UHGV virus genome: UHGV-1601610
DNA length: 16,533 nt
DNA from: a virus
Reading direction: 5' to 3' (one strand)
The stretch's first letter is position 1, and each line of letters begins with the position of its first letter. Positions 1 to 16,533 of this stretch are shown here, in pieces. The notes under the pieces were generated by a model. It was not told the origin of the DNA. It made no database searches and saw nothing but the letters and a program-made list of their open reading frames with translations. The position numbers and the translations under genes are program-made.

Positions 1-1087
1 GGTCCTGCACGAACGTCAGCGTCTGCCCGTTCCATACCGGCATACAGCGCATCGCAGAGCAGAAATCACTGAGCACATCCCACGCCTTGCGCTGTGTGGT
101 CAGGTACGCATTACAGGTGATGCGCGGCTCCGTGCCGCCAAAGCCGTCCGGCACTGACTGGTCGCAGTACTGGCCGATGACATACAGCGCCCATTTGTCC
201 ACATCCGCCGCACCAAGACGTTTCCCCATGCCGTAGCGTGGATGGGTCAGCATATCCCACAGACACCAGGCCATGTTATTGCTGTATGCTGGCTTAAACG
301 TTCCGTCCCAGATACCGCTGTATTGCCGAGTCTGCGGGTTATAGTTCGACGGCACCTGCAGAATACGCCCGCGCAGATGATAATTACGGCTCACCTGCTG
401 GCTGCCGAACTGCTCCGAATCCACCTGTACGCCGACCAGTGCCGTGTTCGGGTAGCACTGTTTCACATCGATGATTTCGGTGTATGACGACCAGAGCGTT
501 TTGTTCTGCAGCTGGTCTGTGGTGCTGTCCGGCGTCATCCTGCGCATCCGGATATTAAACGGGCGCGGCGGCAGGTTATCCACCACCACCGAGGCCAGAT
601 ACTGCGAGGTGGTTTTGCCCTTAATGGTGATGTCTTTTTCCGTCACCCAGCCACCGTTACGCTGTATCTGAACCAGCAGGCGGACTTCCGATGGATTCCT
701 GTCCCCCTTTGAGGTGGTTTCCACCAGTGCCTGCACACCGAAGGTAAAGCGCAGACGGTCGATGTTTGCCGACGTGATGGTGCGGGTGATCGGCGTGTCA
801 TATTTCACTTCCGTACCCAGCACCGTCTCGGAGCCGGAGGATTCAAATCCCTCCGGCGGTGTCTGCTCCTGCTCACCTGCCCGGAACACCACCGTGACGC
901 CGGAGATGTTGGTATTCCCCTCAGTGTCCAGCACTGGCGTACTGTTCAGCAGCACGCTTTTTAATCCATCCACCGGACCTTCAATCGGCCCTTCGCTGAT
1001 GGCATCGATCACACTCAGCAACTGCGTGGACTTCAGGTTGTCCTTCGCTTCGCGCGGAGTATGCCCCTTACTGCTGCCTTTACCCAT
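1..1087 (-). CDS. J: Tail tip / host-specificity protein J (central tail fibre), 5' part only; gene continues beyond the left window edge
   Basis: Reverse complement of 1041-1087 reads ATG GGT AAA GGC AGC AGT AAG GGG CAT ACT CCG CGC GAA GCG AAG GA = MGKGSSKGHTPREAKD, the N-terminus I recall for lambda gpJ. GGAG lies 8 nt upstream of the ATG at 1087. Not in the ORF track, presumably because it has no in-window stop. I did not verify the frame base by base down to position 1. Confidence 0.85.
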   Translation of the reverse strand, partial: MGKGSSKGHTPREAKDNLKSTQLLSVIDAISEGPIEGPVDGLKSVLLNSTPVLDTEGNTNISGVTVVFRAGEQEQTPPEGFESSGSETVLGTEVKYDTPITRTITSANIDRLRFTFGVQALVETTSKGDRNPSEVRLLVQIQRNGGWVTEKDITIKGKTTSQYLASVVVDNLPPRPFNIRMRRMTPDSTTDQLQNKTLWSSYTEIIDVKQCYPNTALVGVQVDSEQFGSQQVSRNYHLRGRILQVPSNYNPQTRQYSGIWDGTFKPAYSNNMAWCLWDMLTHPRYGMGKRLGAADVDKWALYVIGQYCDQSVPDGFGGTEPRITCNAYLTTQRKAWDVLSDFCSAMRCMPVWNGQTLTFVQD

Positions 1088-1109
1088 TCCTAACGCTCCA
1101 TAAACGACA

Positions 1110-1129
1110 AAACCGCCCGGAGGCGGTTT
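1110..1129 (-). other. Perfect 8-bp stem / 4-nt loop hairpin in the I-J spacer (AAACCGCC cgga GGCGGTTT), adjacent to a 10-bp palindrome AAAACGTTTT at 1131-1140
   Basis: Read directly from the sequence; on the minus strand the stem is followed by UUUUGUCGUUUAUGG and then the J start. Function unknown (attenuator or RNA processing/stability element). Confidence 0.4.
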
Positions 1130-1147
1130 CACATAAAACGTTTTTCA

Positions 1148-1795
1148 TCAGCGACCAATCACTACAACCTGACCACCATCCCCTTCGTCTGCCGTGCTGA
1201 TCTCCTGAGAGACCACCCGCGACCCCACGCGCATTTCACCGTACAGAACGGGCAGAACATTGCCCTGGGCAACCATGTTATCCAGTGAGGAGAAATAGGT
1301 GTTCTGTTTGCCGTTATCTGTACTTGCTGCCGTGGGCGTCCTGGCTTTCGGTGCCAGCATCTGCGCCACTCCGCCCAGGATCATACTGGCCCCTGCCGCA
1401 TACATGCCCGATACAGCCGCGGCACCCAGCCAGCCCACAGGGTTCCACCATGCCACCGCAATCAGCGCCGCCCCCAGCACCACCTGAAACACACCGCCAC
1501 TTTTAGCTCCCGCCAGACGCGGCACGATGTGGATCACGGCACCATTTGCCAGCGGCTCATTAAGACGGGCAGACAATTCGGTTTCACCTGCATCACGCCC
1601 GGCAATGCGTACCTGGTACCAGCCGTCGCTCAGTTTCTGACGAAATGCCGGGATCTGCATGGCCAGCGCCCGGATGGCTTCGGACCCCGTTTTCACTCGA
1701 AGGTCGATGCGGCGGCCAAATCGTTGTAAATCCCCGTAAAGGCAGATGCGTGCCATGCCCGGTGACGCCAGAGGGAGTGTGTGCGTCGCTGCCAT
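1148..1795 (-). CDS. I: Tail tip assembly protein I (lambda gpI-like)
   Basis: 215-aa ORF, ATG at 1793-1795 verified. N-terminus MAATHTLPLASPGMARICLYGDLQRFGRR and C-terminus ...NTYFSSLDNMVAQGNVLPVLYGEMRVGSRVVSQEISTADEGDGGQVVVIGR match my recollection of lambda gpI. Sits between K and J. Confidence 0.85.
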   Translation of the reverse strand: MAATHTLPLASPGMARICLYGDLQRFGRRIDLRVKTGSEAIRALAMQIPAFRQKLSDGWYQVRIAGRDAGETELSARLNEPLANGAVIHIVPRLAGAKSGGVFQVVLGAALIAVAWWNPVGWLGAAAVSGMYAAGASMILGGVAQMLAPKARTPTAASTDNGKQNTYFSSLDNMVAQGNVLPVLYGEMRVGSRVVSQEISTADEGDGGQVVVIGR

Positions 1796-2436
1796 TTGTC
1801 GGTGTACCTCTCTCGTTTGCTCAGTTGTTCAGGAATATGGTGCAGCAGCTCGCTGTCACCACAGTAAATGGCGGCATGATTCGGCACCGATGAACCAAAA
1901 CAGCACAGCAGCACATCGCCCGGTTGTGCTGATGACAACGCCACCTGATACAGCCCTGTGGCCTCCAGATTATCCAGATAGAGATTCTGACCGTTACGCC
2001 ACCAGTCATCCCCGCGATGAAAATCCGGCATCTCAATCCCCGCCAGATGATAAGCATCCCGGAACAGCGTGTAACAGTCCGTCACCCCGTGCTCAAAGCG
2101 CCGCCCGGTGAGATGCGGCACACAGCGGAACTTGTGAATCGCCCCCCGGCAGACCAGCCACCACGGCAAATCACTCTGCACCTGCAGCCGCCGGTCAGCC
2201 TCACTCAGCCAGGGCAGACCACCGGGATGACTGTGGACCAGTGCCACAATCTCACCCTGCATCTCTGCCTGCAGCCAGTCCTCCGGAGCCATCCGGAAAT
2301 AATCCTCCGGCTCACCGGAAATATTCACGCAGGGAAAATATCTTTCCCCCTCCGGCGCTCTCACCACGAAGCCGCACGACTCCGCTGGCGCACATCGCCG
2401 GGCGTGCGCCAGAATCGCTGATTCTGTCTCTGTCAT
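1693..2436 (-). CDS. K: Tail tip assembly protein K (MPN/JAMM plus NlpC/P60-like domains; lambda gpK family)
   Basis: 247-aa ORF. N-terminal AILAHARRCAPAESCGFV followed by HSHPGGLPWLSEAD fits the JAMM motif (E...HxH-x7-S-x2-D). Downstream Cys/His region VTDCYTLFRDAYH is NlpC/P60-like. Long start (ATG 2434-2436, 5 nt after L stop) is preferred because the first 48 residues look like part of the MPN fold; SD is weak, so the start is uncertain. Confidence 0.8.
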   Translation of the reverse strand: MTETESAILAHARRCAPAESCGFVVRAPEGERYFPCVNISGEPEDYFRMAPEDWLQAEMQGEIVALVHSHPGGLPWLSEADRRLQVQSDLPWWLVCRGAIHKFRCVPHLTGRRFEHGVTDCYTLFRDAYHLAGIEMPDFHRGDDWWRNGQNLYLDNLEATGLYQVALSSAQPGDVLLCCFGSSVPNHAAIYCGDSELLHHIPEQLSKRERYTDKWQRRTHSLWRHRAWHASAFTGIYNDLAAASTFE

Positions 2437-2441
2437 GGGAT

Positions 2442-3140
2442 TTACTGCGAAAGTTTGTTAATGGAAAGGAAGCTGCCAAAGTTGCCGACATTATTGCGAA
2501 ACTTACAGCCACTCAGGCATTTGCTGCATTTATCCTTCGTGATATCGGACGTCGGCTGGTCATATTCATCCGCGACCGCCGGACCGCTATAACCGCACTC
2601 ATCGCCGCGATAGGTCCAGGTGCAGGTGTTGGCCAGCATGATACGTCCCGGAAAAACAGCGCCATCCGTTTCAGTCGGCGTGGACAGTACAAAAGAGGCA
2701 CTGACCGCGCTCAGTTCGCTGCACTGCTCGATGCGCCAGCGGCTGATCACCTCCTGCTCCGGATCGGCTTCGCTGTTTCCGTTGACGAAGTTCACCGCAT
2801 CCAGAAAGCGGGCGTAAACCTTACGCCGGACCACCGTTCCGCCGACCAGACTCTGCAGATCTTCCGCCATCCCGGTGACCATACCGTACAGGTTAGAAAC
2901 CGTCAGTGTCGGACGGGCAGCACTGCCCTTGCCGTTCAGTTCAAATCCCGTCCCCTGAATGGGGTATACCTGATACTGCCGCCCCTGCCAGATAACCGGC
3001 TCACCTTTTTCGTTCTGCTCATTACAGAAAAAATAACGTTCACCACCGACCTCTGTCAGATCGATTTCCCAGAGCACCACCTGGGCTGACTGAGTGAGGC
3101 GTGTCGTCTCATGATGTGTTTCCTGTGGAATATCCTGCAT
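2442..3140 (-). CDS. L: Minor tail protein L (lambda gpL-like, C-terminal Cys cluster)
   Basis: 232 aa. AGGAGG SD upstream of ATG at 3138-3140. C-terminal CSKCLSGC and other Cys residues are consistent with the Fe-S-binding gpL family. Gene order M-L-K. Confidence 0.85.
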   Translation of the reverse strand: MQDIPQETHHETTRLTQSAQVVLWEIDLTEVGGERYFFCNEQNEKGEPVIWQGRQYQVYPIQGTGFELNGKGSAARPTLTVSNLYGMVTGMAEDLQSLVGGTVVRRKVYARFLDAVNFVNGNSEADPEQEVISRWRIEQCSELSAVSASFVLSTPTETDGAVFPGRIMLANTCTWTYRGDECGYSGPAVADEYDQPTSDITKDKCSKCLSGCKFRNNVGNFGSFLSINKLSQ

Positions 3141-3149
3141 CAGAGCCTC

Positions 3150-3479
3150 CTATGCCACGACCTGTTCAAAATCTGCCGTTATGGTTACCCACAGCGCCCC
3201 CACGCTTGCCGACCATTTACGACAAACCACCCTGATCGGTTTCCAGTCATAAGGTGGCGTCCACTGAAATGCACGGACGCCACCGTGCCGTTCCAGAAAG
3301 GCTTTTAAAGATGGGTGGTCACATTTACGAACACGTATCGTCACGCTGTAAGTCGACAACTGGTTATTCAGTCCCGCCGCACGACGCTGTTCATAACCAT
3401 CGCCCAGCTTCACTGTCACCACTTTCGGCTCTGATACCACATTCATATCCGGGCGCACTTTCCAGTGAAACGTCTCCAT
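3150..3479 (-). CDS. M: Minor tail protein M (lambda gpM-like)
   Basis: 109 aa, METFHWKVRPDMNVVSEPKVV...FEQVVA, similar to lambda gpM as I recall it (MKTFRWKVKPGMDVASVP...). Start ATG overlaps the H stop (TAATG) at 3477-3481. Confidence 0.85.
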   Translation of the reverse strand: METFHWKVRPDMNVVSEPKVVTVKLGDGYEQRRAAGLNNQLSTYSVTIRVRKCDHPSLKAFLERHGGVRAFQWTPPYDWKPIRVVCRKWSASVGALWVTITADFEQVVA

Positions 3480-6400
3480 TACCGATATGCTCCACTTAAC
3501 CGACCACCATCACGGGCCTGCTGTTGCATAAAGTCCGCTGCCGCTTTTTTCCCGAGGTCATAAACCGCCTTCAGGGCAGCCGGACCTATCTGCCCGTTCG
3601 TGCCATCGTTATTGATCTCGATGTTGTACTGCGGGGAAAACATCGCCATACCTGACCCCCCAATATCCGCCACAACCCCCAGCTTACCGTCAGCACCACG
3701 ACGCAATGGCAGAATGGCTTCAGGTCCCGCTTCCCCCATCACACCCGCGCCTTTTGCAAAAGCAAAAAACGTCGGACGGTTAACCACCGTGCCACTGTAA
3801 CGACTCAAATCAGCAGACTGATAAATCCCCCCATTGGCATTCAGGGAAAGGCTGCTGAGATCAAATCCCAGTACACTGCCAATCCCTTTTATCGATTTCA
3901 TCATGGTTGCCTGCGCCAGGATTTTCGCCATATCTGACAGCACAGAAGAGGTGAAGGATTTGAAATTGAGTTTGCCGGTAGTGACAAAAGTTGCCAGGCC
4001 ATTTCCCATGTTGCTGAAGGCTGACGAGAACACCTGTTCTGCTGTTTCTGCCGTATTATCTGCATCCACGGTAAAATCCTGAAATGCACGCAGGACTCCG
4101 TTTTTCCAGTTACCCTGCACAACTTCAAGCTGTTGCCAGTAACGGCGATTCTCATTCAGTTGTCGGTTCAGGCTCTCCGTCAGCGCCTGCTCGGCCTTTC
4201 TGTAGTCATCCGTGTTATATGTCCCTTTCTGCTCACTATCCCGCCTCAACTGCTCCAGCTGTTGCTGGTATTTCTGGCGAAGACTCAGTTGTACCTGATA
4301 TCGCTGTCGCTGCTGATCACCCATACCCACCGTGGCGATATCCAGGTCATGTTGCTGACGCTGAGCGCGCTCTTCTTCAGCCAGTTGACTGGTCAGCTGA
4401 ATTGTTTTTTTCTTCAGCTCGTTGAGTGCCGTCTGTTTCTGAAGCTCCTGCTGTTTTACATCCAGCAGCGTCAGTGCCTGAATCAGTTCATCTTTACGGG
4501 CCAGCACACTCTTTTCATCTGCCGTCAGTTTTTTCCCGTCCAGGTCGCTGATGCGCTGCTGCAGAGCCAGAAGCTGTTTATGCGCTTCTGTCATCCTTTC
4601 CGTGGCAATGCCTGCTGACTGTCTGGCAGCAGCAATCTGTCCTTCCACCTGTGCCTGTTGCTGACTGTACTGCAGCAATAACCGGGTGGCCTCATCATTA
4701 CGGGTTTCGCGTGTTTTTTTCTTACCGGATGCCAGGGCTTTCTCGTAACGTTCATTTTCACGTTGTATCGCCGCATCCCTGACAGCCTGATCGGCGTACT
4801 GCATGGCATTAATACGCGCAATTTCACGCTGATGTCGTGCTGCTTCCGTTTCATTCATCCGGTTCAGTGCAGCATTTTCAGCATTACGGCGTTTCTGTTG
4901 CTCCTGATAATTCCGCTCTGCCTGCTCTTTTGCATCCTGCAAATCCTTCTGGCGTTTTTTCTCCTGAAGATCGTTAAGACGCTGCTGATCGTATTCAACC
5001 TGAGAAGATGATGCCGTCCAGGGGAGTCTTTTCGCCCGCGACACTTTCTCCTGTAAAGCGGCAATCTGTTCATCCAGCGAGTCTTCACGACCAATATTCA
5101 TGGCCGCATCCCAGAAACGACTCCACAAATCAGACAGATACTTCAGCGTACTGCCAAGCGCATTGAGGTTATTATCAATATCCGCAGTACGCCGACCGGT
5201 TTCCTCTGCCAGTGCAGACATGGCTATCCGTGCAGCATCACTGGACCGCCCCTGCTCCCCAAGGACGCGTATCTGCTCAAGCTGAGTGGCAGTAAGAAAA
5301 TGCAGCTCATTGTCCAGAGCCTTCGCGGCATTTACAGGATCATCCTTCAGCCGCTTAAACTGATTTATGGTATCGCTGACCGACTGGCCAACCGATCGCT
5401 CCATCTGTGCGGCAACTCTCGCCACCATACCGATATCGTTTCCACGAAATGCACCACTCCCCACCACCTGAGCCAGCGCACCGGCTGCAGCATGTTGCGT
5501 GATACCATTCCCGGAAATAGCACGACTGAGCGTCCACAGCTGCCCGGCAGTGACTCCGGCATAATGCCCCGTCAGCGACAACTGGCGGTTAAATTCTTCC
5601 CCCTCCTTCTGACCGTCATACCAGGCTTTACCCAGACCATAGACGGCCGCGGCAATACCGCCAATAACCCCGCCAAGCATCATGCCTTTCGGTGACATCA
5701 GTGTGTCTATCCATCCGGCACGGTTAGCCAGCGTTATCCCGGATCCCCTCAGCGCCCCTAAATTGCCGCGGGCCAGTTCACCTATCAGAACGCCTATCTC
5801 CTGGCGGGCTGCTGCACTTTTCAGACCCAGCGAATGCGTGGCTTTTCCTGCCTGCTCCATTTTGCGGATATACACTTCTGCAGCACTGCTTACCCCCAGC
5901 TGGGCTGCCTTAGCACGAAGCAACTCAGAAGATGAAAGATTCAGGCGGGTTGCCTGCTCTTTAAGCTGACGGATAAACGCCACTTTCTGTCGGGTAGCCT
6001 CTTCCTCAGCCTGTGTAAGAACACGGGTTTTCGCAGTAACCTCAGAAATCAGCGCCAGATAATCCTGCTGACCAATCCCGCCACTGTTTCTGGCCTGTCG
6101 GATCTGCTGCTGAATACGCTGTAATTCCTGCAGCCCCGCACTGGCCTGTTTCACACTGTCAATCTGACGATAAAACGCAGCAGCCGCTTTATCCTGAGCC
6201 TCCGCCAGAGCCATGGCCTGCGCCTGTTCCTCGCGCATTTTCTGGCTCAGTGCCTCCATGCGCTGGCGGGTTTTCTCCACCTCGCGGGCCATGCGTTCAT
6301 GAGCCTGTGCGTTCTTCTCCACCGTCTGCGCATGGACGGATGCGGCTGTTGCAGCCGAAGAAGCTGCCTGCGTTGTCTGCCGGGCGGCCTGAGTCTGACG

Positions 6401-6544
6401 CTCCATAAAACGCTGCATACGGGCAGAAGACCGTTCTGCATCGCTGGCTGCACCATTCAGAAGGTTTTTGATACGGGGAATTTCATTTTTAAACTCTGCC
6501 GCATCAATCCCCAAATCAATGACCAGGTTGGCTATCTGGTCCAT
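3479..6544 (-). CDS. H: Tail tape measure protein (lambda gpH-like)
   Basis: ORF-track ORF 3479-6574; start moved to ATG 6542-6544, which has GGAGGTG 6 nt upstream and gives N-terminus MDQIANLVIDLGIDAAEF (compare lambda gpH MAEPVGDLVVDLSLDAARF). About 1021 aa with a long Q/E/A/R-rich coiled-coil core and conserved C-terminus ...NNDGTNGQIGPAALKAVYD. Confidence 0.9.
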   Translation of the reverse strand: MDQIANLVIDLGIDAAEFKNEIPRIKNLLNGAASDAERSSARMQRFMERQTQAARQTTQAASSAATAASVHAQTVEKNAQAHERMAREVEKTRQRMEALSQKMREEQAQAMALAEAQDKAAAAFYRQIDSVKQASAGLQELQRIQQQIRQARNSGGIGQQDYLALISEVTAKTRVLTQAEEEATRQKVAFIRQLKEQATRLNLSSSELLRAKAAQLGVSSAAEVYIRKMEQAGKATHSLGLKSAAARQEIGVLIGELARGNLGALRGSGITLANRAGWIDTLMSPKGMMLGGVIGGIAAAVYGLGKAWYDGQKEGEEFNRQLSLTGHYAGVTAGQLWTLSRAISGNGITQHAAAGALAQVVGSGAFRGNDIGMVARVAAQMERSVGQSVSDTINQFKRLKDDPVNAAKALDNELHFLTATQLEQIRVLGEQGRSSDAARIAMSALAEETGRRTADIDNNLNALGSTLKYLSDLWSRFWDAAMNIGREDSLDEQIAALQEKVSRAKRLPWTASSSQVEYDQQRLNDLQEKKRQKDLQDAKEQAERNYQEQQKRRNAENAALNRMNETEAARHQREIARINAMQYADQAVRDAAIQRENERYEKALASGKKKTRETRNDEATRLLLQYSQQQAQVEGQIAAARQSAGIATERMTEAHKQLLALQQRISDLDGKKLTADEKSVLARKDELIQALTLLDVKQQELQKQTALNELKKKTIQLTSQLAEEERAQRQQHDLDIATVGMGDQQRQRYQVQLSLRQKYQQQLEQLRRDSEQKGTYNTDDYRKAEQALTESLNRQLNENRRYWQQLEVVQGNWKNGVLRAFQDFTVDADNTAETAEQVFSSAFSNMGNGLATFVTTGKLNFKSFTSSVLSDMAKILAQATMMKSIKGIGSVLGFDLSSLSLNANGGIYQSADLSRYSGTVVNRPTFFAFAKGAGVMGEAGPEAILPLRRGADGKLGVVADIGGSGMAMFSPQYNIEINNDGTNGQIGPAALKAVYDLGKKAAADFMQQQARDGGRLSGAYR

Positions 6545-7243
6545 AACGCACACCTCCGGAAATACCTTCCCCAAGATGCATCAGTTCTTCGTCCGTTCGC
6601 TCCGGTATCCCGTTCTCTTCCGGTAAAAGGCTGAAATCAGCCACCGCAGCATCACTGCTGCCGGACACCATTCTCACGATCAATGCCTTCAGCGAGGCAA
6701 ACTGCGCATCCATCCACACATCACTGAAGCTCTGCATCCGGAAATAATCGCCCCACTCACCAAGCTCAGTGGCCGACATTTCCGACAGCATCCGCCGCCA
6801 GTCTGCCCGCCGGAACTCCCGGGCAAGCCGCATGACAAACTGCATTTCCCGCGTCAGGACTTTTCCGGCGTCAGCGCCTCATGCTCATCATCCACGGCAT
6901 TATCAATGGCCCCCATACCGCTCAGCGACAGAACCATCTCCGCCCCCGCACCCAGGGCATCATACGACCATGTTGTAATAACGGATGCGCAAAGCGTCTC
7001 TACATCCTTAGACTGATCCGCATTCCACAGTGAGCGGGAAACCAGCCAGGCATTGATATCCATCCCCATCCGCAGAAAAGCAATCTGTCGTTCAGCCTCC
7101 GGCAGTTCTCCCTCCCCGGCATCAAACTTTGCCGTTCGCTGCTGAACAAACGTCAGATATTCAATTCTCTGCAGCCCGGACAGCTCACTGAGCACCACGG
7201 ACTGTTTTTCATAATTAAACGTGTCCTGTTTCAGAAACATCAT
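6516..7243 (-). CDS. T: Tail assembly chaperone G-T fusion made by programmed -1 frameshift near the 3' end of G (lambda gpGT-like)
   Basis: The T ORF (6516-6845) lies in the -1 frame relative to G. Upstream of the T ATG the -1 frame is open only back to about 6878 (a TGA blocks it), so the shift must occur within ~22 nt before the G stop. That window contains GGAAAAG (minus strand, about 6860-6866). Conserved G-T arrangement of long-tailed phages. Confidence 0.6.
6854..7243 (-). CDS. G: Tail assembly chaperone G (lambda gpG-like)
   Basis: ORF-track ORF 6854-7282; start moved to ATGATG at 7238-7243 with GGTGGAG SD, because the longer 5' extension would translate through the terminator-like hairpin. 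N-terminus MMFLKQDTF... compares with lambda gpG MFLKTESFEH... Confidence 0.8.
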   Translation of the reverse strand: MMFLKQDTFNYEKQSVVLSELSGLQRIEYLTFVQQRTAKFDAGEGELPEAERQIAFLRMGMDINAWLVSRSLWNADQSKDVETLCASVITTWSYDALGAGAEMVLSLSGMGAIDNAVDDEHEALTPEKS

Positions 7244-7256
7244 GTTCTCCACCTGC

Positions 7257-7280
7257 AAAAAAGCCCCGAATAACCGGGGC
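7257..7280 (-). terminator. Intrinsic-terminator-like hairpin between V and G (GCCCCG guuauu CGGGGC + UUUUUU)
   Basis: Minus-strand read: 6-bp GC stem, 6-nt loop, then a run of 6 U, immediately followed by the SD and ATG of G. Probably a partial terminator, since the downstream tail genes must still be transcribed. Confidence 0.5.
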
Positions 7281-7300
7281 AAATGATGAGTATCGTCCTG

Positions 7301-8044
7301 TTAACCTGCTGCGCTGACAGTCACCGCAGTCACAGCCACAAAATTCCCGTCAGCGGTCATGCCCACAATGCTGACACTGCCCTGCTTCACGCCTTTTACC
7401 GTGGCCACAAGTCCGTTCAGGGTAACCGTGGCAGTCTGTGGATCTGACGAATGCACACTGATCGCTTTGTCACTGGCTCCGTCAGGTTTTACTGTAAAGG
7501 TCAGCGTGGTGGTTGCTCCCACTTTTACACTGGCAGACGCCGGTGATACTGTCAGCCCGGTAACGCTCACGGTTTCAGTGCCTTCCTCTGCCAGATACGG
7601 ACGCCCCACACCGCTGATTTTCACAGTGCGGGTCATCACGTCTTTTGAGGCAATGGTTTTACCCAGTGAGCTCAGCCAGCCACGGAAAACATCAACAGTG
7701 CCGTTGGGATATTTGATACGAAACGCGCAGACTTCACCGGAGTCGAACAACTGAACCAGTTTTTTCTGCCCGCTGTCACCCGGACGCCAGGCCAGCGTCG
7801 CCGAAGTATCACCAACGGATTTCTGCCCCTGGGTTGTCGTTTTCCAGTCTGCATCTTCATCATCGAGATAAGTGTCATCTTCTGCATCAGCGGTCATTTC
7901 GCCAGGTTGCAGATCCTTCACCATCGCAAGACGCAGCCAGTCAGTGTCCGACAAAGGGTTCGCAAACGCATCGCCGTTGCCGGTATACATCCAGAACGTC
8001 GTCCCCGCACCTTTCGTCTTTGCCAGTGGATTTGGTGTGGTCAT
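7301..8044 (-). CDS. V: Major tail protein V (lambda gpV-like, C-terminal Ig-like domain)
   Basis: ORF-track ORF 7301-8119; start moved to ATG 8042-8044 with AAGGAGGTG SD, giving MTTPNPLAKTKGAGTTFWMYTGNGDAFANPLSDTDW... (lambda gpV: [20 protein letters not shown]...). 247 aa. C-terminal ~90 aa is T/V/S-rich, consistent with a Big_2-type domain. Confidence 0.9.
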   Translation of the reverse strand: MTTPNPLAKTKGAGTTFWMYTGNGDAFANPLSDTDWLRLAMVKDLQPGEMTADAEDDTYLDDEDADWKTTTQGQKSVGDTSATLAWRPGDSGQKKLVQLFDSGEVCAFRIKYPNGTVDVFRGWLSSLGKTIASKDVMTRTVKISGVGRPYLAEEGTETVSVTGLTVSPASASVKVGATTTLTFTVKPDGASDKAISVHSSDPQTATVTLNGLVATVKGVKQGSVSIVGMTADGNFVAVTAVTVSAAG

Positions 8045-8054
8045 TACCACCTCC

Positions 8055-8456
8055 TTAATTCGTGTACGTGATCTGGTACGTGATTTCCGCCATCGCCCAG
8101 GTGGCCATCTCATTATCACGTTGATAGTTAAAACCGAGTGGGATCAGGGTGTCGATGAGTCCGGAAAGTGCCGGTATATCATTCAGGGCAGGGAAAATGG
8201 TGCTCTCCATCCACATATCCAGCTCTGAATCCGGTGCCTGTGCCCGGATGAAGACGGCAATATGCAGAACAGCCTGCCAGTCATCTTCATCCGTCATTTT
8301 TCCGGTGTACTGAGCATCACTCAGCCACACCGCCACGGCAGGCAGTTCCTGCGCATCAATAAATGCCGGAAGCCCGTCAAAAAACGTGGCGCTGTCTCCA
8401 CACTGTTCCCGAAGGCGTGCCAGTACGGCCTGGCGGATTTGTGTATGTCGGTTCAT
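8055..8456 (-). CDS. U: Tail terminator protein U (lambda gpU-like)
   Basis: ORF-track ORF 8055-8468; start placed at the ATG overlapping the Z stop (ATGA at 8453-8456), giving MNRHTQIRQAVLARL...ATFFDG...PAVAVWLSDAQYTG...; lambda gpU motifs as I recall them. The alternative start at 8468 has GAGG only 2 nt upstream. Confidence 0.8.
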   Translation of the reverse strand: MNRHTQIRQAVLARLREQCGDSATFFDGLPAFIDAQELPAVAVWLSDAQYTGKMTDEDDWQAVLHIAVFIRAQAPDSELDMWMESTIFPALNDIPALSGLIDTLIPLGFNYQRDNEMATWAMAEITYQITYTN

Positions 8457-16250: not shown

Positions 16251-16533
16251 GACCCCCACTGGGAGGACCCGACAGCCTGACAACCGTGACGAGCATCTGA
16301 AACAGAGCTTTACATAATGGCATGGGGATAATTCAGAAGGACATCACAGCATGCCCACACAAATTAGTGTGAGTGTCCTGTTTCTTACTACGCGCAGGAC
16401 TGACGAGCATGAGGGGAAAATACGCGAACCGAAATGCCTTATCTTCAGAAATGCAGCCGGCATCCGAACTGGACGATATGATCTTACCCAGCAATAGTGG
16501 ACACGCGGCTAAGTGAGTAAACTCTCAGTCAGA

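What the first reader, a model, noticed from the sequence alone, without database searches (positions are those of the whole stretch)
6856..6878. Programmed -1 frameshift window for the G-T tail chaperone fusion, with slippery heptamer GGAAAAG
The T reading frame is -1 relative to G and is open upstream of its first ATG only as far back as ~6878. Ribosomes must therefore shift within the last ~22 nt of G. That window contains GGAAAAG (minus strand, ~6860-6866), only 2 codons before the G stop. In the G frame this is G GAA AAG: the A-site Lys tRNA can re-pair AAG to AAA and the P-site Glu tRNA GAA to GGA with a G:U pair. The motif differs from the canonical lambda G GGA AAG.
Basis: partly seen in the sequence, partly recalled or inferred. 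Interest (0 to 1): 0.5.

Follow-up and report, generated by a model that had tools for sequence, protein, structure and literature searches.

The report
Variant slippery site for phage G-T frameshift
This is the expected ribosomal frameshift site that fuses the two tail-assembly chaperone genes of a lambda-like prophage. It uses a one-base variant (GGAAAAG) of lambda's slippery sequence that other phage records already annotate, so it is real but ordinary.

Summary
On the minus strand, G (PF06894) ends ACG CCG GAA AAG TCC TGA, with the stop at 6856-6854. The T frame (PF06223) is -1 relative to G and is closed by a TGA at 6881-6879. The 22-nt overlap contains one shift-prone motif, G_GAA_AAG (6866-6860).

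Comparative evidence supports the interpretation. The heptamer sits exactly where lambda's G_GGA_AAG sits, 12 T-frame codons before the conserved LAREF/M motif. All 55 distinct G-T junctions from 274 loci carry GGAAAAG, GGGAAAG, AAAAAAG or GGCAAAA at that position. T-frame protein conservation starts right after the heptamer, and several relatives have no T-frame ATG before the LAREF motif.

GGAAAAG is already annotated as the G-T -1 slippery sequence in phi80 (FN582354.1) and phage LLS. Records of this window's own lineage, and the RefSeq E. coli record examined, list G and T as separate genes.

One possibly new detail: relatives whose G stops 0-1 codon after the heptamer nearly always carry an SD-like GAGG about 10 nt upstream, the spacing used in a published dnaX-mimic mRNA. 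No conserved downstream structure was found.

Verdict: a new member of a known kind, of low interest. No experiment here shows the fusion protein.

The parts
6854..7243 (-). Gene G, tail assembly chaperone, 129 aa from ATG 7243 (128 aa from ATG 7240), including the stop TGA at 6856-6854.
   Evidence: Pfam PF06894, E 3.8e-40. Homologues begin MFLK.
6860..6866 (-). Shift site G_GAA_AAG: P-site codon GAA, A-site codon AAG. It is positionally homologous to lambda's G_GGA_AAG.
   Evidence: Invariant in all 44 distinct GGAAAAG-type junctions. Annotated as the slippery sequence in phi80 and LLS.
6857..6878 (-). The 22-nt G/T overlap, the only place where a -1 shift can join G to T.
   Evidence: In some relatives the overlap is only 16 nt and still contains the heptamer.
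6879..6881 (-). TGA in the T frame, which sets the 5' limit of the shift window.
6516..6860 (-). T-frame portion of the predicted GT fusion: GTC at 6860-6858 through the stop at 6518-6516, 114 codons. Base 6860 is read twice. Predicted GT = 128 + 114 = 242 aa.
   Evidence: Pfam PF06223, E 5.1e-15. T-frame conservation begins right after the heptamer.
6843..6845 (-). ATG used by database annotators as the start of a separate T gene, 8 nt after the G stop. It is not conserved in relatives.
   Evidence: annotation. (absent in the Salmonella, Gifsy-2, L093 and L094 lineages).
6877..6880 (-). SD-like GAGG, followed by a 10-nt spacer (6876-6867) before the heptamer. Candidate 5' stimulator; inferred, not shown.
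   Evidence: A dnaX-mimic mRNA with AGGGAG + 10 nt + AAAAAAG is listed.
7263..7280 (-). Intrinsic-terminator-like hairpin plus T-run between V and G (context: may lower G/T/H transcription relative to V).
   Evidence: Annotated as a rho-independent terminator in mEp460.
3479..6544 (-). Tape measure gene H (context). Its likely ATG at 6544 overlaps the end of T by 29 nt.

Best explanation
This is a programmed -1 ribosomal frameshift that makes the G-T tail assembly chaperone fusion of an mEp460/cdtI-type lambdoid prophage.

**Proposed mechanism.** Most ribosomes translate G (129 aa) and terminate at TGA 6856-6854. A minority slip back one base when GAA (Glu) is in the P site and AAG (Lys) is in the A site of G_GAA_AAG (6866-6860). 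The single E. coli tRNA-Lys (anticodon UUU) re-pairs cognately from AAG to AAA. tRNA-Glu either re-pairs imperfectly with GGA through a central G·U, or does not need to re-pair. Decoding then continues GUC CUG ACG..., giving ...TPEK-VLTREMQFVMRLAREF..., a 242-aa GT protein.

By analogy with lambda, the G part would bind the tape measure protein H and the T part would recruit the tail tube protein V. An SD-like GAGG 10 nt upstream (6880-6877) may pair with 16S rRNA and boost the weak heptamer, as the upstream SD-like sequence does in dnaX.

**Shown here:** the frames, the protein homologies, the positional homology and the conservation.

**Inferred:** that shifting actually occurs, its efficiency, whether one or two tRNAs slip, and any role for the SD-like element.
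For: - **Gene order and domains.** V, G, T and H in order, with the expected Pfam domains.
- **Frame and overlap.** T is in the -1 frame with a 22-nt overlap. A_AAG is the only phased slippery motif in that overlap.
- **Alignment with lambda.** The sequence following the heptamer aligns with lambda's GT junction without gaps.
- **Family-wide position.** The site 12 T-frame codons before LAREF/M holds GGAAAAG (44), GGGAAAG (6), GGCAAAA (3) or AAAAAAG (2) in 55 distinct junctions.
- **Codon-level conservation.** In the 21 E. coli and Salmonella G proteins aligned, plus Gifsy-2, the tail ends P-E-K-x-stop after a hypervariable stretch. In every GGAAAAG lineage examined the codons are always NNG GAA AAG, although GAG and AAA are freely used elsewhere in G.
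- **No independent T start.** The Salmonella, Gifsy-2, Symbiopectobacterium and Ewingella lineages lack the window's T-frame ATG, yet T-frame protein conservation begins at the heptamer.
- **Prior annotation.** GGAAAAG is annotated as the -1 slippery sequence with a joined gpG-T CDS in phi80 and LLS. The Gifsy-2 record calls T 'part of G+G' frameshift hybrid protein'.
- **SD-like element.** 13 of 15 short-tail clusters have AGG starting at -16 to -13, against a 5.6% background per window and 0 of 8 long-tail clusters. The Glu codon at that position is GAG in 10 of 10 cases, never GAA. Mean predicted anti-SD duplex energy is -6.3 against -1.4 kcal/mol.
Against: - No protein or reporter evidence exists for this lineage.
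- G GAA AAG was chosen as an 'unfavourable' control in a reconstituted E. coli system and gave mainly 0-frame product.
- A_AAG tetramers without a stimulator are at about background in vivo: 0.147% against 0.112%.
- No significant or conserved downstream structure was found: z = -1.05; consensus -4.7 kcal/mol with no covariation.
- The window's GAGG is a weak SD. It scores -5.6 kcal/mol, which only falls in the top 16% of windows in its own gene.
- phi80-type GGAAAAG sites lack the element altogether.
- The position window for the SD test was chosen after looking at the data, and the lineages share ancestry.
- An ATG 8 nt after the G stop could allow some independent T synthesis in this sub-lineage.
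Confidence: 0.85

Rival explanations
1. T is made as a free 109-aa protein by termination-reinitiation at ATG 6845, 8 nt after the G stop, as every database record of this lineage annotates. On this reading no frameshift is needed.
For: - The ATG exists and is conserved in the E. coli sub-lineages.
- mEp460, Tritos and a RefSeq E. coli record (E2865) annotate T from this ATG.
Against: - The Salmonella, Gifsy-2, L093 and L094 relatives lack this ATG; some have none before LAREF and others have one only just before it.
- T-frame protein conservation (VLxxExxF) begins upstream of the ATG, directly at the heptamer.
- The only SD-like bases (GGGAA) lie 0-2 nt from the ATG, which is too close (general knowledge of RBS spacing).
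- In lambda, T acts only as part of GT, and the G part tethers it to H.
- Reinitiation could still coexist with frameshifting as a minor route.
Confidence: 0.1
2. The shift is a single-tRNA event. Only tRNA-Lys slips from AAG to AAA on the A_AAG tetramer (the NNA_AAG class). tRNA-Glu does not re-pair with GGA. The heptamer description is therefore misleading, although the protein product is identical.
For: - GAA to GGA is a second-position mismatch, judged noncognate.
- Productive -1 shifting occurs at G_CGA_AAG in IS1222 and A_CGA_AAG in Bacillus.
- The Ewingella-type relatives use G_GCA_AAA followed by a stop, where tRNA-Ala cannot re-pair.
Against: - Heptamer base 1 is always G, although it is the wobble base of three different codons (CCG, GCG, GTG). 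A tetramer-only model does not require this. However, there are few independent lineages.
- Tetramers alone are barely shifty without a strong stimulator.
Confidence: 0.4
3. The conserved GAGGC upstream of the heptamer is not an SD-like stimulator. It reflects amino-acid conservation (Glu-Ala) or the 5' arm of a small hairpin (GGCG-CTGA-CGCC) abutting the heptamer.
For: - A Glu occupies the homologous codon in both clades.
- The window sequence can form a 4-bp hairpin of -4.8 kcal/mol.
Against: - The Glu codon is GAG in 10 of 10 short-tail clusters, against GAA 124: GAG 95 elsewhere in G.
- Lineages without Glu at that codon (Q-V, Q-A, V-G) still carry AGG.
- The predicted hairpins differ in register, are weak (0 to -5.8 kcal/mol) and are absent in Gifsy-2.
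Confidence: 0.3
4. There is no recoding. The motif is a chance occurrence, and G and T are unrelated adjacent genes or decaying prophage remnants.
For: - GGAAAAG is not rare in the window: 6 copies against 2.1 expected.
- Some relatives are clearly decayed (L006-L008).
Against: - The motif is conserved, in the same position and phase, in 55 of 55 distinct junctions.
- The same junction occurs in inducible, plaque-forming phages such as mEp460, Ayreon, Tritos and cdtI.
- Only this copy has the ORF geometry expected of a frameshift site.
Confidence: 0.03

Closest known systems
Bacteriophage lambda G/GT -1 programmed frameshift at G_GGA_AAG (Levin, Hendrix & Casjens 1993; Xu, Hendrix & Duda 2004, 2013, 2014, as cited in Atkins 2016)
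   Same: - Homologous G (PF06894) and T (PF06223) genes between V and H.
- T in the -1 frame.
- Shift site at the homologous codon position.
- A-site AAG to AAA re-pairing by tRNA-Lys.
- No evident downstream structure in this window.
   Different: - Heptamer base 3 is A rather than G, so the P-site codon is GAA (Glu) rather than GGA (Gly). Re-pairing would need a central G·U.
- The G stop is 1 codon after the heptamer rather than 5.
- An SD-like GAGG lies 10 nt upstream, which lambda lacks.
- G is only about 31% identical to lambda G.
phi80 gpG-T (FN582354.1) and phage LLS (PQ299149.1), which annotate GGAAAAG as the -1 slippery sequence
   Same: The identical heptamer G_GAA_AAG at the homologous position, annotated with a joined G-T CDS.
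   Different: - phi80 and LLS have the lambda-like long tail, with 5 codons to the stop.
- They have no SD-like AGG at -16 to -13.
- Their G proteins are only 33-35% identical to the window's.
- No experimental paper on the phi80 site was found in the held library.
Gifsy-2 (NC_010393) STM1039 / STM1041.1n
   Same: - Same clade: G is 56% identical.
- Same ACG CCG GAA AAG TCC TGA ending and same upstream GAGG + 10 nt.
- The record describes T as part of a G+G' frameshift hybrid.
   Different: - There is no T-frame ATG near the junction.
- The record gives no slippery-site coordinates.
E. coli dnaX -1 frameshift cassette (A_AAA_AAG with a 5' SD-like sequence and a 3' stem-loop)
   Same: - A-site AAG decoded by the single tRNA-Lys.
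- SD-like element with a 10-nt spacer. The dnaX-mimic mRNA reads AGGGAG + 10 nt + AAAAAAG.
- A stop close to the site.
   Different: - No 3' stem-loop.
- The P-site codon cannot re-pair cognately.
- Expected efficiency is a few per cent or less, against about 50% for dnaX.
- Here the frameshift extends the protein; in dnaX it truncates it.
NNA_AAG / A_AAG single-tRNA -1 shift sites (IS1222 G_CGA_AAG; Bacillus cdd A_CGA_AAG)
   Same: An A_AAG tetramer preceded by a codon that cannot re-pair cognately in the -1 frame.
   Different: These studied cases depend on strong 3' structures (up to 5.6% with the IS3 pseudoknot). No such structure is detectable here.

Membership tests
Lambda-type G/GT tail assembly chaperone frameshift | Two consecutive ORFs lie between the major tail protein gene and the tape measure gene. 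| tested here: met
   V (PF16461 + Big_2), G, T and H (PF06791, PF09718) are in order on the minus strand.
Lambda-type G/GT tail assembly chaperone frameshift | The upstream ORF is homologous to gpG and the downstream ORF to gpT. | tested here: met
   PF06894, E 3.8e-40; PF06223, E 5.1e-15.
Lambda-type G/GT tail assembly chaperone frameshift | The downstream ORF is in the -1 frame, overlaps the end of G, and has no conserved start of its own. | tested here: met
   -1 frame with a 22-nt overlap. The T-frame ATG is absent in several relatives.
Lambda-type G/GT tail assembly chaperone frameshift | A shift-prone sequence lies inside the overlap at the conserved position and allows at least A-site re-pairing in the -1 frame. 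| tested here: met
   G_GAA_AAG lies 12 T-frame codons before LAREF, as do lambda's GGGAAAG and the heptamers of all 55 distinct junctions.
Lambda-type G/GT tail assembly chaperone frameshift | The heptamer is a canonical X_XXY_YYZ. This is typical of the family but not obligatory: phi80 and LLS are annotated with GGAAAAG. | tested here: not met
   GGAAAAG has G-G-A in the first three positions. The same non-canonical heptamer is accepted in phi80 and LLS annotations.
Lambda-type G/GT tail assembly chaperone frameshift | A GT fusion protein is made at a few per cent of G and is required for tail assembly. | not testable with these tools
   This needs mass spectrometry, western blotting or genetics. 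Lambda's roughly 30:1 ratio is cited.
dnaX-type SD-stimulated -1 frameshift cassette | An SD-like sequence lies 10-14 nt 5' of the shift site. | tested here: inconclusive
   GAGG at 6880-6877 with a 10-nt spacer. It is conserved in 13 of 15 short-tail clusters but weak in this window (-5.6 kcal/mol). Its function was not tested.
dnaX-type SD-stimulated -1 frameshift cassette | A stimulatory stem-loop lies 3' of the shift site. | tested here: not met
   Fold z-score -1.05. Consensus fold -4.7 kcal/mol, starting about 43 nt downstream, with no covariation. Rfam gave only chance hits far below each family's gathering score.
A_AAG / NNA_AAG single-tRNA slippage sites | A 0-frame AAG is preceded by A, so that tRNA-Lys can re-pair to AAA. 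| tested here: met
   GAA AAG in the G frame.
A_AAG / NNA_AAG single-tRNA slippage sites | The P-site tRNA does not take part in re-pairing. | not testable with these tools
   GAA to GGA would need a central G·U. The conserved G at heptamer base 1 hints that the P-site tRNA does take part, but independent lineages are few.

The most novel reading that the evidence does not exclude
A sub-family of lambdoid G-T cassettes may compensate for a 'crippled' heptamer with a dnaX-like upstream SD:anti-SD interaction at a fixed 10-nt spacing. This sub-family includes the window, cdtI, Gifsy-2, Salmonella prophages, and Symbiopectobacterium and Ewingella phages. Its G stop lies 0-1 codon after the site. 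Its heptamers (G_GAA_AAG or G_GCA_AAA) are ones whose P-site tRNA cannot re-pair cognately. If so, this would be a compact SD-plus-tetramer frameshift signal without any 3' structure. It is widespread: the junction occurs in 1845 of 5426 complete E. coli genomes.
Probability: 0.35. Interest if true: 0.4.

Novelty: new member of a known kind. Interest (0 to 1): 0.22.

Why it matters
**Annotation.** The junction is present in about a third of complete E. coli genomes (1845 of 5426). The phage records of this lineage that were inspected, the one RefSeq record inspected in detail and the other RefSeq hits listed give G and T as separate genes. If that holds generally, the functional GT chaperone is missing from a very large number of annotations. 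Heptamer-only frameshift finders that require XXXYYYZ will miss it.

**Mechanism.** Nature conserves a heptamer that biochemists use as a low-slippage control. That makes this a convenient natural test case for two questions. How much P-site re-pairing does bacterial -1 frameshifting need? Can a short upstream SD-like element substitute for it?

Neither point changes the established picture of tail assembly.

Tried and rejected
- **Downstream stimulatory structure.** A single-sequence fold of 6866-6740 gave z = -1.05. A consensus fold of 10 lineages gave only a weak hairpin about 43 nt downstream, with no covariation.
- **Rfam.** A scan of 6650-7000 returned only chance snoRNA hits far below each family's gathering score.
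- **Upstream mini-hairpin** (GGCG-CTGA-CGCC) as the reason for GAGGC conservation. The predicted hairpins are weak, differ in register between lineages, and are absent in Gifsy-2.
- **Transcriptional slippage.** A run of four A is far shorter than the roughly 9 A/T runs documented for slippage. Not pursued.
- **Other GGAAAAG copies in the window.** None has the frameshift ORF geometry.
- **SD-like element as universal compensation for GGAAAAG.** Rejected, because phi80-type GGAAAAG sites lack it.
- **G+T single-ORF proteins P0025 and P0039.** These are internal-deletion fusions and say nothing about the slip site.
- **Searches that added little.** IMG/VR scans seeded with the Symbiopectobacterium G found nothing and with the Superficieibacter G found only 2 loci.
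- **Papers not held in the library.** Xu 2004 (Mol Cell) and Licznar 2003 (EMBO J) could not be read. Their content is cited only through the Atkins 2016 review.
- **Literature searches for GGAAAAG as a phage slip site.** These found no experimental paper.

Full report
**1. What is in the sequence**

On the minus strand the window carries a lambda-like tail module.
- V: 7301-8119, with lambda tail-tube and Big_2 domains.
- G: 6854-7243, PF06894, E 3.8e-40.
- A -1 frame ORF: 6516-6878, PF06223 (protein T), E 5.1e-15.
- The tape measure gene H.

G ends GAG GCG CTG ACG CCG GAA AAG TCC TGA, with the stop at 6856-6854. The T frame reads TGA (6881-6879) GGC GCT GAC GCC GGA AAA GTC CTG ACG CGG GAA ATG.... 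A_AAG is the only phased Z_ZZN motif in the overlap.

The 7-mer is not rare in the window: 6 copies against 2.1 expected. Only this copy has a 145-codon ORF ending within 3 codons together with a 116-codon -1 ORF continuing past it.

**2. Where the window comes from**

The G-T region (6400-7400) is 97-99.8% identical to phages mEp460, PhiR55_1, Tritos, cdtI, Ayreon and others. A 301-nt stretch around the junction occurs in 1845 of 5426 complete E. coli genomes. Four records were inspected in detail: mEp460, Ayreon, Tritos, and RefSeq E. coli E2865. All annotate G and T as separate genes with no slippage. The other RefSeq hits listed also show separate G and T products.

**3. Positional homology with lambda**

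Lambda reads GCG GGA AAG TGT TCG ACG GTG AGC TGA. After a -1 shift, lambda gives GK|VFDGELSFALKLAREMGRPDW. The window gives EK|VLTREMQFVMRLAREFRRADW. The two align with no gaps, so GGAAAAG occupies the very position of lambda's GGGAAAG and differs at one base.

**4. Comparative test**

I collected 274 analysable loci from several sources: IMG/VR, one genome per species, phage records, and contigs encoding diverged G proteins. They give 55 distinct junction sequences in 23 G-protein clusters at 85% identity.

The site 12 T-frame codons upstream of the conserved LA[RKQ]E[FML] motif always holds one of four heptamers.
- GGAAAAG: 44 junctions.
- GGGAAAG: 6 junctions.
- GGCAAAA: 3 junctions.
- AAAAAAG: 2 junctions.

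All four keep an A_AAR A-site codon.

In the 22 aligned relatives of the window's clade (E. coli, Salmonella, Gifsy-2), the G protein ends P-E-K-x-stop after about 25 hypervariable, length-variable residues. At the DNA level, every GGAAAAG lineage examined reads NNG GAA AAG. It is never GAG or AAA, although elsewhere in these G genes GAA:GAG is 124:95 and AAA:AAG is 69:30.

The overlap shrinks to 16 nt in some Salmonella prophages and still contains the heptamer. T-frame translations are unconserved and interrupted by stops upstream of the heptamer. From the heptamer onward they are conserved (V-L/F-x-x-E-x-x-F-...-LAREF). The window's T-frame ATG is missing in the Salmonella, Gifsy-2, Symbiopectobacterium and Ewingella relatives; some have no ATG before LAREF and others only one just before it.

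This is the signature of translation entering the T frame at the heptamer. It argues against independent initiation at ATG 6845.

**5. Prior knowledge**

- GGAAAAG is already annotated as 'slippery sequence for -1 translational frameshift', with a joined gpG-T CDS, in phi80 FN582354.1 (feature 10194-10200).
- Phage LLS annotates it as 'minus-one programmed translational frameshift site GGAAAAG'.
- The same heptamer is present in mEp043, in a Ravinvirus from Enterobacter, and in others.
- The Gifsy-2 record, from the window's own clade, calls T 'part of G+G' frameshift hybrid protein'.

What is missing is its annotation in this very common lineage.

**6. Mechanism and its uncertainty**

E. coli has a single tRNA-Lys, and its pairing with AAA is stronger than with AAG. 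Hence A_AAG is intrinsically shifty (Atkins 2016). The P-site step is the weak point.
- Peng et al. 2019 chose AUG GAA AAG as a sequence 'unfavorable for slippage', because tRNA-Glu would face a second-position mismatch on GGA. They obtained mainly 0-frame product. G GGA AAG was slippery under limiting EF-G or with EF-G mutants.
- In vivo, Z_ZZN tetramers without a stimulator are at about background (0.147% against 0.112%). A_AAG reaches 5.6% only with the IS3 pseudoknot.
- I found no downstream stimulator: fold z = -1.05, no conserved or covarying helix near the site, and no Rfam match above chance.

So one of three things holds. A low GT level may suffice. tRNA-Glu may tolerate G·U re-pairing; the invariant G at heptamer base 1 across CCG, GCG and GTG codons hints at this. 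Or another stimulator may exist.

**7. A candidate stimulator (inference)**

The family splits into two clades.
- A 'long-tail' clade (lambda, phi80, Stx phages), with 5 codons between the heptamer and the stop.
- A 'short-tail' clade, which includes the window, with 0-1 codon.

In the short-tail clade, 13 of 15 clusters carry AGG starting at -16 to -13 from the heptamer. Most often it is GAGG followed by a 10-nt spacer. One further cluster has AGGAG with a 14-nt spacer, and one has nothing. In the long-tail clade the count is 0 of 8. The background is 5.6% per equivalent window.

Several observations point to nucleotide-level rather than amino-acid-level selection.
- The Glu codon involved is GAG in 10 of 10 clusters.
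- Lineages with other residues at that position (Q-V, Q-A, V-G) still present AGG.
- Predicted duplex energy with the 16S 3' tail averages -6.3 against -1.4 kcal/mol.
- A 10-nt spacer matches the dnaX-mimic mRNA: AGGGAG + 10 nt + AAAAAAG. 5' SD stimulators are established for dnaX and many IS elements.

In the window the element is GAGG at 6880-6877.

There are clear caveats.
- The position window was defined after inspection. Seven lineages fetched afterwards gave 5 hits, 1 near miss and 1 miss.
- The lineages are related.
- The window's own GAGG is weak.
- Three short-tail Symbiopectobacterium/Serratia loci with canonical GGGAAAG lack the element. That is consistent with compensation.
- phi80-type GGAAAAG sites lack it too, which is not consistent with compensation.

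**8. Verdict**

The site is a new member of a known kind: a lambdoid G-T -1 frameshift using the phi80-type GGAAAAG heptamer. Its practical value is in correcting annotation. The only possibly new biology is the conserved SD-like element in the short-tail clade.

Noticed in passing
window 7254-7280 (-): An intrinsic-terminator-like hairpin, GCCCCGGTTATTCGGGGC followed by TTTTTT, lies between V and G. It is annotated as a rho-independent terminator in mEp460. It may set the V:(G, T, H) transcript ratio.
   Followed up: partly
window 7238-7254 (-): G has tandem ATG ATG starts (7243 and 7240). Homologues begin MFLK, and the SD AGGTGGAG is 6 nt from the second ATG. The second ATG is therefore probably the real start, whereas some records use the first.
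   Followed up: partly
window 6516-6544 (-): The T-frame stop (6518-6516) lies 29 nt inside H, whose likely start is ATG 6544 preceded by GGAGGTG. The mechanical ORF list instead gives an upstream TTG at 6574.
   Followed up: partly
window 6844-6850 (-): GGGAAAT lies immediately after the G stop and resembles lambda's GGGAAAG. It is beyond the stop, in the wrong phase, and conserved only in the E. coli sub-lineages. It is probably just the Arg-Glu-Met codons of T.
   Followed up: partly
L094, L112-L115, L251-L254 (Ewingella-type); L271, L276 (CP-1639, Stx1a phages): Two further heptamers occupy the homologous G-T position. One is G_GCA_AAA, followed directly by TAG, where the P-site tRNA-Ala cannot re-pair. 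The other is the dnaX-type A_AAA_AAG.
   Followed up: partly
L270, L273, L274, L277, L278 (phi80, LLS, mEp043, Ravinvirus types): These GGAAAAG sites have neither the upstream SD-like AGG nor an obvious other stimulator. How they reach a useful frameshift level is unexplained.
   Followed up: no
L006-L008; proteins P0025, P0039, P0001: Some relatives have a disrupted G (premature stops). Others have internal deletions or duplications that fuse G to T in one frame. These are probably decaying prophages or assembly artefacts.
   Followed up: partly
window 15758-15764 (-): A second in-phase G_GAA_AAG lies inside the 179-aa ORF 15518-16057, upstream of the ORF 13410-15509 (both presumed terminase genes by position only; not checked). 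The -1 frame closes after 10 codons, so it is probably incidental.
   Followed up: partly
window 7304-7560 (-): The major tail protein V carries a C-terminal Big_2 Ig-like domain (residues 186-263), as lambda gpV does.
   Followed up: no

Follow-up and report, generated by a model that had tools for sequence, protein, structure and literature searches.

Hairpins in the late operons of described phages

The P22-like phage L carries a predicted intrinsic terminator within its late operon, after the procapsid module/coat gene, and the authors who described it noted that it is not the only intra-operon terminator of its kind and that the roles of these elements are not known (Zaworski, Casjens, Raleigh et al. 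2021; PMC8022706). Two such roles were proposed, namely partial termination, or the stopping of spurious transcription that is not antiterminated (PMC8022706). Phage operons can be tuned by weak terminators, for which T7 is the model case (PMC9163698). There, the inefficient terminator T-phi lies right after the major capsid gene 10, and read-through feeds the genes downstream.

Elements of this kind have been noted in lambdoid late operons since 2000. For instance, the N15 record (NC_001901) lists stem-loops as 'putative rho-indep. transcription terminator' after genes 7 (D), 8 (E), 13 (V) and 20 (I), with canonical U-tracts at the D-E and I-J junctions and none at E-FI and V-G. The V-G hairpin of N15, CGGGGC-GCGA-GCCCCG followed by UUCCCCCC, lies 4 nt past the stop codon and is without a U-tract. 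In the case of lambda, GC hairpins occupy the only long spacers of the late operon, with a canonical element at D-E, a UUCG-looped one at E-FI, and at I-J the hairpin AAACCGCC-UGCG-GGCGGUUU UGUCAUUUAUGGAG, which is nearly identical to positions 1109-1130 of the DNA analysed here.

That DNA is a 16,533-nt stretch of viral sequence (the window, meaning the stretch as a whole), and the locus of interest is the spacer between V, the major tail tube gene, and G, the tail assembly chaperone gene. N15 and the window are alike in having hairpins after the capsid gene, after V and before J, although the V-G stem of N15 is unrelated to, or inverted relative to, that of the window. Lambda is less similar, with a V-G spacer of 15 nt that holds no hairpin and head genes that are not homologous to the ClpP-capsid fusion of the window. 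Phage L shares with the window a predicted intrinsic terminator within a Q-type antiterminated late operon, but it is a podovirus, the junction is a different one, and the sequences are unrelated. T-phi differs in that it acts on T7 RNA polymerase with no antitermination factor and has been demonstrated experimentally, whereas the V-G element is known from sequence.

The closest counterparts are found in phages that are almost the same as the one studied here. In the V-G region the window shares 99.9% identity with phage mEp460_ev081, and 96-98% with mEp460, cdtI, Ayreon and others. A 'rho-independent terminator' is annotated in mEp460 (JQ182728) at 8751-8774, in the V-G spacer, where its 24 nt (GCCCCGGTTATTCGGGGCTTTTTT) are the very ones found in the window, and a second one at 6334-6353 corresponds to the first post-capsid hairpin of the window (9678-9697). 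Ayreon (MF807953) has annotated terminators at the V-G, post-capsid and I-J positions. These elements show no structural difference from those of the window, and they are in silico annotations, as is the case here. The V-G junction is also present in prophages of about a third of complete E. coli genomes (1,835 of 5,426). The V-G element is thus real and probably functional but ordinary, having been annotated already in near-identical phages, and it is a correct, unsurprising feature at the level of annotation. What is modestly new is that the hairpin, rather than the U-tract, is by sequence comparison the conserved feature of V-G junctions. A literature search for direct transcript evidence on the intra-operon hairpins of lambda, N15 or mEp460 found none; a Term-seq data set for EHEC Sakai is public (PMC7547250), and the closely related O157:H7 strain TW14359 has the junction, with 97% identity, at 917379-917579 of NC_013008. 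The small RNA sRNA-17 of E. coli K1, from an mEp460-like prophage (PMC7719688), lies in an intergenic region of more than 1 kb and is unrelated to the V-G site.

The V-G element and other hairpins of the window

The window holds 17 genes, all on the minus strand and arranged as a lambda-type late operon in the order Nu1, A, W, portal, ClpP-protease/capsid fusion, cement (DUF2190 / Phage_cement_2), FII-like, Z, U and V, followed by G, T, H, M, L, K, I and the start of J. Pfam identified V, G, T, U, Z, the cement gene and the ClpP-capsid fusion, while the identities of H, M, L, K, I and J come from the mEp460 annotation; between them, these sources bear out the first-pass annotation, which had placed G, T, H, M, L, K, I and J downstream of V in the same operon. 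V (7301-8044, minus strand, 247 aa) is an intact ORF with its TAA stop at 7303-7301, carries a lambda-type tail tube domain (PF16461, E = 6.5e-67) and a C-terminal Ig-like Big_2 domain (PF02368), and is named 'major tail protein' in both mEp460 and Ayreon. G (6854-7243, minus strand; PF06894, E = 3.8e-40) starts at the ATG at 7243-7241 or at an adjoining ATG at 7240-7238, the latter giving the MFLK N-terminus found in relatives. The spacer between the V stop and the first of these codons is 57 nt, one more than had been counted at first. Only two other spacers in the operon are long, capsid-cement (86 nt) and I-J (60 nt), all the rest being 13 nt or shorter; within the co-directional block from G to J, spacers do not exceed 9 nt except at I-J. 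A scan of the window returned no promoter-like site in the V-G spacer, and the arrangement at this junction is accordingly the one expected of an intra-operon attenuator, with required genes downstream and no promoter between. Over the whole window, sigma-70 promoter-like sites are depleted (3 versus 11.2 +/- 3.9 expected) and terminator-like consensus sites are in excess (34 versus 14.9 +/- 5.1 in shuffles).

On the minus strand, which is the coding strand, the V-G element (7280-7257) reads GCCCCGGUUAUUCGGGGCUUUUUU and is predicted to fold as GCCCCGG-UUAU-UCGGGGC followed by six U residues. The stem has six G-C pairs (7280-7275 with 7268-7263), and G7274 and U7269 may form a seventh, G.U pair that would leave a UUAU tetraloop, in which case the hairpin (7263-7280) has its 5' arm at 7280-7274, its loop at 7273-7270 and its 3' arm at 7269-7263. 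The original description of a 6-bp stem and a 6-nt loop at this place in the V-G spacer is therefore a fair minimal one. The U6 tract read from the sequence at 7257-7262 abuts the stem, and has five to seven U residues in all close relatives. It ends 3 nt from the Shine-Dalgarno-like sequence of G, AGGUGGAG (7247-7254, minus strand, likewise read from sequence), and so just before the G ribosome-binding site, as had been noted. The fold has a predicted energy of -13.8 kcal/mol and makes up 78% of the ensemble (RNAfold); only 1 of 200 shuffles of the 28-mer was as stable (z = -3.4), and the z-score of the MFE fold of the whole spacer is -1.2. A ribosome terminating on V would not cover the stem, which begins 20 nt downstream of the stop codon, so the hairpin can form co-transcriptionally.

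The V-G element thus combines a GC stem-loop within the usual limits for intrinsic terminators (a stem of about 5-14 bp and a loop of 3-8 nt), a U-run within 0-2 nt of the stem, and a non-coding site past the stop codon and beyond the ribosome footprint, and by these classical sequence criteria it reads as a bona fide intrinsic-terminator motif. Its d'Aubenton-Carafa score is +28 in the window and +41 for the commoner variant with C at 7269, where these scores, and those given below, are approximate.

The site ranks first in a consensus terminator scan of the window. All three long spacers hold strong hairpins, and together these spacers, at 1.2% of the window, contain 3 of its 21 strongest minus-strand hairpins (binomial P = 0.002). 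Hairpin energy alone is unexceptional, with several palindromes in coding regions being stronger than the V-G hairpin, and it is the hairpin, U-tract and intergenic position together that make V-G distinctive. A bidirectional or plus-strand terminator was considered and rejected, as the plus strand reads as the hairpin followed by CAAAUGAUG, without a U-tract, and the 54-aa plus-strand ORF at 7283-7447 is antisense to V. An Rfam scan of the whole window returned no family at gathering score, and the V-G hairpin is not a REP/BIME element.

The capsid-cement spacer contains two hairpins. The first, GGCCC-GUAA-GGGCU at 9684-9697 within the element at 9677-9697 (minus strand), is a canonical terminator motif that starts 23 nt after the capsid stop (9723-9721) and scores +23 on the approximate d'Aubenton-Carafa scale. 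Its run of seven U residues spans 9684-9678, the first U closing the stem, so that the hairpin and U-run reported at 9677-9697 are indeed present but position 9677 is a G. The second, CAGCCCC-UGAAC-GGGGCUG at 9648-9666 (minus strand), was also correctly located; it has no U-tract, folds at -13.2 kcal/mol, and ends 3 nt before the GGAG Shine-Dalgarno sequence of the cement gene (ATG at 9634-9632). Fels-1 retains the first hairpin, U-tract included, while its second has been replaced. Such a tandem of a terminator-type and a non-terminator hairpin suggests two different jobs.

The third long spacer (1088-1147, with J starting at 1087) contains a hairpin absent from the first-pass annotation, (GAA)ACCGCC-UCCG-GGCGGU(UUU) followed by GUCGUUUAUGGAG, at 1109-1130 on the minus strand, with an approximate d'Aubenton-Carafa score of +11; in Ayreon it is annotated as a terminator. 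The strongest hairpin with a U-run in the window is elsewhere, at 11511-11536 on the minus strand (an 11-bp stem of -17 kcal/mol, then UUUUUAAU), where the ClpP-protease domain is encoded (peptide ...SPGGDVFEGIAIFNAL...). Phages mEp460 and Ayreon have it unchanged and Fels-1 lacks it; the consensus terminator scan did not list it, and it is probably a coincidence of the coding sequence that would be masked by translation. The J coding sequence likewise contains a near-perfect 25-nt palindrome at 833-857, GCCGGAGG...CCTCCGGC, which folds at about -15.5 kcal/mol on either strand.

V-G junctions among lambda-like phages

V-G junctions were gathered by homology to the G protein from named phages, IMG/VR and GTDB genomes, giving 256 loci that resolve into 75 distinct junctions of two classes. 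In class A (9 distinct junctions), the spacers are 3-23 nt long and contain no hairpin, the best fold being -4.9 kcal/mol; members include lambda (15 nt), phi80 (10 nt), VT1-Sakai (13 nt) and many Enterobacter prophages. Lambda, phi80 and the Stx phages have the same V-G-T-H operon as the window, with spacers of 9-15 nt. In class B, the spacers are 34-77 nt long, and all 66 distinct junctions have a GC hairpin of -11.1 kcal/mol or better, so that the long spacer seems to exist for holding a hairpin. A length of 30 nt divides the two classes, with a hairpin in every spacer at or above it and in none below. For Symbiopectobacterium the score was taken from the second hairpin, and the Serratia junction, with a spacer of 236 nt, falls outside the survey. 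An IMG/VR search with the Symbiopectobacterium G protein gave no match.

The hairpins themselves fall into several types. The mEp460-type, to which the window belongs, is GCCCCGG-UUAU-YCGGGGC followed by five to seven U residues. The same stem is found in Fels-1 and Citrobacter with a CU loop, followed by UUUGCGGG, and in Gifsy-like phages with a UU loop, followed by UUCUAUGG. In N15-like phages and their relatives the arrangement is CGGGGC-loop-GCCCCG, then UUCC or CUUUC, with loops of GCGA, GAAA, GUGA, GCAA, GUAA, UUCG, UCCG or UGUG. Other junctions have GGGGGC-GUGA-GCCCCC then UUAC (Atlantibacter), AGCCACAC-ACCG-GUGUGGCU then U6 (Buttiauxella), or AAGCAGCG...CGCUGCUU with a second hairpin, then U7 (Symbiopectobacterium and Serratia). 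Unrelated stems thus occupy the same V-G site in Buttiauxella, Symbiopectobacterium, Serratia, Atlantibacter and N15-like phages, and stable GNRA or UUCG tetraloops are frequent in the hairpins of these other lineages.

The U-tract is far less widespread than the hairpin. At least five U residues within 8 nt after the stem are found in 20 of the 66 class B junctions, which are those of the mEp460-type and Buttiauxella, and are missing from the remaining 46; overall, a U-tract beside the hairpin occurs only in the mEp460-type lineage and two small lineages. The approximate d'Aubenton-Carafa scores are correspondingly negative, at about -3 for the Fels-1 and Gifsy-like junctions and -11 for N15.

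The window phage and Fels-1 share 76% identity in V and about 55% in G. Across the V-G spacer, nothing but the two stem arms can be aligned between the window and Fels-1 or Gifsy-like phages, and these arms form the sole conserved island. Taking mEp460, Fels-1 and Gifsy-like phages together, the arms are kept in 147 loci (31 haplotypes), save for changes of G-C to G.U. Position 7269 is a C in most relatives, giving a perfect 7-bp stem, and in the 80 IMG/VR loci closest to the window the stem changes only at this position (C, U or G) and in one basal G-C pair, which becomes G.U. No compensatory changes were found within lineages, whether in the mEp460/Fels-1/Gifsy-like superlineage or in N15-like phages, where the stem is also invariant, and the stems of other lineages are too different to be aligned as homologues in a covariation test. 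The evidence for selection on the hairpin therefore consists of its conservation and positional recurrence.

Two minor observations were made in the course of the survey. In the Serratia marcescens junction, about 160 nt of structured extra sequence lies between the two V-G hairpins that are adjacent in Symbiopectobacterium, and this may be a small insertion or mobile element. In addition, short, low-coverage GTDB contigs (L119-L131) carry the lambda G region, which matches the query at 32% identity, just as lambda's own G does. Their source assemblies are assigned to Neobacillus, Oceanobacillus, Pseudomonas, Kitasatospora, Shewanella, Leeuwenhoekiella and other unrelated organisms, and this region is most likely lambda DNA contamination or spike-in.

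Candidate roles of the V-G hairpin

The first-pass annotation took the V-G element for a partial terminator, by which the V transcript would be made much more abundant than those of the minor tail genes. Part of this proposal stands: the motif is canonical, and with essential tail genes further along the operon the element cannot stop transcription completely. The canonical features also suggest that unmodified E. coli RNA polymerase would be stopped here with useful efficiency. However, intrinsic terminators throughout the late operon are ignored by Q-loaded RNA polymerase, and since a Q antiterminator is encoded by mEp460 (gp050 matches Pfam PF03589, E = 1e-53), attenuation at V-G during lytic growth is likely to be modest. 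Sister lineages with the identical stem have either lost the U-tract or never gained it, which weighs against partial termination as well. As for V abundance, the placement of hairpins after the capsid and tail tube genes fits, but lambda-type phages manage without one at V-G, and the I-J hairpin follows a low-copy gene, an ill fit with the logic of boosting an abundant protein. Moreover, RNA 3' ends mapping to the U-tract, which had been suggested as a test, would not be decisive, because termination and processing with exonuclease trimming both give them.

Protection of the mRNA 3' end, and a backstop against stray transcription, are equally as live as partial termination. The absence of a usable U-tract from Fels-1, Gifsy-like and N15-like junctions suggests that selection keeps the hairpin and not termination, and the 46 of 66 hairpin junctions without a U-tract, with their negative scores, point to a role at the RNA level that is independent of the U-tract. 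Retention of a hairpin while the U-tract comes and goes would be unexpected for a terminator or insulator, and expected for a hairpin that acts in the RNA. The best reading, held tentatively and with somewhat less than even confidence, is of a dual-purpose 3'-end hairpin in which a barrier to mRNA decay is the conserved function and a terminator was added in the lineage of the window.

Under this dual-purpose reading, the V-G element would be an RNA hairpin kept by selection where the V cistron ends, one of a set found in lambda-like phages after the structural genes needed in greatest amount (decoration, capsid and tail tube) and before J. Its conserved job would be to fix and shield a 3' end for the portion of the late mRNA up to and including V. 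An endonucleolytic cut in the single-stranded, U/A-rich spacer, or a minority of termination events, would be the trigger, after which 3'-to-5' exonucleases would stall at the GC stem, and the RNA ending after V would outlast the G-T-H-M-L-K-I-J part. The U6 tract would make the hairpin of the window lineage an intrinsic terminator as well, directed against polymerase without Q, such as that engaged in leaky or spurious transcription in the lysogen, while Q-modified lytic transcription would be trimmed at V-G in at most a modest fraction of cases. The net outcome would be a modest step-down in mRNA after V that adds to translational control and is not the main determinant of stoichiometry.

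Intercistronic hairpins are known to stabilise the upstream segment of an mRNA, as in the malE-malF REP of malEFG and in Rhodobacter puf. The likeness lies in a stable stem-loop at the 3' end of a more expressed upstream cistron, for which a U-tract is not needed; the V-G hairpin differs from that type in that it is not a REP, has no Rfam match and carries U6. As with such stabilising hairpins, it is located at the 3' end of the more-required cistron and is conserved independently of the U-tract. Against a decay barrier, RNase R and PNPase are only moderately hindered by a hairpin of 6-7 bp, and the I-J hairpin, coming after low-copy genes, is unexplained by protection of an abundant message. 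Other points argue against a large effect. The V-G element must be dispensable for V:G stoichiometry, and its effect not essential, because lambda, phi80 and the Stx phages have no hairpin here. Lambda late-gene ratios are, in addition, reportedly set mainly by translation initiation (Sampson et al. 1988, PNAS), which argues for a small effect of such hairpins.

A broader version of the dual-purpose reading, in which the V-G hairpin belongs to a widespread, U-tract-independent class of 'cistron-end' hairpins of lambda-like phages (after D, E and V, and before J, with frequent GNRA or UUCG loops) with a primarily post-transcriptional role, is conceivable but doubtful. Were it true, the hairpins would set segmental mRNA stability along an antiterminated transcript of 20 kb, or give rise from it to sRNAs or stable 3' fragments by processing; the terminator-like appearance would be secondary in the window lineage, and differential mRNA decay, beyond termination or translation by themselves, would contribute to virion stoichiometry. 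If the hairpin does shape the ratio of V to G-T-H mRNA, a transcript-level layer would be added to the translation-initiation view of lambda-type stoichiometry, and a small question left by phage genomicists would be answered (PMC8022706). Whether these hairpins terminate, stabilise or insulate matters for the reading of prophage transcriptomes and for the engineering of lambda-like tails.

A pure attenuator, where a fixed fraction of polymerases stops at U6 even in lytic growth and V mRNA substantially exceeds that of G-T-H...J, is rather unlikely. It draws on the canonical hairpin with U6 and its positive terminator score, on a U-run held at 5-7 in all relatives of the window lineage, and on the possibility of co-transcriptional folding beyond the terminating ribosome; canonical terminators are, furthermore, found after the capsid gene in the window and Fels-1 and after D in lambda and N15, and partial termination is one of the roles proposed for phage L (PMC8022706), with T7 as precedent (PMC9163698). 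Set against these points are the expected suppression of such terminators by Q antitermination, the same stem without a usable U-tract in sister lineages, and the absence of the element from lambda-type phages.

It is more doubtful still that the hairpin serves as a backstop or insulator, with little lytic effect, that stops Q-less polymerases arising by leak-through at tR' or from internal starts in the lysogen and so limits costly or harmful expression of prophage tail genes. This is the other role proposed by the phage L authors (PMC8022706), and it agrees with the Q gene of mEp460, with a mostly lysogenic state as implied by carriage in the 1,835 of 5,426 E. coli genomes, and with the presence of several terminators along the operon, including one before J that protein abundance does not explain. 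The conserved hairpins without U-tracts in N15-like, Fels-1, Gifsy-like and Atlantibacter junctions would, however, be poor terminators for any polymerase, the hairpins follow D, E and V specifically rather than arbitrary junctions, and promoter-like sites inside the operon are few (3, versus 11 expected).

Least probable, and by some distance, is the lack of any RNA function, whether as a neutral relic, a DNA-level feature such as a mosaic recombination joint, or a means of local uncoupling of V and G translation: for all that covariation is missing within lineages, lambda-type phages dispense with the element, lambdoid genomes are mosaic and lineages with differing flanks have the identical stem, unrelated stems recur at the V-G site in several lineages, stable tetraloops and strand-specific U-tracts indicate RNA rather than DNA, and V (76%) and G (about 55%) have diverged on both sides, so that this is not an obvious point of exchange. 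In the case of uncoupling, the G Shine-Dalgarno sequence of short-spacer junctions lies within about 10 nt of the V stop, where translational coupling is possible, and the hairpin junctions separate the two. A further translational effect, masking of the G Shine-Dalgarno sequence, was rejected, since the G.U-rich helix of UCAUUU with AGGUGG that would be responsible is worth only about 2 kcal/mol and is not conserved, being lost in a Shigella-type variant. The G start codon itself is ambiguous, given the two adjacent ATGs of the window (7238-7243, MMFLK...), the MFLK start of relatives in other lineages, and a variant (L095) that is without the second ATG.
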